Part shown: piece after piece, positions 1 through 64,000 of the stretch
How the letters are laid out: every line of letters begins with the position of its first letter
Position numbering within the stretch: position 1 is the first letter of the stretch
Source of the DNA: a plasmid
Direction: 5' to 3' (one strand)
Assembly: GCF_056712565.1 (NCBI RefSeq)
Contig: NZ_JBWXXM010000004.1
Length of the DNA: 64,000 nucleotides
Position numbers and translations under genes: made by a program
Notes under the pieces: model-generated
The model's input: the letters and a program-made list of their open reading frames with translations, nothing else
The model's database searches: none
What the model was told of the DNA's origin: nothing

Positions 1-156
1 ACGTGCAGCTTCAAGGATAGATGCGGCACGCGCGGCATCATCTTTAATGAATTGGTTATCAGTACCGAACTGCGCAGTGCTTGCCCAGCCAAGCACAGCT
101 TTAGAGCGTTTTGCGATATCTGCAATACGATTCTGGTATTCGCGTAAGTTACTCAA
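1..156 (-). CDS. partial CDS, N-terminal 52 codons; gene continues beyond window start; hypothetical (possibly a late/head gene)
   Basis: Open frame on minus strand from TTG at 156 (RBS AAGGAAG 6 nt upstream) to position 1, reading LSNLREYQNRIADIAKRSKAVLGW...; late-promoter-like box upstream at 219-233. Confidence 0.35.
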   Translation of the reverse strand, partial: MSNLREYQNRIADIAKRSKAVLGWASTAQFGTDNQFIKDDAARAASILEAAR

Positions 157-289
157 TTTACTCTTCCTTAAACACAAGGCACTTGTGTGAATCCCTTTTC
201 GGAAGAGATTTTATTGAAAGTCACTTGTTGACTTTCTCGTGACAAGCAATTTTTTTATTTTTTTCGGGAGTAGGGGAGGAAGGTAAAAT

Positions 290-380
290 CCAAGGTGAAA
301 TCGTGGCGATTTCACCTTGAAATTTTAGATGGATTTACTTTAAAAACAGTTGGTTAATAGTGAAATTTGAATGGCGAAAG
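290..380. other. parS: parS-like partition site
   Basis: Immediately downstream of parB: heptamer ATTTCAC boxes (295-301, 309-315, 360-366) and hexamer TCGCCA boxes as TGGCGA (304-309, 372-377) flanking an AT-rich IHF-like spacer. Confidence 0.65.
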
Positions 381-381
381 T

Positions 382-1383
382 TTAAGGCTTCGGCTTTTTA
401 TCGAGGCTCTTTCTAAGGATATGCCCAATCATCCTGTCGAGTTCTTCCTGTAGCTCTTTTGAAAGTCGATTAAACTCATAAGAAAATGCACGGCCTTTCA
501 CGCGCTTCCTTGCAAAGCGATCCTTGTCCTCAAATTTCCATAATTCAGTAACTACGGACTTATCTTTAGAACCTTTATCCGTGAGTAGTGAGGCTTCCTT
601 TGTTATCAAGCGCAGGATTTTATTTTTAACTTCATCTTCGGCCATTTCTTCAATGGATAAGATGTCGTTTATTTCCGGGGATATGTTTTGAATAAGCTGA
701 TCAAACTCTAAATTCTTGTTCCCCATTTCGTCGCCAACAGCACAAAGCGTTTTGTAGTCCGAAAAGGTTAATTCCGACTGCACAGGGAAAAGGGCGACTA
801 ATTCTTCCGGAGCACTCGCTGCCTGGAGAGCACGCGTGACCTTCGCCTGAGACAGCCCTTCTTTGGCTGCAATATCCTTCTGACTCATCCCATCATTTTT
901 CATTCGCATCAAACGCAGACCTATTTCTCGAATGCTGTGCTGCAATGCTGTCTGAACGTCTTTCGCTAAATTTTGCGCTTCCTGAACGCTGATCTCCTGG
1001 TCCGTGACTAAAACCCGCAACCCTACGTTCTCTAAGATGGCAGAAGCTCGACGCCGGGAACCATCCAAAATTTCAATTTTCCCTGTAGCCCGTCTGACAC
1101 CTATTGCAGGGTAAAATTGCTGATGCTTAATAGTGCTTCGGATACTTTTTAATGATTTTGGCGTAAGAGATGCCTGGTCACGCCCGTTGTTATGCTGATC
1201 AACAAAGGTATCGCTTTCTACCTGGTTCGGAGGTATTACCTCTTCAATAAATGTGGCCTGGCGACCAGTTGATAACTTGAATACCTGCTCGACTCGATCG
1301 CCAGAGGCTGAAGAACTATCAAATCCGCTTAATATTGAAGGATTAAGGGTTCGCCCAATTGTTGGTCTGTTTTTCTTTGACAT
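382..1383 (-). CDS. parB: ParB partition protein (centromere-binding)
   Basis: 333-aa ORF downstream of parA, next to parS boxes; sequence recognised as P1-type ParB. Confidence 0.9.
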   Translation of the reverse strand: MSKKNRPTIGRTLNPSILSGFDSSSASGDRVEQVFKLSTGRQATFIEEVIPPNQVESDTFVDQHNNGRDQASLTPKSLKSIRSTIKHQQFYPAIGVRRATGKIEILDGSRRRASAILENVGLRVLVTDQEISVQEAQNLAKDVQTALQHSIREIGLRLMRMKNDGMSQKDIAAKEGLSQAKVTRALQAASAPEELVALFPVQSELTFSDYKTLCAVGDEMGNKNLEFDQLIQNISPEINDILSIEEMAEDEVKNKILRLITKEASLLTDKGSKDKSVVTELWKFEDKDRFARKRVKGRAFSYEFNRLSKELQEELDRMIGHILRKSLDKKPKP

Positions 1384-1399
1384 GGGGGTTTCTTACTCC

Positions 1400-2596
1400 T
1401 CAGTTAGATCTGATAAATTCAATACGGTCAAAAACTGCTTTAGCAAAATCTTCCGCAGCAATTCGCGCGTTCTTCAATGCATCAGCACTACCAACATACG
1501 TTGCCGGGTTAGCTGAAATAACAGTGTCAAAAGACTCGCCGCAGCGTTCAAAACCGTCAAGGCGAGGGAGGACAACATCAAGCATATCCCCACCGAACAC
1601 TTCTTTAGCCAGGCTATGGCAATACTTATGGTCTGCCTTGTTACTCAACTTGGACATAAATCCAATGTTAGTTGCAAGCTGACACTCGCAGCCTTCATCC
1701 GAAATGAGTTTCACCAACTCAGGAAGGCGGGCAACGTATTTAAGCGATGAGTGGAAATCAACCGTTGCAGGCGGCAGAGGTGTAAACAGTATATTGGCCG
1801 AGGCCAAAGCATTTTTCAGGAAGGCGTCAAGGTGAGGACCACTATCAACGAGGATAAAGTCATAATCGCTCTTCAGCTTATCAATCACATTTTCTTTCAG
1901 GACTGCATGGATGTTCTGACCCGGTAGATGCTCATTGCACAGCTCTCTCCAATCGGATGCAATAAAGGCATCGTCAATCGACGCAGGCATAACGTCAACC
2001 CCAGGTACAACAGAAGGAACAATAAACTCCTCTAACAGCTCTTCACGGCTTACATTCTGCAACATAGCCTGTGCAGATGTTGCGTTTACGATACCAATAG
2101 AGTGTTTATGGCTTAAAAACATCGTTGCTGAAGATTGCGGATCAAGGTCAATAACCAGAATCCTTAAATCTTCCATCAGAAGATGAGGATGAGCACGCAT
2201 TGCATGCGCCAGAGAAACCGTCGATACAGTTTTTGACACACCGCCTTTAAGATTGGAGATGAAAATCACATACGCTTCGCTGTAGCGATCCCGGTATTTT
2301 GGCACTCCGCGATGTTCATATATGTCAATGATGTTCTGAATTGACATCGCATATTTCATTGAAGAGCCAGCAGGGCGTTTATCGAAAACATAACCCTTTT
2401 CTTCCATTTCACTTACGGCATAGTCAACGTTCGCACGAGTCAGTAGAGGCAATTTTGCCAGTGCCGCTTTCGCATAGACCTGGTAAAACTCGTTCGCGTG
2501 TAGCTCATCCTTTTGCAACTGTACTTGTTCAGTCAGAACATTGAGCATTCTATTTGCTCTTTGAGCAACCTTGTGAAGCTGGCTGGAATCACTCAT
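1400..2596 (-). CDS. parA: ParA partition ATPase (Walker-type, deviant Walker A KGGVSKT)
   Basis: 398-aa ORF with KGGVSKT P-loop; recognised as P1-type ParA; 16-bp gap to parB. Confidence 0.9.
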   Translation of the reverse strand: MSDSSQLHKVAQRANRMLNVLTEQVQLQKDELHANEFYQVYAKAALAKLPLLTRANVDYAVSEMEEKGYVFDKRPAGSSMKYAMSIQNIIDIYEHRGVPKYRDRYSEAYVIFISNLKGGVSKTVSTVSLAHAMRAHPHLLMEDLRILVIDLDPQSSATMFLSHKHSIGIVNATSAQAMLQNVSREELLEEFIVPSVVPGVDVMPASIDDAFIASDWRELCNEHLPGQNIHAVLKENVIDKLKSDYDFILVDSGPHLDAFLKNALASANILFTPLPPATVDFHSSLKYVARLPELVKLISDEGCECQLATNIGFMSKLSNKADHKYCHSLAKEVFGGDMLDVVLPRLDGFERCGESFDTVISANPATYVGSADALKNARIAAEDFAKAVFDRIEFIRSN

Positions 2597-2735
2597 CGAA
2601 AGTCATCCTTTATGCTGTATTTTTGAATTTAATTAAAAATGCTGCATAAAATAATAATGTATGCGTAGATGCTTGTACATAGCATTCTCTGCATGTTTGG
2701 TTCATTTTGCACGATTGAGAGTTACAAGGAGGGCA

Positions 2736-2757
2736 CAAAAAAGCCCCGTTCAGGGGC
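2736..2757 (-). terminator. rho-independent terminator after T5orf172-like gene
   Basis: Minus-strand stem GCCCC-GAACG-GGGGC followed by T-run (plus strand CAAAAAAGCCCCGTTCAGGGGC). Confidence 0.6.
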
Positions 2758-2764
2758 ATCAGTG

Positions 2765-3574
2765 TTATTTGCTAAGAGCAGCGAATAATCGTTCGAAATC
2801 GATAGTATCTATAGCACGCGTAAGCGCCGGAAGTTCAGCCTCAAAGTACCCGTGTCGATCGTAAAAGAAGGGACCGAAGAGCGAGGCATGTTGGATTCTA
2901 CTTCGCCCCAGCCCGGACACACAGTTAAGCCCATTACCGGCTAAAAGGCTAAAAAACTTCTCTGGATTATCGTGGTAAAGCTGGGAATCAATGGTGGCGG
3001 TTAACTCTTCCATAGGGAAGCACACCCGCCCTGTATCCCAGGGATATTTAGTCCGAAGCATAAACATTGCTTTCAGCAATTCACATTGAGCGCGGATCGC
3101 GTCCGGTTCATAGCCAGATATGGAGACATAAGCCACGTCCCTCATTCCTGCGTCATCTTTGAAAGTCACGATAGAAGTAACATCCAGCTCTTTTTCGAAA
3201 GAGCAAGCAGCATCTACTGGACGCTGAAGTAAATCATTCGACTTAATGCGCTCGAGAATCCCTCCCCACATATCATTTAGATATTCGATATGAGCCAAAA
3301 CCTTATCAAGACACTCTCGTGTAAACCATTCAGTATGCCCGCCACCGACGCTTTTCTCCCACGGCGCATTCCAGGGGAAAAAGGTTGCGTGTAAAGCCCG
3401 CTCAAGATTAACCATTGCCAAACGCGTACCACGATAGACCCGTGAAAGCGCAAAATCGGGACTCACTTGTAGTCCTTTAAACCGTGCCAATGGACCACAT
3501 GAAATGCCGATTTTAAAAGTATCTCCGTTCTCTGGCACCAGAACGTAGAGGTAGTGTTGTTTCTCTTCTTGCAT
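2765..3574 (-). CDS. T5orf172 / GIY-YIG-like domain protein
   Basis: 269-aa ORF; N-terminus YLYVLVPENGDTFKIGIS resembles T5orf172 (GIY-YIG-like) signature; own terminator; lies between iteron array and parA. Confidence 0.55.
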   Translation of the reverse strand: MQEEKQHYLYVLVPENGDTFKIGISCGPLARFKGLQVSPDFALSRVYRGTRLAMVNLERALHATFFPWNAPWEKSVGGGHTEWFTRECLDKVLAHIEYLNDMWGGILERIKSNDLLQRPVDAACSFEKELDVTSIVTFKDDAGMRDVAYVSISGYEPDAIRAQCELLKAMFMLRTKYPWDTGRVCFPMEELTATIDSQLYHDNPEKFFSLLAGNGLNCVSGLGRSRIQHASLFGPFFYDRHGYFEAELPALTRAIDTIDFERLFAALSK

Positions 3575-3608
3575 ATCAATACCACTGCTTGATGAGAACC
3601 GCGCAAAT

Positions 3609-3865
3609 GTTGACTATGCGCGAAGGTTAATGTGAATAGTTGACTATGCGCGATGTGACTACAGTCAAAAGTTGACTGTAGTCGATTTAACTCCACCAAA
3701 GATCGACTATGTAAGATATTGTCGGGAGAAACGTTGACTATACGCGATGAAATGCCCCTAAAAGCCATCTCAATAGCGACTTGCAGAATATTGACGCCAG
3801 CAAAAATCCACCAGCGTCAACGAATGTCGCCTATAGTCAACTTCTCGCTATCGCATATAGTCAAT
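3609..3865. repeat. iteron array downstream of repA (incA-like copy-control locus), about 8-9 copies
   Basis: Repeated GTTGACTATGCGCGA / CGC.TATAGTCAA units in both orientations at 3609, 3639, 3671, 3701, 3733, 3828, 3852 and others. Confidence 0.7.
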
Positions 3866-3866
3866 A

Positions 3867-4787
3867 TTATGGATTGCGCTTATGGATCTGGAAGCCGATT
3901 TTCCTGCCGTTTTTTATCTCTGAAAATTTAAGATATTCAATAGCTTCCAAATCTTTCATGGCTTTTCTGATAACGCTATTTTGCACGCTAACGGATGATT
4001 TGAGATTAAGCCTCGCTCTAAGGCGCTCAATGCTGACAGGTGCCGGGTTGGCGGGTAGAGCCTCAAAGAATGTATACAGTACCTTGGCCGTCTCTTTGCG
4101 CCCTAGTTTATCCAGCATCTTCAGCTTCAGGATTCGCTTATAGTCAACATAGTAAAGTTCAGATAGCTGTTTCTGCGGCTGGATCTCGATAACATCAAGC
4201 TCGGTATTCAGGCTGCTATATGCCAACAAGTTGACGTTAATGTTATTGAGATGACCTTTTGCCGCCGGGAAGCGGAATTTGACAACTGTCTGCTGAATGC
4301 GTGTCAGAGAGTCATCAATACTTTTACGGAACGCCTTTGAAAGGCGCTTACGTGGATAGCCGCATCGATCGGCAAACTCGGAGAATGGCAGGGTGATTAT
4401 GCCGTCATCATCAGGTGCGTAGTCAAACAACGCGGAAGTTATGCCCACCCACACCTTAAAATCAGTATCCATATCCAGGCGTGGACCATGAATTTCAATT
4501 CCCTCATAGCCTTCCTGCTCAACAATTTTGAGGCTTGATAGTTCTTCAGTTGCGTTCGTTGTGTTTGTTGTAACTGACGATCCGCGACGTAGCGCCACAT
4601 TGGTAGATTTTAAGGTTGGCACAAACACACCTAAGCGCAACAAAGCGATGGGTTGTATAGTGCTGTTGTTATTGGGCTTCAGGCTGTGGATTTCTCCTGT
4701 ATTTCCTGCAACTTCTTCAACGCTAAGGAAGCCTTTACTTTCTTCCGGCATCACGGTTTCTCCATGTGTGGCGCGGCCTGACGTCAA
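3867..4787 (-). CDS. repA: RepA plasmid replication initiator (iteron-binding)
   Basis: 306-aa ORF flanked by iteron arrays on both sides; RepA-like motifs (GPRLDMDTDFKVW); alternative start at 4751. Confidence 0.8.
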   Translation of the reverse strand: MTSGRATHGETVMPEESKGFLSVEEVAGNTGEIHSLKPNNNSTIQPIALLRLGVFVPTLKSTNVALRRGSSVTTNTTNATEELSSLKIVEQEGYEGIEIHGPRLDMDTDFKVWVGITSALFDYAPDDDGIITLPFSEFADRCGYPRKRLSKAFRKSIDDSLTRIQQTVVKFRFPAAKGHLNNINVNLLAYSSLNTELDVIEIQPQKQLSELYYVDYKRILKLKMLDKLGRKETAKVLYTFFEALPANPAPVSIERLRARLNLKSSVSVQNSVIRKAMKDLEAIEYLKFSEIKNGRKIGFQIHKRNP

Positions 4788-4835
4788 TTTGGATGGCTGT
4801 TATCAACAGCTGTGAATATTCAGACTCTAAAATCG

Positions 4836-4933
4836 CTTACAGTCAATGTTTCTGTCGCGTATAGTCAACAATAAATCGCGTGCAGTCAACAATAAATCGT
4901 GCACAGTCAACATAAAATCGCGTATAGTCAATG
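4836..4933. repeat. origin iterons, 5 copies at about 21-bp spacing
   Basis: CGCGTATAGTCAAC-type repeats at 4836, 4857, 4877, 4898, 4919 directly upstream of repA. Confidence 0.75.
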
Positions 4934-4935
4934 TT

Positions 4936-5043
4936 GATCCCATTTCAGGCCAGTAATGACGCGGCTTACAGCGATCCGGGATCTTCTTTGGATCTTCCTA
5001 GGTTCTCTTTAGGATCTGTTTATTGGATCTATGCTGTGGATAA
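4936..5043. promoter_or_regulatory. origin-associated GATC cluster (6 Dam sites) and DnaA box
   Basis: GATC at 4936, 4973, 4980, 4991, 5013, 5026; TGTGGATAAG at 5035-5044 is the reverse complement of DnaA box TTATCCACA. Confidence 0.65.
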
Positions 5044-5086
5044 GTTGAATAAACCGGCCAACAAAGCCGGTTGGAAGGAAGTCATA

Positions 5087-5479
5087 TTATTCTACGCTTT
5101 CGATAAGAAGACCATGTTCATAACATTTAAGCTCATCGCCTTCATACAGGAATTGGTATCCAATACCACCATTTTCATGGACATTAGGGAATAACTCATA
5201 ACTCACTGAAGAGCAAATCACACCAATGCAGCGATCAACGCCTTCTCGTTCTTCAGTGCTGAAAAAATCCTCTTCGGTAAGAACATGAGTACATTGCTCA
5301 TCAGCATAGGTCGGAAATACATGCTCGATGCAATCCGGGTGTTTTAAACCAAGCTGATCGGCAAGCTCGAAAGCATGACGGTATTGTTCAGATCCTGGCT
5401 TGCCAACAGTGATGTGCTCAATTTTGTAGATTGAAGTCGCTTTGTTGATAGTTTGCTTTACTGTTACTTTATCAGACAT
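5087..5479 (-). CDS. hypothetical protein (upfA-like position)
   Basis: 130-aa ORF upstream of repA origin in same orientation as neighbours. Confidence 0.5.
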   Translation of the reverse strand: MSDKVTVKQTINKATSIYKIEHITVGKPGSEQYRHAFELADQLGLKHPDCIEHVFPTYADEQCTHVLTEEDFFSTEEREGVDRCIGVICSSVSYELFPNVHENGGIGYQFLYEGDELKCYEHGLLIESVE

Positions 5480-5490
5480 AAAAATCCCTT

Positions 5491-5742
5491 TTAGTTACCG
5501 CTGATAGCGCGGTTGTAATCATTAACGTTGCGATTCTTCCTGTTAATCCCCATCAGCATCGTTTCTGTATCGAGGATATACGCTGGCAGATCATCAAAAT
5601 ATTCACTGCTAAACTCTGGCATTCTGCACATAAATGCACTTTTGGGGGCAGGGTGGTTAACCTTTGTCGGCGTCGGCGTTAAATTCGCTGATCGACTCCC
5701 GGAGCAACCGCTGAGTGTCAGCAGGAATGCGCTGGCGAACAT
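5491..5742 (-). CDS. lipoprotein, o-spanin-like (Rz1-like)
   Basis: Signal peptide MFASAFLLTLSGC with lipobox, Pro-rich mature part; overlaps 3-prime end of the upstream coiled-coil membrane ORF in another frame. Confidence 0.5.
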   Translation of the reverse strand: MFASAFLLTLSGCSGSRSANLTPTPTKVNHPAPKSAFMCRMPEFSSEYFDDLPAYILDTETMLMGINRKNRNVNDYNRAISGN

Positions 5743-6079
5743 TACCCGCCGCAACCAGTTGTTTCTGAACTTCAGCTTTTCGTTCCATTTGCCTGTCAGC
5801 ATATTTGGCTTGTTCTGATTCATTTTTCACTTCCTGGCTGTGAAAATGTTGCTCTGCTTTGTTCATCGTCTCAATGGTCTGGTTAAGATCCATTATTGAC
5901 TTATCACGTTCCTTAACAGCCTGATCAAGACTGCCAATTTTCTCCATGGCTTGCTTTAGCTGATGACGTTCCCATGCAAACCCAGCACCAACAAGTGCGC
6001 AAATCAGAACAAGAACACCAGTAGCAGCAAGTTTCTCCTTCAAAGACAAAGCTGTTTTTAACGTAGAAAAGAATGACAT
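5657..6079 (-). CDS. i-spanin-like (Rz-like) membrane coiled-coil protein
   Basis: N-terminal TM segment GVLVLICALVGAGFAW then coiled-coil; AGGAGG RBS before ATG at 6079; overlapped by lipoprotein ORF. Confidence 0.5.
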   Translation of the reverse strand: MSFFSTLKTALSLKEKLAATGVLVLICALVGAGFAWERHQLKQAMEKIGSLDQAVKERDKSIMDLNQTIETMNKAEQHFHSQEVKNESEQAKYADRQMERKAEVQKQLVAAGNVRQRIPADTQRLLRESISEFNADADKG

Positions 6080-6118
6080 GTCTTCCTCCTGAAGAAAAAT
6101 TATCAATGAAGTCCTTTG

Positions 6119-6904
6119 TTACTGTGCCGCTTTGTTTAATTCATCAAGAACAGAATCAGGAACCAAAGCGGCAACTGCGCTGGCTGTGCTGGCCTTATTT
6201 GCTGATGCTTCCGCAAGCGCGGTACCGATAGCATGGTTATAAGCAGTTATGGCTACGTTGGCGCTTTCATTCGCTCGTTCATACTGCTGTTGTAACGCAG
6301 TTGTGGGCGCTGTTGTCTGGTTGAAAACAACCCCAAACTGTTCAGTTGCTACTTTCAGAGATTCAATTTGCTCTTCTGTTAGTGCTGGTGGGGGAGTGGC
6401 AGTGCCGCCGCCTGAACCAGAGCCTGACGAGCTTCCTGAGCCAGTGTTAAGGGTCTGGTTAATCTCCCCCATTGCAGCGACTAAACTTGATGTATTAAGC
6501 GCGTTAACAGCGTCCTCAAGCGATTTAGTAATATTCACATCACCAATGGCAATAGAGATCGGCAGTTCTGAAACTTCTCGCTCATTAGCACGGCAGTAAA
6601 CATCCCAACCAATATCGAGTTGAAGCAGCATTGACAGATCTGCATAACCAGCCAACAGGTCCGCGTGCTTAGTTGCCAGTTCTCCAATGTTCGTTAAGCC
6701 GGTTGTGGTTGTTCTGATCGTTGAAACATAGCTGGTAATAGTGTCGGGATAGACAATTGTATCCAGAATTAATCCGGTCAATTCTTCTGCAAGCAGTTTT
6801 GCTGTGTTAGCACTGTTTCGTGCCGATGTTATGGCACCAGGTGTTTTCATCCCACCGGCGGCGGCCAATTTTTTATATGCGGATAACTGGTAGTCTTTTT
6901 CCAG
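6119..6904 (-). CDS. hypothetical protein with Gly/Ser-rich linker
   Basis: 262-aa ORF from ATG at 6904 (RBS GGAGAT); GSGSSSGSGSGGG linker. Confidence 0.55.
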   Translation of the reverse strand: MEKDYQLSAYKKLAAAGGMKTPGAITSARNSANTAKLLAEELTGLILDTIVYPDTITSYVSTIRTTTTGLTNIGELATKHADLLAGYADLSMLLQLDIGWDVYCRANEREVSELPISIAIGDVNITKSLEDAVNALNTSSLVAAMGEINQTLNTGSGSSSGSGSGGGTATPPPALTEEQIESLKVATEQFGVVFNQTTAPTTALQQQYERANESANVAITAYNHAIGTALAEASANKASTASAVAALVPDSVLDELNKAAQ

Positions 6905-6915
6905 CATGATATCTC

Positions 6916-7200
6916 CTAACTTACCTGAACCAGGCCGTCTCCGGACGCTACGGTAGATCCGCATGAAACAGGGTCACCAACGCATACGATCCCTTTACCA
7001 TTGACGGTAAACCATGCCCTGGTTGATATAGCTTGCCCACCGTGCGTACTGTTTCCATCGGTATGCTGTGCATATTGCTTACCATCAACTAACACTTCGA
7101 CTCCGTTGACTTTAAGTAGTGGTTCACTCTCTACAGGAGGCCTGGATGGGAATCCTCCGTGCCCCGAACAAATGCTGTCTTTTGTTGCAATACTTGCCAC
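6916..7200 (-). CDS. PAAR-like small protein
   Basis: 94-aa ORF with HGG and GDPVSCG motifs reminiscent of PAAR spike-tip domains. Confidence 0.4.
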   Translation of the reverse strand: MASIATKDSICSGHGGFPSRPPVESEPLLKVNGVEVLVDGKQYAQHTDGNSTHGGQAISTRAWFTVNGKGIVCVGDPVSCGSTVASGDGLVQVS

Positions 7201-7281
7201 GCCATCACCAATTATTTGCTCTGATTTTCGTTATTTTAACTTAGGTTATTTGTGGTCTGTATGGCGTTTACTTATTACAAA

Positions 7282-7298
7282 ATTGCTCTAATAAATAT
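7282..7298 (+). promoter_or_regulatory. C1-operator-like site
   Basis: ATTGCTCTAATAAATAT upstream of uhr-hrdC. Confidence 0.55.
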
Positions 7299-7369
7299 TG
7301 TTTTTTATGTCGTATTTTCGGTACCATTCAGCCATCGCCCTTCAATGGGCATTTGTTTGGAGTCGTCAG

Positions 7370-7654
7370 ATGCAGATGGAGCTAATAAGCCGCAAGGAGT
7401 TCGATAGCCGTGTAACCAGCGGTGAACTCGACAACTTGCAGGCTATCAAGGTGAAAGAAGGCTTTTGCCTCATTGGGAATCAGAGCGGAACAAATCGCGT
7501 TTTTATGCTTCGCCGTACGGATTTGAAGCCATTTGTCTGGAAGAACGAAATTGGTCCCAGCTCATACGCTCAAACGAGGGGGTGCCACAACCTGGCCTTT
7601 TTCTACAAAGACGAGCTTTCTGTGGTTGATATTCAAGGGTTACAACATGTTTAA
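7370..7654 (+). CDS. hypothetical protein upstream of hrdC (uhr-like)
   Basis: ORF in frame from 7298, likely start at MQMELIS (7370); stop overlaps hrdC start. Confidence 0.45.
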
Positions 7655-8552
7655 GCACTGGAAAAACATTACTATTTATAAACTTTCTCGTGAGGCGGAT
7701 CTGACCGACTTAGAAGATAAAAAGAAAATGATCCTTTTCACGCCATGCGGTAGTCAGGATATGGCCAAGTTCGGTTTTGTATCGCCATTTGGTGATAATT
7801 CCGAAGTTATCGCTATGCATGGAAATGGTTTTATCCTTGTTGAAGCAAAGCGCGAAACAAAAATTCTTCCCCCGCCGGTTATCCAGCGAGCTATTCAAGA
7901 AAAAATTGAAAAACTTGAGCAAGAACAAGCGCGTAAACTGAAGAAAACAGAGAAGGACTCCCTGAAAGACGAAGTTCTGCATTCTCTTCTGCCACGGGCT
8001 TTTTCAAAGTTTTCTGTTATCCAGGCGATCTACGACGGTTCAACTAAACGTATCTATATCAATGCCAGCGCGCGGCAGGCAGAGGATATGCTCGCGCTTA
8101 TGCGTAAGTCTCTTGGTTCTCTTCCTGTTGTTCCCCTGAGTGTTGAAAATCCCATTGAATTAACGCTGACCGACTGGGTACGTGATGGTAGTGCTCCACA
8201 GGGATTTCAAATGGGGGATGCGGCAGAACTTAAGGCAGTGCTTGAGGATGGCGGTATTGCCCGAGTGAAAAAGCAGGATTTGGGAAGCGATGAAATTTCC
8301 ACACACCTGGAAGCTGGCAAGCTCGTCACTAAGTTGGCACTCGACTGGCAGAACCGCATTAAATTTACACTGGACCATAACTTCAGCCTTACCAGCGTCA
8401 AATTTGCGGATGAATTGCTTGAGCAGAACTCTGATATTGATAGTGAAGATGTTGCGCAGCGACTGGACGCAGATTTCTTCCTGTTAACCAGTGAAATTTC
8501 GTGCCTGGTTGATGCTCTGGTAAATGCCCTTGGTGGAGAGGCTAAGCAGTGA
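7647..8552 (+). CDS. hrdC: RdgC-like recombination-associated protein
   Basis: N-terminus [13 protein letters not shown] and [45 protein letters not shown] match RdgC family essentially residue by residue. Confidence 0.85.
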
Positions 8553-21191: not shown

Positions 21192-21770
21192 ATGTTGCGC
21201 TTTACTGAGGAAGAGTTTCAGGCTTTTAGTGAGCGTCGAAATAAGGGGCGGTCCAGGCCAAAAACCAAAAAGGATCCATTCTTATCGCTTGCGCCGGTAA
21301 AAGAAGTTTCTCCACATGCGAAGGCACTTGCAGCACTGGCAAAGAACCCAGACCTGCGCGACGGAAATTGCGAGCACTTCGAGCAGGTTTTCATTTTTGA
21401 TTACTTCGAACGCAAGCACCCTGACATCTATGAGCTGTTGCATGCAACGCCTAACGGAGGGAAACGTTCAAAAGCAACCGCCGGGAAAATGAAGGCTGAA
21501 GGGCAGAAAAAAGGTTATCCGGACATGAGTCTCGATAAAGCATGCGGTATTTATCACGGCATGCGAATTGAGCTTAAAGAACCAAATGGTAAAGCCCCGA
21601 CGAAAGAGCAGATCGCCTGGATGCGCAGGCTTAGAGAGGAAGGTTACTACGTCGTTCTTGCGTATGGTGCAGAACAAGCGATAACCGCCATCCTGGAATA
21701 CATGAGCCTTAAAAAGGGTGAGGCTATTGAGCATGTATTGAACGGTGACAAGTGGTTGTACGCTACGTGA
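21192..21770 (+). CDS. VRR-NUC-like PD-(D/E)xK nuclease domain protein
   Basis: 192 aa; GYPDMSL...IELKEPNGK matches VRR-NUC catalytic core. Confidence 0.5.
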   Translation: MLRFTEEEFQAFSERRNKGRSRPKTKKDPFLSLAPVKEVSPHAKALAALAKNPDLRDGNCEHFEQVFIFDYFERKHPDIYELLHATPNGGKRSKATAGKMKAEGQKKGYPDMSLDKACGIYHGMRIELKEPNGKAPTKEQIAWMRRLREEGYYVVLAYGAEQAITAILEYMSLKKGEAIEHVLNGDKWLYAT

Positions 21771-21934
21771 AATAATAAATTAATTAGTGCATATGTGTAT
21801 CTTTGATACAGCGCACATTAACATCGGGAGAATAATCGTGTCATCCAAGGCTAATTATGAATCGCTGGCATCGATCATGCCGCGTAATGAACAGGAAGCA
21901 GATGCTGTAGTGGACCCGGTAATCGCTGAAATGA

Positions 21935-22597
21935 ATGCTCGCCTGGAGGCTGAATTTGCAGCTGAGAATGAACATACCACCCAGGGCGACTAGGACTGTT
22001 TTTTGTGTCGGTAGCGGTCCGTCACTCACTCGTGAGGACTGTGCTGCTATAGAAAAAACTGGCTGTTCAATCATCGCGGTTAACAATTCCTGGCAGATGT
22101 TCGATGACATTTATGCCTTATACGCCGGTGATTTGTCATGGTGGAAGCAATACGGATCCACCATACCGGGAGGGAAATTCCGCAAAGTGACAGCCAACCT
22201 GGCGGCGGCGAAATCATTTTCGTTGGAGTACAGGCGATATTGTGGACCGGCGGAAGGGGTAAATAGCGGCGCGCAGGCTATCAGTCTGGCTGCTGAATCA
22301 GGGGCTGAAGTAGTTGTATTAGTCGGCTATGACTGTTCTCTGCAAAACGGCCTTCATTGGCATGGCGCGCACCCTCAAGCCCTACGGAATCCAACGCAGG
22401 TGTCTATTTCAAAATGGCAACAGCAGTTCCTGGATACCCGCAAAAAACACGCAGATTTACATATTTTGAATGCAAGTAGGAGCAGTGCAATTCAATGTTT
22501 CCCAAGAATAAATTTAGAGGCAGTGATCGCGTTATTATCGTCGGCAGTGGCCCAAGCGCCGCAAACTTTGTTGCGCCGCGCGGAGTGCCGATTATAG
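21935..22597 (+). CDS. DUF115-like protein, paralog 1 (start uncertain)
   Basis: VGSGPS...IIAVNN...NSGAQAISLA...VVLVGYD motifs; 5-prime end overlaps a 68-aa ORF, 3-prime tail overlaps paralog 2. Confidence 0.45.
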   Translation: MLAWRLNLQLRMNIPPRATRTVFCVGSGPSLTREDCAAIEKTGCSIIAVNNSWQMFDDIYALYAGDLSWWKQYGSTIPGGKFRKVTANLAAAKSFSLEYRRYCGPAEGVNSGAQAISLAAESGAEVVVLVGYDCSLQNGLHWHGAHPQALRNPTQVSISKWQQQFLDTRKKHADLHILNASRSSAIQCFPRINLEAVIALLSSAVAQAPQTLLRRAECRL

Positions 22598-23121
22598 CGG
22601 TCAATGGGGCCATCGACTGGCTGAACCGCGCTTCTTATTTTTTCACACTTGATCCATCGCCAGACAATATGCGGCGCGTTGGTCGTGGCCGCCGTCGCCG
22701 TGGTGTTTGTTATTGCATGGCACTACCCGATGTTAAAGAACGTGAAGTCAGAGACGGCGTTCTGTGCTTCCGTCGTGTGGCTGAACGTGGCATGGAGCCA
22801 AAAAATACGAATTCTCCCGAGTGGTGGGCGTGGCGCTGGTCCGCACATTTCGGACTTTGCGAAGATGAGAATGAAATTGCCAGCGGCAATAGTGCATATG
22901 GTGCTCTGAACCTGGCTTTCCATATCGGATTCAAACATGTCGCCCTGGTGGGCGTTGACGCTACACAAGAACCACGCGTTCACTCCGGCGGCACGCCAAA
23001 AAATCTAAGTCACCTGCCTTTGTTATTCCAGTCTGCGCGTGAACGGATTGACGTTGTTTCATGCGGGAAAATGGGAGGTATTCCGCAGATGACTCTTAAA
23101 GAATGGCTGAAGAATACATGA
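22495..23121 (+). CDS. DUF115-like protein, paralog 2
   Basis: 208 aa; IIVGSGPS...IIAVNG...[11 protein letters not shown]...VALVGVD; RBS AGGAG 12 nt upstream. Confidence 0.5.
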
Positions 23122-23795
23122 TGGCACCCACAATTTATCACCGTATCGACGGTACCAAATACAGGAATGTCTGGGTTGTTGGTGATCTGCATGGTTGCTA
23201 CACCAGACTGATGTCCGAACTCCATCGTGTGGATTTTGACCCGGCGCAGGATTTACTGATATCGGTCGGCGACCTTATCGATCGCGGTACTGAAAATGTC
23301 GAATGTCTGGAACTATTGCAGATGCCCTGGTTCAGGGCAGTGATGGGGAACCATGAGCGGCTGATGATTGATGCGTTAAGTCCAGATGGCAACGTGAATA
23401 ACTGGCTAATGAATGGCGGACAATGGTTCTTCATGCTGGACACTGATCAGGAAATATTAGCCTGGGCGCTGGTGGAGCTGGTAAAGCGTCTGCCCTATAT
23501 CATTGAGTTGAACACCGGGCAAGAAACTATCGTTATAGCCCATGCCGACTATCCGGATAATGAATACCAATTCGGTAAGGAGGTACCGCTTTTCAACGTT
23601 GTCTGGGCGCGCGAGCGTATCAGTGATTCGATGGATGATATTGGTGGCGAAATTTCGGGCGCAGATCGTTTTATCTTTGGTCACACTCCGGTGAAAAGCC
23701 CGAAGACATTCTGGAATCAGCAGTATATCGACACTGGTGCCGTATTTTGCGGAAACCTGACATTGATGAAAGTGAAAGGTGATGGTGCAGCATGA
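23103..23795 (+). CDS. ppp: Ser/Thr protein phosphatase (lambda-PPase-like metallophosphatase)
   Basis: GDLHG, GDLIDRG, GNHE motifs; 230 aa. Confidence 0.85.
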
Positions 23796-24493
23796 AGATT
23801 GCTTTAGTTCTTCGCTCTGGTGGTGACTATAACGCTTCCGATGTGCAGTGGCTGGTTAATCAACTGCCAAAAGACTATGAAATTATTTGCCTGACAGACC
23901 TGAAGTGTTTACATGTACCTGGCGTCAAAGTTATCCCATTGATCAACCAGTGGCAAAAGTGCCGTGGCTGGTGGGCGAAAATCGAGTTGTTCCGACCGGA
24001 TATAACCGATGATCTGTTCTATCTGGATTTGGACACGGTTATTGCCGGTGATATACGCCCAATCCTAGAGCATCCACCAACCAGCTTCACCATGCTTAGG
24101 GATTTTTACCATCCACAATATCGTGGCAGCGGTGCCCTGTGGATACCAAATAGTGTTAAAGCGCATATCTGGAGTTCATTCTGGCAAGATCCGGAAGGTT
24201 GGATTTCTCGTTGTGTCACTACTGAGTGCTGGGGTGACCAGGGGTTCTTACGAAAGGTTATGGGCGATGATACACCAGCATTTCAGGATCTGTATCCAGG
24301 ATGGTTTGTAAGTTACAAGGCCGATGTTGTGGAACCTGGTTCAAAATATGCGAGCGCGCGTTACTCCAGGGGGAATGGGGCATTACCAAAAGACTGCCGA
24401 ATAATCTTTTTCCACGGCAAACCGCGACCTCGCGAAGTGTCAGAGGATTGGCTTCCCCTTATCAGCTCATTTTTTGAGCGAGAATTAGAATAA
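23792..24493 (+). CDS. hypothetical protein (possible nucleotide-sugar transferase fold)
   Basis: 233 aa; YLDLDTVI DxD-like motif; overlaps ppp stop by 4 nt. Confidence 0.4.
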
Positions 24494-24494
24494 T

Positions 24495-24511
24495 ATTGCT
24501 CTAATAATTCC
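24495..24511 (+). promoter_or_regulatory. C1-operator-like site
   Basis: ATTGCTCTAATAATTCC. Confidence 0.5.
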
Positions 24512-24519
24512 ATATTTTT

Positions 24520-24549
24520 AAAACGTGATGTACACTCATCACGTTTTTT
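24520..24549. terminator. perfect hairpin terminator flanked by two inverted operator-like sites
   Basis: AAAACGTGATG-TACACT-CATCACGTTTT with flanking A/T runs. Confidence 0.55.
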
Positions 24550-24560
24550 ATTAGAGCAAT
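24544..24560 (-). promoter_or_regulatory. C1-operator-like site (inverted)
   Basis: TTTTATTAGAGCAAT, reverse complement ATTGCTCTAATAAAA. Confidence 0.4.
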
Positions 24561-24574
24561 CTACAAGGTGCACT

Positions 24575-24793
24575 ATGTGGCCATTCCGACGGAAATATCA
24601 CTACTGGCTGATCGCCTTTGTTACGCCGACCGGCGGTATCAGGCATGTCATCACCAGGTATCGCAACAAGAGACTCACCTTAGCCAGAATTTTACAGGCT
24701 GCCATAGGTGAGGGACTGGATACAAATTGCGTAGTCCTTCCTCCTTCATACTTAGGAAAAATGACCGAAGCACAAGCTAATACGGAACTTTGA
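24575..24793 (+). CDS. hypothetical small protein
   Basis: 72-aa ORF preceding and abutting the 420-aa ORF. Confidence 0.35.
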   Translation: MWPFRRKYHYWLIAFVTPTGGIRHVITRYRNKRLTLARILQAAIGEGLDTNCVVLPPSYLGKMTEAQANTEL

Positions 24794-24794
24794 A

Positions 24795-26057
24795 ATGATC
24801 ACTTCAGCACAAAACCAATCAATCGAAAATGTATCTATCCCTGACGTCCTGAATGCCGGTATCCCGGCCATTATCCAGAACATCCGGGCCGCGCAACGCC
24901 GCGTTAGTTGTGATGACCTCACAGCGCGTTTTTTTGATAATGCGGTTCAGTCAGCGGAGATGCTTCACGCACAGCTTATTGATGTTTATAACGCAGAAGC
25001 TGATAGCCATAACTCCCTGGTAGATGCAGCTGAAAATATGCAGTTGGATCTCGGTCTGAAGGGTAAAGAAATTGAAGAGCTTCAGCTACAAATTGAACAT
25101 TTGAAACGCCAGCAACAGGACGCGATCGACGATGCGACGCATGACGCCAACCAGCGTGCTGATAATGCCGAACGTATAAGCATTGAGCTGGAAACAAAAC
25201 TCAATGAAATGACCGCGATGGTTGAACTGCGGAACTCACAGATTTCAACGCTAAAATCTCAATATAAAGAGATCATGAAACTTGATCCTTTTAACCTTGA
25301 GAAACGCTATAACAAAGCTAAAAGCGAGCGACAGGAACTGCGTAAGCAGGTCGCCGACCTTAACCAACAGCTCAAAAAAACTATTAAAGATGCAAGCGAA
25401 GCGCGCGTGGCATTTGCTAATAAAAAAGCAGAGGTTACCGCGCTGGTTAATGAGAATGCCAAATTTGCGACGCTCAAGAAGGAAATGTATGGCATTACTG
25501 AGCGCCGTTTCCCTGCAAGCAAACTTCATCCGACGTTAGGGCAAATCTCCTTCTTCCCGCGCCTCCTGGCTTATGGGATCTCATCGCCTAAAGAGTTCAA
25601 TAACGAGCGTCCTTATATCGTTTCTAAGCTGGACTTTGCTTATCAGTTCTGCTGCGACATGGGCTATGCCATTGATATCCGAATCAACGAATGGTTGATG
25701 CCAAACTTCCAGCCGTTGGCAATTTTCCGCGAGTTCCAGCCGGAAGGTTGGGTAGAGTTCTTCCATGAATTGATCTGTAAAGAGATGGAAAGCCGCCGCC
25801 CGGAATTGGTCCGTCGAGTTGAGTGGGCGCAAGAGGTTATGTTGGCAGATGCAGAGCTGCCGTTCGAACCGGAATTCATTGATGATCTGGCAACTAAAGG
25901 GTTGCATACCCTGTTTGATGTGGTTACCCGCCGTCATGAGCAGTTGGTTGTCGAATTGGGTTTAGAGGAAACAGCGGCAAGAAGACTTCTCGATGTTTGC
26001 TATGCACGTAGCGATGCATGGGAAAAAGAGAACGGCGGCACTATTTACGTCCGCTGA
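24795..26057 (+). CDS. coiled-coil protein with globular C-terminal domain
   Basis: 420-aa ORF; long heptad-like central region. Confidence 0.55.
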   Translation: MITSAQNQSIENVSIPDVLNAGIPAIIQNIRAAQRRVSCDDLTARFFDNAVQSAEMLHAQLIDVYNAEADSHNSLVDAAENMQLDLGLKGKEIEELQLQIEHLKRQQQDAIDDATHDANQRADNAERISIELETKLNEMTAMVELRNSQISTLKSQYKEIMKLDPFNLEKRYNKAKSERQELRKQVADLNQQLKKTIKDASEARVAFANKKAEVTALVNENAKFATLKKEMYGITERRFPASKLHPTLGQISFFPRLLAYGISSPKEFNNERPYIVSKLDFAYQFCCDMGYAIDIRINEWLMPNFQPLAIFREFQPEGWVEFFHELICKEMESRRPELVRRVEWAQEVMLADAELPFEPEFIDDLATKGLHTLFDVVTRRHEQLVVELGLEETAARRLLDVCYARSDAWEKENGGTIYVR

Positions 26058-26079
26058 TAGTTACAGCGTCACTTTTAAT

Positions 26080-26110
26080 GCTGGTGGAGTGCGCCCACCA
26101 GCATTTTTTT
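26080..26110 (+). terminator. rho-independent terminator
   Basis: GCTGGTGG-AGTGCGC-CCACCAGC followed by ATTTTTTT. Confidence 0.65.
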
Positions 26111-26129
26111 CGTCCAATGAGGAGGGCAT

Positions 26130-26636
26130 TTGAGTATTTTCAATAAACACGCACACCAGGAACGTCCGTATATCGTCATAGTCGATATTGATGGAACAAT
26201 ATCAGAGGCAACTGAAGACAGACTGCATTTGCTTCCGCCACCAGGTAAAGGTGCATTAACAAAGGACTGGAACGAGTTTAATCTCGCCTGTGACACCGAT
26301 ACTCCCATCACTCCGGTTATTGATATGGTGCGCCAGTTATTTAACGTTTACACGGTCTGGTTTGTAACCGGGCGCTGTGAGATCGCAAGGGATAAAACAC
26401 GAGCCTGGCTGCGTAAGCACGTAACAAATGGGGCTGAGCCTTTGCTATCTATGCGTCCTGCCACCGATGACAGAAATGACGGCCCTGCAAAGATTGATCT
26501 CCTGAAGAAAATTGGTCTAAGTAAAATTGCGTTCGCGCTGGAAGATAAGATTGAAGTGGCGCGTGTTTTCAGGAGTCACGGCGTACTTACGTTAATGGTC
26601 AGGGAATATGAAAATGCACTTCTTCATCAACAATAA
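26130..26636 (+). CDS. HAD-superfamily phosphatase-like protein
   Basis: 168 aa with DxDGT motif (IVIVDIDGTIS). Confidence 0.55.
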   Translation: MSIFNKHAHQERPYIVIVDIDGTISEATEDRLHLLPPPGKGALTKDWNEFNLACDTDTPITPVIDMVRQLFNVYTVWFVTGRCEIARDKTRAWLRKHVTNGAEPLLSMRPATDDRNDGPAKIDLLKKIGLSKIAFALEDKIEVARVFRSHGVLTLMVREYENALLHQQ

Positions 26637-26652
26637 TTGCTCTAATAAATCT
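26636..26652 (+). promoter_or_regulatory. C1-operator-like site
   Basis: ATTGCTCTAATAAATCT right after the HAD gene stop. Confidence 0.55.
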
Positions 26653-26734
26653 TGATTTTTAAAACAGAGAAAGTGAAAATTAAAACATGCCGCAAGGCGC
26701 GGCATGTATCCAATCAATCACAGGAGCTGAAAAT

Positions 26735-26821
26735 ATGAACACGGCATTCAAAATCATTATGGCCGCGATCTATTTCTGGCTGTTCTCTATCACTTTTGGC
26801 GGCATCGTCGCACATGGGTAA
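26735..26821 (+). CDS. 28-aa hydrophobic peptide (single TM)
   Basis: MNTAFKIIMAAIYFWLFSITFGGIVAHG with AGGAG RBS 7 nt upstream; below ORF-track cutoff. Confidence 0.35.
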   Translation: MNTAFKIIMAAIYFWLFSITFGGIVAHG

Positions 26822-26830
26822 GGGGGATGT

Positions 26831-27409
26831 ATGAAAGGCGAAGTGAAAGAGCGCGGCATGATTTTTAACGATGAGATGGTCCGGGCAATTCTTGGCGGGA
26901 ATAAAACACAGACTCGCAGGATTGTTGAAGAAAAATTCTATGGACGGGCAGTGGCCGCAGAGTTGCTTGCCAAGCATTGTCCATATGGTCAACCGGGCGA
27001 TCGTATTTGGGTTCGCGAAACCTACCGGGTACATGGCAAAGCGACGGACGTCGCAACGCTGGTTTATCGCGCAAGCGTGCGTAACTCCTGGACAGAACAA
27101 ACGCACCGGGTTCCGGTCGAGGTTTGTAATAAACCAGTATCAGAAAAGTGGACGCCATCAATTCACATGCCGCGCTGGGCATCGCGCATTCTTCTGGAAA
27201 TTACCGACGTGCGTGTGGAACGGCTGCATGACATGAGCGAGGCAGATGCTAAAGCAGAAGGCGCAACTCCGGCGACGTACAAGATTACGCCATCTGAAGC
27301 TGTTTATCGCGTTGGTTTTGGTGATATCTGGCGCAGTATTTACGGGCAGGATAACTGGCTATCTAACCCGTTGGTATGGGTAATCGAGTTTAAGCGCATT
27401 CAGGAATAA
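26831..27409 (+). CDS. ASCH-domain protein (YqfB-like)
   Basis: GGNKTQTRR near N-terminus and C-terminal VWVIEFKRI resemble ASCH (GxKxxExR ... YVIEFK); alternative start 26858. Confidence 0.5.
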   Translation: MKGEVKERGMIFNDEMVRAILGGNKTQTRRIVEEKFYGRAVAAELLAKHCPYGQPGDRIWVRETYRVHGKATDVATLVYRASVRNSWTEQTHRVPVEVCNKPVSEKWTPSIHMPRWASRILLEITDVRVERLHDMSEADAKAEGATPATYKITPSEAVYRVGFGDIWRSIYGQDNWLSNPLVWVIEFKRIQE

Positions 27410-27412
27410 ACC

Positions 27413-28291
27413 GTGAGTATGCATCAAGTCGTCAGCTTTTCAGGTGGACGAACATCGGCTTATCTCGTTCATCTGATGGAAGCACAGCGAAAAGCTGGCG
27501 CTAGCGTCCATTTCATTTTTATGGATACCGGCTGTGAACATCCTCTGACGTATCGCTTTATTCGTGAGGTTGTGAAGTTCTGGAACGTACCGCTAACGGT
27601 GTTGCAGGTCGATATAAATCCAGAAATTGGGAAGCCAAATGGTTATACGGAATGGGAACCAAAGGATATTCAGACGCGAATGCCGGTGCTTAAACCGTTT
27701 ATGGACATGGTTAAAAAGTACGGTACGCCATACATCGGCGGCGCGTTCTGTACTGAAAGGCTAAAACTCACCCCTTTCACGAAATATTGCGATGACCATT
27801 TTGGGCGAGGGAATTACATCACATGGCTGGGTATTCGTGCGGACGAACCCCGTAGGCTGAAACCGAAACCGGGCGTCCGGTATCTTGCCGAACTGTCAGA
27901 TTTTGATAAGTCGGATGTTATCCGGTGGTGGCGAAAACAACCTTTTGATTTGCAAATCCCGGAGCACCTCGGGAACTGTGTTTTTTGCATCAAAAAGTCA
28001 ACGCAAAAGCTGGGGCTTGCATGTAAAGACGAACCAGGTCTGATGCGGGTTTTTAATGAACTGGTTACAGGCAAACACGTCAGGGATGGTCATCGCAGAA
28101 CAGGTAAAGACGTTATGTACCGTGGCCACCTGACGCTTGACGGGATTGCCAGAATGTATGCCGACAGTGACTACAGAAATTTGTATCAGGCGATGGTGCT
28201 GGCCAAGCGGTTTGATACTGGTTCGTGTTCCGAATCATGTGAAATCTGGGGTGACCAATTGGAGTTGAAATTCGAAGAGGTAGTGGAATGA
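27413..28291 (+). CDS. PAPS-reductase-like / PP-loop ATP pyrophosphatase family protein
   Basis: 292 aa; PP-loop SFSGGRTSAYLV near N-terminus. Confidence 0.55.
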   Translation: MSMHQVVSFSGGRTSAYLVHLMEAQRKAGASVHFIFMDTGCEHPLTYRFIREVVKFWNVPLTVLQVDINPEIGKPNGYTEWEPKDIQTRMPVLKPFMDMVKKYGTPYIGGAFCTERLKLTPFTKYCDDHFGRGNYITWLGIRADEPRRLKPKPGVRYLAELSDFDKSDVIRWWRKQPFDLQIPEHLGNCVFCIKKSTQKLGLACKDEPGLMRVFNELVTGKHVRDGHRRTGKDVMYRGHLTLDGIARMYADSDYRNLYQAMVLAKRFDTGSCSESCEIWGDQLELKFEEVVE

Positions 28292-28491
28292 CAATCGTAA
28301 AAACCCATACCGGTACCGTGATCACCAAAGATGGCCCGAAGGTAAAAAAACTGCACCAAACAGAGCGGATGTGGGTCGTTGGCAAAAACGAGTTTTACCA
28401 CAAAGAAACTGGACGCCGCCATTTTGCAGAAAATACGCGCCGCCGACTGCTGTTAGACACCATCAAGCCTATCGAGGTGAAGCATGTTTAA
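28288..28491 (+). CDS. hypothetical small protein
   Basis: 67-aa ORF, start overlaps upstream stop. Confidence 0.35.
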   Translation: MTIVKTHTGTVITKDGPKVKKLHQTERMWVVGKNEFYHKETGRRHFAENTRRRLLLDTIKPIEVKHV

Positions 28492-28723
28492 ACAGAACGA
28501 AAAAGCTATCGCTCAAATTGCTGATTATATCCCGCGTGCGTGCCGGGGTATGCAGTTGCAGGAAGCCAAAGCGCGCCTGGAGAAAAAAATTGCGCTCTAT
28601 ATTGATGACGGCTGTGATGCCGCCGTTCTTAACGCGGCGTTCGCACCAGCTCTTAACTGTCACACTCGGGAGTCTTTTTTTTCATGCATCGCAGCGCAAC
28701 TCCGCCAAGGAGGCAACCAGTGA
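28484..28723 (+). CDS. hypothetical protein ending in ..AAQLRQGGNQ
   Basis: 79-aa ORF; 3-prime junction AAGGAGGCAACCAGTGAG repeated at 29925. Confidence 0.4.
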   Translation: MFKQNEKAIAQIADYIPRACRGMQLQEAKARLEKKIALYIDDGCDAAVLNAAFAPALNCHTRESFFSCIAAQLRQGGNQ

Positions 28724-29364
28724 GTAACCGTTTTTACATGATGTGCTTGCGTGAAATTGTGGGTAATAACGCCTCATTCCATTGCCATAACGGCAATGGT
28801 TACAGTTCTGATATCGATCGCGCTCATGTTTACACGCTGGAAGAAGGCCAAAAAGCCTGGAATTGTGGACGAGATATCGATCAGCCTGTTTGCGCTGATA
28901 GCGTGGATGCAATGGCTGTGTGGCACGTTGATTGCCAGTACATCCCTACAGAAAGCCTGATTGAGTCAGATTGCACTGCGTATGTGGCCTACAAAAAAGG
29001 TAGCTGGAACGGCAACGATGTTTACTGGCTTCAACACGGTGGATTGCCAACAGATGACTTCAGTAAAGCGACCATCTTTAGCGTCGCCAACAAAAACGAA
29101 CCAGGAATAGTTTGGTTGCCATTTTCCATTGCTGATTCAGCAAAGCGCCGGACGTTCAATATCAATAACTTTAACCGCAGAACAATGGTTCAGGGCGCAG
29201 GTTTGGTCATGCCTGACTGGTTGAAAAAGCAGAACAGAAGAAAGAAGTCGCGAAGCGGGAAGGTGCGTTGGAATTGTCCGCATTGCGGAAAAATTACCTG
29301 GCAGTACAGCCCATATGATTTTGAAGGCTGTCGTGATTACAACTGTGAAGGATGGCGAGAATGA
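28719..29364 (+). CDS. Cys-rich hypothetical protein with C-terminal zinc-ribbon-like CPHC..C..C
   Basis: GTG start inside conserved junction with AAGGAGG RBS; about 215 aa. Confidence 0.45.
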
Positions 29365-29948
29365 CAATTGACTATCAGGCACTGCGAGATGCGGCAGTTG
29401 CAGTAGAAACAGAACCTATGCATCAAAATTTTGTGGCGTTTCGTATGGCGTTCACGCCATCGGTGGCACTGGCACTACTGGATGAAATTAAGCGGCTGGA
29501 AGACACAAATATTGATGCTATGTGCCGTATTGCAGAGCTTGAGACTAATCTCGCGGCGCTGGTGGCAGAGAACGCCGGACTGAAACACGCAATGGCCGTA
29601 ACTCTTGAGCATGTGTCGGTCACGGATGCAGGGCAGGCCGGAGTTGCTGCAATGATTATCAACGATGCCCTGCACCACAGCGAAACTCCAGCTACCGATG
29701 CTTTTCTAGCTGAAGTGAAGACTGAAGCACGCAAGGAAGGCGCTTATTTTGTGGCGAACAGAATGCTGGCTGCCTGGGAAGCTGGTTTTATTGATGATAC
29801 CGCGAAGAACGCCGCGGATATTGCCCGGATGATTCTTACCTCTACTGAGTTTATGGCTAATGCGCCGGAAGGCGATTTTGACCGCTCATTCTCTGATGGC
29901 GTTCTCGAAGATATCGCCGCCCAGCTTCGAAAAGGAGGCAACCAGTGA
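29352..29948 (+). CDS. Ead/Ea22-like protein, paralog A
   Basis: 198 aa; N-terminal IDYQALRDAA and ALALLDE motifs; ends ..AAQLRKGGNQ. Confidence 0.45.
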   Translation: MARMTIDYQALRDAAVAVETEPMHQNFVAFRMAFTPSVALALLDEIKRLEDTNIDAMCRIAELETNLAALVAENAGLKHAMAVTLEHVSVTDAGQAGVAAMIINDALHHSETPATDAFLAEVKTEARKEGAYFVANRMLAAWEAGFIDDTAKNAADIARMILTSTEFMANAPEGDFDRSFSDGVLEDIAAQLRKGGNQ

Positions 29949-30697
29949 GCAAGATTGACTATCAGGCACTGCGTGAGGCGGCGGAACGTGCAATTCCAGC
30001 AATGGAACGCCTGTTAATGTTGCCAGCTGATGATGATTTGTTAAGTGAACAGGAACTTAAAGATTACGGTGTGGATATTGATGCGCTCAACGCCTTCAAA
30101 TTTCTGGCCGGACCAGAAACCGTGCTGGCACTACTGGATGAACGGGAAAGAAACCAGCAATACATCAAACGCCGTGACCAGGAGAACGAGGATATTGCGC
30201 TAACGGTAGGGAAGCTGAGAGTTGAGCTTGAGGAAGTAAAACAACACGCTGAAGAATTATCCGAAACCAAGGCTGTTCGTAACCAATGGCGGCCAGATAT
30301 TTGCCCAATAACCGGACGTGCATTTTTCATGTGGATTGAGCATCCAACATTGGGAAATGTGCCGACATATGGTGGCCCATTAGATAGTTACACCATTCCA
30401 ACAAAGGACGGTGACGGTGAGTTTTCATGTGAGCGTTACGATCATGATTTTGGCGGTTGGGTAGAAAGCGAATGTCTTGGGTTATATCTGATTGATGATA
30501 GAGAACAATGCAGGGTCTACGAACTGGAGGAACGCGTTAAGGAACTGGATGCTCGGGAAATATCGCTCCCGGAACGTAGCAGCATGCTTCATCGAACAGA
30601 TTTTCACGATGATTACCAAACGGTAATGGCATACAAAGTTTCTGAGGTCATCGCTGCAATCCGCGCCGCTGGCATCCGTATCAACGGAGGTGAGTAG
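29945..30697 (+). CDS. Ead/Ea22-like protein, paralog B
   Basis: 250 aa; N-terminal IDYQALREAA and PETVLALLDE; GTG start in repeated junction. Confidence 0.45.
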   Translation: MSKIDYQALREAAERAIPAMERLLMLPADDDLLSEQELKDYGVDIDALNAFKFLAGPETVLALLDERERNQQYIKRRDQENEDIALTVGKLRVELEEVKQHAEELSETKAVRNQWRPDICPITGRAFFMWIEHPTLGNVPTYGGPLDSYTIPTKDGDGEFSCERYDHDFGGWVESECLGLYLIDDREQCRVYELEERVKELDAREISLPERSSMLHRTDFHDDYQTVMAYKVSEVIAAIRAAGIRINGGE

Positions 30698-30867
30698 TGC
30701 GTGTGGTATGTATCAGCTTGTTACCGTACCCGACTCGTTTTTGGGCTTCTGCGCTAATTGCAAAGCCACATGTCCTGATGGCTGACAACATCATCCCGGC
30801 ACCAAAGCGCCGCCATACCGGTATTGCAGCGGCACGACGAGCAGCAAAGAGACGCAGGAGAGCAAAG

Positions 30868-31046
30868 CGATGAAAAACCGTAAGGCAAAACGACTTTTTT
30901 TACAGCGGCCTGTGCGTGTGGTGGAGCTGGTTATTAGCAACCATAAGATAGCGGTACTCCATCCATTTGGTCAGGTGGCTTTTGCCGCAAAGCGTAAGCC
31001 TACTGCGTCACAGAACAGGCGGAAGAAAGGGTACGCAGTAAGATGA
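30868..31046 (+). pseudogene. small basic protein gene (paralog of next ORF) interrupted at a T9 homopolymer
   Basis: ATG at 30868 reads MKNRKAKRLF then shifts frame in T-run 30893-30901; with T8 the frame gives a 58-aa protein ending ATGA-coupled to next ORF. Confidence 0.3.
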
Positions 31047-31231
31047 AAAACCGTAAAGCAAAGATTCTGTTAGTTCGTAGAAACGCTCCTGGCGTCTGGC
31101 AGTGGGTGAGACTCAGCAACCGACGGATGGGGTTGATGAAATATTACGGGATGATGGATTGTGGTTTTTGCAAAAAGCCCAGCGCGGCGCAAAACCGCTG
31201 GAAAAACCATTTGCGCACTAAAGGAGAGTGA
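31043..31231 (+). CDS. small basic protein with Cys pair
   Basis: 62 aa MKNRKAKILLVRR...; shares N- and C-terminal motifs with the upstream frameshifted copy. Confidence 0.4.
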   Translation: MKNRKAKILLVRRNAPGVWQWVRLSNRRMGLMKYYGMMDCGFCKKPSAAQNRWKNHLRTKGE

Positions 31232-31232
31232 T

Positions 31233-31748
31233 ATGGCGTTAACACACCGCGAACTCTGTCAAATTGCGTACAAGTTCCTTAAGCGCAACGGGTTCAAGGT
31301 TTGTTTTCATGACCGCTTTATAGCTGTAACCAGTACCGGAGAACAGCCAGATGCTATGGGGTTCAGAAATTCAGCATCATGCCTGATAGAGGCGAAGTGT
31401 TCTCGTGCTGACTTGTTGGCAGATAGAAAAAAGCGTTTCCGTAAAAATCCCTCACTTGGCATGGGCGACTGGCGATTCTTTATTAGTGAGCCGGGAATTA
31501 TTTCAATTGAGGATTTACCACCTGGCTGGGGATTACTTCACGTTGTTAACGGAAGAGTACGGAAAGTACATGGGTGGCCCAAGGGTAATTGCTGTTGGGG
31601 TAATCCTGACGATAAGCCATTTACTGGAAATAAGCAGGTTGAATGCGATTACATGTTATCTGCATTAAGGCGCATGGAGTTGAGAGGGCACCTTAATGAA
31701 ATATATGACGGTGTAATTGTTAATAAGAAAGAAGGAAACGCGGCATGA
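31233..31748 (+). CDS. PD-(D/E)xK nuclease-fold protein
   Basis: 171 aa from ATG 31233 (RBS AAGGAGAG); motif ..EQPDAMGF..(12)..LIEAKCS. Confidence 0.5.
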   Translation: MALTHRELCQIAYKFLKRNGFKVCFHDRFIAVTSTGEQPDAMGFRNSASCLIEAKCSRADLLADRKKRFRKNPSLGMGDWRFFISEPGIISIEDLPPGWGLLHVVNGRVRKVHGWPKGNCCWGNPDDKPFTGNKQVECDYMLSALRRMELRGHLNEIYDGVIVNKKEGNAA

Positions 31749-32944
31749 TCACTATTACCAAAGAGCGACTGCTGACAATCAAGCAGTGGCGCGAAACATA
31801 CGGACCTGGTAGCAACGTTGTACTGCCAGCAGAAGAAGCGGAAGAGCTGGCACGGATTGCTCTGGCATCGCTGGAAGCAGAACCGGTGGCATGGACTGAT
31901 GAAGAGGAACTGCGCGATGTCAGGAAGTATGGTTTCGGTGAGATATTTCAGTGTCCGCCAGATAAATATGCGGACCCGCGTCGTGTAATCTCGCTGTATC
32001 GCGAGCTGCCAGCACCGGTAGTGCCAGATGATTGGCAACTCGTACCTAAGAAAATAACACTGGAAATGGAATGTGCTCTATCAAAAGCTGATAGCTATGA
32101 AATTGGTTGGCTATGGGCATTGGCAGCCGCACCTAAATACGAAGTACAGAACGCTAAACGCGTGCAAAACGCGCTTAACGCCTGCCGCGCCGCCATGCTT
32201 CAGTCCGGAAACTTTCGGGAAAACAAGAATTCGTCAACCAATAATTTTCGGGAAATCGCGGAAACGTCAACCAACTATCCGGCAATTCCTAGTGAGGTGT
32301 TGTCCGCAATCCTGAAGGTTGCCAGGATTCGTGCCGATTTCGATGATTTTGACGGTGACAGGCGAGGTATCGGTGATTGTCTGGATGAGGCTGAGCAAGA
32401 GCTTATCGTTACCATTAACAAATATGCCAGTCAGTTGGCAGCAGAACCGATAGCGACTAATGACGTTCGAGAGCAGCAGACAGCCGTTCCGCCAGTTCCG
32501 GAAATACAGGATGATGTCGCGCAAGCAATTGAAAATCTCAAGCAGAAGTTAGTGGAATGCAATCGCTATAACTACTGCGCAGATGCAGTTAAAGGCGTAG
32601 AGGATGCCTGCCACGCTGCCATGCTTCAGGGTAGGGAACGCCTTGTTCTGGATGCCGCTACCAGAACCGCCGCAGGAGGCGAAATGATGGATGTAAAAGA
32701 GAAGGTTTTGCAGGTGATGCGTTCCCGGGCTGCCCTGCAAGATAAAGCTCTCGGCGGGGAATATCCATTCAGGATGGCAACCTGGAATCTGCGGTTGGCA
32801 ATGGAGAAGGAATTTCCTGATGAAGAATGGCGGTCGGCAGATTTGCGCAAAATTCTTATGGAGCTGGCTAAAGATGGAACAGTATCCAAAGATACCCATG
32901 CCAGCCGGATTGGTCAGGCGGTATGGAGACTGGAGGTGAGGTAA
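31745..32944 (+). CDS. hypothetical protein with internal repeat
   Basis: 399 aa; repeated segments NALNACRAAMLQSGNFRE and GVEDACHAAMLQGRE. Confidence 0.5.
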   Translation: MITITKERLLTIKQWRETYGPGSNVVLPAEEAEELARIALASLEAEPVAWTDEEELRDVRKYGFGEIFQCPPDKYADPRRVISLYRELPAPVVPDDWQLVPKKITLEMECALSKADSYEIGWLWALAAAPKYEVQNAKRVQNALNACRAAMLQSGNFRENKNSSTNNFREIAETSTNYPAIPSEVLSAILKVARIRADFDDFDGDRRGIGDCLDEAEQELIVTINKYASQLAAEPIATNDVREQQTAVPPVPEIQDDVAQAIENLKQKLVECNRYNYCADAVKGVEDACHAAMLQGRERLVLDAATRTAAGGEMMDVKEKVLQVMRSRAALQDKALGGEYPFRMATWNLRLAMEKEFPDEEWRSADLRKILMELAKDGTVSKDTHASRIGQAVWRLEVR

Positions 32945-33020
32945 TAAGCTGGCCTGAAGCATTTGCGATTGTAGGCGTAGCTATGGCGATTGCCGCTATT
33001 TTTATCTTCTGGGGGTAACG

Positions 33021-33254
33021 ATGGGAAAATTAACTTTTGTAGTCGAATTTGAGGATGGCAAAGAGCCACCTGTTAGCGCCAATCTTGATGTTGCTGGTGG
33101 CAGGCTGGTTTCGGTTCTATTTGGTGATTACCGCGACGACTTCTTTCAGCCTGAAGAAGTTGATGTAGTGCGAGAAGCATTAAACGAGCTAAGTGTTGAT
33201 AACGATGATGCTCATGCGGAAATCATCAAAAAAATGGAACTGCTAACTCACTAA
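33021..33254 (+). CDS. hypothetical acidic small protein
   Basis: 77-aa ORF. Confidence 0.4.
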   Translation: MGKLTFVVEFEDGKEPPVSANLDVAGGRLVSVLFGDYRDDFFQPEEVDVVREALNELSVDNDDAHAEIIKKMELLTH

Positions 33255-33302
33255 ATTATCAATTATGGTGCTATCACCTACGACACCGAGAGAAAATTTA
33301 TA

Positions 33303-33425
33303 ATGTCAAAAGTAAATGTTTTGATTTTTTCAGCAATTGTTGGCTTTGGTTTTACTGCCGGAGTGCAGATTTATATTACGTGGGAAAAAATCATCAACTA
33401 CGCATGGAGTTGTTTTATTAAGTGA
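33303..33425 (+). CDS. 40-aa hydrophobic peptide
   Basis: MSKVNVLIFSAIVGFGFTAGVQIYITWEKIINYAWSCFIK; weak RBS; below ORF-track cutoff. Confidence 0.25.
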   Translation: MSKVNVLIFSAIVGFGFTAGVQIYITWEKIINYAWSCFIK

Positions 33426-33431
33426 GGTAAG

Positions 33432-33726
33432 TATGTGGAGAGGTAATAATCATGGCAAAAGCCAGATGATACTTACCGAATATAAGCTAGACCACAAAAC
33501 CAATAAATCACGCTCAGTATATTTGCTCCGGCACAATAGCCGCGTAAGAAATACCGTGCTGGAACAAAATCTGACAGTTGAAATGGATAATTGCGGGGGA
33601 TTCAAGCCAACAATTTCGCTTGATGATTTTCCTCGTGGTTTAAGCGAAAGAGAAGCAATGCTGAAATTAGCAGAATGGCTACAAAGATTAAGCATTGCTA
33701 TTGAAGATAACTGGTCTGAACCTTAA
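33432..33726 (+). CDS. hypothetical protein
   Basis: 98 aa from ATG 33432 with GAGGT RBS; ORF-track frame opens at 33337. Confidence 0.4.
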
Positions 33727-33732
33727 ATTTAT

Positions 33733-34107
33733 ATGATGACACTAAAACATTTTCTTGACCGCCCATTATGGGCGGCAGCCGCAGGCTATGACTTTAATTA
33801 TATGGATTGCATGTCTTATACTGCCAATGCATACGACCATTCGTTCATCCTGCTGTTTAATTCTTTAAGAATATTGCCGGAAACAGAAGTTGGAGAGCTT
33901 CATTTATGGCTATTGGGCTTTATCGCGGCTGTCGTTGGTATTGCTGTATGGCCTTTTATTTTCTGGCTGGTGGCTGTTGTAGTGTGGTTTAAGTGCAAGA
34001 CATACCGGAAAAAGTATTTCTTAGGTGATGGAATGACTGATATTGCCAAAATGAACATTGAAGAATGGACTAAGGAATGTGAAAAGAAATGGCGCAAAAA
34101 GAAATGA
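33733..34107 (+). CDS. membrane protein (two TM segments)
   Basis: 124 aa; LWLLGFIAAVVGIAVWPFIFWLVAVVVWF. Confidence 0.45.
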   Translation: MMTLKHFLDRPLWAAAAGYDFNYMDCMSYTANAYDHSFILLFNSLRILPETEVGELHLWLLGFIAAVVGIAVWPFIFWLVAVVVWFKCKTYRKKYFLGDGMTDIAKMNIEEWTKECEKKWRKKK

Positions 34108-34739
34108 CCAGAATCACTGAAGAGCGCATATCAGAGATTATTTCCCGTATCGAAATGTATGGTCACGGTGCTGGATATACGGCAGATGAAGTATTGGAAA
34201 TAGCCCAGCAGATGCTGGCCTTGAGACAAAAAGAGCAACATGAAAGTAATACGTGTAGATTGAATTTTGAGCATTGGCTGGAACAGCAACGCGGAAAAAT
34301 CGATGTGGACTGTGGTTGTGTGTCCACTGAAACATTCATGCACTGGCTGCGGGTAGCTTACGAGGCTGGCAACTATCCGGATATTCCGGATAGTTCGGTG
34401 CCAGCGCCAGGAAAGGGCGTCACCGGTGAACGTATCCGCATTAAGCCGCATGTTTATCGCGAACTGGTTAACCGTCTCCACGATACAGCGATCAAGTGTG
34501 CTGGCACCCAGCAATTACGAGAAAGAATTAGCCGTGTTTTGGGCGACGTTATTACACCAGATCATCATAAACAAGCCGAGAAAAGTGACCTGGAAAGGTG
34601 TCACCTTGAGGCGGCATTAAACATTAAGCCGGGGCATACGCTTGGCATTATTGATGCACTATTGGTTCATAAGATGGCCAGGGCTTTATTGCCGCTGGTG
34701 GCTGAAAAGCATGAGGTGGACCATGCCAACGAAAGCTGA
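34089..34739 (+). CDS. hypothetical protein
   Basis: 216-aa ORF. Confidence 0.45.
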   Translation: MAQKEMTRITEERISEIISRIEMYGHGAGYTADEVLEIAQQMLALRQKEQHESNTCRLNFEHWLEQQRGKIDVDCGCVSTETFMHWLRVAYEAGNYPDIPDSSVPAPGKGVTGERIRIKPHVYRELVNRLHDTAIKCAGTQQLRERISRVLGDVITPDHHKQAEKSDLERCHLEAALNIKPGHTLGIIDALLVHKMARALLPLVAEKHEVDHANES

Positions 34740-35006
34740 ATTACAGGTGCGCGTAGATGAGCTGAAAAAGAGAACGCGAGCCTCAAAAAAATGCTGTCGC
34801 GGGCGGAAAGGGAATTATCAGGCAAATTATTGCCAGAAGAACTGCCACCAGCAGATATACTAGATCGAGTGTCCCAGTGGATGAAGTCTTTTGGTTTACC
34901 GTGGGAGGCTTTTTGGTGCTACGACCATCGCAGATGGTGTGATGAACTTGATAGCAATTTTCCCTACTTTGCGGAAGGGAACACCTGCCCTCAATGCAGG
35001 GGATAG
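34729..35006 (+). pseudogene. small coiled-coil / Cys-containing protein split by frameshift at an A-run
   Basis: Frame 1 MPTKAELQVRVDELKK.. and frame 2 ..ENASLKKMLSRAERELSGK..CPQCRG join into one about 93-aa protein if one extra A is present at 34771-34775. Confidence 0.3.
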
Positions 35007-35341
35007 CATTTGACGAAATCGATCACCCTATCCTGAACTTCAGAAAGAAGGTCTTTTTCACGCGCCAGGACGTCAGGATATTGACGTTCTGGCCTTACCA
35101 GATGCCGGAGCTTCCCATTAAGCAGAATGGCCTCAGAAAACACTTTTACGCTGTGCTTTATCCCCTCTGTTTCACTTTTCAGCGTCAAAATAAAGCGCAA
35201 TTGCTTATTAGCCTGATTCGGATTCAATACACGAATTTGCAGTTCGTCTATGCTGTTTCGCAATGGGATTGATGCCACCACACTGGTGCAGTCTCTGATT
35301 GTCTGAATTGAACGGCTAACATTGAGAACGTTATTGTGCAT
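34991..35341 (-). CDS. hypothetical protein on opposite strand
   Basis: 116-aa ORF with balanced composition, convergent with upstream plus-strand genes; no strong RBS. Confidence 0.3.
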   Translation of the reverse strand: MHNNVLNVSRSIQTIRDCTSVVASIPLRNSIDELQIRVLNPNQANKQLRFILTLKSETEGIKHSVKVFSEAILLNGKLRHLVRPERQYPDVLAREKDLLSEVQDRVIDFVKCYPLH

Positions 35342-35373
35342 GTGCCTGATCCACTAACTCCTGGAGGTTTCTT

Positions 35374-35625
35374 GTGTCAGATCGAAATATAGCAGCTAAA
35401 AGCCAGGAAGAGCGAGACAAGGTGAACGTAGACCTTGCCGCCAGCGGCGTTGCTTACAAAGAACGGCTGAATATACCTGTGATTGCAGAGCAGGTGGCCC
35501 GTGAGCAACCGGAAAACCTGCGCGCCTATTTCATGGAACGGCTACGGCACTACCGGCAGTTAAGCCTCCAGTTGCCAAAAGGGAGCGATCCGGTGTATCA
35601 GAACGAGGATGCACCAAAAAAATAA
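35374..35625 (+). CDS. hot: DNA polymerase III theta-subunit homolog (HolE-like)
   Basis: 83 aa from GTG with GGAGG RBS; [43 protein letters not shown] matches HolE. Confidence 0.8.
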
Positions 35626-35712
35626 CGGCAAGATGGGGGAGAAATGTGATTAGCCCCCAGCGTGGCGCGCCTACAAACCCCGCTTTCACAAACTATGCCT
35701 TTTCAATGTATA

Positions 35713-35728
35713 CTGTATGAATAAACAG
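35713..35728. promoter_or_regulatory. LexA box (SOS operator) upstream of humD
   Basis: CTGTATGAATAAACAG fits CTGT-N8-ACAG, about 20 bp before the humD start. Confidence 0.75.
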
Positions 35729-35748
35729 TATCATTGAGGTAAAACGCT

Positions 35749-36138
35749 ATGGGCTTCCCTTCTCCTGCGGCGGATTATGTTGAAAGCCGAATTTCTCTTG
35801 ATCAGCAGATAATTAGACATCCATCAGCAACCTACTTCATGCGGGCAGCTGATAGCCATCACCGTGAGGGAATATTGCAGGGTGCTTTGCTGGTGGTTGA
35901 TTCTTCGCTTACTCCAGTTGATGGTTCGCTGCTTGTGTGCGCTATGGAGGGTGAATATCGCATAAAGAGATACAGGAAGTATCCGCGCCAGCACCTGGAG
36001 GATTTAAGCACCGGGAAGAAAGAGGCGTTACCAGTAGATGACGATGGATGCACGGGCAGTAATGCTGTTTTTGGTGTGATCACTCATGTCATCAATGATG
36101 CCCGAAGTGGGGAGTTTGATGATTGTCCGGTTATTTAA
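35749..36138 (+). CDS. humD: UmuD-like SOS mutagenesis protein
   Basis: 129 aa; LexA/UmuD-type self-cleaving fold (CAMEGEYRIKRY); preceded by LexA box. Confidence 0.75.
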   Translation: MGFPSPAADYVESRISLDQQIIRHPSATYFMRAADSHHREGILQGALLVVDSSLTPVDGSLLVCAMEGEYRIKRYRKYPRQHLEDLSTGKKEALPVDDDGCTGSNAVFGVITHVINDARSGEFDDCPVI

Positions 36139-36210
36139 GCTGCAAAGGGCTGGTGCTTTATGCCTGTGAGGTTTATAATTGTGTACACATAACGAGTACA
36201 CGAGGTGTTT

Positions 36211-36432
36211 ATGCAATCCATTAACTTCCGTACCGCGCGCGGCAACCTTTCTGAAGTGCTCAACAATGTTGAAGCCGGGGAAGAGGTTGAAATCACCCGC
36301 AGAGGCCGTGAGCCAGCAGTAATTGTCAGCAAGGCTACTTTCGAAGCCTACAAAAAAGCGGCGCTGGATGCTGAATTTGCATCCCTGTTTGACACCCTGG
36401 ACTCCACCAACAAGGAACTGGTTAACCGATAA
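36211..36432 (+). CDS. phd: Phd antitoxin
   Basis: [49 protein letters not shown], 73 aa. Confidence 0.9.
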
Positions 36433-36812
36433 TGAGGCATATATCACCGGAAGAACTTATTGCGCTTCATGATGCGAATATAAGCCGCTACGGCGGCCTG
36501 CCTGGCATGTCAGATCCGGGCAGGGCAGAGGCCATTATCGGGAGAGTTCAGGCCAGAGTTGCCTACGAAGAGATCACCGACCTTTTCGAAGTCTCCGCCA
36601 CCTACCTGGTGGCTACAGCGAGAGGGCATATATTCAATGATGCCAATAAGCGTACCGCGCTAAACAGCGCGCTGCTATTTCTACGCCGTAACGGGGTGCA
36701 GGTATTTGATTCACCTGAACTGGCAGACCTTACTGTAGGCGCTGCGACTGGCGAGATATCTGTATCTTCTGTCGCCGACACGTTACGTAGATTGTATGGT
36801 TCTGCGGAGTAG
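36432..36812 (+). CDS. doc: Doc toxin (Fic-fold kinase)
   Basis: 126 aa; start overlaps phd stop; Doc motif [23 protein letters not shown]. Confidence 0.9.
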
Positions 36813-36816
36813 ATTA

Positions 36817-36996
36817 ATGGCACGCAAATACAACAAATTGTCCCTTGAAGCGTTAAAGATGCTTCTTGATGGCGTGAGTCGCCGCAAGGTAAAGCAATAC
36901 CTGGTTGGTAAGCAAATTGGAGTCAGGACCGCTATTGCTGTGTTATGCCGTCAGGAAATGGTTGTGCTTAAACAGAGAATGCCGGGCAGCAGATAA
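36817..36996 (+). CDS. hypothetical small basic protein
   Basis: 59 aa from ATG 36817 (GGAG RBS). Confidence 0.35.
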   Translation: MARKYNKLSLEALKMLLDGVSRRKVKQYLVGKQIGVRTAIAVLCRQEMVVLKQRMPGSR

Positions 36997-37023
36997 AGCC
37001 CAATCAGTGATTAAAGGTGTGAT

Positions 37024-38067
37024 GTGAAAGCCGTAATTACTCCCTTTGTACAGAAAGAGCTTGGCCTCGCCACGTTCAAAGTGGATCAGGAGGTCAGAAA
37101 ACTGGTGGAGGCTGGCCGTAAATTTATCATGGAGCCGGTGCCGCGTGAGTTAATCGAGCACATGGAAGACGGCCTCGTTGTTACCGAGCAAACCATGGCA
37201 ACAAATGAGGCGTTGCAGCCGTTTTTTAACAGCGATGAACTGTTTCGCCGTATTGGTGGAATTGACGCGCTGGTGGCGTGGTTGCGTAGGAAAGAGGGTC
37301 AATGCCAGGCCGCAGATCGTAGTTGGTGTGACAACCATATTGTCCACGCTGAACGAGACAATAGCGCGGTGTTGTTGTGCTGGCATCACGATAACCATTA
37401 CCGGATGCGTGGTTTTAATGAGCTGAAAGAAACGCTGCACAATAATCGCGTTAACTGGATACTGGATGTCGCCCGTCAGGAAATGGGCCTTTCAAATAGC
37501 CATGATTTAAGTATTCAGGAGCTGTGCTGGTGGGCTTTCATGCGCAACATGATGCACCTGATGCCGGAAGAAGTCTGCCGCATATCAATAAATAAGATGA
37601 AGGCTACTCCGCAGGATAGCGGACCTCTGAAAGAGGCGGATATTCGCCCGTATGACGATCGCGCTACAGCATATGTTCAGATGATGGAAGAACGCGCCGC
37701 GCCGATGCGTGCAAAAGTATGCCCTGTGGATGTTGACTCCGACCCAGGTATGGCGCATTTCAAAATACCAAAACTTCAATCGCTAAAATTGCCCGAGTAC
37801 ATGGACTTTGTGGCTTCCCGTCCATGCTGTGGCTGTGGAGCTGCGGGAGCTGGCGCTCACATTACGCCTTATATCGTTCGTCATAGTCGATTATGCGCGC
37901 ATGACATTTATGCTATTCCTCTGTGCCAGTCATGCCAGCGTGATATTGAGCGTGACCGCGATAATTGGGAGAAGACGCACGGTAGGCTGGCGATGCATCA
38001 ACGATTGTTCTTTGATTACGCGCTTGGAGTCGGCGCTATCACAAGTCACTCGTCGAGCGTTAGATAA
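37024..38067 (+). CDS. hypothetical protein with C-terminal Cys/His cluster
   Basis: 347-aa ORF; [18 protein letters not shown]. Confidence 0.5.
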
Positions 38068-38068
38068 A

Positions 38069-38085
38069 ATTGCTCTAATGTATTG
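38069..38085 (+). promoter_or_regulatory. C1-operator-like site upstream of lpa
   Basis: ATTGCTCTAATGTATTG. Confidence 0.5.
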
Positions 38086-38155
38086 CTATTTCTTTAATCG
38101 AGGGTATTATATTCCACGTTGATTAGTTGACATGGGCTAATCAGTAGGTGACAGG

Positions 38156-38608
38156 ATGTTACTTAACTGGCAGGGACGCCACTTCATGGAAATAAATCAC
38201 TCACGAATAACATCGTACGAGATTGCGGATTACATGATCCGCACTAAATCTCTTCTATCAGCGAAAGAACTCGCAGCAATTCTTGAAAAGGAATACCCGC
38301 ATCTGGATGTCGATAAGCGCGATGTTTATCTGCGCTTAAAGGCTATCGCTGTGTCTAAGTATTCGTCTGTTTTGATTGATGACAGTACACGCCCACGTAG
38401 ATTTCAGATCCACTCTCTGAATCCTGAATTCTTTCGCCGCAGCCGCGCTCCGCGCCGGTTTGATGAAAAACTCCAGAACGAACTCTATATGACGCAGGAC
38501 GAAAAGGAACGCCGGGAGCACCAGCCTTGGGTGATGGCGCGTCAACTTTTCAATAAGGTGGTCCGTCAGCACCGTCATTACGGTAATGCCACATCCGCAC
38601 GTATCTGA
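38156..38608 (+). CDS. lpa: late promoter activator-like protein
   Basis: About 140-150 aa ORF between operator and pacA, matching the P1 lpa position; alternative start 38186. Confidence 0.55.
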   Translation: MLLNWQGRHFMEINHSRITSYEIADYMIRTKSLLSAKELAAILEKEYPHLDVDKRDVYLRLKAIAVSKYSSVLIDDSTRPRRFQIHSLNPEFFRRSRAPRRFDEKLQNELYMTQDEKERREHQPWVMARQLFNKVVRQHRHYGNATSARI

Positions 38609-38694
38609 TTGATTGCTTGCCCGTTCCGGGCCTTTTGACATGTGACTTTCGTTACCCTCGCGTCAAAAAGAGTTTTATACGAAAGGAAGCATAA

Positions 38695-39887
38695 GTGACC
38701 TGGGACGATCACAAGAAGAATTTTGCTCGCCTGGCGCGAGATGGTGGTTACACCATCGCACAATATGCCGCCGAGTTTAATCTCAACCCAAACACCGCAC
38801 GTCGTTATCTCCGTGCATTCAAAGAAGACACCGGAACAGCGGACAGCCGTAAGCCAAATAAGCCTGTCAGAAAACCACTAAAAAGCATGATCATTGATCA
38901 CGCTAATGATCAACGTGCAGGTGATCACATTGTGGCTGAAATGGCTGAAAAACAAAGAGTTAATGCTGTTGTCAGTGCCGCAGTCGAGAACGCGAAGCGC
39001 CAGAATAAGCGCATAAATGATCGTTCTGATGATCATGACGTGATCACCCGCGCCCACCGGACCTTACGTGATCGCCTGGAACGCGACACCCTGGATGATG
39101 ATGGTGAACGCTTTGAATTCGAAGCTGGCGATTACCTGATAGATAACGTTGAAGCGCGGAAGGCCGCGCGCGCTATGTTGCGTCGGTCCGGGGCTGATGT
39201 TCTGGAAACCACTCTTCTGGAAAAGTCTCTCTCTCATCTCCTTATGCTGGAGAACGCCAGGGATACGTGTATTCGCTTGGTTCAGGAAATGCGCGATCAG
39301 CAAAAAGACGATGATGAAGGAACTCCGCCTGAATACCGTATCGCGAGCATGCTAAACAGCTGTTCCGCGCAGATAAGCAGCCTGATCAACACCATTTACA
39401 GCATCCGGAATAACTATCGAAAAGAAAGCCGGGAGGCGGAAAAGCACGCTTTGTCTATGGGGCAAGCTGGCATTGTAAGCTGGCATACGAACGAAAGCGT
39501 GAAAACAACTGGTCAGTGCTGGAGGCAGCTGAATTCATCGAGGCGCATGGAGGGAAAGTACCGCCCCTGATGCTGGAGCAAATCAAAGCCGATCTGCGTG
39601 CTCCTAAGACCAATACCGATGATGAGGAAAGGCAAACAGCCGTCGGTGGCCCTTCTCTTGAAGATCTGGACAAAGTTGCGCGAGAACGGGCCGCCAACCG
39701 CCGCGCCGATGCCGCATTGTGGATTGAGCAGCGTAGGGAAGAAATCGCCGATATCGTTGATACAGGCGGTTATGGAGATGTTGATACTGAAGGTGTATCA
39801 AACGACCCATGGCTGGAACAAGACCTGGACGAAGACGAGGAGGAAGACGAAGAAGTTACCCGCAAGCTATACGGGGATGATGATTAA
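38695..39887 (+). CDS. pacA: PacA small terminase subunit, reading frame interrupted near 39450
   Basis: Frame 1 (38695-39570) and frame 0 (to 39887) join seamlessly if the TTT run at 39450-39452 were TTTT; reconstructed length 397 aa. Confidence 0.7.
38888..39046. other. pac: pac packaging site (4 + 3 TGATCA/G hexamers)
   Basis: TGATCA at 38888, 38895, 38907, 38922 and TGATCG/TGATCA at 39018, 39030, 39041 inside pacA. Confidence 0.75.
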
Positions 39888-41371
39888 TGGCCAGAAGTTG
39901 CGTAACGGATCCACGTTGGCGCGAGCTGGTGGCGCTATATCGTTATGACTGGATTGCTGCCGCTGATGTTTTGTTCGGCAAAACACCTACCTGGCAGCAG
40001 GATCTGATTATTGAGTCTGTGCAGGAACAGGGTAGCAAGACATCTGTTTCGTCTGGTCACGGTACCGGGAAATCAGACATGACTTCTATCATGATCATGT
40101 TGTTCATAATCATGTATCCAGGTGCCCGTGCCATTATCGTTGCGAACAAAATTCAGCAGGTAATGACCGGTATATTCAAGTACATCAAGATAAACTGGGC
40201 TACTGCCACCAGCCGTTTCCCATGGCTTGCTGATTATTTTGTTCTGACAGAAACCGCTTTCTATGAGATTACTGGTAAAGGTGTATGGACTGTAGTACCG
40301 AAGGGCTTTCGTCTGGGAAGTGAAGAAGCTCTCGCCGGTGAACACGCAGATCATCTTCTGTATATTATCGATGAAGCCTCCGGTGTCAGTGATAGAGCTT
40401 TCGGTATCATCACCGGTGCTCTTACCGGACAGGATAACCGCATCTTATTGCTGTCACAGCCTACACGCCCAAGCGGCTATTTCTACGATACACACCATAA
40501 ACTGGCCAAGCGTCCTGGTAACCCTGATGGCGTTTATACGGCGATCACGCTTAACAGTGAGGAATCACCGTTGGTAACGCCAGCATTTATCAAAATGAAG
40601 CTGGCGGAGTACGGCGGGCGTGATAACCCTATGTACATGATTAAGGTACGCGGCCTATTCCCTAAATCACAGGATGGCTTCCTTCTTGGACGTGATGAGG
40701 TTGAACGTGCGACGCGGCGGAAAGTCAAGATTGCCAAAGGATGGGGCTGGCTTGCATGTGTGGACGTTGCTGGTGGTACGGGACGGGATAAGTCCGTTAT
40801 CAATATCATGATGGTGTCCGGCCAGAGAAATAAACGCCGTGTAATCAACTATCGAATGCTGGAATACACAGACGTTACAGAAACGCAGCTTGCCGCCAAA
40901 ATTTTCGCAGAATGTAATCCTGAGCGATTCCCAAATATCACCATAGCGATAGACGGCGATGGGCTGGGTAAAGCAACGGCGGATCTGATGTACGAGTATT
41001 ATGGTATTACCGTACAGCGTATACGCTGGGGTAAAAAGATGCATAGCCGTGAAGATAAGAGCCTGTACTTTGATAAACGTGCTTATGCCAACGTTCAAGC
41101 CGCAGAGGCCGTAAAATCTGGTCGTATGAGACTGGATAAGGGTAATGAAACTATTGAGGAAGCGTCGAAAATCCCTGTAGGGATTAACTCCGCAGGTCAA
41201 TGGAAGGTGATGAGTAAGGAGGATATGAAGAAAAAACTCAACCTGCACTCACCAGACCATTGGGATACATATTGTTTCGCTATGCTGGCGGATTATGTTC
41301 CCCAGGATGAAGTGCTTAGCGTCGAAGACGAAGCGCAGGTTGATGAAGCTCTGGCATGGCTTAATGAATAA
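39887..41371 (+). CDS. pacB: PacB large terminase subunit
   Basis: 494 aa downstream of pacA with overlapping stop/start. Confidence 0.8.
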
Positions 41372-41395
41372 CTCATTGACCATGCCGGATGGAAA

Positions 41396-42247
41396 CTATT
41401 GCGCGCTTTCGGGGTTGTCGTTTACTGGCTGCCCTTTCTTAGTTTTACGGCTGCGCGTAACTGATGCGGCTGATTTGACCTTTTTCTCTTCGCGAGTGAT
41501 GGCAATTTGTTTTTTTACATTTTCAATATCTGCCAGGCGATATATTTTTGCCTGCGGCCAGCGGTCGCAGATGATCGGTTCTATAGAGTCATAAAGGCTA
41601 AATTTTGCTTTCTCGAATTCACCGTTGATGATAATTCCATCACGGAGAGTTTCATCGCAGATAAACACACCACATAGCGGCACATGGTAACTAACTGATT
41701 TACCATCATTGTAGTTAGGGCTACTAGAAATGTAATGGACGCGCAGCATTGTTTCGCTAAAGCCGTGTACGCGCATACGGAATTTTTCATCCTCCGGGTA
41801 CTGCTTCATTAGCTCTTTTGTTGCTTCCAGGTTCTCTATGTATTTCGCACTGTGCTCATTGATCCCTGCGCTTTTCTGGATGCGAATGTCCTTATCAATC
41901 AGATGAATAATGCGGCCAGCGGTCATGTTGACGCTGTTCACAGCTTCTGTCTGATAAGTCGTAACCTTACGCACACCGCGAAGGATGTTAGGTACTGGAT
42001 ATAAAATAGTCTTTGGGATATTGAGGTCTGGGTACTGTTCCAGTTCCCGCGCCATTAAAGTCCATTTATCAATTTCAGCCTGAATGCTGTCAGTTTCTTT
42101 GAACGGCAGAACGACAACCGGGCGTACAGGACGACCGTCGCTGGCGGCATCAACGTGTTGGGCGCGTGCAACAGCTTTTTTTAGAAAGAGATCCCTGAAG
42201 CTGACGAACTCCTGGTACAGTTGTTCGCCGTAGACATAATTTATCAT
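41396..42247 (-). CDS. c1: C1 repressor of lysis
   Basis: 283 aa, recognised sequence; its 17-bp operator motif recurs throughout the window. Confidence 0.9.
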   Translation of the reverse strand: MINYVYGEQLYQEFVSFRDLFLKKAVARAQHVDAASDGRPVRPVVVLPFKETDSIQAEIDKWTLMARELEQYPDLNIPKTILYPVPNILRGVRKVTTYQTEAVNSVNMTAGRIIHLIDKDIRIQKSAGINEHSAKYIENLEATKELMKQYPEDEKFRMRVHGFSETMLRVHYISSSPNYNDGKSVSYHVPLCGVFICDETLRDGIIINGEFEKAKFSLYDSIEPIICDRWPQAKIYRLADIENVKKQIAITREEKKVKSAASVTRSRKTKKGQPVNDNPESAQ

Positions 42248-42341
42248 TGATCCTCCTCCAGAATTGACATGGCCAACAACTCACAGCGGATTACACTGGG
42301 AGTTGTTGGCCACCATTATAGAAGGATCCAACGAAAATAAT

Positions 42342-42357
42342 AGATTTATTAGTGCAT
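42342..42357 (-). promoter_or_regulatory. C1-operator-like site upstream of c1
   Basis: AGATTTATTAGTGCAT, reverse complement ATGCACTAATAAATCT. Confidence 0.45.
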
Positions 42358-42567
42358 TTATTGTGAGTCTGGCTGGTTAGTGGCCATGAGATATTCGATT
42401 GTGTCAGTGAGATCATCCAGGTCGTCTTGGGTGATGCGGTACTCCTGATTGGATATCTTTGAGTAGTGTTCAGCAATGGCGCGGGCAGCGTCGGTTTCGG
42501 CGGGGTCTACAGATAAAGCGTTAGAGCAATGTCTAACGTCGTCGATGGTTGGTGGAATGAAAGCCAT
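42358..42567 (-). CDS. coi: Coi, C1 inactivator
   Basis: 69 aa upstream of c1 in the same orientation. Confidence 0.8.
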   Translation of the reverse strand: MAFIPPTIDDVRHCSNALSVDPAETDAARAIAEHYSKISNQEYRITQDDLDDLTDTIEYLMATNQPDSQ

Positions 42568-42806
42568 AATTATGCCTCACTGTATTGACAACACAGAGCC
42601 TGAAGCTCTGACCTACTGTTTCACCCATGATCCATGCTGGGGTAATCTAACAACATTGCGCTGTGTGTAAGATGAGCAATGCATAGCTGTAATGCCGTTG
42701 TATAAGGTTTCCCTGTTTGCTCATTTCCTTCTGAGCCGCTCTACAACGCTGAAGACACATTAAATAGTGAATCCAAAGTCGTATTACGAAACGGCGGCAA
42801 AACTAT

Positions 42807-42822
42807 AATTTATTAGAGCAAT
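42807..42822 (-). promoter_or_regulatory. C1-operator-like site
   Basis: AATTTATTAGAGCAAT, reverse complement of the operator consensus. Confidence 0.55.
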
Positions 42823-42888
42823 TGTCAAACAACTATGAAAAACAATCCAGTTTTTGGCTGGTGGAGTGGGATTTTTCTCTCAAAATTT

Positions 42889-42905
42889 ATTGCTCTAATA
42901 ATTCT
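42889..42905 (+). promoter_or_regulatory. C1-operator-like site
   Basis: ATTGCTCTAATAATTCT. Confidence 0.55.
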
Positions 42906-42948
42906 TGATTTTTATGCACAGCTGGACGTAAACTCCTCTTCAGACCTA

Positions 42949-42982
42949 ATAACTTCGTATAGCATACATTATACGAAGTTAT
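42949..42982. other. loxP: loxP recombination site
   Basis: ATAACTTCGTATA-GCATACAT-TATACGAAGTTAT, exact 34-bp loxP. Confidence 0.97.
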
Positions 42983-43171
42983 CTTAAGGGTTATTGAACA
43001 TGATCAATTTACCTGTAAATCCATACAGTTCAATACCTTATCAGGTCAAATAGTGATCACTTGATCATTTGATCAAGGTTGCGCTACGTAAAATCTGTGA
43101 AATGTTGGCAGTGTTAGTGCTCCAGATTTCGCGTAGCGCACTTAGCACCACCAATCAATCAGAGGTGAAAA

Positions 43172-43393
43172 ATGGGATATTCAGCTGCTAAAGTGTCCAC
43201 TCATATTGAGCTTGAGAAAAACCGTGGTTACTGGCGGGCAAAAGGGTTTGATCGTGATAGTTGTCAACTGTCATTATCGCGCGGTGAAGAGAAAATAGAA
43301 CGCACGCGCGGTCGCTGGCGTTTCTATGACGAGAACCATAAACAGGTAAAGGCAGAGCCGATCCTGTACACTTTACTTAAAACCATTATCTGA
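43172..43393 (+). CDS. cra: Cra (cre-associated function)
   Basis: 73-aa ORF immediately upstream of cre. Confidence 0.7.
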   Translation: MGYSAAKVSTHIELEKNRGYWRAKGFDRDSCQLSLSRGEEKIERTRGRWRFYDENHKQVKAEPILYTLLKTII

Positions 43394-43400
43394 GTGTTAA

Positions 43401-44432
43401 ATGTCCAATTTACTGACCGTACACCAAAATTTGCCTGCATTACCGGTCGATGCAACGAGTGATGAGGTTCGCAAGAACCTGATGGACATGTTCAGGGATC
43501 GCCAGGCGTTTTCTGAGCATACCTGGAAAATGCTTCTGTCCGTTTGCCGATCGTGGGCGGCATGGTGCAAGTTGAATAACCGGAAATGGTTTCCCGCAGA
43601 ACCTGAAGATGTTCGCGATTATCTTCTATATCTTCAGGCGCGCGGTCTGGCAGTAAAAACTATCCAGCAACATTTGGGCCAGCTAAACATGCTTCATCGT
43701 CGGTCCGGGCTGCCACGACCAAGTGACAGTAATGCTGTTTCACTGGTCATGCGACGGATCCGAAAAGAAAACGTTGATGCCGGTGAACGTGCAAAACAGG
43801 CACTGGCGTTCGAACGCACTGATTTCGACCAGGTTCGTTCACTCATGGAAAATAGCGATCGCTGCCAGGATATACGTAATCTGGCATTTCTGGGGATTGC
43901 TTATAACACCCTATTACGTATAGCCGAAATTGCCAGGATCAGGGTTAAAGATATCTCACGTACTGACGGTGGGAGAATGTTAATCCATATTGGCAGAACG
44001 AAAACGCTGGTTAGCACCGCAGGTGTAGAGAAGGCACTTAGCCTGGGGGTAACTAAACTGGTCGAGCGATGGATTTCTGTCTCTGGTGTGGCTGATGATC
44101 CGAATAACTACTTGTTTTGCCGTGTCAGAAAAAATGGTGTTGCCGCGCCATCTGCCACCAGCCAGCTATCAACTCGCGCCCTGGAAGGGATTTTTGAAGC
44201 AACTCATCGATTGATTTACGGCGCTAAGGATGACTCTGGTCAGAGATACCTGGCCTGGTCTGGACACAGTGCCCGTGTCGGAGCCGCGCGAGATATGGCC
44301 CGCGCCGGAGTTTCAATACCGGAGATCATGCAAGCTGGTGGCTGGACCAACGTAAATATTGTCATGAACTATATCCGTAACCTGGATAGTGAAACGGGGG
44401 CAATGGTGCGCCTGCTGGAAGATGGCGATTAG
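43401..44432 (+). CDS. cre: Cre tyrosine recombinase
   Basis: 343 aa MSNLLTVHQNLPALPVDATSDEVRKNLMDMFRDRQAFSEHTWKMLLSVCRSWAAWCKLNNRKWFPAEPEDVRDYLLYLQARGLAVKTIQQHLGQLNMLHRRSGLPRPSDSNAVSLVMRRIRKENVDAGERAKQALAFERTDFDQVRSLMENSDRCQDIRNLAFLGIAYNTLLRIAEIARIRVKDISRTDGGRMLIHIGRTKTLVSTAGVEKALSLGVTKLVERWISVSGVADDPNNYLFCRVRKNGVAAPSATSQLSTRALEGIFEATHRLIYGAKDDSGQRYLAWSGHSARVGAARDMARAGVSIPEIMQAGGWTNVNIVMNYIRNLDSETGAMVRLLEDGD; next to loxP. Confidence 0.97.
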   Translation: MSNLLTVHQNLPALPVDATSDEVRKNLMDMFRDRQAFSEHTWKMLLSVCRSWAAWCKLNNRKWFPAEPEDVRDYLLYLQARGLAVKTIQQHLGQLNMLHRRSGLPRPSDSNAVSLVMRRIRKENVDAGERAKQALAFERTDFDQVRSLMENSDRCQDIRNLAFLGIAYNTLLRIAEIARIRVKDISRTDGGRMLIHIGRTKTLVSTAGVEKALSLGVTKLVERWISVSGVADDPNNYLFCRVRKNGVAAPSATSQLSTRALEGIFEATHRLIYGAKDDSGQRYLAWSGHSARVGAARDMARAGVSIPEIMQAGGWTNVNIVMNYIRNLDSETGAMVRLLEDGD

Positions 44433-44449
44433 CCGTTCATTTGCGCTTG

Positions 44450-44466
44450 ATTGCTCTAATTATTTG
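44450..44466 (+). promoter_or_regulatory. C1-operator-like site
   Basis: ATTGCTCTAATTATTTG between cre and next ORF. Confidence 0.5.
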
Positions 44467-44482
44467 ATATTTATGGTGACGC

Positions 44483-44794
44483 ATGCGGAAGGATTTCAAA
44501 ATAGACGGAAAATATGTGGTGCTGTCTGTAAGCTCTCAAATTCAGTCACCATCTGTCATTGTCACCGTAAAGTTGAGCGATAGGATGCCTGATATCGACT
44601 CGATATCTGTTGCGTTCCCCGTTAAAAGCATGCGGAGTGCTGAACATTTTGTGATGAATGCAACGGAGGAGGAAGCGCGGCGCGGGCTTACTAGAGTGAT
44701 GGTGGAATTTGGCGAACTCCTGGGTAAGGTAAACAATGCCCTTTCAATCAGTTCAGCAAGATCCAAAGCGTTAACAGCTTCCATGATGAAATAA
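44483..44794 (+). CDS. hypothetical protein between cre and ref
   Basis: 103-aa ORF. Confidence 0.45.
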   Translation: MRKDFKIDGKYVVLSVSSQIQSPSVIVTVKLSDRMPDIDSISVAFPVKSMRSAEHFVMNATEEEARRGLTRVMVEFGELLGKVNNALSISSARSKALTASMMK

Positions 44795-44819
44795 AAAAAG
44801 CCTGGCAAGGAGCCAGGCT
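44793..44819 (-). terminator. hairpin with minus-strand T-run (terminator-like)
   Basis: AAAAAAAGCCTGGCAAGGAGCCAGGC on plus strand; stem then T-run when read on minus strand. Confidence 0.35.
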
Positions 44820-44915
44820 GCACAAAAGAGCGGGTTTGTATTCCGCATCCAATCAATCAAGAAGGAGTATAGCACACAGGTACTGAAGTGAAAAAATGTG
44901 ATTCGCGATTAACAA

Positions 44916-44932
44916 AATATCTGCCATTGCTC
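44916..44932 (+). promoter_or_regulatory. C1-operator-like site upstream of ref
   Basis: ATTGCTCTAATTGATTG. Confidence 0.55.
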
Positions 44933-44999
44933 TAATTGATTGCTATAATTAAGCCGCAGTTTTTGTCAACTACGAAGACGTTGCCATTACTTAACTCCT

Positions 45000-45026
45000 T
45001 GACATCATTGGCGGCCATTAGGCCGC
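45000..45026 (+). terminator. hairpin plus T9 tract immediately upstream of ref start
   Basis: GGCGGCCATTAGGCCGCC then TTTTTTTTT, 15 nt before the ref ATG. Confidence 0.45.
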
Positions 45027-45041
45027 CTTTTTTTTTGCCAT

Positions 45042-45602
45042 ATGAAAACAATCGAACAAAAACTTGAACAGCGCCGCGAGTGGCAGAAGGCAGCCAGAGA
45101 ACGAGCGATCGCTCGGCAACGGGAAAAGTTGGCTGACCCCGCCTGGCGAGAATCGCAATATCAGAAAATGCGGGATTCTATCGACCGCCGTATCGCTAAA
45201 CAGAAAGAGCGCCCACCAGCCAGCAAAACGCGGAAAAGTGCGGTAAAGATAAAATCTCGTGGCTTGAAGGGGCGAACATCGACAGCGGAGGAACGGAGCA
45301 TCGCCAATGCTCTTGGCGCTCTCCCCTGCATTGCCTGCTACATGCATGGAGTAATATCTGAAGAGGTATCTCTGCACCATATCTCCGGTCGTACCGCGCC
45401 GGGTTGTCACAAAAAGCAATTGCCCCTTTGTAGATGGCACCACCAGCATGCAGCACCGGCTGAAGTAAGAGAAAAATACCCCTGGCTGGTCCCTGTTCAT
45501 GCCGATGGTGTGGTTGGAGGCAAGAAAGAATTCACCTTGCTGAACAAGTCAGAGATGGAGTTGCTGGCTGACGCCTATGAGATGGCAAACATCATGCACT
45601 AA
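45042..45602 (+). CDS. ref: Ref recombination enhancement function (HNH endonuclease)
   Basis: 186 aa; HNH-like Cys/His cluster CIACYMHG..HHISGR..CHKKQLPLCRWHH. Confidence 0.85.
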   Translation: MKTIEQKLEQRREWQKAARERAIARQREKLADPAWRESQYQKMRDSIDRRIAKQKERPPASKTRKSAVKIKSRGLKGRTSTAEERSIANALGALPCIACYMHGVISEEVSLHHISGRTAPGCHKKQLPLCRWHHQHAAPAEVREKYPWLVPVHADGVVGGKKEFTLLNKSEMELLADAYEMANIMH

Positions 45603-45791
45603 TAAATATATTATTTTTAATCTGAAATAATTGACAACTGACAAGTGACTTCAGTCAGAATCATCACATGCCCGGTACGGATGGATCCCTTTTCAAATAT
45701 TCCATGGACGGCACAGTCTGAGTACCGGGCGCTACCTTCAGTTGTATTGCTAAGCCGCCGCTGGTGGCTTTTCTTTTTTGTAGGGGGCGCT

Positions 45792-46433
45792 ATGGATAAG
45801 AAAATATGCGTTGTTTCGATGAGCGTCGGCAAACCGGCGTCAATGACTGCTGCATGGATCAACAATGAGCTAATAATGGCTGAGCGGACCAGCTACCCTG
45901 AACGCCGCCGCGATATGGAACTCCAGCTGCTGCGCGAATTGCGAGAAAAAGAGGAAAAGGGTTTTATCGTGCTGGTGGAAGAGGAAAACAGCTTTATTAC
46001 TGGTCGAGTTGGCCAGCGTGTAAGGTTGCGCGATCCCTTCATGAACGGCAGGCCGGTACTAATTGAGGCAATGCAGATTTATAAGGAGCTGGAACGCCAG
46101 AAAGCAATCAAGTTACCGCGCAAGGAATCCGGCAAATACATTCTCCACCAAAGCATCTTCGATTCCGAACACGATAAAAAAGGCGATGAGTTTTTCAACA
46201 TCAACTGGAGCGAAATAACGACAGAGCATGTTCTGACGTTGTTATGCTGCTTCGCAACAGAATACAACAACGTGGTAAGCGCAGACTACATCAGGGCAAT
46301 GGCTGGAGAAGTTGAGGCCCGCCAAGAACCATCGTTACTAAGTCCACTGATTAACATAATTCTGGGCACCCAGATACTGGAACAAAAAAAAGTGCCGAAA
46401 GGGGTATTAACAGGCAAGCATAATTATTTTTAA
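45792..46433 (+). CDS. mat: Mat-like protein (particle maturation)
   Basis: 213 aa from ATG 45792 (G-rich RBS); position after ref as in P1. Confidence 0.55.
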   Translation: MDKKICVVSMSVGKPASMTAAWINNELIMAERTSYPERRRDMELQLLRELREKEEKGFIVLVEEENSFITGRVGQRVRLRDPFMNGRPVLIEAMQIYKELERQKAIKLPRKESGKYILHQSIFDSEHDKKGDEFFNINWSEITTEHVLTLLCCFATEYNNVVSADYIRAMAGEVEARQEPSLLSPLINIILGTQILEQKKVPKGVLTGKHNYF

Positions 46434-46526
46434 CAATTACATACAGTAATTTTGTGGTTACATTCTCCATTGATTTTCTAACCGCTTTATCATTAGATGT
46501 AACAGCATGTAAATCATTTAAAATGG

Positions 46527-47663
46527 ATGAAAGCAATGGGGAATGAAGTTTATCAAAGTCAAAAATGCAAGTTGAAATATTCAAAATCTCAAATTGATAG
46601 GGCTGCTCAATTGATAAGGCACGGGTGTAGTGACGAAGAAAGGCAGCAATCTATTGAAATGATACAAAATTTCCGTGAGCTGCATCTTTATCCATTAATG
46701 CTCATGAAAAATCATTTAGCAAGAGCAGCTGCTAAGGTTGACAAGGACAAAAAGATTCTCGTTGCAAGAAGACTTAAGCGACTTTCTACCATAATAGATA
46801 AACTAGAGCGTCCTAGTCTTGATGGAGGCAGAACTAGCAATGCAATTAAATTAACACGGATGCAGGACGTTGGCGGATGTAGGGCCATTGTCAGAAACTT
46901 AGACCAGTTGATACAGCTAAAGGAACGTCTTTTAAAAAGCAAATCTGTTCATAGGATTGTTAAAGAGTATGATTATCTTACTCCCAAAGACAGCGGCTAT
47001 AGTGGAATCCACCTTGCATACAGTTGCTTCGATCAGAAAGAGGATCAATATCCGTGGCGAAAAACAAAGATTGAGATACAGTTAAGAACTCAATTGCAGC
47101 ATGCTTGGGCTACCAGCCTTGAAATAATTGATACCCTTGAAGGTATCAAGCTGAAAACTTCAAGTGAAGGGCATCCAGAATGGAGACGATTTTTCTATCT
47201 AGCCGGATGTCTTGTAGCGCACGACGAAAAAGCCTGCACTCTTGATGAGCTAGTTGTATCTCAGTATGAAGGCGAGCTTAAAGAGCTGGAACGGACTTTA
47301 TCTGTACGGAGGAAACTAAGCACATACACCATCGCCTTAAATTTAACTTCTGACGCGAATTTGATTAAGAAGTTGCCAAAAAATCATAAGGGGCATTACT
47401 TAGTAACAATGAGAAATGCAGAAAACAAGCCCAATACAAAAAACAAAAAAATGTTCCTAGTGTCTGTTCGCGCATTTAAAACAAAAGAAGCAGATGAAGC
47501 CCTTGAGGCCTTAAATAAAGACGATTCTAATCCTAATGTATTGATATCTGTTCTCGTTGCTACAGATAACATTAAGTCACTAAAAAAAGCCTACCCCAAC
47601 TATTTTGGCTCAACAAACCAGTTTACAAAATTCTTAGATAAGCATCTTCGTAACGAAGGATAG
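46527..47663 (+). CDS. RelA/SpoT-domain nucleotidyltransferase protein, candidate fused toxin-antitoxin (CapRel-like toxSAS)
   Basis: 378 aa, AT-rich codon usage; RelA/SpoT synthetase motifs RLKRLSTIIDKL, DVGGCRAIV, GYSGIHLAY, EIQLRTQLQHAW; about 130-aa C-terminal extension; occupies the res/mod position. Confidence 0.7.
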   Translation: MKAMGNEVYQSQKCKLKYSKSQIDRAAQLIRHGCSDEERQQSIEMIQNFRELHLYPLMLMKNHLARAAAKVDKDKKILVARRLKRLSTIIDKLERPSLDGGRTSNAIKLTRMQDVGGCRAIVRNLDQLIQLKERLLKSKSVHRIVKEYDYLTPKDSGYSGIHLAYSCFDQKEDQYPWRKTKIEIQLRTQLQHAWATSLEIIDTLEGIKLKTSSEGHPEWRRFFYLAGCLVAHDEKACTLDELVVSQYEGELKELERTLSVRRKLSTYTIALNLTSDANLIKKLPKNHKGHYLVTMRNAENKPNTKNKKMFLVSVRAFKTKEADEALEALNKDDSNPNVLISVLVATDNIKSLKKAYPNYFGSTNQFTKFLDKHLRNEG

Positions 47664-47669
47664 TTGCTT

Positions 47670-47697
47670 AATTTTGCCCGGTAATTCCGGGCAAAAT
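47670..47697. other. perfect 28-bp palindrome between convergent genes
   Basis: AATTTTGCCCGG-TAAT-TCCGGGCAAAATT. Confidence 0.5.
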
Positions 47698-47699
47698 TG

Positions 47700-47948
47700 T
47701 CAATCTGCATTCAGGAGCAATGCGTTATCTATGATGATCTGCTCCCATTCTTCGAATGCCCGATCGCGGACGCCCTGGGGAACACTGTTAGTTTTGAAAT
47801 CGACCACCGTCCGCCATTTCCCGTCCGGGCGGTACATGCGCAGAGCTTTACTTCCCCCTTCCCTGCGCACCTCAACGTTATGCTTATCAGCAAACTCTTG
47901 TAATGCTCGTAGCGTCCCATGCTTTACTGTGTAGTATCGCTTTTTCAA
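47700..47948 (-). CDS. lxc: Lxc/Bof-like C1 co-repressor
   Basis: 82-aa ORF directly downstream of ulx-like ORF, matching recalled Bof/Lxc size and position. Confidence 0.55.
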   Translation of the reverse strand: MKKRYYTVKHGTLRALQEFADKHNVEVRREGGSKALRMYRPDGKWRTVVDFKTNSVPQGVRDRAFEEWEQIIIDNALLLNAD

Positions 47949-48385
47949 GTTTTCTCTCCAGCCTGTGCCAAGGCTTCAACTTCCAAATCGTAAGACTCAA
48001 ACTCATAGTCCTGGTCGTCAACTTCTTCAGGCACTGGCAGTAAATGCCAGGCTGAGTATATCTGACCATTATCAAAACGCTCCTGGCTGTAGAGCGTCGC
48101 GGCTATGAGTGTTAGCGCCGGGCGGTCATAACGGTAAATTTTGCGAACGTCACGGTCAACGAGACGACCGAAATTACCATAACCGCGCTCCAGTAATAAT
48201 TTTTTAATTTCCGGCCAGTATGGACCATAGCTGCGGTACAGGCGGGGATTTTTCAGTAATCGCCCGCGTAGCCCTGACAGGAAGAAATCAACGTATTCGT
48301 CTTCTGTCTTTCCTAACAACGCTGTACGGAGTACCGCCTCAAGATATGTTTTATTCGGTTTTATTGTATCAGATAGTGTGGCCAT
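47945..48385 (-). CDS. ulx: Ulx-like protein (upstream of lxc)
   Basis: 146-aa ORF overlapping lxc start by 4 nt. Confidence 0.5.
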   Translation of the reverse strand: MATLSDTIKPNKTYLEAVLRTALLGKTEDEYVDFFLSGLRGRLLKNPRLYRSYGPYWPEIKKLLLERGYGNFGRLVDRDVRKIYRYDRPALTLIAATLYSQERFDNGQIYSAWHLLPVPEEVDDQDYEFESYDLEVEALAQAGEKT

Positions 48386-48418
48386 ATTATGCGACGCCCG
48401 GCGAACCGGGCGCTCCTG

Positions 48419-51400
48419 TTATGCGTATTGTTGGATGACGGCCAGAACGTCCGCCACGTTGTGTTTTGTCTCGATAATCCACCAGTTACCCGGGAAATCG
48501 CTGTTCTTCGCCTTCGCTGGCAGCCAGCGAGCGCCGAATTTCGCCTTGATTGCGTCTTTCGCACGGAAAAGAACGCCTTTCATGCCTGAGGCTTCCTGAA
48601 GCCCAAATACCTCGCCAGCGGCGAATTTTGGTGCGTACATCATCTTCAGGTCGGCGGTGGATACGCGATAATTCAGACCAAGAGACTGAGCTATGCTGGT
48701 GGCATCACCCTGTGTTGATGATAACTCTTCTTGTTTCTCGTTTCTGGCGGCAATCTCTTCCTCCGTGATGTTGCCAAGGGCTAGGTTTATCCGATCAGCG
48801 TCGGCCTGTTTCTCTTCATCGGTGCGCCCGGCAAGAACCGTGTTAATTCTCTGCAATATCTCCACATGATTCTTGCGCATGCTGAGCAATTCCGGCGTAA
48901 CCTCGTTAAGATCCACCAGCCCAAGGATGGCAAGGTCGGAAAACATTGATACCAGGTTGTAGGTCATGCGATAGCTGAGTTGACCATAGGCTGATGGCAA
49001 CTTCACAGCATCCATTTGATAGGCATCCATAAATTTAGAGCCGTCGTTTACGACATCCGCTATTGCAGGTGTGATTTTCCCTGTGGTGGCGGCCTCCCTG
49101 ATTGCTGTTACCCACGATTGAGTCAGCGCGGCGACTGCATGATTCAGATTGGCTTCCCGTTCTGCTACGATGCGCGCGCTTGCTGCGTCCATTGCCTGCT
49201 TGATCTCGGCTTTATTGCTGTAAATGCCAATGGTGCCAAACTGTGCTGTGGTGATCTCATAATCTGACCCCCGGAACTCATTGGTACCGAAAATGGCATT
49301 GGTGACTTCAAGTTCAGAATCCCCGTTACGAGTAGCCCCCTGGCTTGTTTTTTCCGGCATTCTGGCGATCGCATCCGCTATTTTCTCCTGAATTGCTTCA
49401 GGGGATAGCGTATCTCCGTATGACGCGATTACATCGCCATAATTGGAGCCAAACAATTCAACCAGGAATGTTTCTGCCGAACGGATCTGGCGGTTATTCC
49501 CTTCCGACATCATACCAAGCACCCATTTTGCAATTGACGACTTCAGCGCGTCGTCACGGCGATCCGGGTAAACCGCATGCTTCAGTGGGTCCGTATAGGT
49601 ACCAACAAAATCAATGCTATAGCCTGACTCTGTAGTCTGAACGCCGTACGAGTCAGTTATTTTGATCATGCCGCGCTGCTGGAAACGGTAGAAATCGTCA
49701 CAGGAAATGATGTCGTTAATCCCGGCGATGGAGACGCCACCACTGATTTTCTGCATAACAGCATCTTCATCGGGAGTTACATCCACCTGTTTATCCAGCG
49801 TCTTCACATCCCAGTTACCCGATTTGGTGCCTTTGAAGGTAAAGATGATCTCCACGTCTGCGCGCTGGCTGTCGAAGTCCAGCGACTTAATGCGAACGAT
49901 ATCACCGGCACAATCGTAGTATTGGCCTACACGCCATGAGCGATCGCCGATAACAAGGAACTCACTCGCATGGTTAACCAGGTCAGGATCAACATCCAGA
50001 ATGCCTTTATTTATTGCATCCTCCACCAGCGGGCGCAGGCGTTTGATATCCGTCGCGGCCTTCTGAGTACGGTTCAATAATTTCTCATAGCGGGAGATGG
50101 CTTGAGAGATATTAGCCTTGCGCTGAATGGCGTTTTTCAACGACGCGCGATACTGTGCTAACAACATACGGTCTGTGTGATGGACGCTCCCCCAGCGGGC
50201 CTTCCAGTCTGCGTTATCAGCTGCTTTGGCCATTACCGCCTGTTTGAATTTGGCGACGTCGGCGGTGGTCTTTTCAAGTTCCGCTTTGCTTCGCTCTAAT
50301 TCAGCGGTAAGTACCTCCACATCCTCGCCAGCTGCGTGCTGCGCCTTGATGTAGTTCTGAAGGTCGATAGTAGCCTGTTCTTTCTGGCGAGCGCGTTGCG
50401 CGGCTTTCGCCTTATCCATTTGAACCTGCATCATTGCCAGACGTTCGCCATCATCCTTAGCGGTATACATCTGCATTTCGATCATATCGTTGGCGTCGGC
50501 GTTCTCCATTTCTGACTTATCTGAACGGAGGATATCGGAGATCCAGCCTGCTTTACGCTTCAGCGTCTTCAGTCGGTATTCATCGAAAGAACCCTTGCCG
50601 CAGTAGTAGTGAACGCGAACGCTTGCACGGTTGGAGCCAACTCGGGCACCGCGACCGTTACGCTGTGCGATACTGGCTGGTGTCCATGGCAACGTCAGAT
50701 GATGGATGTCAGTCGTTCCTCGATGCAGGTTGATACCCACCTCTGCCTTTTTGTTGCAGATGATGATCGGAGTCCGGCCCTCCTGGAAGTCGGCAGCAAT
50801 CTTTTCCAGCCCACCCAGCGACATTTCATTTTGCTGCGCGATATAGGCGTCATACAGAGCCATTTGCTCGTTGTATTTCGCTATCTGTGCATCTGTTGGT
50901 TCATCCGGTAGCTCTTTCGGCGGTTTAACCGCTTTCAGTTTCTTACCGGTTTTACCTGCCTCGGCAACCGTCTGAGCATTCAGGATCCCCACCTTTGAAG
51001 GTTCAAGGTTAAGAGCATTGCAGATAATGCGCTTGAGCTTCTGGTGTTGCGTTTTTTCATCGGTGAAGATGATTTGCTTACCTTCCGGGAAAAACTCCTT
51101 CAGCGTGGCAATCAGCTTCGCGTATTTGGGCGTAACGGGGTGAGTTACGGTCTGTTCGTCAATGCCAAACTTGGCCAGGCGCTTATTCACTTCCTGCTCG
51201 AACGCTTCCGGAACCTGCAACTGAATAAACTCGCCCTTATCTATCAGGGAGTATTGCGATTGCTGCGTGATTGAATCATCACTGTCGTCGTCTTCGCTGG
51301 TGGCTTGTTTAGGCAAACTGTCCGCCAGCTGCTGCACCGCATCGGCGTACTCCGGCAGGAAACGATAGGTGATCCGGCGATAGTACAGGTCCATGTCAGT

Positions 51401-54400
51401 ACATACGCGGTCCATATCCCTGATTATTGAGAAGATCGGACGGGCTTTCTCGTGCTCAATCACGCCGTCTTCATTGACCGAGGTCGTTACGCCATTGTTG
51501 GCTTTGGCCGCCGCTTCCGCCTGCTGACGCAATTCTTCATACGCCGCCAGTTGTTCTTCAGTAAGTGGTGCATCCTGCTGGTGTTCGTCCAGCTCCGGGA
51601 TCTCCACGGTATCCTTAACGTCTTCCGCCGTTTTAAGCGTTACCCAGCGATGGAATATACCGCGCAGCGCATCAAGGTTTTCAAAGCCCACCAGCGCCAT
51701 TTTTTCTTCAACTTCACCGCTAATTTTCTGTACCGTTTCCAGCCTGGTCTTGCCGAAGAATTTAACGAAGTCATCAGGACCGTAGATCCCCATGTTCTGC
51801 CAGTATTCCTTCGGCAGAACATGAGAAAGCATGTTGTATGCATCGATCGGGGTGTTAACGACTGGCGTTGCAGTCAGGAGAACCGGCCCGCGCCCGCCAT
51901 TCTTTTTCATCAGGTACGCGTTTTTAATTGCCATATCTCGCGCCGATTGCGCCACCGCGCTGGTGGGCAGATAGGCCAGTTGTGACGCTTCGCGACCATT
52001 TTTATAGCTATTGCGGTAGTTGTGACCTTCGTCGGCGATCACACTATCGAAGCCCATATCCTCAAAGTACGGATACTTCTCTGCTTTTTCGGTGCCGGTA
52101 TCTGAATACTCCGACAATACCCGGCGACGCGCGGCCTCTTTGCGGTGGGAGTCGGAGTCCATTGCGCTGGCTACGCGCCCGGCTGCAACGAAGTCATAAA
52201 GCATATCCTGTGCATGCTCATCTACGGTGTCATCACGTAGCGGAATGCGGGCGTATTGTTCTTTGGTAAACACGACTGCACGGTAATTTGAGTGCGGGAT
52301 CGCGTTCATCCGCGCCGTGATAGTGGCTTCATCTGCCAGTTTTAGGGCATCGCGCATAACTGGAGTGCCATCAGTACCAAGAACAGGTTTACCGTTCTCA
52401 TCGAGCACCGGCACCTGGCGAATCTGATCGCCATCCATCAGCACATCAAGACCGACGAACAGGTAGTTACTGAATGCCTCTTCACTCAGGAATTCTTTTG
52501 CTTCGTAATACCAGTTTTCCAGCACTGATTTAGGCACTACATACGCAGTACGGGTGGAGCGACCGTTCTCATAGTTGAACGCCTCAAGCGCCAGCGCGGT
52601 CGTAGTTTTACCCAGCCCGGTGCCGAAGCCCAGGATGCCGCGCCCATCTTCGGACAGTCGGCGCACTTCGCTATTCTGGTAATCAAATGGCTGGCGCTTA
52701 CCGCTTAATCCCTTCAACCCAAGCGGATCGCCAGAGTGTTCATACGGGATATTGCTATTGAACACATCGTTGTATTTGGCAACCAGTTCATCGTAGCGAT
52801 CGTGCGTCTTGATCCACTTATTGAACTGGTCCTCAAGCAGTGCCATCTGCTCGCGGTAGCCGTTCGCCGTCGCGCTATCTTTGCCACCGATACGCGCACC
52901 ATTGAGATACTTTTCCAGCTGTGCCGGGAACCCGGTCGCGTTTTCACCTGATTTACGGTCCCACTCGTAGCGGATCTCGCCTGTTTCTTTATCCTTGCGC
53001 TGGACGACACCGTATCGGTGCCCGACGAACAGACCATCACCACCGTGATAGGTGTCAGAAACCATTTCGTCGCCTTCCAGCTGCACTGACTGCACATAGC
53101 GAAGATCCGGATAGCCGTTTTCCTGCAAAAATTCCAGAATGACGGAACGGTCGAACCAACGGCTATTGAGCTTAAAGCGGATATTCTCTGCTGGCGTCTT
53201 GATGCGCTTCTCTTCGATCGCTGCCAGCTGATTAAGGACGTTGTTCTTTACTGGACCGTCGGGGAGTGTGGCAAGGAATTCCTGTTTTGGTGCCACTATC
53301 TCGTTAATGTCGCCGCTGGTGGCGCGGGCGAACGGAACAATCCCGCCATACGGTGAAACCGCAATGCCAGGGGTGCTGGCCAATAAATTAAGCAACTCGT
53401 CATCACTGGCTGGCAGTTCGCCGGTAAACGCAAGGCGGAAATCATCGAGCTGGATTGGATCGCGAGTGAGATCACTGTAGAGATAACGCAGGGTGTCCTG
53501 ATAGCTGGTGGAGTCATAACTGGCGCTGGAATCATGCGTAACCAGTTTTCCTGTCAGCTCGTCAGAAATAGTGCCATCCAGCTTAATTGCACCACGGAAA
53601 GCAAACCAGGCGCGCGCACCGCTCCCCGATAATTTCGCTATCGGACCGCGACCGGGGTTACCAAAACGGTCAATCTCTGCCTGCAAACGGGATACCAGAG
53701 AAAGGCGCTGCTGTTCGATTTGTTCAGCACTATGCCCGGCGGCCTTCATGTCCTGATATTCAATTAACATCCGGCCAATCATCGCCCCGCGATACAAGCG
53801 TTCACGGTATTTTTCAGGCTGGCTGTTAATCCAGTCCACCAGCTGCACCATATCGTCGCTGATTGATGTGGTGTACTTATCGCGGACATTTGCCATCTGG
53901 GTAAATGTCATGCCGAGACGGCCTTCTGTTGTAGTCAGGTTACGCTGAAGAGCCTCCCAGCTATCCGCGCCATAACTGGCAGCATCGATCTTAAGTTCCT
54001 TCCCTGCATCAGCTTCAATCCAGCGACCACCAGCATATTTTTGCCATACGCCATTAATCAGGCGCATTTCCCCTTCACCAACAACGTCTGCGGTCGGTGA
54101 CGGTTCAGCCATATCGAGCAAAGACCAGTCGATACGGCTTTCGAAACGATGAATCAGCTTCGCTTTAAGAGCCTGGTTATCAATCTGACCGTCGGCACGA
54201 ACCTCAATACGCCCCTGGAAGCCCTTTTCCTGGGTGCCATGAACAAACCGGCGGCCATCCTTTTCAAACCACTTGCCAGAAATAAACGTTGACCAAAGCA
54301 CATTTGCCGATTCGAGAGTGCTTTCATCCACCAGGGGGATTTTCTCAGCCATCTCTGCCGGATGTTTGCGCATCAGCACCACATCTACGACCGTACTGGT

Positions 54401-55186
54401 CCCGTTAGCGTCAAAAGTACCGGTAGGCAAGCGGTGAGCGCCAAGAAATTCAGCTTTACGGGATAGGCGCAGGCGTAACCGCTTCATGTTTGAACCTGAA
54501 ACAATGGACGGCGGCACAATCACGCACATGAATCCGCCTGGCTTTATCTTGTCCAGCATGCGGAGCATGAAGTAAGAACCCATGTCCGTTTCTTCTGCGT
54601 AAGGCTTATCGATGTTGCGTGTGTTATCACGACCACCGAACGGAACGTTACCCACAACATGGTCGAATGAATCGTTAGGCGTGCTTACAGCCAGCTGTTC
54701 GAACGGGGAAATCTGTACGCTGTCTTCCGGGTGTAACAGCTGGTTTATACGACCGGAAACACTGCTGATCTCAGTCGCAGTCATCACCGTACCAACCGGT
54801 TTTGTCTCATTAAAAACGCCGGTGCCCGCCGATGGTTCCAGAGTGTTACCTACGTCCGCGCCGTAGAGCTTCATGATCTCCCAGACACCTTCAGCGATCG
54901 GCTTTGGTGTGTAATATTCGGAGACGGACCCGCCAATGCCGCCTTCACCGGTGTACCCAGCCAGGATCTGGCGCTGTTCATCTGTCAGTGTCGCGCCGTC
55001 CACCAGCGAATTAAGCAAATCTATCGCCTTCTGATTCGCCTCCCGGCGCAGTCGGTCATAGCTTTTGCCTTCCACCTTTTCCACGCCGTATTTAATCGGC
55101 GCTCGGTGAGATGTTATTGCCCTAATGTATTTCAATATTTCGCTGACACTTGAACAGCGAAACACCCCCATAGATAGCTTGTTCAT
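48419..55186 (-). CDS. darB: DarB antirestriction protein (N-terminal N6-adenine MTase domain plus DEAH-type helicase)
   Basis: 2255-aa ORF; MTase motifs EPSAGTG and NVPFGG; helicase motifs GTGLGKT, ADEGHNYRN. Confidence 0.85.
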   Translation of the reverse strand: MNKLSMGVFRCSSVSEILKYIRAITSHRAPIKYGVEKVEGKSYDRLRREANQKAIDLLNSLVDGATLTDEQRQILAGYTGEGGIGGSVSEYYTPKPIAEGVWEIMKLYGADVGNTLEPSAGTGVFNETKPVGTVMTATEISSVSGRINQLLHPEDSVQISPFEQLAVSTPNDSFDHVVGNVPFGGRDNTRNIDKPYAEETDMGSYFMLRMLDKIKPGGFMCVIVPPSIVSGSNMKRLRLRLSRKAEFLGAHRLPTGTFDANGTSTVVDVVLMRKHPAEMAEKIPLVDESTLESANVLWSTFISGKWFEKDGRRFVHGTQEKGFQGRIEVRADGQIDNQALKAKLIHRFESRIDWSLLDMAEPSPTADVVGEGEMRLINGVWQKYAGGRWIEADAGKELKIDAASYGADSWEALQRNLTTTEGRLGMTFTQMANVRDKYTTSISDDMVQLVDWINSQPEKYRERLYRGAMIGRMLIEYQDMKAAGHSAEQIEQQRLSLVSRLQAEIDRFGNPGRGPIAKLSGSGARAWFAFRGAIKLDGTISDELTGKLVTHDSSASYDSTSYQDTLRYLYSDLTRDPIQLDDFRLAFTGELPASDDELLNLLASTPGIAVSPYGGIVPFARATSGDINEIVAPKQEFLATLPDGPVKNNVLNQLAAIEEKRIKTPAENIRFKLNSRWFDRSVILEFLQENGYPDLRYVQSVQLEGDEMVSDTYHGGDGLFVGHRYGVVQRKDKETGEIRYEWDRKSGENATGFPAQLEKYLNGARIGGKDSATANGYREQMALLEDQFNKWIKTHDRYDELVAKYNDVFNSNIPYEHSGDPLGLKGLSGKRQPFDYQNSEVRRLSEDGRGILGFGTGLGKTTTALALEAFNYENGRSTRTAYVVPKSVLENWYYEAKEFLSEEAFSNYLFVGLDVLMDGDQIRQVPVLDENGKPVLGTDGTPVMRDALKLADEATITARMNAIPHSNYRAVVFTKEQYARIPLRDDTVDEHAQDMLYDFVAAGRVASAMDSDSHRKEAARRRVLSEYSDTGTEKAEKYPYFEDMGFDSVIADEGHNYRNSYKNGREASQLAYLPTSAVAQSARDMAIKNAYLMKKNGGRGPVLLTATPVVNTPIDAYNMLSHVLPKEYWQNMGIYGPDDFVKFFGKTRLETVQKISGEVEEKMALVGFENLDALRGIFHRWVTLKTAEDVKDTVEIPELDEHQQDAPLTEEQLAAYEELRQQAEAAAKANNGVTTSVNEDGVIEHEKARPIFSIIRDMDRVCTDMDLYYRRITYRFLPEYADAVQQLADSLPKQATSEDDDSDDSITQQSQYSLIDKGEFIQLQVPEAFEQEVNKRLAKFGIDEQTVTHPVTPKYAKLIATLKEFFPEGKQIIFTDEKTQHQKLKRIICNALNLEPSKVGILNAQTVAEAGKTGKKLKAVKPPKELPDEPTDAQIAKYNEQMALYDAYIAQQNEMSLGGLEKIAADFQEGRTPIIICNKKAEVGINLHRGTTDIHHLTLPWTPASIAQRNGRGARVGSNRASVRVHYYCGKGSFDEYRLKTLKRKAGWISDILRSDKSEMENADANDMIEMQMYTAKDDGERLAMMQVQMDKAKAAQRARQKEQATIDLQNYIKAQHAAGEDVEVLTAELERSKAELEKTTADVAKFKQAVMAKAADNADWKARWGSVHHTDRMLLAQYRASLKNAIQRKANISQAISRYEKLLNRTQKAATDIKRLRPLVEDAINKGILDVDPDLVNHASEFLVIGDRSWRVGQYYDCAGDIVRIKSLDFDSQRADVEIIFTFKGTKSGNWDVKTLDKQVDVTPDEDAVMQKISGGVSIAGINDIISCDDFYRFQQRGMIKITDSYGVQTTESGYSIDFVGTYTDPLKHAVYPDRRDDALKSSIAKWVLGMMSEGNNRQIRSAETFLVELFGSNYGDVIASYGDTLSPEAIQEKIADAIARMPEKTSQGATRNGDSELEVTNAIFGTNEFRGSDYEITTAQFGTIGIYSNKAEIKQAMDAASARIVAEREANLNHAVAALTQSWVTAIREAATTGKITPAIADVVNDGSKFMDAYQMDAVKLPSAYGQLSYRMTYNLVSMFSDLAILGLVDLNEVTPELLSMRKNHVEILQRINTVLAGRTDEEKQADADRINLALGNITEEEIAARNEKQEELSSTQGDATSIAQSLGLNYRVSTADLKMMYAPKFAAGEVFGLQEASGMKGVLFRAKDAIKAKFGARWLPAKAKNSDFPGNWWIIETKHNVADVLAVIQQYA

Positions 55187-55195
55187 TGGTAATCC

Positions 55196-55213
55196 TTAAC
55201 AAGTGACTAGTGT
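55196..55213. promoter_or_regulatory. candidate late-promoter box in darB/prt divergent region
   Basis: CTTAACAAGTGACTAGTG contains the AGTCACTTGTT core also seen at 219-233, 20838-20850, 58929-58942. Confidence 0.35.
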
Positions 55214-55252
55214 TAAATTCCGTTCAAACACGATGTGAATTATTCTAATTAA

Positions 55253-57983
<2,731 letters not shown>

Positions 57984-57991
57984 CCATCAAA

Positions 57992-58020
57992 AATAACCCC
58001 GGCGGCTGCCGGGGTTCTCG
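57992..58020. terminator. bidirectional terminator between pro and lyz block
   Basis: AAAAATAACCCCGGCGGCTGCCGGGGTTCTCGTT; strong when read on minus strand. Confidence 0.6.
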
Positions 58021-58027
58021 TTAACTA

Positions 58028-58282
58028 TTATCGCCTTCGTCTGCGTGCCATATATTTTCGCACCGCGCGACGTGGGCAATCTGAAGCGGTTTCTTTCTGC
58101 TGCATCAATCTTGCAGCCATGCTCAAAAATGTCAGGCACAGCCGAAGCCCGGCATATAATAGCGGTTCCAGTGGCCACGTCTCATTGATCACATATACCG
58201 CCATGAAAATCGAGTCGAAAACTATCGCCGCCAGCGATAACTTCATTGTCGAAAGTCGGCGGAGCTGCCGGAGTTTATTCAT
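58028..58282 (-). CDS. small membrane protein downstream of lyz (holin/pinholin candidate)
   Basis: 84-aa ORF (or 72 aa from 58246) with two hydrophobic segments; overlaps the lyz stop. Confidence 0.3.
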   Translation of the reverse strand: MNKLRQLRRLSTMKLSLAAIVFDSIFMAVYVINETWPLEPLLYAGLRLCLTFLSMAARLMQQKETASDCPRRAVRKYMARRRRR

Positions 58283-58832
58283 TGACCAGTCCCGTCAGGC
58301 AAAGCTGACGTTCTTTTTCACGGCGAATCTTTAAGCCTCGCAGTGGCACGCCGTTACTGTTCACGAAATCAGGGAGATGGTTACACATATTCACCCATTC
58401 CCCTTTCTGCGCCCACTTGTGGATGGACGTTTCTACTCGCATGCCTCGCGCTTTGCTGTAGTAGGTCCGTAAACTATTGCATCCCATATTGAATGCCGCG
58501 CTTGTCATTGCACTGAAGGCATTATCGGGCATGTCTTTGCCCCGGAAGTGCTGATTAATACAGCGTTCAGCGATCAGGATATTCTTTTCCCAATCAGCGG
58601 CGATTTGCTGGTCGGTTTTTCGCACGCCTGGCGTTACCCCGTGTGTATTACCAATCCCGTCAGTCCATACACCCGCCGGGCACATGTATGGGTCACGTCG
58701 GCAACCTTCAGCGTTTCCGATAAGCTCAAGCCCCGCCTGGTTGGTTCGCACATTGCCATTACCCATCACGATGGTAATCATCACCGCGATAGCGCAAATT
58801 GCACCGCCTCCTGCGGCTGTTTTTCCCTTCAT
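58275..58832 (-). CDS. lyz: SAR endolysin (lysozyme with signal-arrest-release domain)
   Basis: 185 aa from MKGKTAAGGGAICAIAVMITIVMG; Gly/Ala-rich SAR segment then T4-lysozyme-like catalytic region. Confidence 0.9.
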   Translation of the reverse strand: MKGKTAAGGGAICAIAVMITIVMGNGNVRTNQAGLELIGNAEGCRRDPYMCPAGVWTDGIGNTHGVTPGVRKTDQQIAADWEKNILIAERCINQHFRGKDMPDNAFSAMTSAAFNMGCNSLRTYYSKARGMRVETSIHKWAQKGEWVNMCNHLPDFVNSNGVPLRGLKIRREKERQLCLTGLVNE

Positions 58833-58963
58833 AAAGACCTCATAAGCGAATTTTTTACGCTCCAGGACAACACCCATTCACAGCCAATACCGACTGACTC
58901 GATCCCTTTAGAAGGCACAGGATAATGCAAATCACTTGTTAGCTACGTTTCAAAGATATACAT

Positions 58964-58980
58964 TATTGCTCTAATTAATT
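58964..58980 (+). promoter_or_regulatory. C1-operator-like site upstream of ssb
   Basis: ATTGCTCTAATTAATTT. Confidence 0.55.
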
Positions 58981-59000
58981 TATTTTATTAGGTAAGATAA

Positions 59001-59489
59001 GTGGCACAACGCGGTGTAAACAAAGTCATCCTGATTGGTACCCTGGGGCAAGACCCGGAGATCAGGTATATACCAAATGGCGGAGCGGTCGGAAGACTCA
59101 GCATCGCAACGAATGAATCATGGCGCGACAAGCAAACGGGCCAACAGAAAGAGCAAACAGAATGGCATAAAGTCGTTTTGTTCGGAAAACTTGCTGAAAT
59201 TGCGAGTGAGTATTTACGAAAAGGTTCTCAGGTCTACATCGAAGGGAAACTTAAAACCCGTAAGTGGACAGATGACGCCGGTGTAGAACGTTACACGACG
59301 GAAATTATCGTCAGCCAGGGCGGCACCATGCAAATGATCGGCGCTCGCCGTGACGATTCACAGTCCTCAAATGGCTGGGGGCAATCAAACCAACCTCAAA
59401 ACCACCAGCAATACAGTGGTGGCGGTAAACCTCAGAGCAACGCCAATAACGAACCTCCAATGGACTTTGACGACGATATTCCGTTTTGA
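59001..59489 (+). CDS. ssb: single-stranded DNA-binding protein
   Basis: 162 aa; OB-fold N-terminus, Gly/Gln-rich tail, C-terminal DFDDDIPF. Confidence 0.95.
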
Positions 59490-59686
59490 ATGTGTAAAAA
59501 ACGACTGAAAGAAAAGCGGTGGTCCAGACGCCAACAAAAGCACGAACTCGCTAAAAAACGCCAAAGTTGGCAATGGCACGCGTTTTTAACGAACAGAACA
59601 CCACGAGATATTGCTTTCGCTGGTGGGAAAACATTCCTAACCCACCTGAAGACGCAATACATCAGTTTTTAAGCAGAGAAAAGACT

Positions 59687-60475
59687 ATGACAGCACAAAA
59701 AACTAAAACCATTCAATACCGCCTACGTAATGGCCAGAGTGTCGAAGTGACCATCAATAATGATGGAGTACCTGGCGAAAAAGTTTCTATCTCTGATCTG
59801 GCTATCGAAAAAACCATCATGTGCCACCTTGGCTTTACTGAAGAAGTGAGCAAAAAGCATGGTGTAGCAATCTGGAGCGCAATGGATACTGGTATGCGCA
59901 AGTTCATTACTGCTCGTACCCCAGGGATGACCATGATGGACCTCATGCAGATTGCGCCGCTGTTTGAATGTGAGCCTTTAGATGTATTCAGCAATCCAGC
60001 TATCTGCCAGCAGTTATATGGTGAGATGAAACTCGCGGTTACCCCCATTGTGCTGCATGAAGGATCGCTTGCTGGCGTGTGGAAAGTAGAGCGTATTTCA
60101 AGCTACATGCCTTTCCATGTCAACGGCGTAATCACTGGTGAAAATCAACCTGTTTCCGTTATAAAGTCAGACCTCAAGCGCGCAATTCTTGAAGCAAGTT
60201 GTCGAGTTGTCGGGCTGGGCAAACAGTCTTATGTTTCCTTCCCGGCTGGCCCTGAAGGCCCGGCAGAAATTCTGATTATGGATGCCGATCTGCTCTGGCA
60301 AATACAGTTTCTGATTGGCAAAAGCATCATCCGCGCTGAAGAACTCGATCAGTACATTACCTGCACGATGACGGATGAAGTCAAAAGTGTGGCTATAGCC
60401 AATGCCCGGAACCTATGTCGTGCTGCATTAACAGAACTGCAAGAAAACACCACGGAAGAAGTGGAAAGCGATTAA
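59687..60475 (+). CDS. hypothetical protein
   Basis: ORF-track frame 59567-60475; likely start MTAQKTK at 59687; followed by terminator. Confidence 0.45.
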   Translation: MTAQKTKTIQYRLRNGQSVEVTINNDGVPGEKVSISDLAIEKTIMCHLGFTEEVSKKHGVAIWSAMDTGMRKFITARTPGMTMMDLMQIAPLFECEPLDVFSNPAICQQLYGEMKLAVTPIVLHEGSLAGVWKVERISSYMPFHVNGVITGENQPVSVIKSDLKRAILEASCRVVGLGKQSYVSFPAGPEGPAEILIMDADLLWQIQFLIGKSIIRAEELDQYITCTMTDEVKSVAIANARNLCRAALTELQENTTEEVESD

Positions 60476-60477
60476 AA

Positions 60478-60503
60478 AAAATCCCGCCGATTGGCGGGAT
60501 TTC
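60478..60503. terminator. bidirectional intrinsic terminator
   Basis: AAAAAAAATCCCGCCGATTGGCGGGATTTCTTC. Confidence 0.6.
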
Positions 60504-60504
60504 T

Positions 60505-60813
60505 TCAATATACGATCTGGTCTACATGATCACCAAAATCATCGTCGTCGTCCTCATCGCCACCATCTACTGCTGGCCAATCAACAAACCAGCCAGCGTA
60601 AAGATGCAGCGTTCGGAGAACATCACTTGCGGGAGCATCAAGGGTGTTAACGAATCCCATATAGCTATTGGGATTTGCTCCAGCTATGGCTTCAGCGATC
60701 ATGTCCTCGGTAATGTCACCGGAGATAATGCTTAAACGCCCGGAAACTTCTTCATTATCATCAAATTCGATAATGGCATCTCCGCCTAATGGCGCTGCGA
60801 TTTTAATCTGCAT
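60505..60813 (-). CDS. acidic hypothetical protein, last gene of minus-strand operon
   Basis: 102-aa ORF ending in Asp/Glu-rich tail; start overlaps ddrB stop. Confidence 0.45.
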   Translation of the reverse strand: MQIKIAAPLGGDAIIEFDDNEEVSGRLSIISGDITEDMIAEAIAGANPNSYMGFVNTLDAPASDVLRTLHLYAGWFVDWPAVDGGDEDDDDDFGDHVDQIVY

Positions 60814-63790
60814 TATTTAGCTCCTTTGCCACACCTAATAACAGTTCCAGCAATCCGTCACCATTCATCAGTGATGCGGCAGCGGCCTCTTTGTCATGAT
60901 ACAACTGAAGAGCCATAGAGAATACTTCCGTTGCTGACGTTTTGGAAATAGTCGGTGATTTCTGCCGAATTTTCCCGGAATTACTCACTGAGGCTGGCGG
61001 GTATACCTTCGCCATATAAATATTACTCAATCGAGATCTGAAGCACCATTCAGGCTTGCCACGCCCACCGATATTAACGAAAGATGGCTTATCCCCTTCA
61101 ACATTGGCCTTCAGGAATGACCGGGCTTTCTCTAACAAACCAGGGTTACTGTACTCAAGATGATGACCCAGCTCGTGCCACAGTGCACTTGCATTTTCAT
61201 CGTTCAAATTGACAGCAACAACACCATTAAGATTTGCATATGCCCTTCCCTGGTGGTGAACCACCTTTGTTAAGGTCGAAATTTTACCGCCGGTCAGGCG
61301 ATAAATATCAGCAAGTTCCTTGCGCAGGTCTATCCCACCATTCTGTCCAGCGCGGGCTTCTTCCACTTCTTCCGTGATAAAAGAGTCGGCCCACTCAAGA
61401 GCTTTTTCTTCAGATACGGATGAGTTGGCGATCGCACTGTTCATGGCAGATAACACTTTCTCGTGGACCGAACCCATACTTCGCTGATTCATTTGCCAGC
61501 GTGTCTGCGGGTTATATGAGAATCGCTTAAGTAGTTGGTCAAGCTGCTCAAGTTCTTCTTCACTGACATACTTTTTAGCCTCACCAATAATGCCAGGGAG
61601 AATATTGCCGTTAGGATTAAACGCTCGCGAAAGGAAGAGTTTCAGCGCCCCCATGCCCTCCGATGCTTCAATATCACCAATAACCCGGTTAACAATGGCC
61701 GCACTCTTCGGATTAGCATCCGCCAACGCTCTGGCTACGATTTGCAGGGACGATACGACCTCACGCTGCATATCCGTCCTGATCTCATCAATAAACTCTG
61801 GCGTTATGCCGTGCTCTTTAAGGATATCCCGGCCTTCCGCCGTTACCCCATCGATATCACCGACATGTTTATTAACACGACTTTGCAATGCCTTAAATGC
61901 CTTCAGAATTCCACGGGCATCATCCGCTTTACTAACGGCCTTCCTGAATGCTGGCAAGAAGTCAGAGTTAACCTCATTTTGTTGATCGGCCCACTGAATG
62001 GAGGCTTCTTTCATCTCGTCCAGAGTCAGATCACCCAACGCGGTATGGTCTGTGAATATGAGCGACAACCTCTGAACCATTTCTGCCAATGGTGATGCCG
62101 AATGCGCCGCGCTAAGGAATGCTTTCACCCTGGTTGGGCGAATGGAAAACCAGTCAATAGCTGGTGGCATATCTCCGTTTTTTATCGCCTGCGCTATCTC
62201 ATCAAAGCCGTCGCGCCCAAGGGAGGATGCGTGATTTAACAATCCGCGAAGTAACGAATTGCTGATACCGAATAATCGGCACCATTTATTCACGTCGGCA
62301 ACAGGCATTCGAACAAAATGCGCAAGCACTTGTACAAGCTGTTCATCCTGGGGATCTGTACGGGAAAGCAGCCTGATCAGATGAATAATGTCTTTGATGC
62401 CGGATGCCCGATGTAATAGCAAGCTGGTATATGGAGCAACACCGTTGTAACTACCGCCGGAAACGGACTCGAAAAGACCGCCGGATATCCCTTGCATGCC
62501 TTCGTTTTCCAGTTCCTGAGACACCTGGCGAAGGATATCCTGTAACGACACATCACCACCGCCAAACATATCCCCCAGCGCCTGGCCCTGGTGCTGTAAC
62601 TCATCATTGATACGTTGAGCCATCAATTTAAAGGCGGTGGCCATACGCTTCGCGCTACGGTTATTCGCGACGATGAACAACGCGAGAGCTTTCACTTCCG
62701 GGGCTGTTTCGCTGAACATATCCCCCTGAGCAATAACATCGGTAATATGTTGGCCTGACTCCTTCGATTGCCTTACCAGGTCTACCGCATCTTTCAATGC
62801 CGCCAGCGCCTTTTTATCGAGACTATCCGCTGTCTCAATACCATCAACAATAGTTGTCACAGCCTGCTTGTGCGCTTCTCCTGATAAAGCCTGCATCTGG
62901 ACAAAATCATTGGCTGCCGCATTAAGCGCCGTCAGAACATTACGCATATCCGGATCAGGTTCTTCTGCAACCATCCTTACCAGGCGCGCATCCTTATATG
63001 CCTTGGCAAAGATCGCGTTTTGTATACGGTCAACAAGTTGCCGCGTTGGTCGCCCATCTTCCGTTACAAGGCCAGCCGCCTGTGTGGCACCAACTTGCGT
63101 CATAAATCCGCGAATAAACGCGTCATTACTGCGGCTAAGCAGATCTCCGCTTTCTGACGGGTTAAAAAGCGCCATCATCGCCGGTGTTATGCTGTCGGCA
63201 TCAACAAAAGCCTTTTCACTGGCTGCCATTTCCTGAAGATCAGAAATATTTGAGTCCTTGGCAAACTGAACGCGGTCAACCTTGGTTAACCGGCGGCGCA
63301 CCAGTACCGGAGCCGTCATTGATTCAACCTTTTCAGGTCGTATGCCGAATTCGGTCGCATGATCAATCAGGTACTCACGATACCGATCCGCATTGCCGTC
63401 CTGATAGGCTTTGATGATCCCCATGGTCCGTCCATTACCTGACTCAACGGCATTGTCCTCACCAATTATCGGCGCACCATGGCTGGATAAACCGGAATCA
63501 GTAAGCTGAGCAGGCCGCAAATCTTTGGATATCTGGTTAACCTGAAGAAGGCTGGATGCGCGGGTCCGGTCGCGCGGCTGAAGTTCCTGGGGATAGTCAG
63601 GATTAATTTTCCCATCCAGAGTATTGGATACCAAAAGAGCTGAGGCATCGACGATATCAAACGCTGTTTTTACCTCGTCTCCCTTCGCTGTCACCACATA
63701 CGAAACCCGCCCATAACCGGGCAGGTTCTTTAGCAGCTCGATCAGCGTTTCTATGCTGGTGGCCATTACCACCTGATCGCTTAAGCTCAT
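60803..63790 (-). CDS. ddrB: DdrB-like large virion protein (HExxH metallopeptidase-like motif)
   Basis: 995-aa ORF; HELGHHLEY motif; position between ssb side and darA-operon genes. Confidence 0.55.
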   Translation of the reverse strand: MSLSDQVVMATSIETLIELLKNLPGYGRVSYVVTAKGDEVKTAFDIVDASALLVSNTLDGKINPDYPQELQPRDRTRASSLLQVNQISKDLRPAQLTDSGLSSHGAPIIGEDNAVESGNGRTMGIIKAYQDGNADRYREYLIDHATEFGIRPEKVESMTAPVLVRRRLTKVDRVQFAKDSNISDLQEMAASEKAFVDADSITPAMMALFNPSESGDLLSRSNDAFIRGFMTQVGATQAAGLVTEDGRPTRQLVDRIQNAIFAKAYKDARLVRMVAEEPDPDMRNVLTALNAAANDFVQMQALSGEAHKQAVTTIVDGIETADSLDKKALAALKDAVDLVRQSKESGQHITDVIAQGDMFSETAPEVKALALFIVANNRSAKRMATAFKLMAQRINDELQHQGQALGDMFGGGDVSLQDILRQVSQELENEGMQGISGGLFESVSGGSYNGVAPYTSLLLHRASGIKDIIHLIRLLSRTDPQDEQLVQVLAHFVRMPVADVNKWCRLFGISNSLLRGLLNHASSLGRDGFDEIAQAIKNGDMPPAIDWFSIRPTRVKAFLSAAHSASPLAEMVQRLSLIFTDHTALGDLTLDEMKEASIQWADQQNEVNSDFLPAFRKAVSKADDARGILKAFKALQSRVNKHVGDIDGVTAEGRDILKEHGITPEFIDEIRTDMQREVVSSLQIVARALADANPKSAAIVNRVIGDIEASEGMGALKLFLSRAFNPNGNILPGIIGEAKKYVSEEELEQLDQLLKRFSYNPQTRWQMNQRSMGSVHEKVLSAMNSAIANSSVSEEKALEWADSFITEEVEEARAGQNGGIDLRKELADIYRLTGGKISTLTKVVHHQGRAYANLNGVVAVNLNDENASALWHELGHHLEYSNPGLLEKARSFLKANVEGDKPSFVNIGGRGKPEWCFRSRLSNIYMAKVYPPASVSNSGKIRQKSPTISKTSATEVFSMALQLYHDKEAAAASLMNGDGLLELLLGVAKELNNAD

Positions 63791-63802
63791 CCCTGTTACG
63801 CC

Positions 63803-64000
63803 TTATGCTGCCTCTTTAATGTTGGCGGCTATCCATGCCGCCGTGTGCTGTTTAACCTGGTCCAGGTCGATGTATGTGCCAACATATTGACTCAAATCCT
63901 GCAAGGTACCGATAAATGCATCGGTGCTCTGATCGACGAATTTATCAGCCAGGAAATCAGCAACCAGTTTTGGCACACCATCATGTACCGAAGGTTGTTT
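63803..64000 (-). CDS. partial CDS, C-terminal 65 codons; gene continues past window end (ddrA-like position)
   Basis: Open minus-strand frame from window end to TAA at 63803-63805, 13 nt upstream of ddrB start. Confidence 0.4.
   Translation of the reverse strand, partial: KQPSVHDGVPKLVADFLADKFVDQSTDAFIGTLQDLSQYVGTYIDLDQVKQHTAAWIAANIKEAA

Follow-up and report, generated by a model that had tools for sequence, protein, structure and literature searches.

The pap–hot variable region of a P1-family phage-plasmid and its probable lambdoid early-left cassettes

[quoted passage not shown] Other variable regions of the family hold sim and res-mod (PMC9603915). In P1, pmgT, pmgU, pmgV, upfN, upfO and hot were found to be non-essential by CRISPRi (PMC10695390). 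Proteins of the Ea22 family share an N-terminus and a coiled coil that are joined to unrelated C-terminal domains (PMC7093339, PMC10834534). The phenotype of lambda Ea22, a characterised Ead/Ea22 relative, is pro-lysogenic rather than anti-defence. According to the Oad2 paper, HK446 gp27 (Oad2) binds and inhibits the OLD nuclease of P2, relatives of Oad2 occur fused to EaD/Ea22, and an HK75 homologue that is 54% identical to Oad2 does not inhibit OLD.

We analysed a 64,000-nucleotide window of plasmid DNA (NZ_JBWXXM010000004.1, assembly GCF_056712565.1), in which positions 28288-35341 had been singled out as a variable block. This block is the already published pap-hot/lxr hot spot of the P1 family (region 8, RD-5) and is not new. 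On its left lies a gene for a PAPS-reductase-like ATP pyrophosphatase (27413..28291, + strand; phrog_424, 2e-92), with weak SspD/DndC/BrxP-type matches in PADLOC, and on its right lies hot (35374..35625, + strand), annotated by PGAP as a DNA polymerase III theta homologue. Both flanks belong to the P1 backbone: pap, the C1 operator, humD and phd/doc are 95-97% identical to P1, and hot is 85-97% identical, the lower figure being that of its DNA. From pap to hot the present element measures 8737 bp (26636 to 35374) and P1 2273 bp (84293 to 86567), in agreement with the original prediction of more ORFs than expected for the P1 interval. Compared with P1, the block is an insert of accessory and variable content, as had been proposed: only g16, which resembles PmgU, has a P1 counterpart. 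Five block genes have counterparts in P7.

The block contains 17 ORFs on the + strand (g01-g17, 28288-35006) and one on the - strand (g18, 34991-35341); the tight packing described earlier holds, but the count of about 14 ORFs was too low. Eleven junctions, counting the PAPS-reductase/g01 junction, have overlapping start and stop codons (ATGA/GTGA type or longer), the other gaps are mostly 1-7 nt, and Shine-Dalgarno sequences are preserved together with the overlaps across the block. The RefSeq annotation of an identical plasmid lacks g06, g07, g11, g13 and g17, four of which match PHROG families that may themselves rest on the annotation of closely related phages, and PGAP calls pseudogenes in parts of the block. 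No ORF matched a PADLOC defence model, and Ead_Ea22 was the only match among PADLOC, NCBIfam and functional Pfam models. Within the block, neither promoter-like sites (7 vs 12.1 expected) nor terminator-like sites (10 vs 9.8 expected) were enriched.

Upstream, a C1 repressor operator at 26636..26652 (+ strand, ATTGCTCTAATAAATCT) has one mismatch to the operator consensus and is the equivalent of P1 Op88/OpmgT. The 100-nt Op88 operator/promoter region, which sits directly upstream, differs from P1 by 2 mismatches; predicted pmgT promoters overlap the operator, and the P1 annotation names OpmgT and P1pmgT/P2pmgT there. This is presumably the start of the operon that holds the block. The same operon would include, outside the block, an ASCH-like gene (26831..27409, + strand; 'ASCH domain-containing protein' in PGAP) homologous to the N-terminal part of P1 PmgT, both falling in phrog_874. 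Because the conserved Op88 operator/promoter precedes the block, early lytic expression is plausible; from its conservation with P1 and from the gene packing we infer a single operon with early timing.

The basic 67-aa g01 (28288..28491, +) matches phrog_1226 over its full length (2.7e-42) and is found as an identical protein on >1000 contigs, and a chromosomal prophage carries a homologue of it in its early-left operon. It is followed by the 79-aa g02 (28484..28723, +; phrog_1344, 1.1e-52) and the 214-aa g03 (28720..29364, +), which is 97% identical to P7 Upf87.6. The confidently predicted fold of g03 comprises a beta-rich domain, a basic helix and a C-terminal four-Cys zinc ribbon, with no solved relative found for it. 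The Cys-rich zinc-ribbon protein of the original prediction is thereby identified: g03 has 10 Cys, with C186/C189 invariant and C204/C209 nearly so among 70 homologues. The two predicted Ead/Ea22 paralogs carry Pfam PF13935 (g05, 1.2e-28; g04, 2.8e-07). In the 195-aa g04 (29361..29948, +), an Ead/Ea22 N-terminal module (about residues 1-55) is joined to an EaE/Oad2-family domain (residues 57-195), whereas the 250-aa g05 (29945..30697, +; phrog_250) has a different C-terminal domain (phrog_11761 and phrog_1667). P22 carries eaA, eaD and eaE between xis and abc2, matching g10, g05 and g04, respectively; g04 is 66% identical to EaE, and g05 is 71% identical to EaD over residues 62-106. A chromosomal prophage has homologues of g01, g02, Ead and g09 in the interval from its immunity region to xis/int. 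These matches place the cassettes with the "ea" genes of the lambdoid/P22 early-left region.

It had been stated that none of the products has an assignable function, which no longer holds: g04 shares a PHROG with HK446 Oad2 and P22 EaE (phrog_614), and g09 is MmcB/Hjc-like. In a 15-sequence set, g04 is 32% identical to HK446 gp27/Oad2 (E 1.9e-09), and in their alignment the coiled coil, the ETPATDAFLAEV motif and the tail at the C-terminus correspond, whereas the intervening region does not. Because its Ead/Ea22 coiled-coil N-terminus carries an EaE/Oad2-family domain, g04 may act as a stoichiometric inhibitor of a nuclease of the OLD type (ABC-ATPase/TOPRIM). The activity itself is not transferable to g04 by homology, since the HK75 homologue is inactive and the intervening region differs. 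An anti-defence role of the block is plausible, but for each single gene such a role, or one in exclusion, is a hypothesis.

We read this stretch, with moderate confidence, as the hypervariable accessory region that P1-family phage-plasmids have between pap and hot, here stocked with lambdoid/P22 early-left cassettes, which would serve early host takeover and counter-defence. Alternatively, the cassettes may modulate development, biasing induction or the choice between lysis and lysogeny, as is reported for Ea22 of lambda and Stx phages and for other exo-xis genes, rather than inhibit host immunity. The Ead_Ea22 signature of g04 and g05, the promotion of lysogeny by lambda and Stx Ea22 (PMC7093339, PMC10834534) and the derivation from the same early-left operon context speak for this. 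We nevertheless consider it unlikely: the signature occurs in only 2 of the 18 genes, and a demonstrated immune inhibitor is in the same family as the EaE-type domain of g04. Moreover, P1 governs lysogeny by C1/Coi/Ant circuits that have no relation to lambda CII/CIII, and a lambda-specific modulator moved into this setting would therefore have to act on a host target and not on a phage one.

Three small basic proteins precede the nuclease-like gene. These are g06 (58 aa, pI 12, Arg-rich C-terminus; 30697..30873, +; phrog_13831, 5e-40), g07 (58 aa; 30870..31046, +; phrog_1380), which matches an annotated gene of RCS47 at 100% identity, and g08 (62 aa; 31043..31231, +; phrog_1380, 1e-40). The small basic paralogs noted earlier are g07 and g08, which are 37% identical with pI values of 12.0 and 11.3. 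The 171-aa PD-(D/E)xK protein seen in the original reading is g09 (31233..31748, +), 100% identical to P7 Upf89.0, and the motif (E37, P39-D40, E53-x-K55), profile, model and fold search all bear it out. Its homologues form 2614 representative clusters, in which D40 is invariant and E37, P39, E53 and K55 are conserved at 90% or more. The profile search found PDB 3dnx (1.8e-05), and the AF2 model (pLDDT 95) matched 3dnx (1e-06) and then Hjc, R2 endonuclease, HincII, NucS and Bax1 in Foldseek; family members show weak Pfam matches to Hjc, MmcB-like, UPF0102, AHJR-like and VRR_NUC. We regard g09 as a confirmed PD-(D/E)xK protein of MmcB/Hjc-like type and as a candidate branched-DNA or repair nuclease. 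It may act with g08, because the two are fused in some other phages: g08 covers positions 1-61 of the 230-aa phrog_9263, the rest of which is g09.

The 399-aa g10 (31745..32944, +) is a chimeric ORF with an EaA-like N-terminus (38% identical to that of P22 EaA; phrog_660/3323, residues 1-96), a middle module (phrog_14306, residues 143-297) and a C-terminal 86-aa module (residues 314-399, matching the full-length phrog_2814 profile) that exists as a free-standing gene elsewhere. PGAP renders it as partial pseudogenes and one 86-aa gene, and no Pfam domain was found in it. The internal repeat reported for this ORF shrinks to the 8-residue junction motif AC(R/H)AAMLQ, present at positions 146 and 288 of the protein and as a 24-nt repeat in the DNA (local alignment score 43; shuffled sequences score 30.6 +/- 4.6 and reach 46). 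Next are g11 (31 aa, hydrophobic; 32923..33018, +), a doubtful gene with no PHROG family, and the acidic g12 (77 aa, pI 4.3; 33021..33254, +; phrog_3876, 7e-53), for which no relative was found among PDB sequences. They are followed by g13 (40 aa, hydrophobic; 33303..33425, +; phrog_5525, 1.2e-24), g14 (97 aa; 33433..33726, +; phrog_1258, 1.4e-49), which is 93% identical to an RCS47 gene, and the membrane protein g15 (124 aa; 33733..34107, +; phrog_2638, 5e-63), with a hydrophobic stretch at about residues 60-95. Kyte-Doolittle maxima (19-residue) of 2.4, 1.8 and 2.6 for g11, g13 and g15 agree with the predicted membrane peptides, g11 being the one without family support. GC content is distinctly low across g12-g15 (33000-34200), a segment that could be a module with its own expression. 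The 216-aa g16 (34089..34739, +; phrog_21459, as for PmgU) joins an EaA-type N-terminus to a PmgU-homologous C-terminus, being 96% identical to P1 PmgU over residues 104-204. The 71-aa g17 (34791..35006, +; phrog_3797, 1.6e-44) has a CxxC at its C-terminus and is N-terminally short for its family, covering profile positions 24-94 of 94.

The oppositely oriented 116-aa ORF of the original prediction proved to be a real gene. This gene, g18 (34991..35341, -; phrog_2594), is divergent from hot and always adjoins it, while its neighbours on the other side vary. Compared with an 88%-identical homologue, substitutions by codon position are 7/4/27, so that 27 of 38 are at the third position, as fits a coding frame, and the gene is under purifying selection. 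It is confined to P1-like elements, all homologues being at least 88% identical and lying on contigs of P1-like size. This leftward gene, linked to hot, is probably transcribed apart from the operon.

Block content differs between P1, P7, RCS47 and the present element, in a mosaic pattern. Cassette borders carry repeats of 18-40 nt that encode ALLDE, AAQLRKGGNQ plus an RBS, or ACRAAMLQ. One is a 100% identical 18-nt direct repeat (D10; 29469..29486 and 30125-30142, +; CTGGCACTACTGGATGAA, encoding LALLDE): P7 homology stops at 29486 and restarts at 30125, and in P7 the two stretches overlap by 18 nt. Another (D3; 28688-28727 and 29913-29952) spans the AAQLRQGGNQ tail of g02 and the RBS/GTG of the next gene, and a third (D2; 32180..32203 and 32606-32629, +; 24 nt, 92% identical) encodes ACRAAMLQ, with P7/RCS47 homology blocks beginning or ending at 32177, 32629 and 32634 around its copies. 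Nine of the 21 homology breakpoints against P7, RCS47 and P1 fall in internal repeats (1.4 expected, P ~4e-06), and a further 5 lie at gene boundaries. The coincidence of breakpoints with short internal repeats explains the cassette exchange. In P7, Upf88.3 is a hybrid of the g04 N-terminus and g05 joined exactly at the 18-nt repeat, and Upf89.5 corresponds to g10(1-298) plus g16(52-204); both these fused P7 ORFs and g10 have the look of products of recombination.

The block sequence occurs at 100% identity in five public E. coli P1-like plasmids, and partial matches were found in 751 plasmid and 501 phage records. Of 5426 complete E. coli genomes, 3160 contain pieces of it, mostly on the chromosome, and 7 contain the full arrangement. 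Part of the block may be inert. That much of it is transient cargo, namely recombination products and hitch-hiking cassettes of little or no function kept because the site tolerates insertions, would fit the chimeric ORFs here and in P7, the PGAP pseudogenes, the short g17, the rarity of the exact arrangement and the success of P1 without nearly all of the block. This is distinctly improbable in our view, since the cassettes are deeply conserved, intact and full-length: g09 keeps its catalytic Asp throughout its clusters, g03 homologues from several genera keep the full length at 39-97% identity, g18 has a clear third-position bias, and the start/stop overlaps and Shine-Dalgarno sequences have been kept.

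Another reading, to which we give little credence, is that some of the block genes work for the lysogen, with g13, g15 and g18 as prophage-expressed superinfection-exclusion or defence factors. The orientation of g18 against the operon and its selection, the transmembrane-like segments of g11, g13 and g15, the moron-like low GC of g12-g15 and the presence of sim and res-mod in sister regions are consistent with this; the lack of PADLOC matches, the failure to find a sigma-70-like promoter for g18 or ahead of g13-g15, and the co-orientation and near contiguity of g13-g15 with the C1-controlled operon argue against it. Virion morphogenetic roles, implied by the P1 names pmgT/U/V ('putative morphogenetic'), by the PmgU homology of g16 and by 'morphogenetic protein' in some database entries, are very improbable, given that pmgT, pmgU and pmgV are dispensable in P1, that P1-like phages which are nearly identical elsewhere have exchanged this content wholesale, and that the cassettes come from lambdoid early operons and not from structural modules.

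Under the favoured reading of early takeover and counter-defence, the block would form a single long operon that runs rightward from Op88, a promoter under C1 repression; it would be silent while the prophage is a plasmid and expressed as soon as infection or induction has taken place. Its genes would be dispensable for growth of the phage in a naive host, and each cassette would be directed at a different function of the host or of a rival element. The block is real, yet ordinary for the P1 phage family.

The block (window 28288-35341), which lies between a PAPS-reductase-like gene and hot, is embedded in a P1-type phage-plasmid backbone. The genes flanking it (pmgS, pap, hot, humD, phd/doc, pdcB, lpa and pacA) were 95-97% identical to those of the P1-type elements P1, P7, RCS47 and SJ46; an identical plasmid has annotations for pap, hot, humD and phd/doc, and the DNA at window 26001-26922 and 35380-36500 showed 85-97% identity to P1. 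The 7054-bp block is a known sequence, present at 100% identity and full length in five plasmids of E. coli that are 93-100 kb long (CP098993.1, NZ_CP134391.1, NZ_OY754380.1, NZ_OY757102.1 and NZ_CP148447.1), and its existing annotation is nearly all 'hypothetical protein'. Most plasmid matches to the block spanned 40-80% of it. Its position, from pap to hot/lxr with the same conserved flanks and the same C1 operator (Op88/OpmgT) directly after pap, is that of the variable region of the P1 family, a hot spot of P1-like elements described as region 8, pmgT-humD (PMC9603915), and as RD-5, between pap and lxr (PMC6906374). Gene content here also differed among similar P1-like elements, as in region 8/RD-5. 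The variability and accessory nature of the pap-hot interval are already established in the literature, and the P1 genes of this interval are non-essential by CRISPRi and deletion (PMC10695390).

The original prediction described about 14 tightly packed ORFs, more than expected for the corresponding P1 interval. The size and the packing held, as the pap-hot spacing is 8737 bp in the window versus 2273 bp in P1, start and stop codons overlap at 11 junctions (that between the PAPS-reductase-like gene and g01 included), and the remaining gaps are mostly 1-7 nt. The count was too low, since the block contains 17 rightward ORFs (g01-g17 in order, 28288-35006) and one leftward ORF (g18, 34991-35341). 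Five small ORFs (g06, g07, g11, g13 and g17) are missing from the RefSeq annotation. All ORFs except the 31-aa g11 matched a PHROG family (16 of the 17 rightward ORFs, and g18), and every one of these families is of 'unknown function'. The small basic paralogs and small membrane ORFs of the prediction correspond to g07/g08 (37% identity, pI 12.0 and 11.3) and to g11, g13 and g15, which have transmembrane-like stretches. The GC content of the g12-g15 segment (window 33000-34200) is 0.38-0.40, compared with 0.47-0.53 in the rest of the block, and this lower GC suggests a different origin for the segment. Scans of the 18 block ORFs gave no match to any defence-system model of PADLOC at E <=0.1 and none to NCBIfam. 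In Pfam scans of the concatenated ORFs, and then of g09 and g10 alone, Ead_Ea22 was the sole match; concatenation may slightly reduce sensitivity, and the upstream gene with a PGAP ASCH domain was also unmatched that way. Single-sequence searches of the PDB with g03, g04, g05, g09, g10, g12, g14, g16 and g18 returned nothing significant.

Compared with its P1-type relatives, the block has only part of g16 in common with P1, while P7 shares five genes and RCS47 nine, g07, g08 and g14-g18 among them. The 'hea' operon of P7 (upf86.8-upf91.7) is the P7 version of this region, in which g03 corresponds to upf87.6, g09 to upf89.0, parts of g04 and g05 to upf88.3, and parts of g10 and g16 to upf89.5. 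The gene set of the window is longer than that of P7 and has the PAPS reductase, g01, g02 and an intact EaE/Oad2-type g04; g10 and g16 are separate genes in the window, whereas they form deletion hybrids in P7. Relative to P1, the element is without pmgV, upfM, upfN, upfO and lxr, and BLASTP at E <=0.05 found no counterpart in the block of P1 UpfM/N/O, PmgV and Lxr or of the P7 right-end upf genes. The LexA-regulated lxr, which in P1 lies leftward between hot and humD, is missing at window 35625-35749, where the hot-humD gap is only 123 bp; the leftward g18 flanks hot on its opposite side.

Of 5426 complete E. coli genomes, 3160 contain parts of the block at 90-99% identity, at 6086 chromosomal and 739 plasmid locations, and only seven genomes have the complete arrangement. 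Stx-converting lambdoid phages carry 28-46% of the block, P22 has the homologous eaA, eaD and eaE between xis and abc2, and one chromosomal prophage has g01-, g02-, Ead- and g09-type genes between its immunity region and xis/int. Because the pieces are mostly chromosomal, are shared with Stx phages and are placed in this way in P22 and the prophage, the block appears to be lambdoid early-left 'ea' cargo within a P1 backbone. The early-left 'ea'/exo-xis regions (P22 eaA-eaI, lambda ea22 and Stx-phage variants) contain the same families (Ead/Ea22, EaE, the EaA-type N-terminus, g01, g02, g03 and g09), the block DNA is 92-98% identical to that of Stx phages and chromosomal prophages, and the mosaicism is the same, with a common N-terminus and coiled coil followed by variable C-terminal domains. 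The lambdoid cassettes, however, are under the lambda PL/N system and adjoin int/xis and recombination genes, whereas the block would be under the P1 C1 repressor and adjoins hot and humD.

Homology between the block and P1, P7 and RCS47 breaks at 21 points within the block. Short direct repeats inside the block contain nine of these points where 1.4 would be expected (P ~4e-06), and a further five were at gene boundaries. Exchange is clearest at the exact 18-nt repeat CTGGCACTACTGGATGAA, whose copies are at 29469 and 30125, in the Ead genes g04 (29361-29948) and g05 (29945-30697). Since P7 homology ends exactly at the first copy and restarts at the second, P7 Upf88.3 (P7 4644-5330) is the hybrid that the two Ead genes would give on recombining with each other, an event that would have removed the EaE/Oad2-type domain in P7. 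P7 Upf89.5 (P7 5844-7142) consists of residues 1-298 of g10 (31745-32944) joined to residues 52-204 of g16 (34089-34739), and an ACRAAMLQ repeat stands at the borders of the g10 modules. Deletions that join short repeats or modules, which the window still has apart, explain both hybrids. The short conserved junction sequences are thus the probable exchange points.

Both predicted Ead/Ea22 paralogs were recovered with the Pfam profile PF13935 (N-terminal segment and coiled coil), g05 at 1.2e-28 and g04 at 2.8e-07, and both fit the published picture of Ea22 proteins, which share the N-terminus and coiled coil but have C-terminal domains that are unrelated (PMC10834534). The g05 product is a typical member with a C-terminal domain of its own. 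The g04 product is a fusion, in which about 55 N-terminal residues are of the Ead/Ea22 type (IDYQALRDAA...ALLDE), residues 59-192 show 66% identity to P22 EaE in BLASTP, and residues 57-195 show 32% identity to HK446 gp27 (E 1.9e-09, BLASTP in a 15-sequence comparison); phrog_614 is common to g04 (1e-45), gp27 (8e-53) and EaE (5e-55). A July 2026 preprint named gp27 Oad2, reported that it binds and inhibits the P2 OLD nuclease, an ABC-ATPase/TOPRIM protein, and described it as related to EaE and sometimes fused to EaD/Ea22 (bioRxiv 10.64898/2026.07.10.737580); g04 is such a fusion. It shares with Oad2 and EaE the coiled coil, the ETPATDAFLAEV motif and the QLRKGGNQ tail, and differs from Oad2 in its EaE-type middle (about 55 residues absent from Oad2) and its extra Ead/Ea22 N-terminus. 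Homology thus places g04 in the Oad2/EaE family. In the same preprint a 54%-identical Oad2 homologue did not inhibit OLD (bioRxiv 10.64898/2026.07.10.737580), so the specificity for OLD within the family is narrow. Because of this inactive homologue and the differing alignment middles, g04 is best regarded as an Oad2-family candidate inhibitor, and OLD as its target does not carry over from family membership.

The 171-aa protein that had been recognized as PD-(D/E)xK is g09 (31233-31748), 100% identical to P7 Upf89.0, and the catalytic signature, profile, AlphaFold model and Foldseek search all agreed with that call. Its family comprises 2614 representative clusters at E <=0.001. Among 82 diverse homologues aligned, D40 was invariant and E37, P39, E53 and K55 were at least 90% conserved, and the profile of this alignment matched PDB 3dnx (SPO1766) at 1.8e-05 and archaeal Hjc weakly. 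The AlphaFold (AF2) model was confident (pLDDT 95) and has the alpha-beta-beta-beta-alpha-beta restriction-endonuclease-like fold, with the D...(D/E)xK signature on its core strands: D40 is at the N-terminal edge of strand 41-45, E53 is in strand 48-54 and K55 is just past it. With this model Foldseek gave 3dnx first (E 1e-06, probability 1.0), and later matches were mostly PD-(D/E)xK nucleases (Hjc, the R2 endonuclease domain, HincII, NucS, Bax1, XisH and McrC). 3dnx, of the MmcB-like family (PF06319), is the best match by both profile and fold, and the MmcB-like proteins and the Holliday-junction resolvase Hjc have the core fold and the E...PD...ExK signature in common with g09; g09 is, however, only 23% identical to 3dnx and carries an additional segment of beta-hairpin and helix on the C-terminal side (residues 100-158). 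No Pfam model matched g09 even at E <=10, MmcB-like and Hjc included. Its relatives matched Hjc, MmcB-like, UPF0102, AHJR-like and VRR_NUC weakly, and at E <=0.001 only one of 82 matched MmcB-like and three Hjc. We therefore regard g09 as a predicted nuclease of a putative uncatalogued PD-(D/E)xK branch adjoining MmcB/Hjc. One of the 82 family representatives carries an Ead_Ea22 domain, so the Ead/Ea22 scaffold can also bear the nuclease domain as its C-terminal module, and one has a weak DUF551 match (E 2.3e-03). In some phages g08 (31043-31231) and g09 are one 230-aa protein (phrog_9263). In the window (31043-31748) the two genes are separate, the boundary being a TGA, one base and an ATG with its own AAGGAG. 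The existence of the fused form is probably why g09, though intact, carries the PGAP label 'frameshifted' both in the identical plasmid and in a chromosomal prophage.

The Cys-rich zinc-ribbon protein of the original prediction is g03, which is 97% identical to P7 Upf87.6 and is conserved over its full length in bacteria that range from E. coli to Yersinia, Acinetobacter and a methanotroph; Pfam domains are absent throughout the family. C186-x2-C189 and C204-x4-C209 are invariant or nearly so and form two Cys knuckles with a small beta-hairpin pair (strands 182-185 and 192-195 in the model). It is thus a conserved predicted zinc-ribbon protein, whose confidently predicted fold is an orphan, without a solved relative. 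The internal repeat claimed for the 399-aa g10 was rejected as a domain duplication: only the motif AC(R/H)AAMLQ recurs, at residues 146 and 288, and the alignment score of 43 does not clearly exceed that of shuffled sequences (30.6 +/- 4.6, maximum 46). The protein is chimeric, built from three PHROG modules, and its final 86 residues stand alone as a gene elsewhere; the 'DUF551' label that some databases give to g10 was unsupported by Pfam on its sequence. The C-terminal half of g16 is P1 PmgU at 96% identity.

The homologues of g18, the oppositely oriented 116-aa ORF, are all close (at least 88% identity) and all on P1-like contigs; the homologue search yielded no distant relatives and no domain. 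The gene adjoins hot in every case, and the genes on its other side vary. Relative to an 88% homologue, 27 of 38 substitutions are at third codon positions of g18, and in a 92-aa ORF on the opposite (plus) strand, which was rejected as coding, they accumulate at codon position 1; the leftward gene is thus real. Rfam yielded only a match to the mir-67 miRNA family at window 35343-35427 (minus strand), which at 25.3 bits stayed below the gathering score of 53 (E 0.044) and was regarded as chance.

The C1 operator directly after pap (26636-26652, the Op88/OpmgT equivalent) has one mismatch, the 100-nt stretch around it matches the promoter region of P1 Op88/OpmgT at all but two positions, and the P7 annotation marks the same site as the operator of the 'hea' operon. 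Promoter-like and terminator-like sites were not in excess within the block. From these features we infer a single C1-repressed operon, which would run from the ASCH-like PmgT homologue through the PAPS-reductase-like gene to g01-g17 and would be switched on at infection or induction. Within the leader after the operator (window 26685-26821) are a GC-rich palindrome (26685-26707) that resembles a terminator on the minus strand and an unannotated ORF of 44 aa whose C-terminus is hydrophobic; both are conserved with P1. Two genes of this putative C1-controlled operon lie left of the block (window 26831-28291). The ASCH-like one is a homologue of the N-terminal part of P1 PmgT (phrog_874), and the PAPS-reductase-like protein has weak SspD/DndC/BrxP-type matches, which suggest a DNA-modification-type ATP pyrophosphatase. 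Across the whole window there were 15 matches to the P1 C1 operator consensus (<=3 mismatches) versus 0.33 expected by chance, pairs at 10804/10815 and 42806/42889 among them, consistent with the dispersed C1 regulon of P1. No P1 late-promoter -22 boxes were found before hot or within the block.

Taken together, the block very probably represents the P1 variable region already on record, loaded with early cassettes of lambdoid type and controlled by C1. We incline only slightly to the fuller reading, in which it serves early takeover of the host and counter-defence. The block genes might instead modulate lysis-lysogeny; pro-lysogenic activity and tetrameric assembly have been shown for lambda Ea22 and are known only from lambda/Stx Ea22 experiments. 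They might also be inert cargo, benefit the lysogen or serve in morphogenesis.

Within the counter-defence reading, a more elaborate version is speculative and rather doubtful as a whole, namely that the block is a multi-target counter-defence island on an Ead/Ea22 scaffold, with uncharacterised neighbour effectors and exchange via junction repeats. The Ead/Ea22 N-terminal coiled coil would then be a general oligomerising scaffold for interchangeable effector domains, on which g04 would display an Oad2-type immune inhibitor and other phages a g09-type nuclease or DUF551. Several neighbours, g03 included, would be inhibitors or effectors of host immunity, and P1-like plasmids would swap such genes with lambdoid prophages through the short junction repeats.

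The original sighting was right and its interpretation roughly so, for a region that is ordinary and of a previously described kind. No new category is opened, as the region, its variability and the exact sequence were already public. The analysis adds a lambdoid origin for the cassettes, a mechanism of exchange at junction repeats, the placing of g04 in the Oad2 family, a predicted nuclease fold for g09, an orphan fold for g03 and evidence that g18 is coding. In E. coli and Salmonella of clinical and animal origin, P1-like phage-plasmids are common and bear resistance genes, and their variable regions determine which hosts they enter and persist in. In this block, a row of 'hypothetical proteins' now yields a testable shortlist, the candidate inhibitor g04, the MmcB/Hjc-like predicted nuclease g09 and the orphan-fold predicted zinc-ribbon protein g03, and the cassette borders are marked by defined recombination junctions.

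Follow-up and report, generated by a model that had tools for sequence, protein, structure and literature searches.

Organization of the locus

The window, by which we mean the entire 64,000-nucleotide stretch analysed here (contig NZ_JBWXXM010000004.1), belongs to a P1/P7-like phage-plasmid of E. coli. Between positions 27413 and 32944 it carries a chain of approximately 11 early genes whose overlaps predict translational coupling, and upstream of this operon lies an operator-like site for the C1 repressor (Table 1). Four consecutive members of the chain, here designated A to D, are of particular interest, as two short, identical intercistronic junctions lie at the A/B and C/D boundaries. Gene C starts with an ATG overlapping the stop codon of B, and the limits of cassette B are the junction on the left and the ATGA overlap with C on the right. 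The PGAP annotation of the 100%-identical plasmid NZ_CP134391.1 places the same four CDS boundaries, both GTG starts included.

Genes C and D belong to the Ead/Ea22 family (PF13935), both scoring above the gathering threshold of 27 bits, and positions 1-121 of the Ead_Ea22 model align to residues 2-108 of D. The N-terminus of C reads MTIDYQALRDAA and that of lambda Ea22 VSEINSQALREAA, the family consensus being M-S-x-I-D/N-Y-Q-A-L-R-E. A Pfam search with A and B returned no match, which places both outside the Ead/Ea22 family, and in PHROGs these two proteins matched only families of unknown function.

Table 1. Coordinates of genes, junctions and short repeats discussed in the text
Feature	Position	Strand	Remarks
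C1-repressor operator-like site	26636..26652	+	one mismatch; matches P7 Op(hea)
Gene A, 79 aa, PHROG 1344 (unknown-function family)	28484..28723	+	ends ..IAAQLRQGGNQ-stop within junction copy 1
Extended repeat copy 1 (tail codons + junction)	28688..28727	+	83% identity to 29913-29952
Junction copy 1	28707..28724	+	SD AAGGAGG 28707-28713, spacer CAACCA, GTG of B 28720-28722, TGA of A 28721-28723
Gene B, 214 aa, P7 Upf87.6 homologue, PHROG 2457, without Pfam match	28720..29364	+	starts GTG 28720
Gene C, 195 aa, Ead/Ea22-like PF13935	29361..29948	+	41.1 bits; ends ..IAAQLRKGGNQ-stop within junction copy 2
Ea22 N-terminal repeat (IDYQALR) of C	29367..29395	+	93% identity to 29954-29982
LALLDE repeat in C, perfect 18 nt, CTGGCACTACTGGATGAA	29469..29486	+	repeat comparison; P7 hybrid joint
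Extended repeat copy 2	29913..29952	+	pairs with 28688-28727; left ends of HSPs pile up at 29910-29919
Junction copy 2	29932..29949	+	SD 29932-29938, GTG of D 29945-29947, TGA of C 29946-29948
Gene D, 250 aa, Ead/Ea22-like PF13935	29945..30697	+	104.4 bits; starts GTG 29945
Ea22 N-terminal repeat of D	29954..29982	+	partner of 29367-29395
LALLDE repeat in D, second copy	30125..30142	+	repeat comparison; P7 hybrid joint
Second-type coupling junction AAAGGAGAGTGATATG (..KGE-stop, then ATG)	31220..31235	+	comparison with P7 and lambda

Anatomy of the 18-nt junction

The sequence AAGGAGGCAACCAGTGAG, one allele within a family that shares the core GGAGGCANCCAGTGA, occurs exactly twice in the window, both times on the plus strand, where 0.00 occurrences are expected by chance (100 dinucleotide-preserving shuffles); a search of the window that allowed up to two mismatches returned no match beyond these two copies. 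The first-pass annotation had recognized this duplicated element correctly, while the positions it gave (about 28702-28725 and 29925-29948) lie a few bases off. Between them, the two copies enclose 1225 bp made up of B and C, and similarity around them reaches 40 nt. Chance or a local duplication as the origin of the pair was rejected, as no matches are expected, the copies have unrelated flanks, and A and C have just 11 residues in common.

Each copy combines a consensus Shine-Dalgarno (SD) sequence, which lies inside the upstream ORF and is optimally spaced, with a spacer of 6 nt, and its GTG start forms a 4-nt GTGA together with the upstream TGA (28720-28723 and 29945-29948). The junction thus encodes the C-terminus of one protein together with the ribosome-binding site and GTG of the next, as had originally been proposed, and the sequence, the ORFs and the PGAP boundaries agree on this arrangement. 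The further proposal that the two upstream proteins have a common C-terminal tail was borne out by BLASTP, in which A and C align over their last 11 residues only, 10 of 11 being identical. The CUCC/CUUC of the Q-L-R codons might pair (4-5 bp) with the GGAG of the SD at both copies, and the RNA folds at the two copies are no better than those of shuffled sequences (z = -1.68 and +0.74). A programmed frameshift fusing the upstream to the downstream protein was also considered, the -1 frame being the downstream frame, and was rejected on the sequence alone, the junction (C AAC CAG) containing no slippery heptamer.

Several lines of comparative evidence support GTG 28720 and GTG 29945 as the probable initiation sites of B and D, as the initial reading had it. 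The SD spacing is appropriate at both; the Pfam model begins at residue 2 of D; the start position in relatives is occupied interchangeably by GTG (103 times) and ATG (26 times); and GTG is the start chosen by PGAP for both genes and in the annotation of lambda ea22. In addition, homology to B in other genomes starts only at the junction, and the upstream in-frame ATG at 28684 is therefore part of cassette A.

Conservation of nucleotides versus peptide

Because the junction is simultaneously coding sequence and predicted initiation region, its conservation could in principle reflect selection for a C-terminal peptide of the form (F/I/W)A(A/D/E)(Q/E)(L/I)RKGGNQ, acting as a terminal helix or as a degradation or interaction tag, with the nucleotides and the ribosome-binding site being secondary. 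The tail IAAQLR(Q/K)GGNQ is indeed common to A and C even though synonymous differences separate five of their six IAAQLR codons, and many Ea22-type C-terminal domains that are otherwise dissimilar carry the extended motif. However, unrelated upstream genes read the junction in two frames, ending either in ..KGGNQ-stop or in ..KEATSE(QD)-stop; examples of second-frame use are P7 Upf87.4 (..EAEATSE-stop) and an Upf86.8-like gene (..ERIQGATSE-stop). Several junction copies (U7, U11, U15, U21 and U23) are preceded by no upstream ORF at all, and other upstream families share only KGGNQ, the part specified by the SD and spacer, as in ..YLNAMWRKGGNQ. When all synonymous codons were allowed in the search, AAA GGA was invariant in 129/129 cases, in a sample that overlaps the contigs ascertained by the 18-mer, and changes from CAG to CAA go together with swaps of the GTG start for ATG. 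Because two frames are used and some copies lack an ORF, peptide-level selection is rejected as the main cause, and we regard this explanation as quite unlikely. The conserved unit is DNA or RNA, not peptide, and the tail common to A and C arises for the most part as a consequence of its overlap with the translation-initiation region. The synonymous IAAQLR differences with a retained peptide hint that the extended tail may be under some constraint at the protein level. A fully degenerate search for AAQLRKGGNQ-stop found the whole 33-mer to be near-invariant, in a sample that overlaps the 18-mer contigs and in which recent descent and constraint are indistinguishable.

Distribution and combinatorial flanks

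The 18-mer is present in more than 120 IMG/VR contigs, and among 5426 complete E. coli genomes, 1479 are matched by an 81-nt probe taken from around copy 2. The element is found in lambdoid, P22-like and P1-like phages; HK97 gp37 terminates on the exact 18-mer, and the hkaH/hkaG junction of HK620 is a 1-nt variant. Its surroundings are highly combinatorial, with 59 distinct 30-mer flanks upstream and 55 downstream. In the IMG/VR contigs these flanks group into at least 26 unrelated upstream and at least 20 downstream clusters, which occur in 53 combinations, 14 of the 26 upstream clusters pairing with two or more downstream clusters.

Pairwise comparisons locate the loss of homology close to the element, although the pairs are not phylogenetically independent and three of the four contig sets had been selected on the basis of the junction or its neighbour. 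When homology on the left extends for at least 200 nt, 224 of 305 pairs lose it within 30 nt to the right of the 18-mer, and in the reverse direction, with homology on the right and loss on the left, the same holds for 365 of 451 pairs; in 3441 of 6903 pairs, no more than 20 nt per side are shared beyond the 18-mer.

An unbiased sample was obtained by selecting contigs solely by the interior of gene B (80-89 contigs). In this set, left breakpoints of the B cassette fall at 28690-28729 in 2603 of 3160 pairwise comparisons (82%; anchored on gene B, the pairs being non-independent). The same contigs contain 19 upstream clusters; 82 of the 89 preserve the core GGAGGCNNCCA[AG]TGA, and 85 use GTG as the start codon, ATG being used by 1. 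Homology between the window and P7 restarts at 28709, inside copy 1, and the breakpoint with NZ_MK410117.1 is also at 28709. At copy 2, many relatives break not within the 18-mer but where the tail codons begin (29910-29919), approximately 20 nt further upstream.

Natural presence/absence variants and neighbouring joints

Directly observed alongside the anatomy of the junction, its conservation amid unrelated flanks and its coincidence with breakpoints are presence/absence variants that extend precisely from one junction copy to another. The plasmids NZ_CP157096.1 and NZ_CP086223.1 (a pair labelled L307 and L313) are 99.4-99.8% identical outside a single 2333-bp block, which sits exactly between two junction copies. 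In their comparison the alignments overlap by 34 nt, and L313 has a hybrid junction, in which the switch occurs at the extreme left edge of the 18-mer and not clearly inside it. Several near-identical genome pairs differ solely by a block between two junction copies, and further junction-to-junction blocks of about a dozen sizes, ranging from 241 to 2333 bp, separate contigs that possess them from contigs in which they are precisely missing; the window's own 1225-bp block is among these differences when compared with L313. Together with the combinatorial flanks and the clustering of left breakpoints, these variants uphold the original suggestion that the junction serves in relatives as a breakpoint of cassette exchange, and they support its reading as a modular recombination joint, recombination at the junction being the probable source of the natural variants.

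The 18-mer is one among several short conserved joints of the region. P7 Upf88.3 is a hybrid of C and D joined at the LALLDE repeat, with the consequence that 656 nt, including junction copy 2, are missing from P7. In the relative NZ_CP049847.1, C and D are fused or deleted at the 29-nt Ea22 N-terminal repeat. The second-type junction AAAGGAGAGTGATATG also terminates Ea22 in P7 and lambda, and it delimits a block of approximately 520 nt (30694-31213) that is missing from P7.

A probable connector for translation and cassette exchange

We consider it probable that the junction is a standardized intercistronic connector of the Ea22/ead accessory region of temperate enterobacterial phages and, in addition, a focus of cassette exchange. 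On the mRNA, the connector would be where translation of the downstream gene is initiated, and since its GTG start overlaps the upstream stop and is preceded by an SD within the upstream ORF, a ribosome that ends the upstream gene may reinitiate on the next; translational coupling at the junctions would be expected from this layout. Because the upstream gene must read through the connector, it would acquire a fixed C-terminal tail whose identity depends on the frame. The same 15-18 nt, kept before many unrelated genes and often accompanied by AxQLRK codons upstream or Ea22 N-terminal codons downstream, would thereby provide a stretch of identical sequence where genes meet, in which rare homology- or microhomology-dependent exchange could swap, insert or delete whole cassettes while leaving translation of the operon intact. 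Conservation of the connector is probably driven mainly by translation. The recombination itself may be carried out by phage annealing proteins of the Red/RecT/Erf type, by RecA or through template switching. For efficient pairing, Red-beta needs a segment of at least 23-27 bp and RecA one of at least 31-34 bp (PMC3945230), and RecET is able to use 5-13 bp (PMC2327257). The two copies are perfectly identical over just 18 nt, which falls short of the published minimal lengths for efficient pairing by RecA and Red-beta; exchange must be rare or must proceed via flanking homeology or microhomology.

The same shortness of identity can be taken to favour a different account, in which the junction is simply a strong ribosome-binding site and start carried along by the downstream gene, the joints arise from random illegitimate recombination followed by selection (the Hendrix model), and the shared sequence is uninvolved. 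Functionally, the junction is part of the downstream gene, its most frequent partner being an Ea22 N-terminus, and many phage mosaic joints have no conserved boundary sequence (PMC3233612). What makes this account decidedly improbable in our view is that the diverse, mutually unrelated clusters on both sides show that the junction is not simply carried by one gene, that near-identical genomes differ by precise junction-to-junction indels, one of them with a hybrid junction, and that other joints of the region likewise fall on short direct repeats, namely the LALLDE sequence (18 nt), the N-terminal repeat (29 nt) and the KGE junction, a signature of homology-guided exchange. The presence and absence of cassettes between identical short sites also bears a superficial resemblance to attC-bounded cassettes, and one might suppose that the junction is the target of a dedicated site-specific recombinase in an integron-like system. 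This we deem close to negligible: no recombinase family is represented among the eight neighbouring proteins, the site is non-palindromic and its predicted fold is not significant, exchanges in the region employ several different short repeats, and the phages that carry the element differ in their recombinases.

The connector reading can be extended to a more speculative proposal, which we judge rather unlikely, namely that the Ea22/ead region is a recombinase-independent "plug-and-play" cassette system. Its few connectors (GGAGGCANCCAGTGA, AAAGGAGAGTGA and some in-frame peptide linkers) would be kept partly for exchangeability between lambdoid, P22-like and P1-like lineages, a second-order selection beyond conservation of the ribosome-binding site, and the C-terminal tails, including K/R-G-E, would be functionless read-through.

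Relationship to known systems

The idea of conserved boundaries in lambdoid phages derives from the modular theory of Susskind and Botstein. Clark, Inwood, Cloutier and Dhillon reportedly catalogued seven boundary sequences in their 2001 description of the HK620 genome. That study lay outside our literature search, which returned nothing relevant for the junction sequence or the KGGNQ string. A model in which phages recombine homologously at conserved boundary sequences of short length has been summarized (PMC3233612). Like these lambdoid boundary or linker sequences, the junction is short, conserved amid unrelated modules, located at gene boundaries and breakpoints, and a proposed focus of recombination; the phages analysed in that literature, HK620 (with its variant) and HK97, themselves carry it. 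Unlike them, it forms a complete predicted translational-coupling unit within the upstream coding sequence, is read in two frames, is repeated within one genome such that it brackets single cassettes, and is common to P1-like phage-plasmids as well. Conserved phage boundary sequences are thus already known, and the junction is a well-documented, apparently new example and no new kind of system.

A long-standing debate on phage mosaicism sets homologous exchange at linkers against illegitimate joints filtered by selection. Illegitimate recombination combined with selection also places mosaic boundaries at gene boundaries. For this debate the junction is a natural test case of unusual clarity: an identical connector of 15-18 nt is combined with dozens of unrelated cassettes, often twice per genome, on the constant backbone of P1-like elements (more than 1300 sequenced plasmids) and in approximately one-quarter of complete E. 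coli genomes.

With coupled overlapping genes of the ATGA/GTGA type, the junction has in common the 4-nt GTGA overlap and an SD situated 6 nt before the start inside the preceding gene. Ordinary coupling junctions are specific to a gene pair, whereas here the same 15-18 nt precede many unrelated genes. Integron cassettes (attC + IntI) are similar in that a short repeated site flanks single genes, each of which is acquired or lost as a unit, but the locus lacks a dedicated integrase (among the eight neighbouring proteins), an imperfect palindrome resembling attC and a promoter-proximal attI, and exchange appears to be homology-guided and to use other short repeats too.

Genes C and D are members of the family of lambda Ea22 and P22 Ead, a family that combines a conserved N-terminus with a coiled coil and highly variable C-terminal parts, and lambda ea22 resembles D in being GTG-started. 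In contrast, the non-Ea22 genes A and B are connected by the same junction, and ..KGGNQ-stop constitutes a second type of tail beside ..KGE-stop. For the Ea22/Ead family, a "K/R-G-E" C-terminal motif of unknown significance has been described (Dydecka et al. 2020, PMC7093339). Both tails, KGGNQ and KGE, are probably the translated, embedded SD of the next gene (AAAGGAGG / AAAGGAGA), an interpretation absent from that study. The Ea22-family tails would then be explained simply as encoded ribosome-binding sites, which bears on how they are read as structural motifs and on the annotation of GTG starts.

Architecture and genomic context of the duplicated junction

Two exact occurrences of the 18-mer AAGGAGGCAACCAGTGAG are present on the + strand of the 64-kb window, at 28707-28724 (copy 1, joining genes A and B) and 29932-29949 (copy 2, joining genes C and D); no matches are expected by chance in shuffled sequence, and no third copy was found anywhere in the window at up to two mismatches. 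Similarity between the copies extends over 40 nt (83%; 28688-28727 vs 29913-29952), and both adopt a common layout in which a consensus Shine-Dalgarno (SD) sequence, AAGGAGG, is followed by a 6-nt spacer, CAACCA, and then by GTG, on whose last two bases the upstream TGA stop begins. The first-pass annotation described such a duplicated junction with GTG overlap; the layout and the two copies stand, while its coordinates were a few bases off. Its further claim that the two upstream proteins share a C-terminal tail is borne out by BLASTP, in that the alignment of A with C is limited to the last 11 residues, 10 of which are identical. C and D score 41 and 104 bits, respectively, against PF13935 (Ead/Ea22), and A and B match no Pfam family and only PHROGs of unknown function. 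The boundaries of all four genes (see table), both GTG starts included, are exactly those in the PGAP annotation of an identical plasmid. A mini-hairpin of 4-5 bp between CUCC/CUUC of the Leu-Arg codons and GGAG of the SD is possible in both copies (28697-28713 and 29924-29938) and could keep the SD masked until a ribosome on the upstream gene reaches it; fold statistics for local RNA folding at the junction, mini-hairpin included, were not significant.

Positions 26000-33500 are 100% identical to five E. coli plasmids of roughly 95-100 kb and match 1364 plasmid records in total, mostly as 4-9 pieces. Because of these plasmid matches, the flanking phage P7/P1 genes (shtB/PmgS, pap and upf86.8) and 15 sites in the window that match the P1 C1-operator consensus, where 0.33 would be expected, the window is assigned to a P1-like phage-plasmid. 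One operator-like site (26636-26652) lies directly upstream of the junction operon, where P7 is annotated with Op(hea), and approximately eleven consecutive genes (27413-32944) are linked by ATGA, GTGA or similar overlaps. The junctions lie in an early operon that is hypervariable and controlled by C1. A gene of the PAPS-reductase family (292 aa) and an ORF of 67 aa, at 27413-28491, also occur in many P1-like plasmids; P7 has upf87.4 in their place, a further cassette polymorphism on the same backbone.

Genes at the two junction copies and positions where the HSP ends of related contigs accumulate
Feature	Position	Strand	Remark
Gene A	28484-28723	+	ends ..IAAQLRQGGNQ-stop
Gene B	28720-29364	+	GTG start
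Gene C	29361-29948	+	ends ..IAAQLRKGGNQ-stop
Gene D	29945-30697	+	GTG start
HSP pile-up	28700-28729		junction 1
HSP pile-up	29910-19		start of C tail codons
HSP pile-up	30110-29		LALLDE motif
HSP pile-up	30230-49		no motif assigned
HSP pile-up	31210		second junction type, AAAGGAGAGTGATATG
HSP pile-up	31740		start of 31745 gene (from ORF calls)
HSP pile-up	32170		ACRAAMLQ repeat

The junction as a cassette boundary

An exact 18-mer scan of IMG/VR yielded at least 120 matches. Among the matches listed, the 18-mer is flanked by at least 59 distinct 30-mers upstream and at least 55 downstream, and the 300-nt flanks group into at least 26 clusters upstream and 20 downstream, joined in at least 53 combinations; at least 14 upstream clusters pair with two or more downstream clusters, and at least 10 downstream clusters with two or more upstream ones. 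In pairwise extensions of these listed matches, homology of at least 200 nt on the left is lost within 30 nt to the right of the junction in 224 of 305 pairs, and right homology is lost on the left in 365 of 451. In several contigs, family-A genes are directly followed by Ea22 genes (flank clusters U1-D0). Because this sample was chosen through the junction, contigs picked solely by a 22-mer inside gene B were used as an unbiased control. Among these, leftward homology loss falls on junction 1 (28690-28729) in 2603 of 3160 pairs (82%) and rightward loss at 29380-29409, just past the conserved beginning of the following gene, in 75%; the 89 gene-B contigs carry 19 unrelated upstream clusters whose sole convergence is GGAGGCANCCAGTGA. 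Recombined flanks and breakpoint positions in the unbiased sample thus both uphold the first-pass proposal of a cassette boundary in relatives.

Natural variants point to individual exchanges at the junction. P7 and the window are collinear as far as 27265; P7 then continues with the different gene upf87.4 and regains homology at 28709, inside copy 1; NZ_MK410117.1 has the same breakpoint pattern. The plasmids NZ_CP157096.1 (L307) and NZ_CP086223.1 (L313) share 99.4-99.8% identity throughout; the one exception is a 2333-bp block of L307, which lies exactly between two junction copies and contains B together with an Ea22 gene, a DUF4752 gene and one hypothetical gene. Their alignments share a 34-nt overlap on the single junction of L313, which is composed of the copy-1 left flank and then copy-2 sequence; the window's own 1225-bp B+C block is also absent in L313. 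A systematic search in which both 150-nt flanks had to be at least 95% identical identified further cases in which one contig carries a junction-to-junction block and another lacks precisely that block, the block sizes being 241, 256, ~630, ~683, 1225, 1237, 1330, 1405, 1629, 1665, 1863 and 2333 bp.

Start codon and conserved unit

That GTG is the start codon of B and D, in agreement with the first-pass annotation, is indicated by five lines of evidence, each drawn from comparison or annotation. The GTG is preceded by a perfect SD at optimal spacing, and the Pfam Ead_Ea22 model starts at residue 2 of D. Among contigs found by Ea22 N-terminal coding sequence only, 103 have GTG and 26 have ATG at the start position, with the SD at a constant distance; an interchange of this sort marks a start codon rather than an internal valine. 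In P7 and other genomes, homology to gene B starts at the junction and no further upstream, which assigns the in-frame ATG at 28684 to the frequently replaced cassette A; at the B start, 85 of the 89 gene-B contigs have GTG and one has ATG. Lambda ea22 is likewise annotated with a GTG start.

The junction is read in two frames by unrelated upstream genes, many ending in ..KGGNQ-stop and others, clearly real genes, in ..KEATSE(QD)-stop; second-frame endings include ..TWEAEATSE in P7 Upf87.4, ..ERIQGATSE in an Upf86.8-like gene that leads directly into B, and ..SPAKEATSE in a gene of roughly 104 codons. In several contigs (clusters U7, U11, U15, U21 and U23) no ORF runs into the junction, and some upstream families have in common KGGNQ alone, which corresponds only to the SD and spacer codons (..YLNAMWRKGGNQ). 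These observations favour conservation of nucleotides rather than peptide, and argue for the translation-initiation region as the selected unit, with the tail largely a read-through product. The five synonymous differences between the IAAQLR codons of A and C, which leave the peptide intact, favour some residual peptide-level constraint, and the extended AxQLRK motif may have a role of its own.

Proposed mechanism and relation to known systems

The best-supported reading of these comparisons is that the junction would function as a standardised connector for translational coupling. Being retained ahead of many genes, the connector would double as a patch of identity through which rare homology-guided exchanges could move whole cassettes. 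One published model (PMC3233612) has homologous recombination take place at boundary sequences that are short and conserved; it is set against one of illegitimate recombination followed by selection. Minimal efficient pairing segments are 23-27 bp for Red-beta and 31-34 bp for RecA (PMC3945230), and 5-13 bp are reportedly usable by RecET at low efficiency (PMC2327257). The perfect identity at the junction, 18 nt, is shorter than the Red-beta and RecA segments, and homology-guided exchange would therefore be expected to be rare and aided by flanking homeology.

Conserved boundary or linker sequences are of a kind known from lambdoid mosaics, and the overlap type is known from ATGA/GTGA coupled gene pairs. 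In HK97 (NC_002167, about 22786), the exact 18-mer forms the end of gp37, after which comes a truncated Ea22 remnant of 34 aa that carries no annotation; in HK620 (NC_002730, about 3521), the hkaH/hkaG junction is the variant AAGGAGGCAGCCAGTGAG. Since both phages have it, the junction may already figure in the set of boundary sequences given by Clark et al. 2001; its sequence string was not found in the searchable literature. Of 5426 complete E. coli genomes, 1479 contain a match to the 81 nt around copy 2; the matches lie at 1763 places on chromosomes and 238 on plasmids, with up to six places per genome. The novelty may be one of degree rather than kind: a single connector documented for dozens of cassettes, read in two frames, bracketing single cassettes within genomes, common to lambdoid, P22-like and P1-like phages, and explaining Ea22 tail motifs.

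Other joints in the region

HSP end-points of related contigs cluster at discrete window positions, each coinciding with a short conserved motif, with 30230-49 given without one. A perfect 18-nt direct repeat of LALLDE codons, CTGGCACTACTGGATGAA (29469-29486 and 30125-30142), lies in the two Ea22 paralogues, and P7 Upf88.3 is a hybrid of C and D with its joint at this repeat, exactly as expected from recombination between the repeat copies, which places junction copy 2 within the 656-nt segment missing from P7. In NZ_CP049847.1, C and D are fused at a 29-nt N-terminal repeat.

A block of three small basic ORFs (30694-31213), bounded by the ..KGE-stop junction AAAGGAGAGTGATATG, is absent from P7; these Arg/Lys-rich tandem ORFs (30697-31231) are 58, 58 and 62 aa long, two begin MKNRKAK, and the repeat GATGAAAAACCGTAA(G/A)GCAAA occurs among them at 30869 and 31042. 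A second conserved junction of the coupling type, AAAGGAGAGTGA(TATG) at 31220-31235, encodes the ..KGE-stop tail. Because the same junction sequence ends Ea22 in P7 and lambda (NC_001416, about 29847), the K/R-G-E motif 'of unknown significance' of Ea22 proteins (PMC7093339) would be the translation of an embedded SD. The lambda copy has no gene after it and looks like a relic. The 399-aa gene at 31745-32944 carries an internal repeat (ACRAAMLQ codons, 32180 and 32606) at which homology breakpoints of relatives cluster, and relatives have DUF551-type mosaics at this position, in the same patchwork style.

What the first reader, a model, noticed from the sequence alone, without database searches (positions are those of the whole stretch)
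34991..35341. Well-formed 116-aa ORF on the opposite strand at the end of the variable block
It is convergent with upstream plus-strand genes and ends 16 nt inside the preceding gene. Its amino-acid composition is much more protein-like than the overlapping plus-strand frame. It could be an independently regulated accessory gene such as a toxin, inhibitor or immunity function.
Basis: inference. Interest (0 to 1): 0.3.

Follow-up and report, generated by a model that had tools for sequence, protein, structure and literature searches.

The report
Orphan small gene of GNAT cassette
The 116-codon reverse-strand ORF is a real, conserved gene of P1-like phage-plasmids, and it is a lone copy of the small first gene of a widespread, uncharacterised two-gene cassette whose second gene looks like an acetyltransferase, so it may act as an antidote or inhibitor, though that is untested.

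Summary
ORF 34991..35341 (-) is a genuine protein gene: RefSeq WP_000551789.1, RCS47 gp049, D6 orf106, phrog_2594. It lies 32 nt divergently upstream of hot (Pol III theta homologue) in a P1-like phage-plasmid. Relatives at 27-50% identity exist across Enterobacterales and Acinetobacter. Substitutions fall mainly on third codon positions of the minus frame (7/4/27). An AlphaFold model is confident (pLDDT 84.6).

P1-like elements carry the small gene alone, and acquired it twice from different clades, both times beside hot. My best reading, by inference only, is that the cassette works like a GNAT toxin-antitoxin or defence pair and the orphan acts as a trans antidote or inhibitor. Interest is moderate.

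The parts
34991..35341 (-). Coding sequence of the 116-aa protein (13.4 kDa, pI 9.3). It equals WP_000551789.1, RCS47 gp049 and D6 orf106, and belongs to phrog_2594. Family motifs are R10-S-I-Q-T-I-R-D-C-T19, F50-I-x-T53, V65-K-x-F-x-E70 and P84-x-x-Q-Y-P89.
   Evidence: AlphaFold2 pLDDT 84.6, pTM 0.79
35342..35373 (.). 32-nt spacer between the divergent start codons of the ORF (ATG 35341) and hot (GTG 35374). It holds both ribosome-binding regions, including GGAGG for hot. The spacing is kept in all P1-like alleles examined.
35374..35625 (+). hot, a homologue of the DNA polymerase III theta subunit and the conserved divergent neighbour. Any promoter for the ORF must lie inside its 5' coding part.
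35386..35394 (-). Candidate extended -10 element (TGCTATATT on the minus strand) 44 nt upstream of the ATG, inside hot. This was read by eye and was not found by the consensus scan, so it is low confidence.
   Evidence: sequence read directly; one search found no sigma-70 site on the minus strand here
35293..35341 (-). First 49 nt of the ORF. In relatives that lack the rest of the gene, these 49 nt are retained together with hot. This marks a recombination junction and suggests that hot's upstream control region extends into the ORF.
   Evidence: H70; L017
34723..35006 (+). Convergent 94-aa gene (phrog_3797, WP_001142394.1 in relatives). It is frameshifted here by a 1-nt deletion after 34762, and its last 16 nt overlap the 3' end of the ORF.

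Best explanation
SHOWN. The ORF is a genuine gene for a small, basic, soluble alpha/beta protein carried by RCS47/D6-type P1-like phage-plasmids. It belongs to an unnamed family, phrog_2594. In every homologue outside P1-like elements whose context I inspected, the family member is the first gene of a two-gene cassette. The second gene, which abuts or overlaps it (a 16-nt overlap in most copies), encodes a 240-262-aa protein with a divergent GNAT (acetyltransferase) fold. The cassette moves as a unit between SSU5-like phage-plasmids, a lambdoid prophage edge, chromosomal intergenic sites and small Acinetobacter plasmids. The window copy has no partner, so it is an orphan.

INFERRED. The cassette works like a GNAT-type toxin-antitoxin, addiction or defence pair, in which the small protein binds and restrains the acetyltransferase-like partner. 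The orphan in P1-like elements would then be an antidote or inhibitor acting in trans. It would protect the phage-plasmid, or the cell it enters, from the GNAT-like protein of resident SSU5-like phage-plasmids or prophages. It would be transcribed leftward from a promoter embedded in the 5' end of hot.
For: Real gene: see the observation check.

Obligate pairing in other elements:
- SSU5_031/032 and Klebsiella and E. coli SSU5-like plasmids.
- A two-gene islet between rep and gppA in Erwinia and between tldD and aaeR in Pectobacterium.
- A Yersinia mobile element.
- The prophage edge next to int in E. coli chromosomes.
- A. baumannii plasmids, including a 9.9-kb RepM plasmid (small protein E 3e-25, partner E 1e-23 to 1e-29).

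The partner is GNAT-like:
- AlphaFold2 pLDDT is 73.7.
- There is a sub-threshold Pfam Acetyltransf_1 hit exactly on the motif-A region, residues 120-158.
- A conserved Q/R-x-x-G-(L/I)-x stretch follows a beta strand.

A small gene upstream of and overlapping a larger enzyme gene is the classical type II TA layout (established knowledge).

Orphan status: there is no partner or partner remnant in the window or in P1-like loci.

The orphan is maintained:
- It is present in 104 of 5426 complete E. coli genomes and 103 PLSDB plasmids, nearly all copies intact.
- It is under purifying selection.
- All family-invariant residues are kept.

Two independent captures of the small gene alone, both beside hot: the window type is closest to the PhiR41_1 clade (50% identity), and the paralogue P0116 is closest to the SSU5_031 clade (66%).
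Against: - Nothing about toxicity, binding or acetyl transfer was tested.
- The small protein has no RHH/DUF1778 domain and no similarity to known antitoxins.
- Its many invariant polar residues (R10, S11, T14, T19, E70, Q87) look more like a catalytic or ligand-binding site than a typical fast-evolving antitoxin.
- The orphan lacks the 20-25-aa C-terminal extension of partnered homologues.
- It is only 50% identical to the nearest partnered homologue, so cross-neutralisation is uncertain.
- In E. coli genomes the orphan and SSU5-type cassettes co-occur at chance level: 1 genome observed against 0.7 expected.
- PADLOC has no model for either protein.
- No clear promoter or terminator was found.
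Confidence: 0.4

Rival explanations
1. The protein has a stand-alone activity that needs no GNAT partner. It might bind or modify a host or phage component (small molecule, nucleic acid or protein). In cassettes the GNAT-like protein would then be an accessory to it rather than its target.
Against: No match to any enzyme or binding family by sequence or by Foldseek. At 116 aa it is too short for a complete GNAT acetyl-CoA site, and no Q/RxxGxG/A motif is present. Adjacency to hot may simply reflect a recombination hotspot (variable region 8). Strict pairing everywhere else argues for a joint function.
Confidence: 0.3
2. The roles are reversed. The small protein is the effector, acting as a growth inhibitor or exclusion factor, and the GNAT-like protein neutralises it, for example by acetylation. 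P1-like elements would use the effector alone, kept silent in lysogeny, for host shut-off or exclusion.
For: The protein is highly conserved, as effectors tend to be. The gene is isolated on the opposite strand with no obvious constitutive promoter, which would be compatible with tight control.
Confidence: 0.1
3. The ORF is a functionless leftover of a partial cassette transfer and is hitch-hiking next to hot.
For: The partner is missing. The second orphan lineage, P0116, has lost the PxxQYP motif. Some relatives keep only the first 49 nt. One Salmonella copy is full of frameshifts.
Against: The third-position bias of 7/4/27 and the intact reading frame across alleles that differ by 10% in protein sequence argue against decay. 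Of 104 E. coli copies, 103 cover at least 80% of the ORF. All invariant residues are retained.
Confidence: 0.1
4. It is not a gene at all: a chance antisense ORF over non-coding or plus-strand coding DNA.
For: The window has many shadow ORFs of similar length. No promoter or terminator consensus was found.
Against: Full-length homologues at 27-50% identity occur in different genera and genomic contexts. The codon-position pattern fits the minus frame. The structure prediction is confident. The overlapping + ORF has no NCBIfam or PADLOC hit.
Confidence: 0.01

Closest known systems
GNAT-toxin type II toxin-antitoxin systems (TacA-TacT, AtaR-AtaT, KacA-KacT, ItaR-ItaT)
   Different: The small protein is not an RHH/DUF1778 antitoxin, and no Pfam family hits it. 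The partner is 240-262 aa, against roughly 145-180 residues for the toxin chains matched, and fails all Pfam GNAT thresholds. Toxicity and tRNA acetylation are untested. The window copy has no toxin gene at all.
Orphan antidotes carried by mobile elements (phage T4 Dmd against RnlA/LsoA; chromosomal 'anti-addiction' ccd of Erwinia against F-plasmid ccd). These examples are from my own knowledge.
   Same: A neutraliser gene is kept without its toxin on a competing genetic element. Repeated independent capture of the small gene alone by P1-like phage-plasmids fits that logic.
   Different: No sequence or structural relation. Neutralisation in trans was not tested. Co-occurrence with cassette-bearing plasmids is at chance.
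phrog_2594 (PHROGs family of unknown function)
   Same: Full-length match, E 1.1e-46. The SSU5-like homologues hit the same family.
   Different: The family carries no annotation. The link to the GNAT-fold partner (phrog_3307) and the orphan state in P1-like elements are not recorded there.
Phage P1 upfM-upfN-upfO and lxr (genes at the corresponding place around hot in P1)
   Same: Same position in variable region 8, directly upstream of hot. These are small accessory genes of unknown function.
   Different: No homology: P1 matches the window only within hot. P1's genes are on the plus strand and are followed by the late promoter LPhot, whose AAGTTACTT box is absent here.
GNAT acetyltransferase fold (Hat1, ESCO1, RimJ-like)
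   Different: About 9% identity, nothing by Foldseek or sequence profile, no motif A, and too short to contain the beta5-alpha4-beta6 half of the cofactor site (inference).

Membership tests
phrog_2594 / unnamed small-protein family | Significant full-length match to the family profile | tested here: met
   E 1.1e-46, residues 2-116 on profile positions 1-115 of 118. My own family HMM gives E 6.9e-39.
phrog_2594 / unnamed small-protein family | Conserved motifs RSIQTI..T, FIxT, VKxxxE, PxxQYP | tested here: met
   All are present in the window protein. T19 and E70 are invariant in 53 sequences.
Small + GNAT-like two-gene cassette | Partner gene (phrog_3307 family) immediately downstream | tested here: not met
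   No partner by tblastn or by HMM on six-frame translations of the window and P1-like loci. The roughly 30 kb of the element outside the window were not available, but no partner is annotated beside the gene in the records inspected.
GNAT-type type II antitoxin (TacA/AtaR/KacA) | RHH / DUF1778 DNA-binding domain | tested here: not met
   No Pfam, NCBIfam or PDB sequence match. The predicted fold is a beta-sheet with a C-terminal helix.
GNAT-type type II antitoxin (TacA/AtaR/KacA) | Binds and neutralises a GNAT toxin | not testable with these tools
   Needs co-expression, pull-down or complex prediction. Structure-prediction jobs were exhausted.
GNAT acetyltransferase superfamily (for the 116-aa protein itself) | GNAT core fold | tested here: inconclusive
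GNAT acetyltransferase superfamily (for the 116-aa protein itself) | Acetyl-CoA motif A (Q/R-x-x-G-x-G/A) and a Pfam GNAT profile match | tested here: not met
   No such motif in the 53-sequence alignment. No Pfam hit even at E 5.
GNAT acetyltransferase superfamily (for the partner protein of homologues) | GNAT core fold plus a motif-A-like segment | tested here: met
Known anti-phage defence or anti-defence proteins | Match to a PADLOC model | tested here: not met
   No hits for the ORF, its paralogue or the partner.
Phage P1 upfM/N/O | Sequence similarity to the P1 genes at this locus | tested here: not met
   P1 aligns to the window only within hot.

The most novel reading that the evidence does not exclude
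The small protein plus GNAT-like partner is a previously undescribed, widespread toxin-antitoxin or abortive-infection module of SSU5-like phage-plasmids, prophages and small plasmids, found from Enterobacterales to Acinetobacter. Its neutraliser would be a compact GNAT-like pseudo-enzyme rather than an RHH protein. P1-like phage-plasmids would have captured the antidote gene alone on two occasions, as a weapon in conflicts between phage-plasmids.
Probability: 0.25. Interest if true: 0.7.

Novelty: new variant of a known kind. Interest (0 to 1): 0.45.

Why it matters
P1-like and SSU5-like phage-plasmids are common in clinical E. coli, Salmonella and Klebsiella and carry resistance genes. What decides which of them can enter or stay in a cell is largely unknown.

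If the cassette is a GNAT-based addiction or defence module and the P1-like orphan is its antidote, this would add a new antitoxin type to the GNAT toxin family. It would also give a concrete, testable example of one phage-plasmid lineage disarming another.

Even on the conservative reading, the work assigns context and a fold to two 'hypothetical protein' families: phrog_2594 (104 of 5426 complete E. coli genomes and 103 PLSDB plasmids for the window-type gene) and phrog_3307 (375 PLSDB plasmids).

Tried and rejected
- Sequence-family searches of the ORF (Pfam, NCBIfam, PADLOC, PDB sequences) found nothing.
- Foldseek against the PDB found nothing significant. The afdb50 library was unavailable.
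- A profile-profile comparison of the small family with the partner family showed no relation, so the small protein is not a detectable duplicate of the partner's N-terminus.
- I looked for a P1 late-promoter (Lpa) box near the gene. There is none within several kb, and the window total is at chance.
- The consensus promoter/terminator scan found no minus-strand promoter and only a weak terminator-like hairpin at 34854-34842.
- The 69-aa database versions are not truncated genes. They are alternative start calls on identical DNA.
- Co-occurrence with SSU5-type cassettes in 5426 E. coli genomes: 104 and 37 genomes, union 140, so 1 shared against 0.7 expected. This is uninformative.
- A conserved leader upstream of partnered cassettes was tested for an Rfam family (none) and for a conserved RNA structure (weak, with an unfavourable covariation term). 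It is absent upstream of the window gene.
- Literature searches found no description of either protein family.

Full report
WHAT THE WINDOW IS. The 1-kb region around the finding is 100% identical to about eight E. coli records, seven of them plasmids of 93-100 kb. It is 98.8% identical to phage-plasmid RCS47 (genus Punavirus) and 96.7% identical to phage D6. The local gene order is: variable small genes, then the ORF on the minus strand, then hot, humD, phd, doc, pdcA, pdcB, lpa and pacA. This is the P1 arrangement, except that P1 has upfM/N/O on the plus strand and lxr where this element has the ORF. Published comparison of P1-like phage-plasmids lists pmgT-humD as one of eight highly variable regions (PMC9603915).

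THE OBSERVATION. The ORF is exactly as described: 35341 (ATG) to 34991, 116 codons. It overlaps the end of the + ORF 34791..35006 by 16 nt. That + ORF is the distal part of a 94-aa gene (start 34723; WP_001142394.1 in relatives; phrog_3797). In this lineage the gene carries a 1-nt deletion after 34762. The ORF's ATG lies only 32 nt from the divergent GTG of hot (35374).

IS IT A GENE? Length alone proves nothing, because the window has 107 ORFs of at least 100 aa. The positive evidence is as follows.
- PGAP and the RCS47 and D6 annotators call the ORF a gene: WP_000551789.1, gp049 and orf106.
- It matches phrog_2594 end to end, E 1e-46.
- An exhaustive HMMER scan of 1.8 billion representatives found full-length relatives at 30-45% identity.
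- A profile search found 115 clusters, all in Enterobacterales and all labelled 'hypothetical'. Acinetobacter homologues were found later.
- A 53-sequence alignment shows sharp motifs: RSIQTIRDxT, FIxT, VKxxxE and PxxQYP. T19 and E70 are invariant.
- Against the most divergent P1-like alleles, substitutions fall 7/4/27 and 5/2/9 on codon positions 1/2/3 of the minus frame. The favoured positions are first positions of the overlapping + ORF 34994..35272, which has no NCBIfam or PADLOC hit.
- AlphaFold2 gives a confident alpha/beta model, pLDDT 84.6 and pTM 0.79.

The 69-aa database entries are start-codon choices on identical DNA, not truncations.

DISTRIBUTION. The gene is present in 104 of 5426 complete E. 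coli genomes, with 101 copies on plasmids. That is about a quarter of the 391 genomes that match the hot region. It is also in 103 PLSDB plasmids: Escherichia 86, Salmonella 13, Klebsiella 3 and Shigella 1. Of these, 102 are non-mobilizable, and those listed are mostly about 90-99 kb.

CONTEXT OF HOMOLOGUES, THE KEY RESULT. In every context outside P1-like elements that I opened, the family member is followed at once by a 240-262-aa gene (phrog_3307), usually with a 16-nt overlap. The cases are:
- Klebsiella and E. coli SSU5-like phage-plasmids and SSU5 itself (SSU5_031/032). There the pair follows the lysis genes and precedes parA.
- The Erwinia pyrifoliae chromosome, as a two-gene islet between rep and gppA.
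- The Pectobacterium brasiliense chromosome, between tldD and aaeR.
- A Yersinia mobile element.
- The int-proximal edge of a lambdoid prophage in E. coli chromosomes.
- Acinetobacter baumannii plasmids of 111 kb and 9.9 kb.

A pair that travels as a unit into such different sites is a functional module. This is the typical behaviour of toxin-antitoxin and small defence systems.

THE WINDOW COPY IS AN ORPHAN. Neither tblastn nor an HMM over six-frame translations finds a partner or a remnant of one in the window or in ten P1-like loci. Partner-bearing plasmids are of the 100-120-kb SSU5-like class or from Acinetobacter.

The window protein's nearest relative outside P1-like elements is the partnered PhiR41_1 protein, at 50% identity. 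Some D6-like elements carry a second family member, P0116, on the plus strand just after hot. P0116 is nearest to the SSU5_031 clade, at 66% identity. P1-like elements therefore took up the small gene alone at least twice, from different donor clades, and both times next to hot. Both orphans lack the 20-25-aa C-terminal extension of partnered proteins. The end of that extension (WHLL/WLLH) is encoded by the same nucleotides as the partner's conserved MAPTL start. P0116 has also lost the PxxQYP motif, whereas the window type keeps every invariant residue.

MECHANISM. What is shown: a real gene, family membership, obligate pairing elsewhere, a GNAT fold for the partner, the orphan state here, and purifying selection on the orphan.

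What is inferred: the cassette works like a GNAT-type TA, addiction or defence pair with the small upstream protein as restrainer, and the orphan acts as a trans antidote for P1-like elements meeting SSU5-like elements or prophages in the same hosts.

Four points support the inference:
- The layout is classical for type II TA systems.
- The partner resembles known GNAT toxins in fold.
- The cassette is mobile and sits at lysogen-expressed 'moron' positions.
- An unguarded toxin could hardly persist intact on about 100 low-copy plasmids.

Against it: the small protein is unlike any known antitoxin and is unusually well conserved. It is only 50% identical to the nearest partnered form. Co-occurrence with SSU5-type cassettes in E. 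coli is at chance, 1 genome observed against 0.7 expected. Nothing was tested experimentally. I put this reading at about 0.4. A partner-independent activity is the main rival at 0.3. Role reversal and a decaying remnant each get about 0.1.

EXPRESSION. With only 32 nt between the two start codons, each gene's promoter must lie inside the other gene. The consensus scan found no minus-strand promoter, and no P1 late-promoter box is nearby. By eye there is an extended -10 (TGCTATATT, 35394-35386, minus strand) inside hot, 44 nt upstream of the ATG. The same bases also encode Hot residues, so their conservation says nothing about promoter function. Relatives that lack the gene still keep its first 49 nt attached to hot, which suggests that hot's control region reaches into the ORF. 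Only transcript mapping can settle this.

COMPARISON AND NOVELTY. The gene's existence is already recorded as 'hypothetical protein'. Three things are new here: the link to a GNAT-fold partner, the cassette's wide mobility, and the repeated orphan capture. The closest known systems are TacAT, AtaRT and KacAT. The module resembles them in layout and toxin fold but fails their antitoxin-domain criterion, so I file it as a possible new variant and not as a member. Literature searches found no description of either family.

VERDICT. Interest is moderate, 0.45.

Noticed in passing
window 34723-35006 (+): The 94-aa gene that converges on the ORF (phrog_3797; intact in pE2865-1 and RCS47) is frameshifted here by a 1-nt deletion after 34762 (GAGC-TGAAAAAG against GAGCTTGAAAAAG). 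About eight E. coli records are 100% identical over this region and so carry the same deletion, which makes it a lineage mutation rather than a read error. Some records label the intact gene 'antitoxin PHD', which looks like an annotation error.
   Followed up: yes
L016 5001-5354, L017 5001-5354, L018 5001-5354: D6-like relatives carry a second, distant family member (P0116, 117 aa) on the plus strand 24 nt after hot. L016 and L018 have both copies. P0116 is closest to the SSU5_031 clade (66% identity) and has lost the PxxQYP motif.
   Followed up: partly
L008 5870-6003; L012 5870-6003; L027 3873-4006; L029 2870-3003; L019 4800-4920: The region upstream of partnered cassettes is conserved at the nucleotide level between Klebsiella, E. 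coli and Salmonella phage-plasmids and the Erwinia chromosome. Shared blocks are GTAGATTT, CGCATACTCGTAGCCTCTAAA, GGTCGCCG and ACGGCTAAGGTGGAAAC-ATG. This conservation is higher than in the coding regions. There is no Rfam match, and the consensus RNA fold is weak. It may be a promoter-operator or leader of unknown kind, and it is absent upstream of the window gene.
   Followed up: partly
L028 713-1479 against L036 2854-3621: In the PhiR12_1 phage record the GNAT-like partner is split into 66-aa and 176-aa ORFs. The same cassette in ten E. coli chromosomes is 1 nt longer and encodes one intact 255-aa protein. The isolated phage may therefore carry an inactivating frameshift in the partner.
   Followed up: partly
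L034 2006-3079 (A. baumannii 9.9-kb RepM plasmid); L035 2159-3223: The same two-gene cassette (106-108-aa small protein plus a 240-244-aa GNAT-like protein) occurs in 112 Acinetobacter plasmids in PLSDB. This takes the family outside Enterobacterales, which the word-indexed protein search had missed.
   Followed up: partly
L007 3001-3359 (Salmonella pSa1423-90k): This copy of the ORF is 93% identical but full of frameshifts and stop codons, with substitutions spread evenly over codon positions (6/7/6). It is either a pseudogene or a low-quality assembly.
   Followed up: no
window 35626-35748: hot is followed directly by humD. The LexA-regulated minus-strand gene lxr that P1 has between them is absent. 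A sigma-70-like site (TTCACA, 18 nt, TATACT; 35685-35714) lies upstream of humD.
   Followed up: no
NZ_CP093011.1 4426616-4427616 (hit H1): One of the 100%-identical matches is on a 5.2-Mb E. coli chromosome record, and 3 of the 104 E. coli copies of the ORF are chromosomal. This suggests occasional integration of P1-like elements, or mis-assembly.
   Followed up: no

Follow-up and report, generated by a model that had tools for sequence, protein, structure and literature searches.

The pacA gene in the window, the 64-kb stretch of DNA analysed here, was found to be one nucleotide short, and the missing T takes the gene out of frame for the last 136 of its 397 codons. We read this as an allele that lost its function very recently, in a P1-like phage-plasmid that is otherwise complete, and on the sequence comparisons given below the probability of this reading was put at about 0.5. 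The gene is a well-known one, and its frame break reflects either a pseudogenising mutation of an ordinary kind that arose very recently or one isolated error in the consensus. An earlier note on the same DNA had offered a pseudogene, a sequencing error and a slippage site as explanations; the first two stood, with about equal likelihood, while slippage gained no support.

The gene measured 1193 nt in the window and 1194 nt in close relatives. All 20 phage records compared had the longer form. So did the best plasmid records, whose pacA was 99.9% identical to that of the window, with one gap as the sole difference. As the earlier note had described, the coding sequence is split over two frames, an N-terminal ORF and a C-terminal frame that runs to the normal stop (Table 1). 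The note had placed the break in a run of three T's, which proved to be intact, and the gap aligned instead further downstream. In the alignment with SJ46, P1, 813R1, 673R5 and pS159-2 the lesion corresponded to nt 782/783 of pacA, that is codons 261/262 (GTT-AAG). Codon 261 is changed from GTT to GTA and valine is kept, and the frame is lost starting at K262. The true split is thus 261 native and 136 lost residues, and not the 250 and 145 codons that had been proposed. Residues 1-261 were 100% identical to WP_000219604.1 of pS159-2 in a tblastn comparison, residues 262-397 are not made in frame, and no single 397-codon ORF is present. The lesion falls in a TT dinucleotide, and its context (GCATTGTTAAGCTGG / GCATTGTTAAGC) contains neither GATC nor CCWGG and has runs of at most 2 nt. 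Both frames are open in an overlap zone of 154 nt (39414-39567), where the longest runs are 4 nt, and any 1-nt insertion within this zone reopens a 397-codon ORF. Addition of a T to the three T's, the repair suggested in the earlier note, did open such an ORF, but so would any other insertion in the zone, and the product carried 8 wrong residues in comparison with all relatives. When the T was restored at 39476, the result was exactly the commonest 397-aa PacA allele, present on at least 1000 public contigs. Because any 1-nt insertion in the overlap zone "repairs" the ORF, guessing from homopolymers misplaces such lesions, and the practical lesson is that only comparison with relatives locates them.

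Table 1. Features of the pacA region and their positions in the window.
Feature	Position	Strand	Remarks
Late promoter LPpac	38640-38658	+	Placed by alignment to the P1 annotation; identical to P1 there
pacA	38695-39887	+	GTG start at 38695; expected stop TAA at 39885-39887
pacA, N-terminal frame	38695-39570	+	291 codons: 261 native residues and 30 out-of-frame; TGA at 39568-39570
pac site inside pacA	38888-39046	+	From P1 annotation; conserved with P1
pac TGATCA hexamers, first four	38888, 38895, 38907, 38922	+	
pac IHF site	38950-38962	+	Identical to P1
pac cleavage region	~38970-38979	+	1 nt different from P1
pac hexamers, last three	39018, 39030, 39041	+	
TTT	39450-39452	+	Unchanged in window, SJ46, P1, 813R1, 673R5 and pS159-2
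10-bp direct repeat AAGCTGGCAT	39464-39473 and 39477-39486	+	Spacer TGT here, TGTT in wild type
Lesion	39476/39477	+	One T lost between T39476 and A39477; GTTAAG to GTAAG
Intact (T-containing) sequence at lesion site			TTGTTAAG
pacA, C-terminal part, residues 262-397	39477-39887	+	-1 frame; sequence identical to intact relatives
G_GGA_AAG heptamer	39552-39558	+	In phase for -1 slippage to the PacA frame by chance, and solely through the deletion
pacB (494 aa, large pacase subunit)	39887-41371	+	Intact; 100% identical to pS159-2

The deletion of the single T was private to the window and was present in no other public sequence searched. An 80-nt diagnostic sequence spanning the lesion gave no 100% match in 568 plasmid records or in 555 E. 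coli records, and the short allele was absent from the 20 phage records. Searches of IMG/VR, the GTDB representative genomes and the JGI metagenomes did not return the exact mutant junction, and no copy of the 291-aa product was present among approximately 15 billion proteins. All IMG/VR contigs read at the lesion site, at least 120 in number, carried TGTT there. Further relatives, fetched via the neighbouring 103-aa gene, had the intact 397-aa pacA in ten cases of ten, and TGTT was found at the site in all 11 extra relatives.

The rest of the window was intact. It was collinear over all 64 kb with plasmid pS159-2 of E. coli S159 (NZ_OY757102.1), its nearest complete relative, at an identity of about 99%. 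From position 18,000 (an approximate start) to 40,689, about 22.7 kb, the two were 100% identical apart from the missing T in pacA. Of the 79 pS159-2 CDS that were mapped, the window carried 75 at full length and unbroken; two were absent as a whole, one had an in-frame 3-bp deletion, and only pacA was frame-broken. The two other homopolymer-linked frame breaks reported in the earlier note were not found, and the case for an artefact that had been built on them does not hold: pacA is the only broken CDS and carries the only private indel. In total, 11 indel events separated the window from pS159-2 over 64 kb, and those outside pacA were intergenic, in a tRNA D-loop, or an in-frame change of 3 bp. 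Four other 1-nt length differences from pS159-2 were shared with independent contigs from IMG/VR (67/82, 59/79, 2/81, and 14/72, respectively). The window assembly is, by these observations, not indel-prone. In a comparison of 20 kb with 11 relatives, two SNPs and a single indel were private to the window, the indel being the one in pacA, so the lineage carries changes of its own.

Several smaller differences were recorded along the way. Blocks with 1-6% divergence flank the identical tract of 22.7 kb (e.g., 116 differences in 44001-46000), forming a sharp recombination mosaic. Two small genes of pS159-2 are missing from the window (at ~15011-15025 and ~59690-59697) as clean cassette differences; they encode a 100-aa hypothetical protein (pS159-2 positions 55061-55363) and a DUF2829 protein (pS159-2 positions 9724-10401). 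The tRNA D-loop at window position 11505 is polymorphic in length, GCGGT-AGAGC versus GCGGTTAGAGC, and the shorter form of the window occurs in 14 of 72 IMG/VR contigs. At ~60553, a 103-aa gene shows an in-frame contraction of 3 bp, with (GTC)3 against (GTC)4 in pS159-2. Positions 31745-32944 form one continuous 399-aa ORF. Over the matching stretch the gene table of pS159-2 leaves out two locus tags and has a single entry, a C-terminal CDS of 86 aa, which may reflect inconsistent annotation rather than a frame break.

PacA recognises pac as the small-terminase-type subunit of the P1 pacase, and with the T restored the protein matched phrog_1711, "terminase", over residues 1-397 (E = 1.4e-204), and the identical protein on the at least 1000 contigs is named terminase by its sources. 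Pfam searches gave N-terminal HTH matches below threshold only. The protein thus shows a weak N-terminal HTH, together with a small-terminase-like signal, and no relative with a solved structure was found. The gene order, pdcB - lpa - LPpac - pacA - pacB - c1, is that of P1, and the seven TGATCR hexamers of the pac site (4+3) are all at P1 positions. Codons 1-260 had a pN/pS of 0.09 and codons 261-397 one of 0.12 among 83 distinct intact alleles, in which residues 261-286 never differed in amino acid, so the lost third of the protein is under functional constraint.

If the base is truly absent from the real DNA, as we infer, the loss of one T in GTT-AAG would shift the frame after Val261 and bring translation to a stop 30 codons on, at the TGA given in Table 1. 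The conserved C-terminal 136 residues of PacA would not be produced, and the truncated protein is expected to be non-functional. Ribosomes would stop 317 nt ahead of pacB, and since the ATG of pacB shares bases with the normal stop of pacA (TAATG), the output of PacB may drop too, as a polar effect. No + strand terminator or consensus promoter was found between the new stop and pacB by simple scans. With no PacA the pac site would stay uncut, induction would yield proheads and tails but no filled particles, and the element would be kept solely as a plasmid via rep/par and phd-doc. A P1 pacA knockout produces proheads and tails and no virions (PMC9024508), and the view in the earlier note that a real frameshift would mean a packaging-defective, plasmid-only element is a reasonable one. 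The pac site itself being intact, packaging of the element could still be provided by a P1-like helper in the same cell.

The strongest competitor to a recent loss of function is a sequencing or assembly artefact, in which the real DNA reads GTTAAG, PacA is an intact protein of 397 aa, and the consensus has lost one T. We consider it a substantial possibility that falls somewhat short of even odds. The uniqueness of the deletion, the lack of secondary decay downstream in a region under purifying selection, and the repaired gene being exactly the commonest allele all speak for an artefact and against a real mutation. The missing T is also the sole difference in the 22.7 kb otherwise identical to pS159-2. 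In E. coli, spontaneous substitutions outnumber indels roughly tenfold, so that one indel with no substitution in 22.7 kb is somewhat unexpected for a natural event, and matches what an isolated consensus error would produce. In addition, single-base breaks of pacA in other records look technical, namely those in 813R1 and 673R5 (at Dam/Dcm motifs) and in NZ_CP104527.1 (at TTT). Against an artefact stands the record of the assembly, which over 64 kb holds no other private indel, with 75 other comparable genes intact. The site itself is not a typical error site either, being a 2-nt run outside Dam/Dcm motifs and neither a long homopolymer nor a methylation motif. Long-read and flow-chemistry errors are not concentrated at 2-nt runs outside Dam/Dcm motifs. 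Both points count in favour of a real mutation, and broken pacA does exist in nature, as seen in 4 of 60 plasmid records and in a recurrent deletion of 14 bp. Should the missing T be an artefact, it matters merely as a correction of annotation.

The recurrent deletion came from the same few nucleotides of the gene. Wild-type pacA holds AAGCTGGCAT-TGTT-AAGCTGGCAT, and the T missing from the window sits in this 4-nt spacer. No close direct repeat in pacA is longer, and the window has six such repeats in all. It was discarded as a statistical oddity, since 5.2% of codon-shuffled pacA sequences also contain a repeat of 10 nt within 30 nt. Quasi-palindromic or templated mutation was likewise rejected on inspection, since the two copies are in direct orientation and could form no stem beyond the 4 bp AGCT. 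On 80 contigs the gene calls list a C-terminal pacA ORF of 123 aa as a gene of its own. Six such loci were read, and in five of them exactly one 14-bp unit, AAGCTGGCATTGTT, was deleted between the 10-bp repeats, 0-13 nt from the lesion of the window. The deletion splits pacA into ORFs of 264 aa (259 native residues + 5) and 123 aa. Its five carriers represented five pacA haplotypes, 5-39 SNPs apart, and on the haplotype of the window itself the deletion was found in seven contigs from independent samples, in both Logan and ENA SPAdes-type assemblies. Examples are Logan SRR21531030 and ENA ERZ4883060, and a C-terminal fragment is deposited as KDX38480.1, "terminase A domain protein". The deletion did not turn up in IMG/VR, the GTDB representatives or the JGI metagenomes. 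An 80-nt junction query cannot be used to count this deletion, as wild-type records align to it as two joined pieces at 100%. The 14-bp deletion is a genuine, recurrent slippage deletion, and a modest by-product of this work. It also offers a conceivable route to an artefact in the window, which is pure conjecture: polishing over a population mixed for the 14-bp deletion. The spacer columns would then carry most of the gap signal, because every placement of the 14-bp gap covers the 4-nt spacer.

Other lesions of pacA were met when 60 of the 578 plasmid matches, evenly sampled, were examined: 55 genes were of intact length, one had an in-frame 12-bp deletion, two were frameshifted and two were truncated. 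NZ_CP104527.1 is one T short at the TTT (pacA nt 756-758, corresponding to window 39450-39452), 25 nt upstream of the window lesion, and is the single record in which this TTT was seen shortened. This record lists no CDS across lpa-pacA-pacB and appears to be a pseudogene-rich, possibly error-rich assembly. NZ_CP061751.1 and GCA_000704025.1 share an identical deletion of ~1.1 kb, reaching from inside lpa to pacA nt ~790, with GATGACAGTAC joined to GAACGAAAGCG; the pac site and the N-terminus of PacA are lost with it, and its junction lies 8 nt downstream of the direct repeat. An IS3-family transposase is found near the deletion in both. At pacA nt 132 of NZ_AP027577.1, an 8-bp tandem duplication, GACACCAG, breaks the frame, and at nt 1138 of NZ_CP099340.1 an in-frame 12-bp deletion affects the acidic C-terminal tail of a protein still annotated as terminase. 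Four lesions (the T of the window, the 14-bp deletion, the TTT of NZ_CP104527.1, and the lpa-to-pacA junction) fall at pacA nt 756-795, a clustering that is partly a detection bias, as the 123-aa look-up finds only lesions between nt ~760 and ~822. One could see in it a preferred breaking point, at which the C-terminus is repeatedly lost while residues 1-~260 and the pac site are kept. The loss could then be a recurrent route to plasmid-only life, and the N-terminal, pac-binding fragment might be retained for its interference with packaging by incoming P1-like phages. We find this unlikely, and the cluster is a lead, not a result.

Still less probable is a leaky allele, in which a -1 slip at the G_GGA_AAG heptamer would give a 397-aa PacA with residues 262-286 replaced, perhaps with packaging at a low level. 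The heptamer is the sole in-phase X_XXY_YYZ motif in the overlap zone, placed 10 nt before the out-of-frame stop, and the slip product would have exactly 397 residues. In E. coli G_GGA_AAG is known as a highly shift-prone heptamer, and phage lambda has it as its G/GT site (PMC5009743, PMC3296357). However, no stimulatory structure was seen downstream (MFE -13.9 kcal/mol, z = 0.32 versus shuffled sequences), and the 25 replaced residues sit in the segment that is invariant among the 83 alleles, which makes a working chimera unlikely. The two-frame gene is, moreover, conserved nowhere, the relatives encoding a single 397-codon ORF. Slippage at this site would amount at most to an accidental leak, probably of no use. 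A programmed frameshift or a phase-variable packaging switch through reversible tract length, which the earlier note had also raised, is highly improbable. All that speaks for it is that the break adjoins repeated bases and falls within a short direct repeat. TT is no hypermutable tract, and an off-length tract occurred in none of the at least 120 IMG/VR contigs, ~570 plasmids or 555 E. coli records. The deletion of 14 bp known from other elements takes out the unique spacer and cannot be restored by slippage, and pacA was full-length in 77 of the 77 RefSeq P1-like phage-plasmids surveyed (PMC9603915).

A real and recent loss of pacA function, the reading we slightly prefer, would leave a P1-type prophage that is able to kill its host on induction but is unable to package itself or to transduce. 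It would bear on predicting whether such an element spreads as a phage or only as a plasmid, and elements of this kind often carry resistance genes. The window would then give a snapshot of the first step in the decay of a phage-plasmid to a plasmid.

Compared with known systems, pacA of the window is about 94% identical to that of P1 at the nucleotide level, in the same context and with a conserved pac site, and differs in being one base shorter. The identity to the genes of SJ46 and phiW39 is 99.9%. Plasmid pS159-2 differs from the window by an intact pacA of 1194 nt, by two extra small genes, and by about 1% of mosaic divergence outside the identical tract. The allele with the 14-bp deletion resembles that of the window in truncating PacA at 259 versus 261 native residues, in leaving the same 123-aa ORF and in affecting the same 24-nt repeat unit; it arises by another mechanism, the recurrent loss of one AAGCTGGCATTGTT unit, whereas the deletion in the window is unique. 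In vB_EcoM-813R1 (ON470617.2) and vB_EcoM-673R5 (ON470615.2) pacA is annotated in pieces (Pac1/Pac2) as a result of single-base deletions at nt 395, 566 and 1133, which lie in CCCTGG, CCAGGG and GATC, i.e., in Dcm/Dam motifs. Deletions at such motifs are a classic signature of Nanopore consensus errors, and these breaks look like errors of that kind rather than biology. The lesion in the window, in contrast, lies outside Dam/Dcm motifs.

Follow-up and report, generated by a model that had tools for sequence, protein, structure and literature searches.

A conserved inverted repeat upstream of cra-cre in P1-type phage-plasmids is part of an apparently undescribed motif family

Upstream of the cra and cre genes of a P1/P7-type phage-plasmid lies a 61-bp dyad with 18-nt arms (16 of 18 positions complementary) and 25 nt between them. 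Sequence comparison suggests that this dyad belongs to a conserved, apparently undescribed motif family which extends well past P1. The dyad is made of two inverted copies of a motif of approximately 20 nt, GGYRAC-GCTACGTGAAATCTGA, and the arm GCTACGTGAAATCTGA is also found as a single copy in T7-like phages. The motif occurs in P1-like phage-plasmids, in the leader of gene 18.5 in T7-like phages, and in Cre/Panto-type modules on plasmids of Pantoea, Klebsiella, Yersinia and E. coli. We tentatively favour, at rather less than even confidence, a reading in which the arm is a previously undescribed cis-regulatory motif (approximately GGYRACGCTACGTGAAATCTGA, often with CCCCTGC nearby) common to otherwise unrelated Enterobacterales mobile elements, and in which the dyad would act as a promoter-dependent switch for Cre-family genes. 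In transcripts started at an upstream promoter the two copies would pair with each other, which would not happen in those started at the Dam-controlled promoter lying within the dyad.

Results

The lox-cre region of a P1/P7-type phage-plasmid

The dyad lies within positions 42949-43171 of the window (the whole 64,000-nt plasmid stretch analyzed), which we identified as the lox-cre region of a P1/P7-type phage-plasmid through sequence identity and the feature tables of P1, P7 and X03453. A 651-bp segment (42800-43450) was 97-100% identical to P1, P7, RCS47, SJ46 and phiW39, and for a 481-bp part of the region 717 plasmid records contained close matches. Adding 42965 to a P1 (AF234172) coordinate gives the window coordinate; for the end of the P1 record, 51835 is subtracted instead.

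The loxP site (13-8-13, 42949-42982, strandless), which had been called from the sequence alone, proved to be an exact 34/34 match that occurs once in the window, and it is annotated in both X03453 and AF234172. It is followed by cra (73 aa, 43172-43393) and cre (encoding the 343-aa recombinase, 43401-44432), both on the plus strand according to the open reading frame list and AF234172, with the order and orientation seen throughout the P1 family. Between loxP and cra, a strandless LexA box (43011-43030, core CTGTAAATCCATACAG at 43013-43028) is annotated in the P1 and P7 records; it fits CTGT-N8-ACAG, is kept in all P1-like lineages and overlaps the minus-strand promoter P2coi (-10 at 43006-43011, -35 at 43028-43033; AF234172 41-68). 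Closest to cra on the plus strand is a CCAATCAATCA motif followed by the cra Shine-Dalgarno sequence GAGG (43151-43165). In every P1-like lineage this pair stands before the operon's first gene, and in the Salmonella lineage L007 a second copy is found ahead of an inserted gene.

The P1 cre region (Sternberg, Sauer, Hoess and Abremski, 1986, J Mol Biol 187:197, and its records X03453 and AF234172, the latter from Lobocka et al., 2004) is the same locus: loxP, Dam sites, LexA box, P2coi, pR1 hexamers, cra and cre correspond one-to-one, and the promoters pR1, pR2 and pR3 are P3cre, P2cre and P1cre. Of the elements discussed here, loxP, the Dam sites, the LexA box, P2coi and P3cre are already annotated in the P1 reference; the dyad alone is not.

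Promoters reading towards cra and cre

Left of loxP, the plus-strand C1 operator Oc1e (formerly Op99e; ATTGCTCTAATAATTCT) maps to 42889-42905 (AF234172 94724-94740), and AF234172 remarks that it possibly controls cra and cre expression. It adjoins the plus-strand promoter P4cre (42905-42934; AF234172 94740-94769), which has a -35 of TTGATT (42905-42910), an 18-nt spacer and a -10 of TAAACT (42929-42934). From an expected start at approximately 42941, predicted P4cre transcripts traverse loxP and the TGATCA sites and continue through the left and right dyad arms. An operator-plus-promoter arrangement resembling Oc1e/P4cre was also found left of lox in the Cronobacter lineage JK004 and in the Klebsiella-type lineages.

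The plus-strand promoter P3cre, Sternberg's pR1, has its -10 hexamer TAAAAT at 43089-43094 (AF234172 124-129, X03453 175-180), within the left arm of the dyad. The spacer to its putative -35 TTGATC (43069-43074) is only 14 nt. P2cre and P1cre are annotated in AF234172 as lying within cra. A consensus scan returned no canonical sigma-70 promoter, and our literature search found no P1 transcriptome resolved to transcription start sites.

TGATCA sites and Dam sensitivity of pR1

Three strandless TGATCA hexamers (TGATCACT, TGATCATT and TGATCAAG) occupy 43054-43075 and are equivalent to P7 Dam sites 2-4. They start at 43054, 43062 and 43070, in 8-nt phase, and the third overlaps the putative pR1 -35. 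Random placement of the window's 35 TGATCA sites would give so tight a triplet with P ≈ 0.0012, and the sole other comparable cluster in the window is the pac site (38888-39046). Because a bare GATC triplet of such closeness is unremarkable (P ≈ 0.5), the notable feature is the hexamer context together with the 8-nt phasing. The three sites had been reported earlier from the sequence alone; they are real and above chance, but the range given for them (43048-43070) is approximately 5 nt off, and a fourth TGATCA at 43001-43006 (strandless) had been overlooked. The latter is Dam methylation site 1 of the cre region in AF234172 (P1 37-40). The P1 reference has TGACCA in place of one hexamer and three GATC, and the window has four TGATCA, as does P7. 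Copy number of the 8-nt TGATCAnn unit differs even among close relatives (AP026938 and CP029103 have an 8-nt deletion), and the promoter-proximal hexamer is retained in all P1-like lineages.

The 1986 work of Sternberg and colleagues is said to be the source for pR1-driven cre expression rising in dam-minus hosts. Its title refers to regulation by DNA methylation (Sternberg, 1986), AF234172 labels Dam sites 1-3 as lying in the cre regulatory region, and the P7 record has four such sites. Dam control of pR1 is therefore established, having been known since 1986, and is nothing new. As a general statement about cre promoters, the suggested Dam sensitivity goes too far: among the cre promoters only pR1/P3cre overlaps the cluster, the annotated Dam sites lying over its -35. 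In the window, GATC lies over the -35 TTGATC and the -10 TAAAAT stands at the annotated distance, with the same 14-nt spacer as in P1. Dam-sensitive promoters with GATC in the -35 or -10 are a described class (PMC4921776). The cre region resembles its members IS10 transposase pIN, trpR, sulA and glnS in having GATC over the -35, where methylation can alter promoter use, but differs in its three or four sites, their TGATCA context and the 8-nt phasing.

The same hexamer is clustered at P1 pac, where cleavage is methylation-dependent (TGATCA/G; Sternberg and Coulby, 1990). However, pac has seven hexamers in two groups flanking the cleavage site, whereas at cre a promoter is accompanied by three strictly 8-nt-phased hexamers, plus one isolated. 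We therefore rejected a pac-type array for the cre cluster, hexamer identity being all that the two have in common.

The dyad and its conservation in P1-like lineages

The long inverted repeat that the sequence-only reading had placed before cra, at approximately 43080-43142, is real and above chance (0.07 inverted repeats of this quality are expected per 64-kb window), with plus-strand arms at 43080-43097 and 43123-43140. The left arm (TGCGCTACGTAAAATCTG), located by inverted-repeat search, conservation and motif census, is the motif GCTACGTGAAATCTG with a G-to-A change, which produces the TAAAAT of pR1. The 25-nt spacer (43098-43122), the sequence of which is particular to the P1 lineage, holds the inferred pR1 start at approximately 43101, so that the dyad covers about -21 to +40 of this promoter. 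The right arm (CAGATTTCGCGTAGCGCA), the inverted motif copy, is the more conserved of the two (in 12 P1-like sequences, 14 of its 18 columns do not vary), and every cra-cre transcript includes it.

There is no further copy of the arm in the 64-kb window, and a multi-site phage regulon was rejected on this ground. The dyad is not a feature in the P1, P7 or X03453 records (the "inverted repeat" features of X03453 are the loxP arms), and it is likewise absent from Rfam and from the searchable literature, where the motif sequence appears in no paper, save presumably for its use as a CRISPRi guide.

Searches with patterns for the LexA box and the right arm, and with Cra homologs, recovered further lineages. 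The dyad was kept in at least six that are P1-like, among them P1 proper, the Salmonella lineages L007, L054 and L223, the lineage L112, the Cronobacter lineages JK004, L225, L236 and L256, and the Klebsiella-type lineages L253-255, L259 and L260. All share a common order: an operator/P4cre-like promoter, loxP, TGATCA and the LexA box, followed by two or three phased TGATCA, the dyad, CCAATCA(A/T)TC and the Shine-Dalgarno sequence. Within P1-like populations the spacer is polymorphic and the arms are nearly invariant. The spacing GCTACG-N43-CGTRGC is the same in every P1-like lineage, and the flanks vary (6-8 nt ahead of the left arm, 9-14 nt after the right arm). Lineages other than P1 itself carry one or two additional genes, with products of 68 aa and 356 aa that have no assigned function, in the interval from the dyad to cra. 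A palindrome search with GCGCTACG-N30-60-CGTAGCGC, combined with genome and metagenome scans, yielded mostly chance matches.

The dyad in Cre-type modules on other plasmids

On a Pantoea agglomerans plasmid encoding a recombinase 41% identical to Cre, the arms GCGCTACGTGAAATCTG and CAGAATTCACGTA lie exactly 25 nt apart and approximately 30 nt before the recombinase start, in a module without cra. On eight Pantoea plasmids the dyad was preceded by a lox-type 13-8-13 site and then two GATC sites 8-12 nt apart, and was followed by the recombinase gene, whose product is 41-44% identical to Cre and whose start lies 25-60 nt after the dyad. The GATC pair upstream of the dyad is thus retained even in Pantoea-type modules. 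Across 24 dyads the spacer was exactly 25 nt in 23, despite indels in the adjacent segments, and a central (A)CCCCTGC is conserved in spacers outside P1 proper.

Orphan dyads with no recombinase were present on Yersinia pYV, a Klebsiella virulence plasmid, and plasmids of Duffyella and P. ananatis. Klebsiella IncFIB plasmids carry the spacer motif and right arm only, at the 5' end of a different recombinase gene. Single copies in the opposite orientation are likewise found where a recombinase gene begins (L272). Of 331 motif matches in complete E. coli genomes, 329 were on plasmids and two on chromosomes, on which ground we rejected a host chromosomal regulon.

Panto/pox, Dre/rox and Vika/vox are Cre-type recombinase/target systems (Karimova et al., 2016, PMC4957104; Jelicic et al., 2023, PMC10250229). 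The Pantoea modules described here are Panto/pox-type systems, each having a Cre-like gene with a 13-8-13 target close upstream. However, the searches in those two studies were for palindromes with gaps of at most 8 nt, and they mention neither the GATC pair nor the dyad, whose gap is 25 nt.

The motif in T7-like phages

A query with the dyad matched approximately 57 phage records, mostly Autographiviridae, at the junction of genes 18 and 18.5. Dev2, Pisces and T7 have there a hairpin of the T7 type (AAGGYC...GGYCTT), after which come (G/C)CTACGTG(A/G)A(A/T)TCTGA and then the gene 18.5 Shine-Dalgarno sequence and ATG. An inverted partner lies in codons 2-8 of gene 18.5, and the CTACG-N43-CGTA spacing equals that of the dyad. 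The single motif, 8-12 nt before the gene 18.5 ribosome-binding site, was found in T7, Dev2, Pisces, JA10 and approximately 12 more phage contigs; in JA10 and some 10 other contigs the motif is intact and the inverted partner has decayed. Predicted folding of the motif region was not significant in T7 (z = +0.59) or JA10 (z = -0.45). Erwinia phage VL73 carries a full dyad of the plasmid type.

An exact-16-mer scan of viral contigs returned 78 loci. These comprised 15 unique sequences with the full dyad, 12 with the motif followed by a Shine-Dalgarno sequence and ATG, approximately 10 (about 20 loci) with the motif followed by ACCCCTGC at a different offset, and approximately seven that were chance matches within coding sequence. 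We regard the non-coding cases as homologous because the upstream extension GGYRAC is conserved among them.

The RNase III site R18.5 lies in the T7 gene 18-18.5 intergenic region, although it is not a feature of the record. The T7 region resembles the plasmid dyads in having CTACGTGAAATCTGA between the R18.5-type hairpin and the gene 18.5 Shine-Dalgarno sequence, with a weak inverted partner at the same N43 distance. It differs in that the Shine-Dalgarno sequence plus ATG take the place of the "spacer", the partner lies within coding sequence, folding prediction gives no significant hairpin, and the canonical RNase III hairpin is a separate stem-loop upstream of the motif.

Relation of the dyad to lox sites

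On plasmids the dyad consistently adjoins a tyrosine recombinase gene, which raises the possibility of autoregulation by the recombinase: the arms would be back-to-back degenerate lox half-sites, bound without recombination, that repress the recombinase's own promoter. Arms and lox half-sites shared a mean of 6.5 of 13 identities, compared with 3.7 ± 1.6 for shuffled sequences, and reached 9/13 in L273. In plasmid F, the Cre-related ResD reportedly acts as both resolvase and repressor. Nevertheless, arms matched the lox arms of their own module (6.52/13) about as well as those of other modules (6.40/13), so pseudo-lox sites co-evolving with the recombinase were rejected. Divergence of the recombinases (41% identity) and of the lox arms is, moreover, not matched in the dyad arms, which stay almost the same, and the motif is found in T7-like phages lacking a tyrosine recombinase and in orphan copies with no recombinase gene. 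We consider autoregulation improbable.

The least probable of the explanations considered is that the dyad is a recombination accessory sequence, binding an architectural factor that gives Cre/loxP resolution its selectivity, like the PepA/ArgR sites beside cer. The dyad does lie approximately 145 bp from the loxP center in most P1-like lineages, and a lox-type site accompanies it in the Pantoea modules. However, the gap between lox and dyad ranged from 71 to 133 nt among modules, which rejects a fixed-geometry accessory site, while the dyad stays near the downstream start codon; the motif is, moreover, present in T7-like phages without any lox site. An ArgR/PepA site at the dyad was rejected as well, since the proposed Arg-box is on the c1 side (P1 94669) and neither PepA nor ArgR made a difference in vitro (PMC2409434).

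Predicted folding of cra-cre leaders

The whole dyad folds at -28.1 kcal/mol (z = -4.0). However, the pR1 -10 is inside the left arm and the start, at about 43101, is in the spacer; pR1 mRNA consequently has the right arm only, and folding of the pR1 leader (43100-43180) equaled that of shuffled sequence (z = 0.04). The 245-nt P4cre leader gave z = -5.98, and much of its structure consists of DNA palindromes (loxP, the LexA box and TGATCA) that fold whenever transcribed. A structured 5' leader, as proposed from the sequence alone, therefore does not hold for pR1 transcripts and would hold only for the annotated P4cre class, whose predicted read-through into cra would allow the complete hairpin to form; the proposal is thus partly supported.

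In P1-like lineages the spacers self-folded no better than shuffled sequences (fractions 0.03-0.8), so selection of the spacer for a hairpin of its own was rejected there. In spacers of the non-P1, Pantoea type there is an additional apical stem, and the resulting helices are long and nearly continuous (z = -4.4 to -6.3). A search of Rfam 15 with the window region and the Pantoea, T7, Dev2 and VL73 copies gave no relevant match, and a known RNA family was rejected accordingly.

The stable hairpin possible on both strands also suits an intrinsic terminator, and by symmetry the right arm has a minus-strand -10-like hexamer (CGAAAT, TGAAAT or TGAATT), as a mirrored promoter would. However, the sequence after the dyad reads CTTAGCACC on one strand and AACCTTGAT on the opposite one, with no U-tract on either side, and a terminator scan of 42700-43500 on both strands returned no site; an intrinsic terminator was rejected on these grounds. 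The -10-like hexamer has no consistent -35 partner across lineages. Readings of the dyad as a mirrored minus-strand promoter, or as sigma-32, sigma-54, sigma-E, CRP, FNR or ops-like elements, were dismissed by eye for want of consistent partner elements across lineages. A functionless relic of duplication is at odds with conservation in P1-like, Pantoea, Klebsiella, Yersinia and T7-like elements whose flanks are saturated, which rules out neutrality. Together, the terminator, mirrored promoter and relic explanations are highly unlikely.

The arms are conserved as sequence

Covariation between the arms was not significant: in 12 P1-like sequences 86.1% of cells were paired, compared with 85.5% in shuffled alignments (185/500). 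For 24 sequences with 23-nt arms, the values were 78.8% and 77.6% (61/500), and the covariation score was 0.146 compared with 0.131 (60/500). RNAalifold found zero compensatory pairs and retained only an invariant 8-bp outer stem. The few positions that toggle (A-U/U-A at columns 19/53, several pair types at columns 5-7) were unpaired about as often. The arms are held as sequence, not via compensatory changes.

Such conservation is also what a DNA operator would produce, and we regard this as a possible, if somewhat less probable, explanation than an RNA leader element. The arms would be inverted protein sites, the central CCCCTGC would in most lineages provide a third contact, and a protein lying over -21 to +40 would occlude the pR1 -10 and start and so repress cra-cre, a step to which we give the same limited credence. 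The dyad has conserved inverted half-sites, a fixed 25-bp spacer (43 bp center to center, approximately four helical turns, in 23 of the 24 dyads) and an overlap with a mapped promoter; single copies occur in either orientation, and those of T7 and JA10 do not fold. On the other hand, no candidate protein emerged. Cra has no recognizable DNA-binding fold: it gave no Pfam or NCBIfam match and belongs to phrog_804, which is without assigned function; its AlphaFold model (pLDDT 65) gave no structural match (best Foldseek E-value 1.7), and a profile search reached only 16 relatives and was uninformative. Since the Pantoea-type modules, moreover, retain the dyad without cra, we rejected Cra as a regulator binding the dyad. 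A host factor is unlikely, the motif being nearly absent from E. coli chromosomes and from the rest of the window, and a host operator just before a T7-like late gene is hard to explain.

Discussion

Our leaning, short of an even chance, is that the dyad acts at the RNA level as a leader element, with the DNA operator a close rival. In transcripts that start upstream (from P4cre in P1, which C1 would shut off in lysogens), the two copies would pair into a helix of approximately 22 bp standing some 30 nt before the cra ribosome-binding site. This helix would conceal the sense copy of the motif and present a double-stranded target, for example for RNase III, and may thereby damp or time cra-cre expression. 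pR1 would use the G-to-A motif variant (TGAAAT to TAAAAT) as its -10 and start within the loop, so that Dam-controlled pR1 transcripts would escape the hairpin and C1-controlled P4cre transcripts would carry it.

Several observations are consistent with an RNA leader element. The motif is always 8-60 nt upstream of a start codon, and the T7-like phages in which it occurs rely on a polymerase of their own for unidirectional transcription, which speaks for the RNA level. The strong plasmid bias of the E. coli matches gives no sign of a regulon for a host DNA-binding factor. The dyad yields a 22-28-bp helix in any transcript begun upstream, it persists both in the P1-like lineages and in Cre-type modules of 41-44% identity, and the leaders of pR1 and P4cre differ in predicted structure as described above. 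Set against these are the covariation values, which do not exceed those of shuffles, and the invariant 8-bp outer stem that is all RNAalifold leaves; the exact 25-nt spacing amid flanks with indels, which is more typical of protein-DNA geometry; the motif regions of T7 and JA10, which lack a significant hairpin; and the single copies in the opposite orientation (L272). Conservation of sequence without covariation would be expected of an RNA element in which one arm is a constrained motif, because the other arm must then complement it.

The arms are nearly unchanged across P1, Panto-type modules of approximately 41% identity and the T7 gene 18.5 leader, and a motif held this tightly on elements that share little else implies that something reads it. 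Some constructs retain the native region upstream of cre, and the dyad is overlooked by tools for mining Cre-like systems. Identifying the reader of the motif, be it RNase III, the ribosome or a DNA-binding protein, would account for the low and timed natural levels of Cre-family resolvases, and would add an unrecognized control element to the late genes of T7-like phages.

Inverted repeats elsewhere in the window

An imperfect 21-nt inverted repeat was found at 42992–43035, between loxP and the dyad (the 61-bp inverted repeat that precedes cra). Its outer 8 bp (TATTGAAC / GTTCAATA) enclose Dam site 1 and the LexA box, and the right outer copy forms the −35 element of P2coi on the opposite strand. 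This repeat was not kept in the L007-type lineage of Salmonella P1-like elements. Directly upstream of the start codon of c1 (minus strand, ATG at 42247) lies a perfect 13-nt inverted repeat, TGGCCAACAACTC / GAGTTGTTGGCCA, with an 18-nt loop (42270–42313), which could fold into a hairpin within the leader of c1. A strong inverted repeat, AAAATCCAAGGTGAAATCG / CGATTTCACCTTGAAATTTT, at 285–327 has A and T runs on its flanks and looks like a bidirectional intrinsic terminator.

Dyads and single arms on other plasmids

Dyads lacking a downstream Cre-like gene were seen in four plasmid loci (L268, L269, L270 and L271, at about 1300–1360 in each). Such orphan dyads are carried by P. ananatis pPaFU01, K. 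pneumoniae pKpvK54, Duffyella pEM02 and Yersinia pYVa127/90. The pKpvK54 copy is unique in having a spacer of 24 nt; in pEM02 a decayed lox-like site precedes the dyad by 99 nt, and in pYVa127/90 the dyad adjoins the sopA operon. The full dyad was also present at about 80% identity on about 150 small E. coli plasmids, the database matches (H235–H274) covering plasmids of about 31–37 kb. On many other E. coli plasmids, among them O157:H7 plasmids about 37 kb in size, one arm occurs singly as a perfect 22-nt match that falls within the annotated bounds of a tyrosine recombinase gene; the gene starts may have been mis-called, or the motif may be coding there.

Genes inserted between the dyad and cra

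In non-P1 lineages a 356-aa ORF (phrog_7674) lies between the dyad and cra, in some of them accompanied by a 68-aa ORF (phrog_19934); both are of unknown function. Loci with an ORF insertion at this position were L007 (167–1483), L253–L260, the further P1-like lineage L112 (1662–2732) and L251 (2733–3803). The stop codon of the 356-aa ORF overlaps the cra start (ATGA). The motif CCAATCAATCA is present twice at the insertion junction in L007, and this duplication suggests that it marks a recombination or mosaic boundary.

In public records, Cra is labelled “creatininase” in many PGAP-annotated plasmids, an error that has propagated and that presumably derives from the gene symbol. Several phage records carry a similarly propagated error, in which Cre is labelled “GST-loxP-cre recombinase fusion protein”. 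An exact loxP was found at the extreme end of Pseudobutyrivibrio plasmid record NZ_CP043029.1 (82665–82698; match H84), and Lactococcus phage Q33 has a loxP-containing 95% match within its portal gene (17548–17590; H23/H24). Rather than natural lox sites, both are probably scars of engineering or remnants of vectors.

TGATCA clusters and copy number at the cre promoter

Besides the cre promoter, the window has only one TGATCA cluster, at 38888–39046 (sites at 38888, 38895, 38907, 38922, 39030 and 39041), with extra GATC sites nearby at 39019 and 39070. The cluster is the packaging site pac of P1, located within pacA, and it has the TGATCA hexamer in common with the cre promoter cluster. Pac and the cre promoter aside, the sole tight GATC cluster was a triplet, CGATCCGGGATCTTCTTTGGATCT, at 4973–4994.

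The count of the 8-nt TGATCAnn unit at the cre promoter varies between near-identical P1-like plasmids (window 43054–43061 compared with relative loci L001, L004 and L005). The window has three units, as do P7 and E. fergusonii; the P1 reference has TGACCA plus two units, and two are left in AP026938 and CP029103 after an 8-nt deletion. The number of TGATCAnn units may be a natural tuning knob of this Dam-sensitive promoter.

Follow-up and report, generated by a model that had tools for sequence, protein, structure and literature searches.

A strong terminator-like hairpin between a C1-controlled promoter and the start codon of ref in a P1-like phage-plasmid

The ref gene of the plasmid described here begins directly after a sequence that has the form of a strong transcription terminator, which raises the question of what this element does for ref, and of how any transcript enters the gene. 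The first-pass annotation had taken the element for either an attenuator of ref or a terminator belonging to the unit upstream. From our analysis of the locus within the whole 64-kb stretch of DNA (the window), the hairpin and the run of nine T that follows it are very probably a strong plus-strand intrinsic terminator, which would act both as the end of the cre-c8 unit and as a leader terminator of ref (Table 1). The two alternatives are both physically true and mutually compatible, because the promoter P2ref lies upstream of the hairpin and no other plus-strand terminator separates the hairpin from cre-c8.

Table 1. Features of the ref locus, in window coordinates
Feature	Position	Strand	Evidence and remarks
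cre	43401-44432	+	ORF list; P1 and RCS47 annotation
c8	44483-44794	+	Upstream gene; ORF list; P1 and RCS47 annotation
Promoter P2ref	44921-44949	+	CTGCCA, 17-nt spacer, TATAAT with upstream TG (extended -10); scan 10/12
C1 operator Oref, ATTGCTCTAATTGATTG	44926-44942	+	C1 consensus match; overlaps P2ref
Leader hairpin 1	44959-44979	+	8-bp A/U-rich stem; RNA folds; altered in some natural variants
GUUGCCA, candidate antiterminator strand	44980-44986	+	Pairs with UGGCGGC (45009-45015); contains the P1ref -35
Predicted promoter P1ref, -35 TTGCCA	44981-44986	+	AF234172 annotation ('predicted')
TTGACA hexamer	44999-45004	+	Exact -35 match; its TG (45000-45001) is that of the P1ref extended -10 (TGaCATCAT)
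Predicted promoter P1ref, -10 CATCAT	45003-45008	+	Scan 9/12 with TG; AF234172 'predicted'
Terminator stem-loop GGCGGCC-ATTA-GGCCGCC	45010-45027	+	Terminator scan; -16.2 kcal/mol; shuffles
T9 tract	45028-45036	+	Terminator U-tract; probable SD-less ribosome-binding region of ref as well
ref	45042-45602	+	RecA-dependent HNH nuclease, 186 aa; PDB 3PLW, Pfam PF16786

The ref locus and its P1 counterpart

Sequence comparison identifies the stretch around ref as part of a P1-like phage-plasmid. The segment from 44400 to 45800, which covers cre, c8, ref and mat, shows 99.7% identity with phage JL22, 99.4% with RCS47 and 93.6% with P1, and the 200 bp upstream of ref (44860-45060) are 98% identical to both P1 (1895-2095) and RCS47. 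Searches with the ref product find the solved Ref structure in the PDB with an E-value of 8e-118, and the Pfam family RecA_dep_nuc with an E-value of 1e-49. Of 5426 complete E. coli genomes, 576 (approximately 10%) carry the exact ref leader, nearly always on P1-like plasmids.

The regulatory region corresponds closely to that of P1 (M23246; P2ref, Oref and P1ref in AF234172), in which the same locus has operator, -10 hexamer, hairpin and ATG in the same order and register; the P1 record AF234172 marks M23246 as identical to the homologous P1 stretch. Upstream of ref, the window differs from P1 by five base substitutions (at 44911, 44924-44925, 44951 and 44993), and its leader carries a T9 tract where P1 has T8. 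The hairpin in the ref leader is the element to which a 1988 report on P1 assigned the role of ref attenuator, and as such is already known: on the basis of deletion analysis in phage P1, Windle, Laufer and Hays (J Bacteriol 170:4881) reportedly concluded that ref is under 'attenuator-antiterminator control'.

The substitution at 44911 alters an H-NS motif, the plus-strand site at 44906-44912, which reads CGATTAA in the window and in RCS47 as against CGATAAA in P1. H-NS binds the P1 ref regulatory region, with CGATAAA as its motif (PMC4713147).

Thermal induction of a c1.100 lysogen raises ref RNA 73-fold, the presence of ref lowers lysogenisation 40-fold, and Ref raises ciprofloxacin lethality in P1 lysogens (PMC4713147); a P1vir RNA-seq paper makes no mention of ref. 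Given these effects of Ref and the prevalence of the leader in E. coli, the tightness with which ref is silenced is of some practical relevance.

Anatomy and conservation of the hairpin

Read from 5′ to 3′, the TTGACA hexamer is followed by the stem-loop, the T9 tract, the pentamer GCCAT and the ref ATG. The hairpin and its T-run, which the first-pass annotation had placed before the ref start codon, are present in the sequence at 45010-45036 and were found independently by a terminator scan. The closeness to ref was also correctly seen, but the distance, given as 15 nt, is 14 nt when measured from the end of the stem to the ATG. According to the scan, all seven stem pairs are perfect G-C pairs and the loop has 4 nt, and the folding energy of the hairpin as RNA has a z-score of -3.55. 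The T9 tract begins at the first base 3′ of the stem on the plus strand; on the minus strand no T-run follows the stem, and the element therefore works in one direction only. A G/C-rich stem, a short loop and a U-tract directly 3′ of the stem are the sequence features of an intrinsic terminator. The anatomy, its conservation and the identity with the P1 ref region are observed directly; termination in vivo, the share of each promoter and the translational role of the U-tract are inferred.

Because a generic terminator pattern was not enriched in the region (6 found versus 4.1 expected), a stringent definition was applied, which comprised at least seven perfect pairs, at least six of them G-C, a loop of 3-8 nt and at least seven consecutive T within 2 nt. 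Four sites of this kind are present in the 64-kb window, compared with none in 200 dinucleotide shuffles, and the site in the ref leader has the longest T-run of the four. The GenBank record of P1 has no terminator feature at the ref leader; this absence is uninformative, as the equally strong pmgS-pap terminator is also unannotated there.

Conservation was assessed in 81 readable sequences from 80 viral-contig loci plus P1, RCS47 and P7, with variability scored in an alignment of 59 unique P1-like sequences. In that alignment, the 5′ arm of the hairpin is invariant (0 of 7 sites variable), as is the P2ref -10 hexamer (0 of 6). The 3′ arm varies at 2 of 7 sites, both of them pair-preserving changes from C to T at the junction with the T-run, while the loop varies at 3 of its 4 sites (ATTA, ATCA or TAAA) and the flanking segments at approximately 30-80% of theirs. 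The 3′ arm reads GGCCGCC in 76 of the 81 sequences; in the other five, the last one or two C are replaced by T and G-U pairs are kept. The length of the T-run ranges from 7 to 10 in these relatives, with a mode of 8, and its distance from the AUG is 5-6 nt in every one of the 81 loci, the spacer being GCCAT, GACCAT or ACCTT. This pattern fits selection on the stem rather than on a sequence motif. As the stem is essentially invariant in the 81 close relatives and compensatory changes are absent, covariation gives no information.

Distant Ref homologues (46-56% identity, from E. marmotae, E. coli, Klebsiella, Pantoea and Vibrio) have no such hairpin before the start codon, and so the arrangement is confined to the P1/P7 lineage. 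On the Klebsiella plasmid CP052282 (locus L084, 1346-1962), the Ref homologue is split, being annotated as two ORFs 46 and 118 aa long, and is probably a frameshifted pseudogene. In two related contigs (L035 and L037), approximately 95-130 nt upstream of the ref ATG, the left half of the C1 operator has given way to an unrelated sequence, TTCCGTTTTCTGAGACGACCCC; this sequence resembles the inverted-repeat end of a mobile element, and the -10 hexamer, leader and hairpin of these loci are intact.

Promoters and transcripts that meet the hairpin

The first-pass annotation had also pointed to an operator-like site upstream. This site, which lies outside the interval 44989-45041 given there, is a C1 operator, annotated as Oref in P1. 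The C1 operator consensus fits ATTGCTCTAATTGATTG at this position and is matched at 15 sites in the window, compared with 0.33 expected, and the homologues in P1 and P7 are annotated as the C1 operator that controls ref. The -10 hexamer of P2ref (TATAAT, 44944-44949) predicts a transcription start at approximately 44955-44958; P2ref is a feature of AF234172, whose note equates it with 'promoter 2 for ref' of M23246. The hairpin lies approximately 55 nt downstream of this start, between the operator-controlled promoter and the ref ATG, and its position is thus that of a leader terminator. As P2ref is the only operator-linked promoter and is located upstream of the hairpin, P2ref transcripts must cross it. 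A further C1-operator-like site, ATTGCTCTAATTATTTG, with three mismatches, is found between cre and c8 (44450-44466, plus strand); no operator is listed at the homologous position of the P1 record.

Transcripts also arrive from the genes upstream. Terminator scans found no other plus-strand intrinsic terminator between cre and c8 and position 45010, and the hairpin that follows c8 (44799-44819) has a T-run on the minus strand only. With no other plus-strand terminator in the way, the cre and c8 transcripts, which are made in lysogens, extend to 45010-45036.

The minus strand just past the c8 stop (44795-44894 of the window) carries a strong terminator of its own, AGCCTGGC-TCCTT-GCCAGGCT followed by T7, with an energy of -16.2 kcal/mol. 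Approximately 45 nt upstream of it is a minus-strand promoter-like site, TTTTCA and TATACT separated by 17 nt and accompanied by TG (44894..44866). Together, the two would yield an RNA of approximately 65 nt that is unannotated in P1, and for which Rfam returned only an sRNA-like match below threshold.

We favour a model where the terminator would stop cre-c8 transcripts made in lysogens from entering ref, an arrangement that would suit a lytic-cycle nuclease that is harmful to lysogeny. Once C1 repression is lifted, the same element would act as a leader terminator, or attenuator, and limit the amount of ref mRNA made from the C1-controlled P2ref, such that ref mRNA would represent the read-through fraction of P2ref transcripts. 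A further part of the ref mRNA may stem from P1ref, a weak predicted promoter; these transcripts would start inside the 5′ arm, and the hairpin could not form in them. In the read-through transcripts, the U9 tract beside the AUG would serve as the ribosome-binding region, in place of an SD.

Other starts closer to ref had been suggested, and these did not withstand inspection. The TTGACA hexamer was described as promoter-like, but at spacings of 15-19 nt it is followed by AGGCCG, GGCCGC, GCCGCC, CCGCCT and CGCCTT, all of them stem sequence; lacking a -10 partner, it is not a -35 element, and it overlaps the spacer and extended -10 of the predicted P1ref. A leaderless ref mRNA had likewise been proposed, and can be set aside since the 14 nt of T9 and GCCAT before the ATG leave no room for a -10. 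By sequence inspection, no separate promoter from which ref transcripts might start fits downstream of the hairpin. The sole possible bypass of the hairpin would be the P1ref start inside the 5′ arm.

Routes into ref and comparable leaders

The 73-fold induction of ref RNA implies that substantial transcription reaches ref after derepression. An increase of this size would be unexpected if the terminator were very efficient and unconditional, and points to appreciable read-through, to antitermination or to a contribution from P1ref. Incomplete termination, antitermination and P1ref initiation are three possible and mutually compatible routes to ref expression.

Attenuation by alternative RNA structures probably corresponds to what the 1988 P1 paper proposed, and the title of that paper by Windle et al. 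claims evidence for an antiterminator. On this account, an antiterminator formed by GUUGCCA and UGGCGGC, stabilised by some signal, would let P2ref transcripts into ref. The pairing is indeed what is predicted for a leader that ends with the loop and still lacks the 3′ arm: GUUGCCA (44980-44986) pairs with UGGCGGC (45009-45015), and the helix takes up six of the terminator's seven 5′-arm bases. Most natural variants, for which the gain lies between -5.5 and -7.7 kcal/mol, are predicted to adopt it too. However, the gain of -6.6 kcal/mol in the window is equalled or exceeded by 17% of shuffled upstream sequences, and the antiterminator state, at -13.8 kcal/mol, falls 8 kcal/mol short of the stability of the terminator state, at -21.8 kcal/mol. 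In several lineages (those with a T deletion at 44981, with U45009A, and the L044, L050 and L079 types), the helix is reduced to approximately -2 kcal/mol, and none of them has compensating changes. The helix is neither significant against shuffles nor conserved across natural variants. A second candidate, in which GCCGC (44953-44957) would pair with GCGGC (45011-45015), was set aside: it has only 5 bp, its upstream strand is no later than the P2ref start, and its sequence varies among relatives.

A regulated switch would also call for a sensing element, and neither the leader sequence nor Rfam revealed one, whether leader peptide or ligand- or tRNA-binding RNA. The ref leader contains no ATG, no GTG and no SD. 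We considered a TTG-initiated frame that runs through the hairpin, as a leader peptide or an N-terminal extension of Ref; it is in frame with ref at T8, as in P1, and out of frame at T9, as in the window. This frame was rejected because T-runs of 7-10 and the alternation of GCCAT and GACCAT shift its register, and because it has no SD. Rfam yielded no family at threshold for the leader, the sub-threshold matches being driven by terminator hairpins. A trans-acting protein may instead be the sensor. With a helix that is at chance level, unconserved and uncompensated, no leader peptide and no Rfam family, there is no solid sequence support for a regulated RNA switch, and we regard signal-dependent antitermination as somewhat unlikely.

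The classical leader-terminator attenuators are those of trp, pyrBI and his in E. coli. The ref leader is like them in that its terminator stands between the promoter and the first codon and in that pairing is possible between the 5′ arm and a segment upstream of it. It differs in having no leader peptide, known RNA-binding protein or ligand, and in that its alternative helix is weak, at chance level and unconserved.

If P1ref were the source of functional ref mRNA, the hairpin would be an insulator only. The implied start of P1ref, at approximately 45013-45017, falls inside the 5′ arm or the loop of the hairpin, and RNA that begins at 45015 is without significant structure (-3.7 kcal/mol, z = 0.22). 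The promoter is listed as predicted in the P1 record and was picked up by our scan (Table 1), its -10 is nearly invariant, and the published statement that the C1 site occludes 'one of the ref promoters' (PMC4713147) would accommodate a second one. Yet sites of P1ref quality are no commoner than chance, with 9 found versus 7.3 expected in shuffles, the -35 region is variable at 4 of 7 sites, and the conservation of the -10 is confounded by its adjacency to the hairpin. Furthermore, ref behaves as a gene under C1 control, whereas the C1 operator lies approximately 40 bp upstream of P1ref and does not overlap it. The chance-level promoter quality and the lack of operator overlap led us to rank P1ref below read-through from P2ref, and we consider it unlikely that functional ref mRNA starts within the hairpin while the hairpin merely insulates.

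Under the favoured model of read-through from P2ref, the transcript must still be translated. The ribosome-binding site of ref had been called poorly defined, and this description is borne out: the 20 nt before the AUG show no complementarity to the 3′ end of 16S rRNA (+1.9 kcal/mol), and this is the weakest value among the 46 window ORFs with 150 aa or more (median -4.8). A U9 tract located 5 nt from the AUG, with no SD, is the sequence signature of a U-rich, S1-dependent initiation region, and by analogy with such regions the U-run probably substitutes for the SD of ref. The leader of E. coli rnd, the gene for RNase D, is similar in having a terminator-like hairpin and a U-run directly before the start codon, but it retains an SD, which is absent from ref. 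The U-run of rnd is needed for translation, according to Zhang and Deutscher (1992) as cited in PMC2176067 and PMC5934652. U-rich tracts are known to enhance translation and to bind protein S1 and 30S subunits, rnd mRNA being an example (PMC5934652, PMC2176067).

That the hairpin and U-run are mainly an S1-dependent ribosome-loading site, with little termination in vivo, is quite unlikely: the missing SD, the constant distance between U-run and AUG, the rnd precedent and the normal SD (AAGAGG) of a distant, hairpin-less Ref homologue (L087) would all suit it, but a 7-bp all-G/C stem followed by nine U is canonical strong-terminator geometry, selection seems to act on the stem too and not on the U-run alone, and a translational role is compatible with termination and likelier as an added function than as the main one.

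The first plus-strand terminator after ref is a hairpin in the mat leader, AAGCCGCC-GCT-GGTGGCTT followed by TTCTTTTTT (window 45752-45779), which lies 13 nt before a strong SD (GGGGG) and the ATG at 45792. It is located downstream of the annotated Pmat/LPmat, in the same layout of promoter, hairpin and start codon as at ref. The P1 record places the mat start 111 nt earlier (window 45681), in which case the hairpin would fall inside the coding sequence. The start at 45792 is favoured on two grounds: the alignment with a Pantoea Mat homologue begins at M38, the methionine encoded at 45792, and differences in G-run and T-run length among relatives break the upstream frame.

A more general proposal would be that P1-like phages reuse a module, in which a lytic promoter in the 3′ untranslated end of the previous unit is combined with a strong terminator abutting the next start codon (45010-45036 for ref, 45752-45779 for mat). 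Such genes would then be expressed through a read-through mechanism or by initiation within the hairpin, and the U-tract of ref would double as an SD-independent ribosome-binding site, whose slippage-prone run of 7-10 T would tune both termination and translation. We put this forward as a speculation of low probability.

Downstream of mat, the gene content of the window differs from that of P1. The slot after mat is variable, with res/mod in P1 and lxc in RCS47, and in the window it contains a plus-strand ORF of 378 aa (46527-47663) with a RelA_SpoT nucleotidyltransferase domain (Pfam, E = 3e-12). We presume that this ORF resembles the CapRel-type fused toxin-antitoxin defence proteins of P1-like phages.
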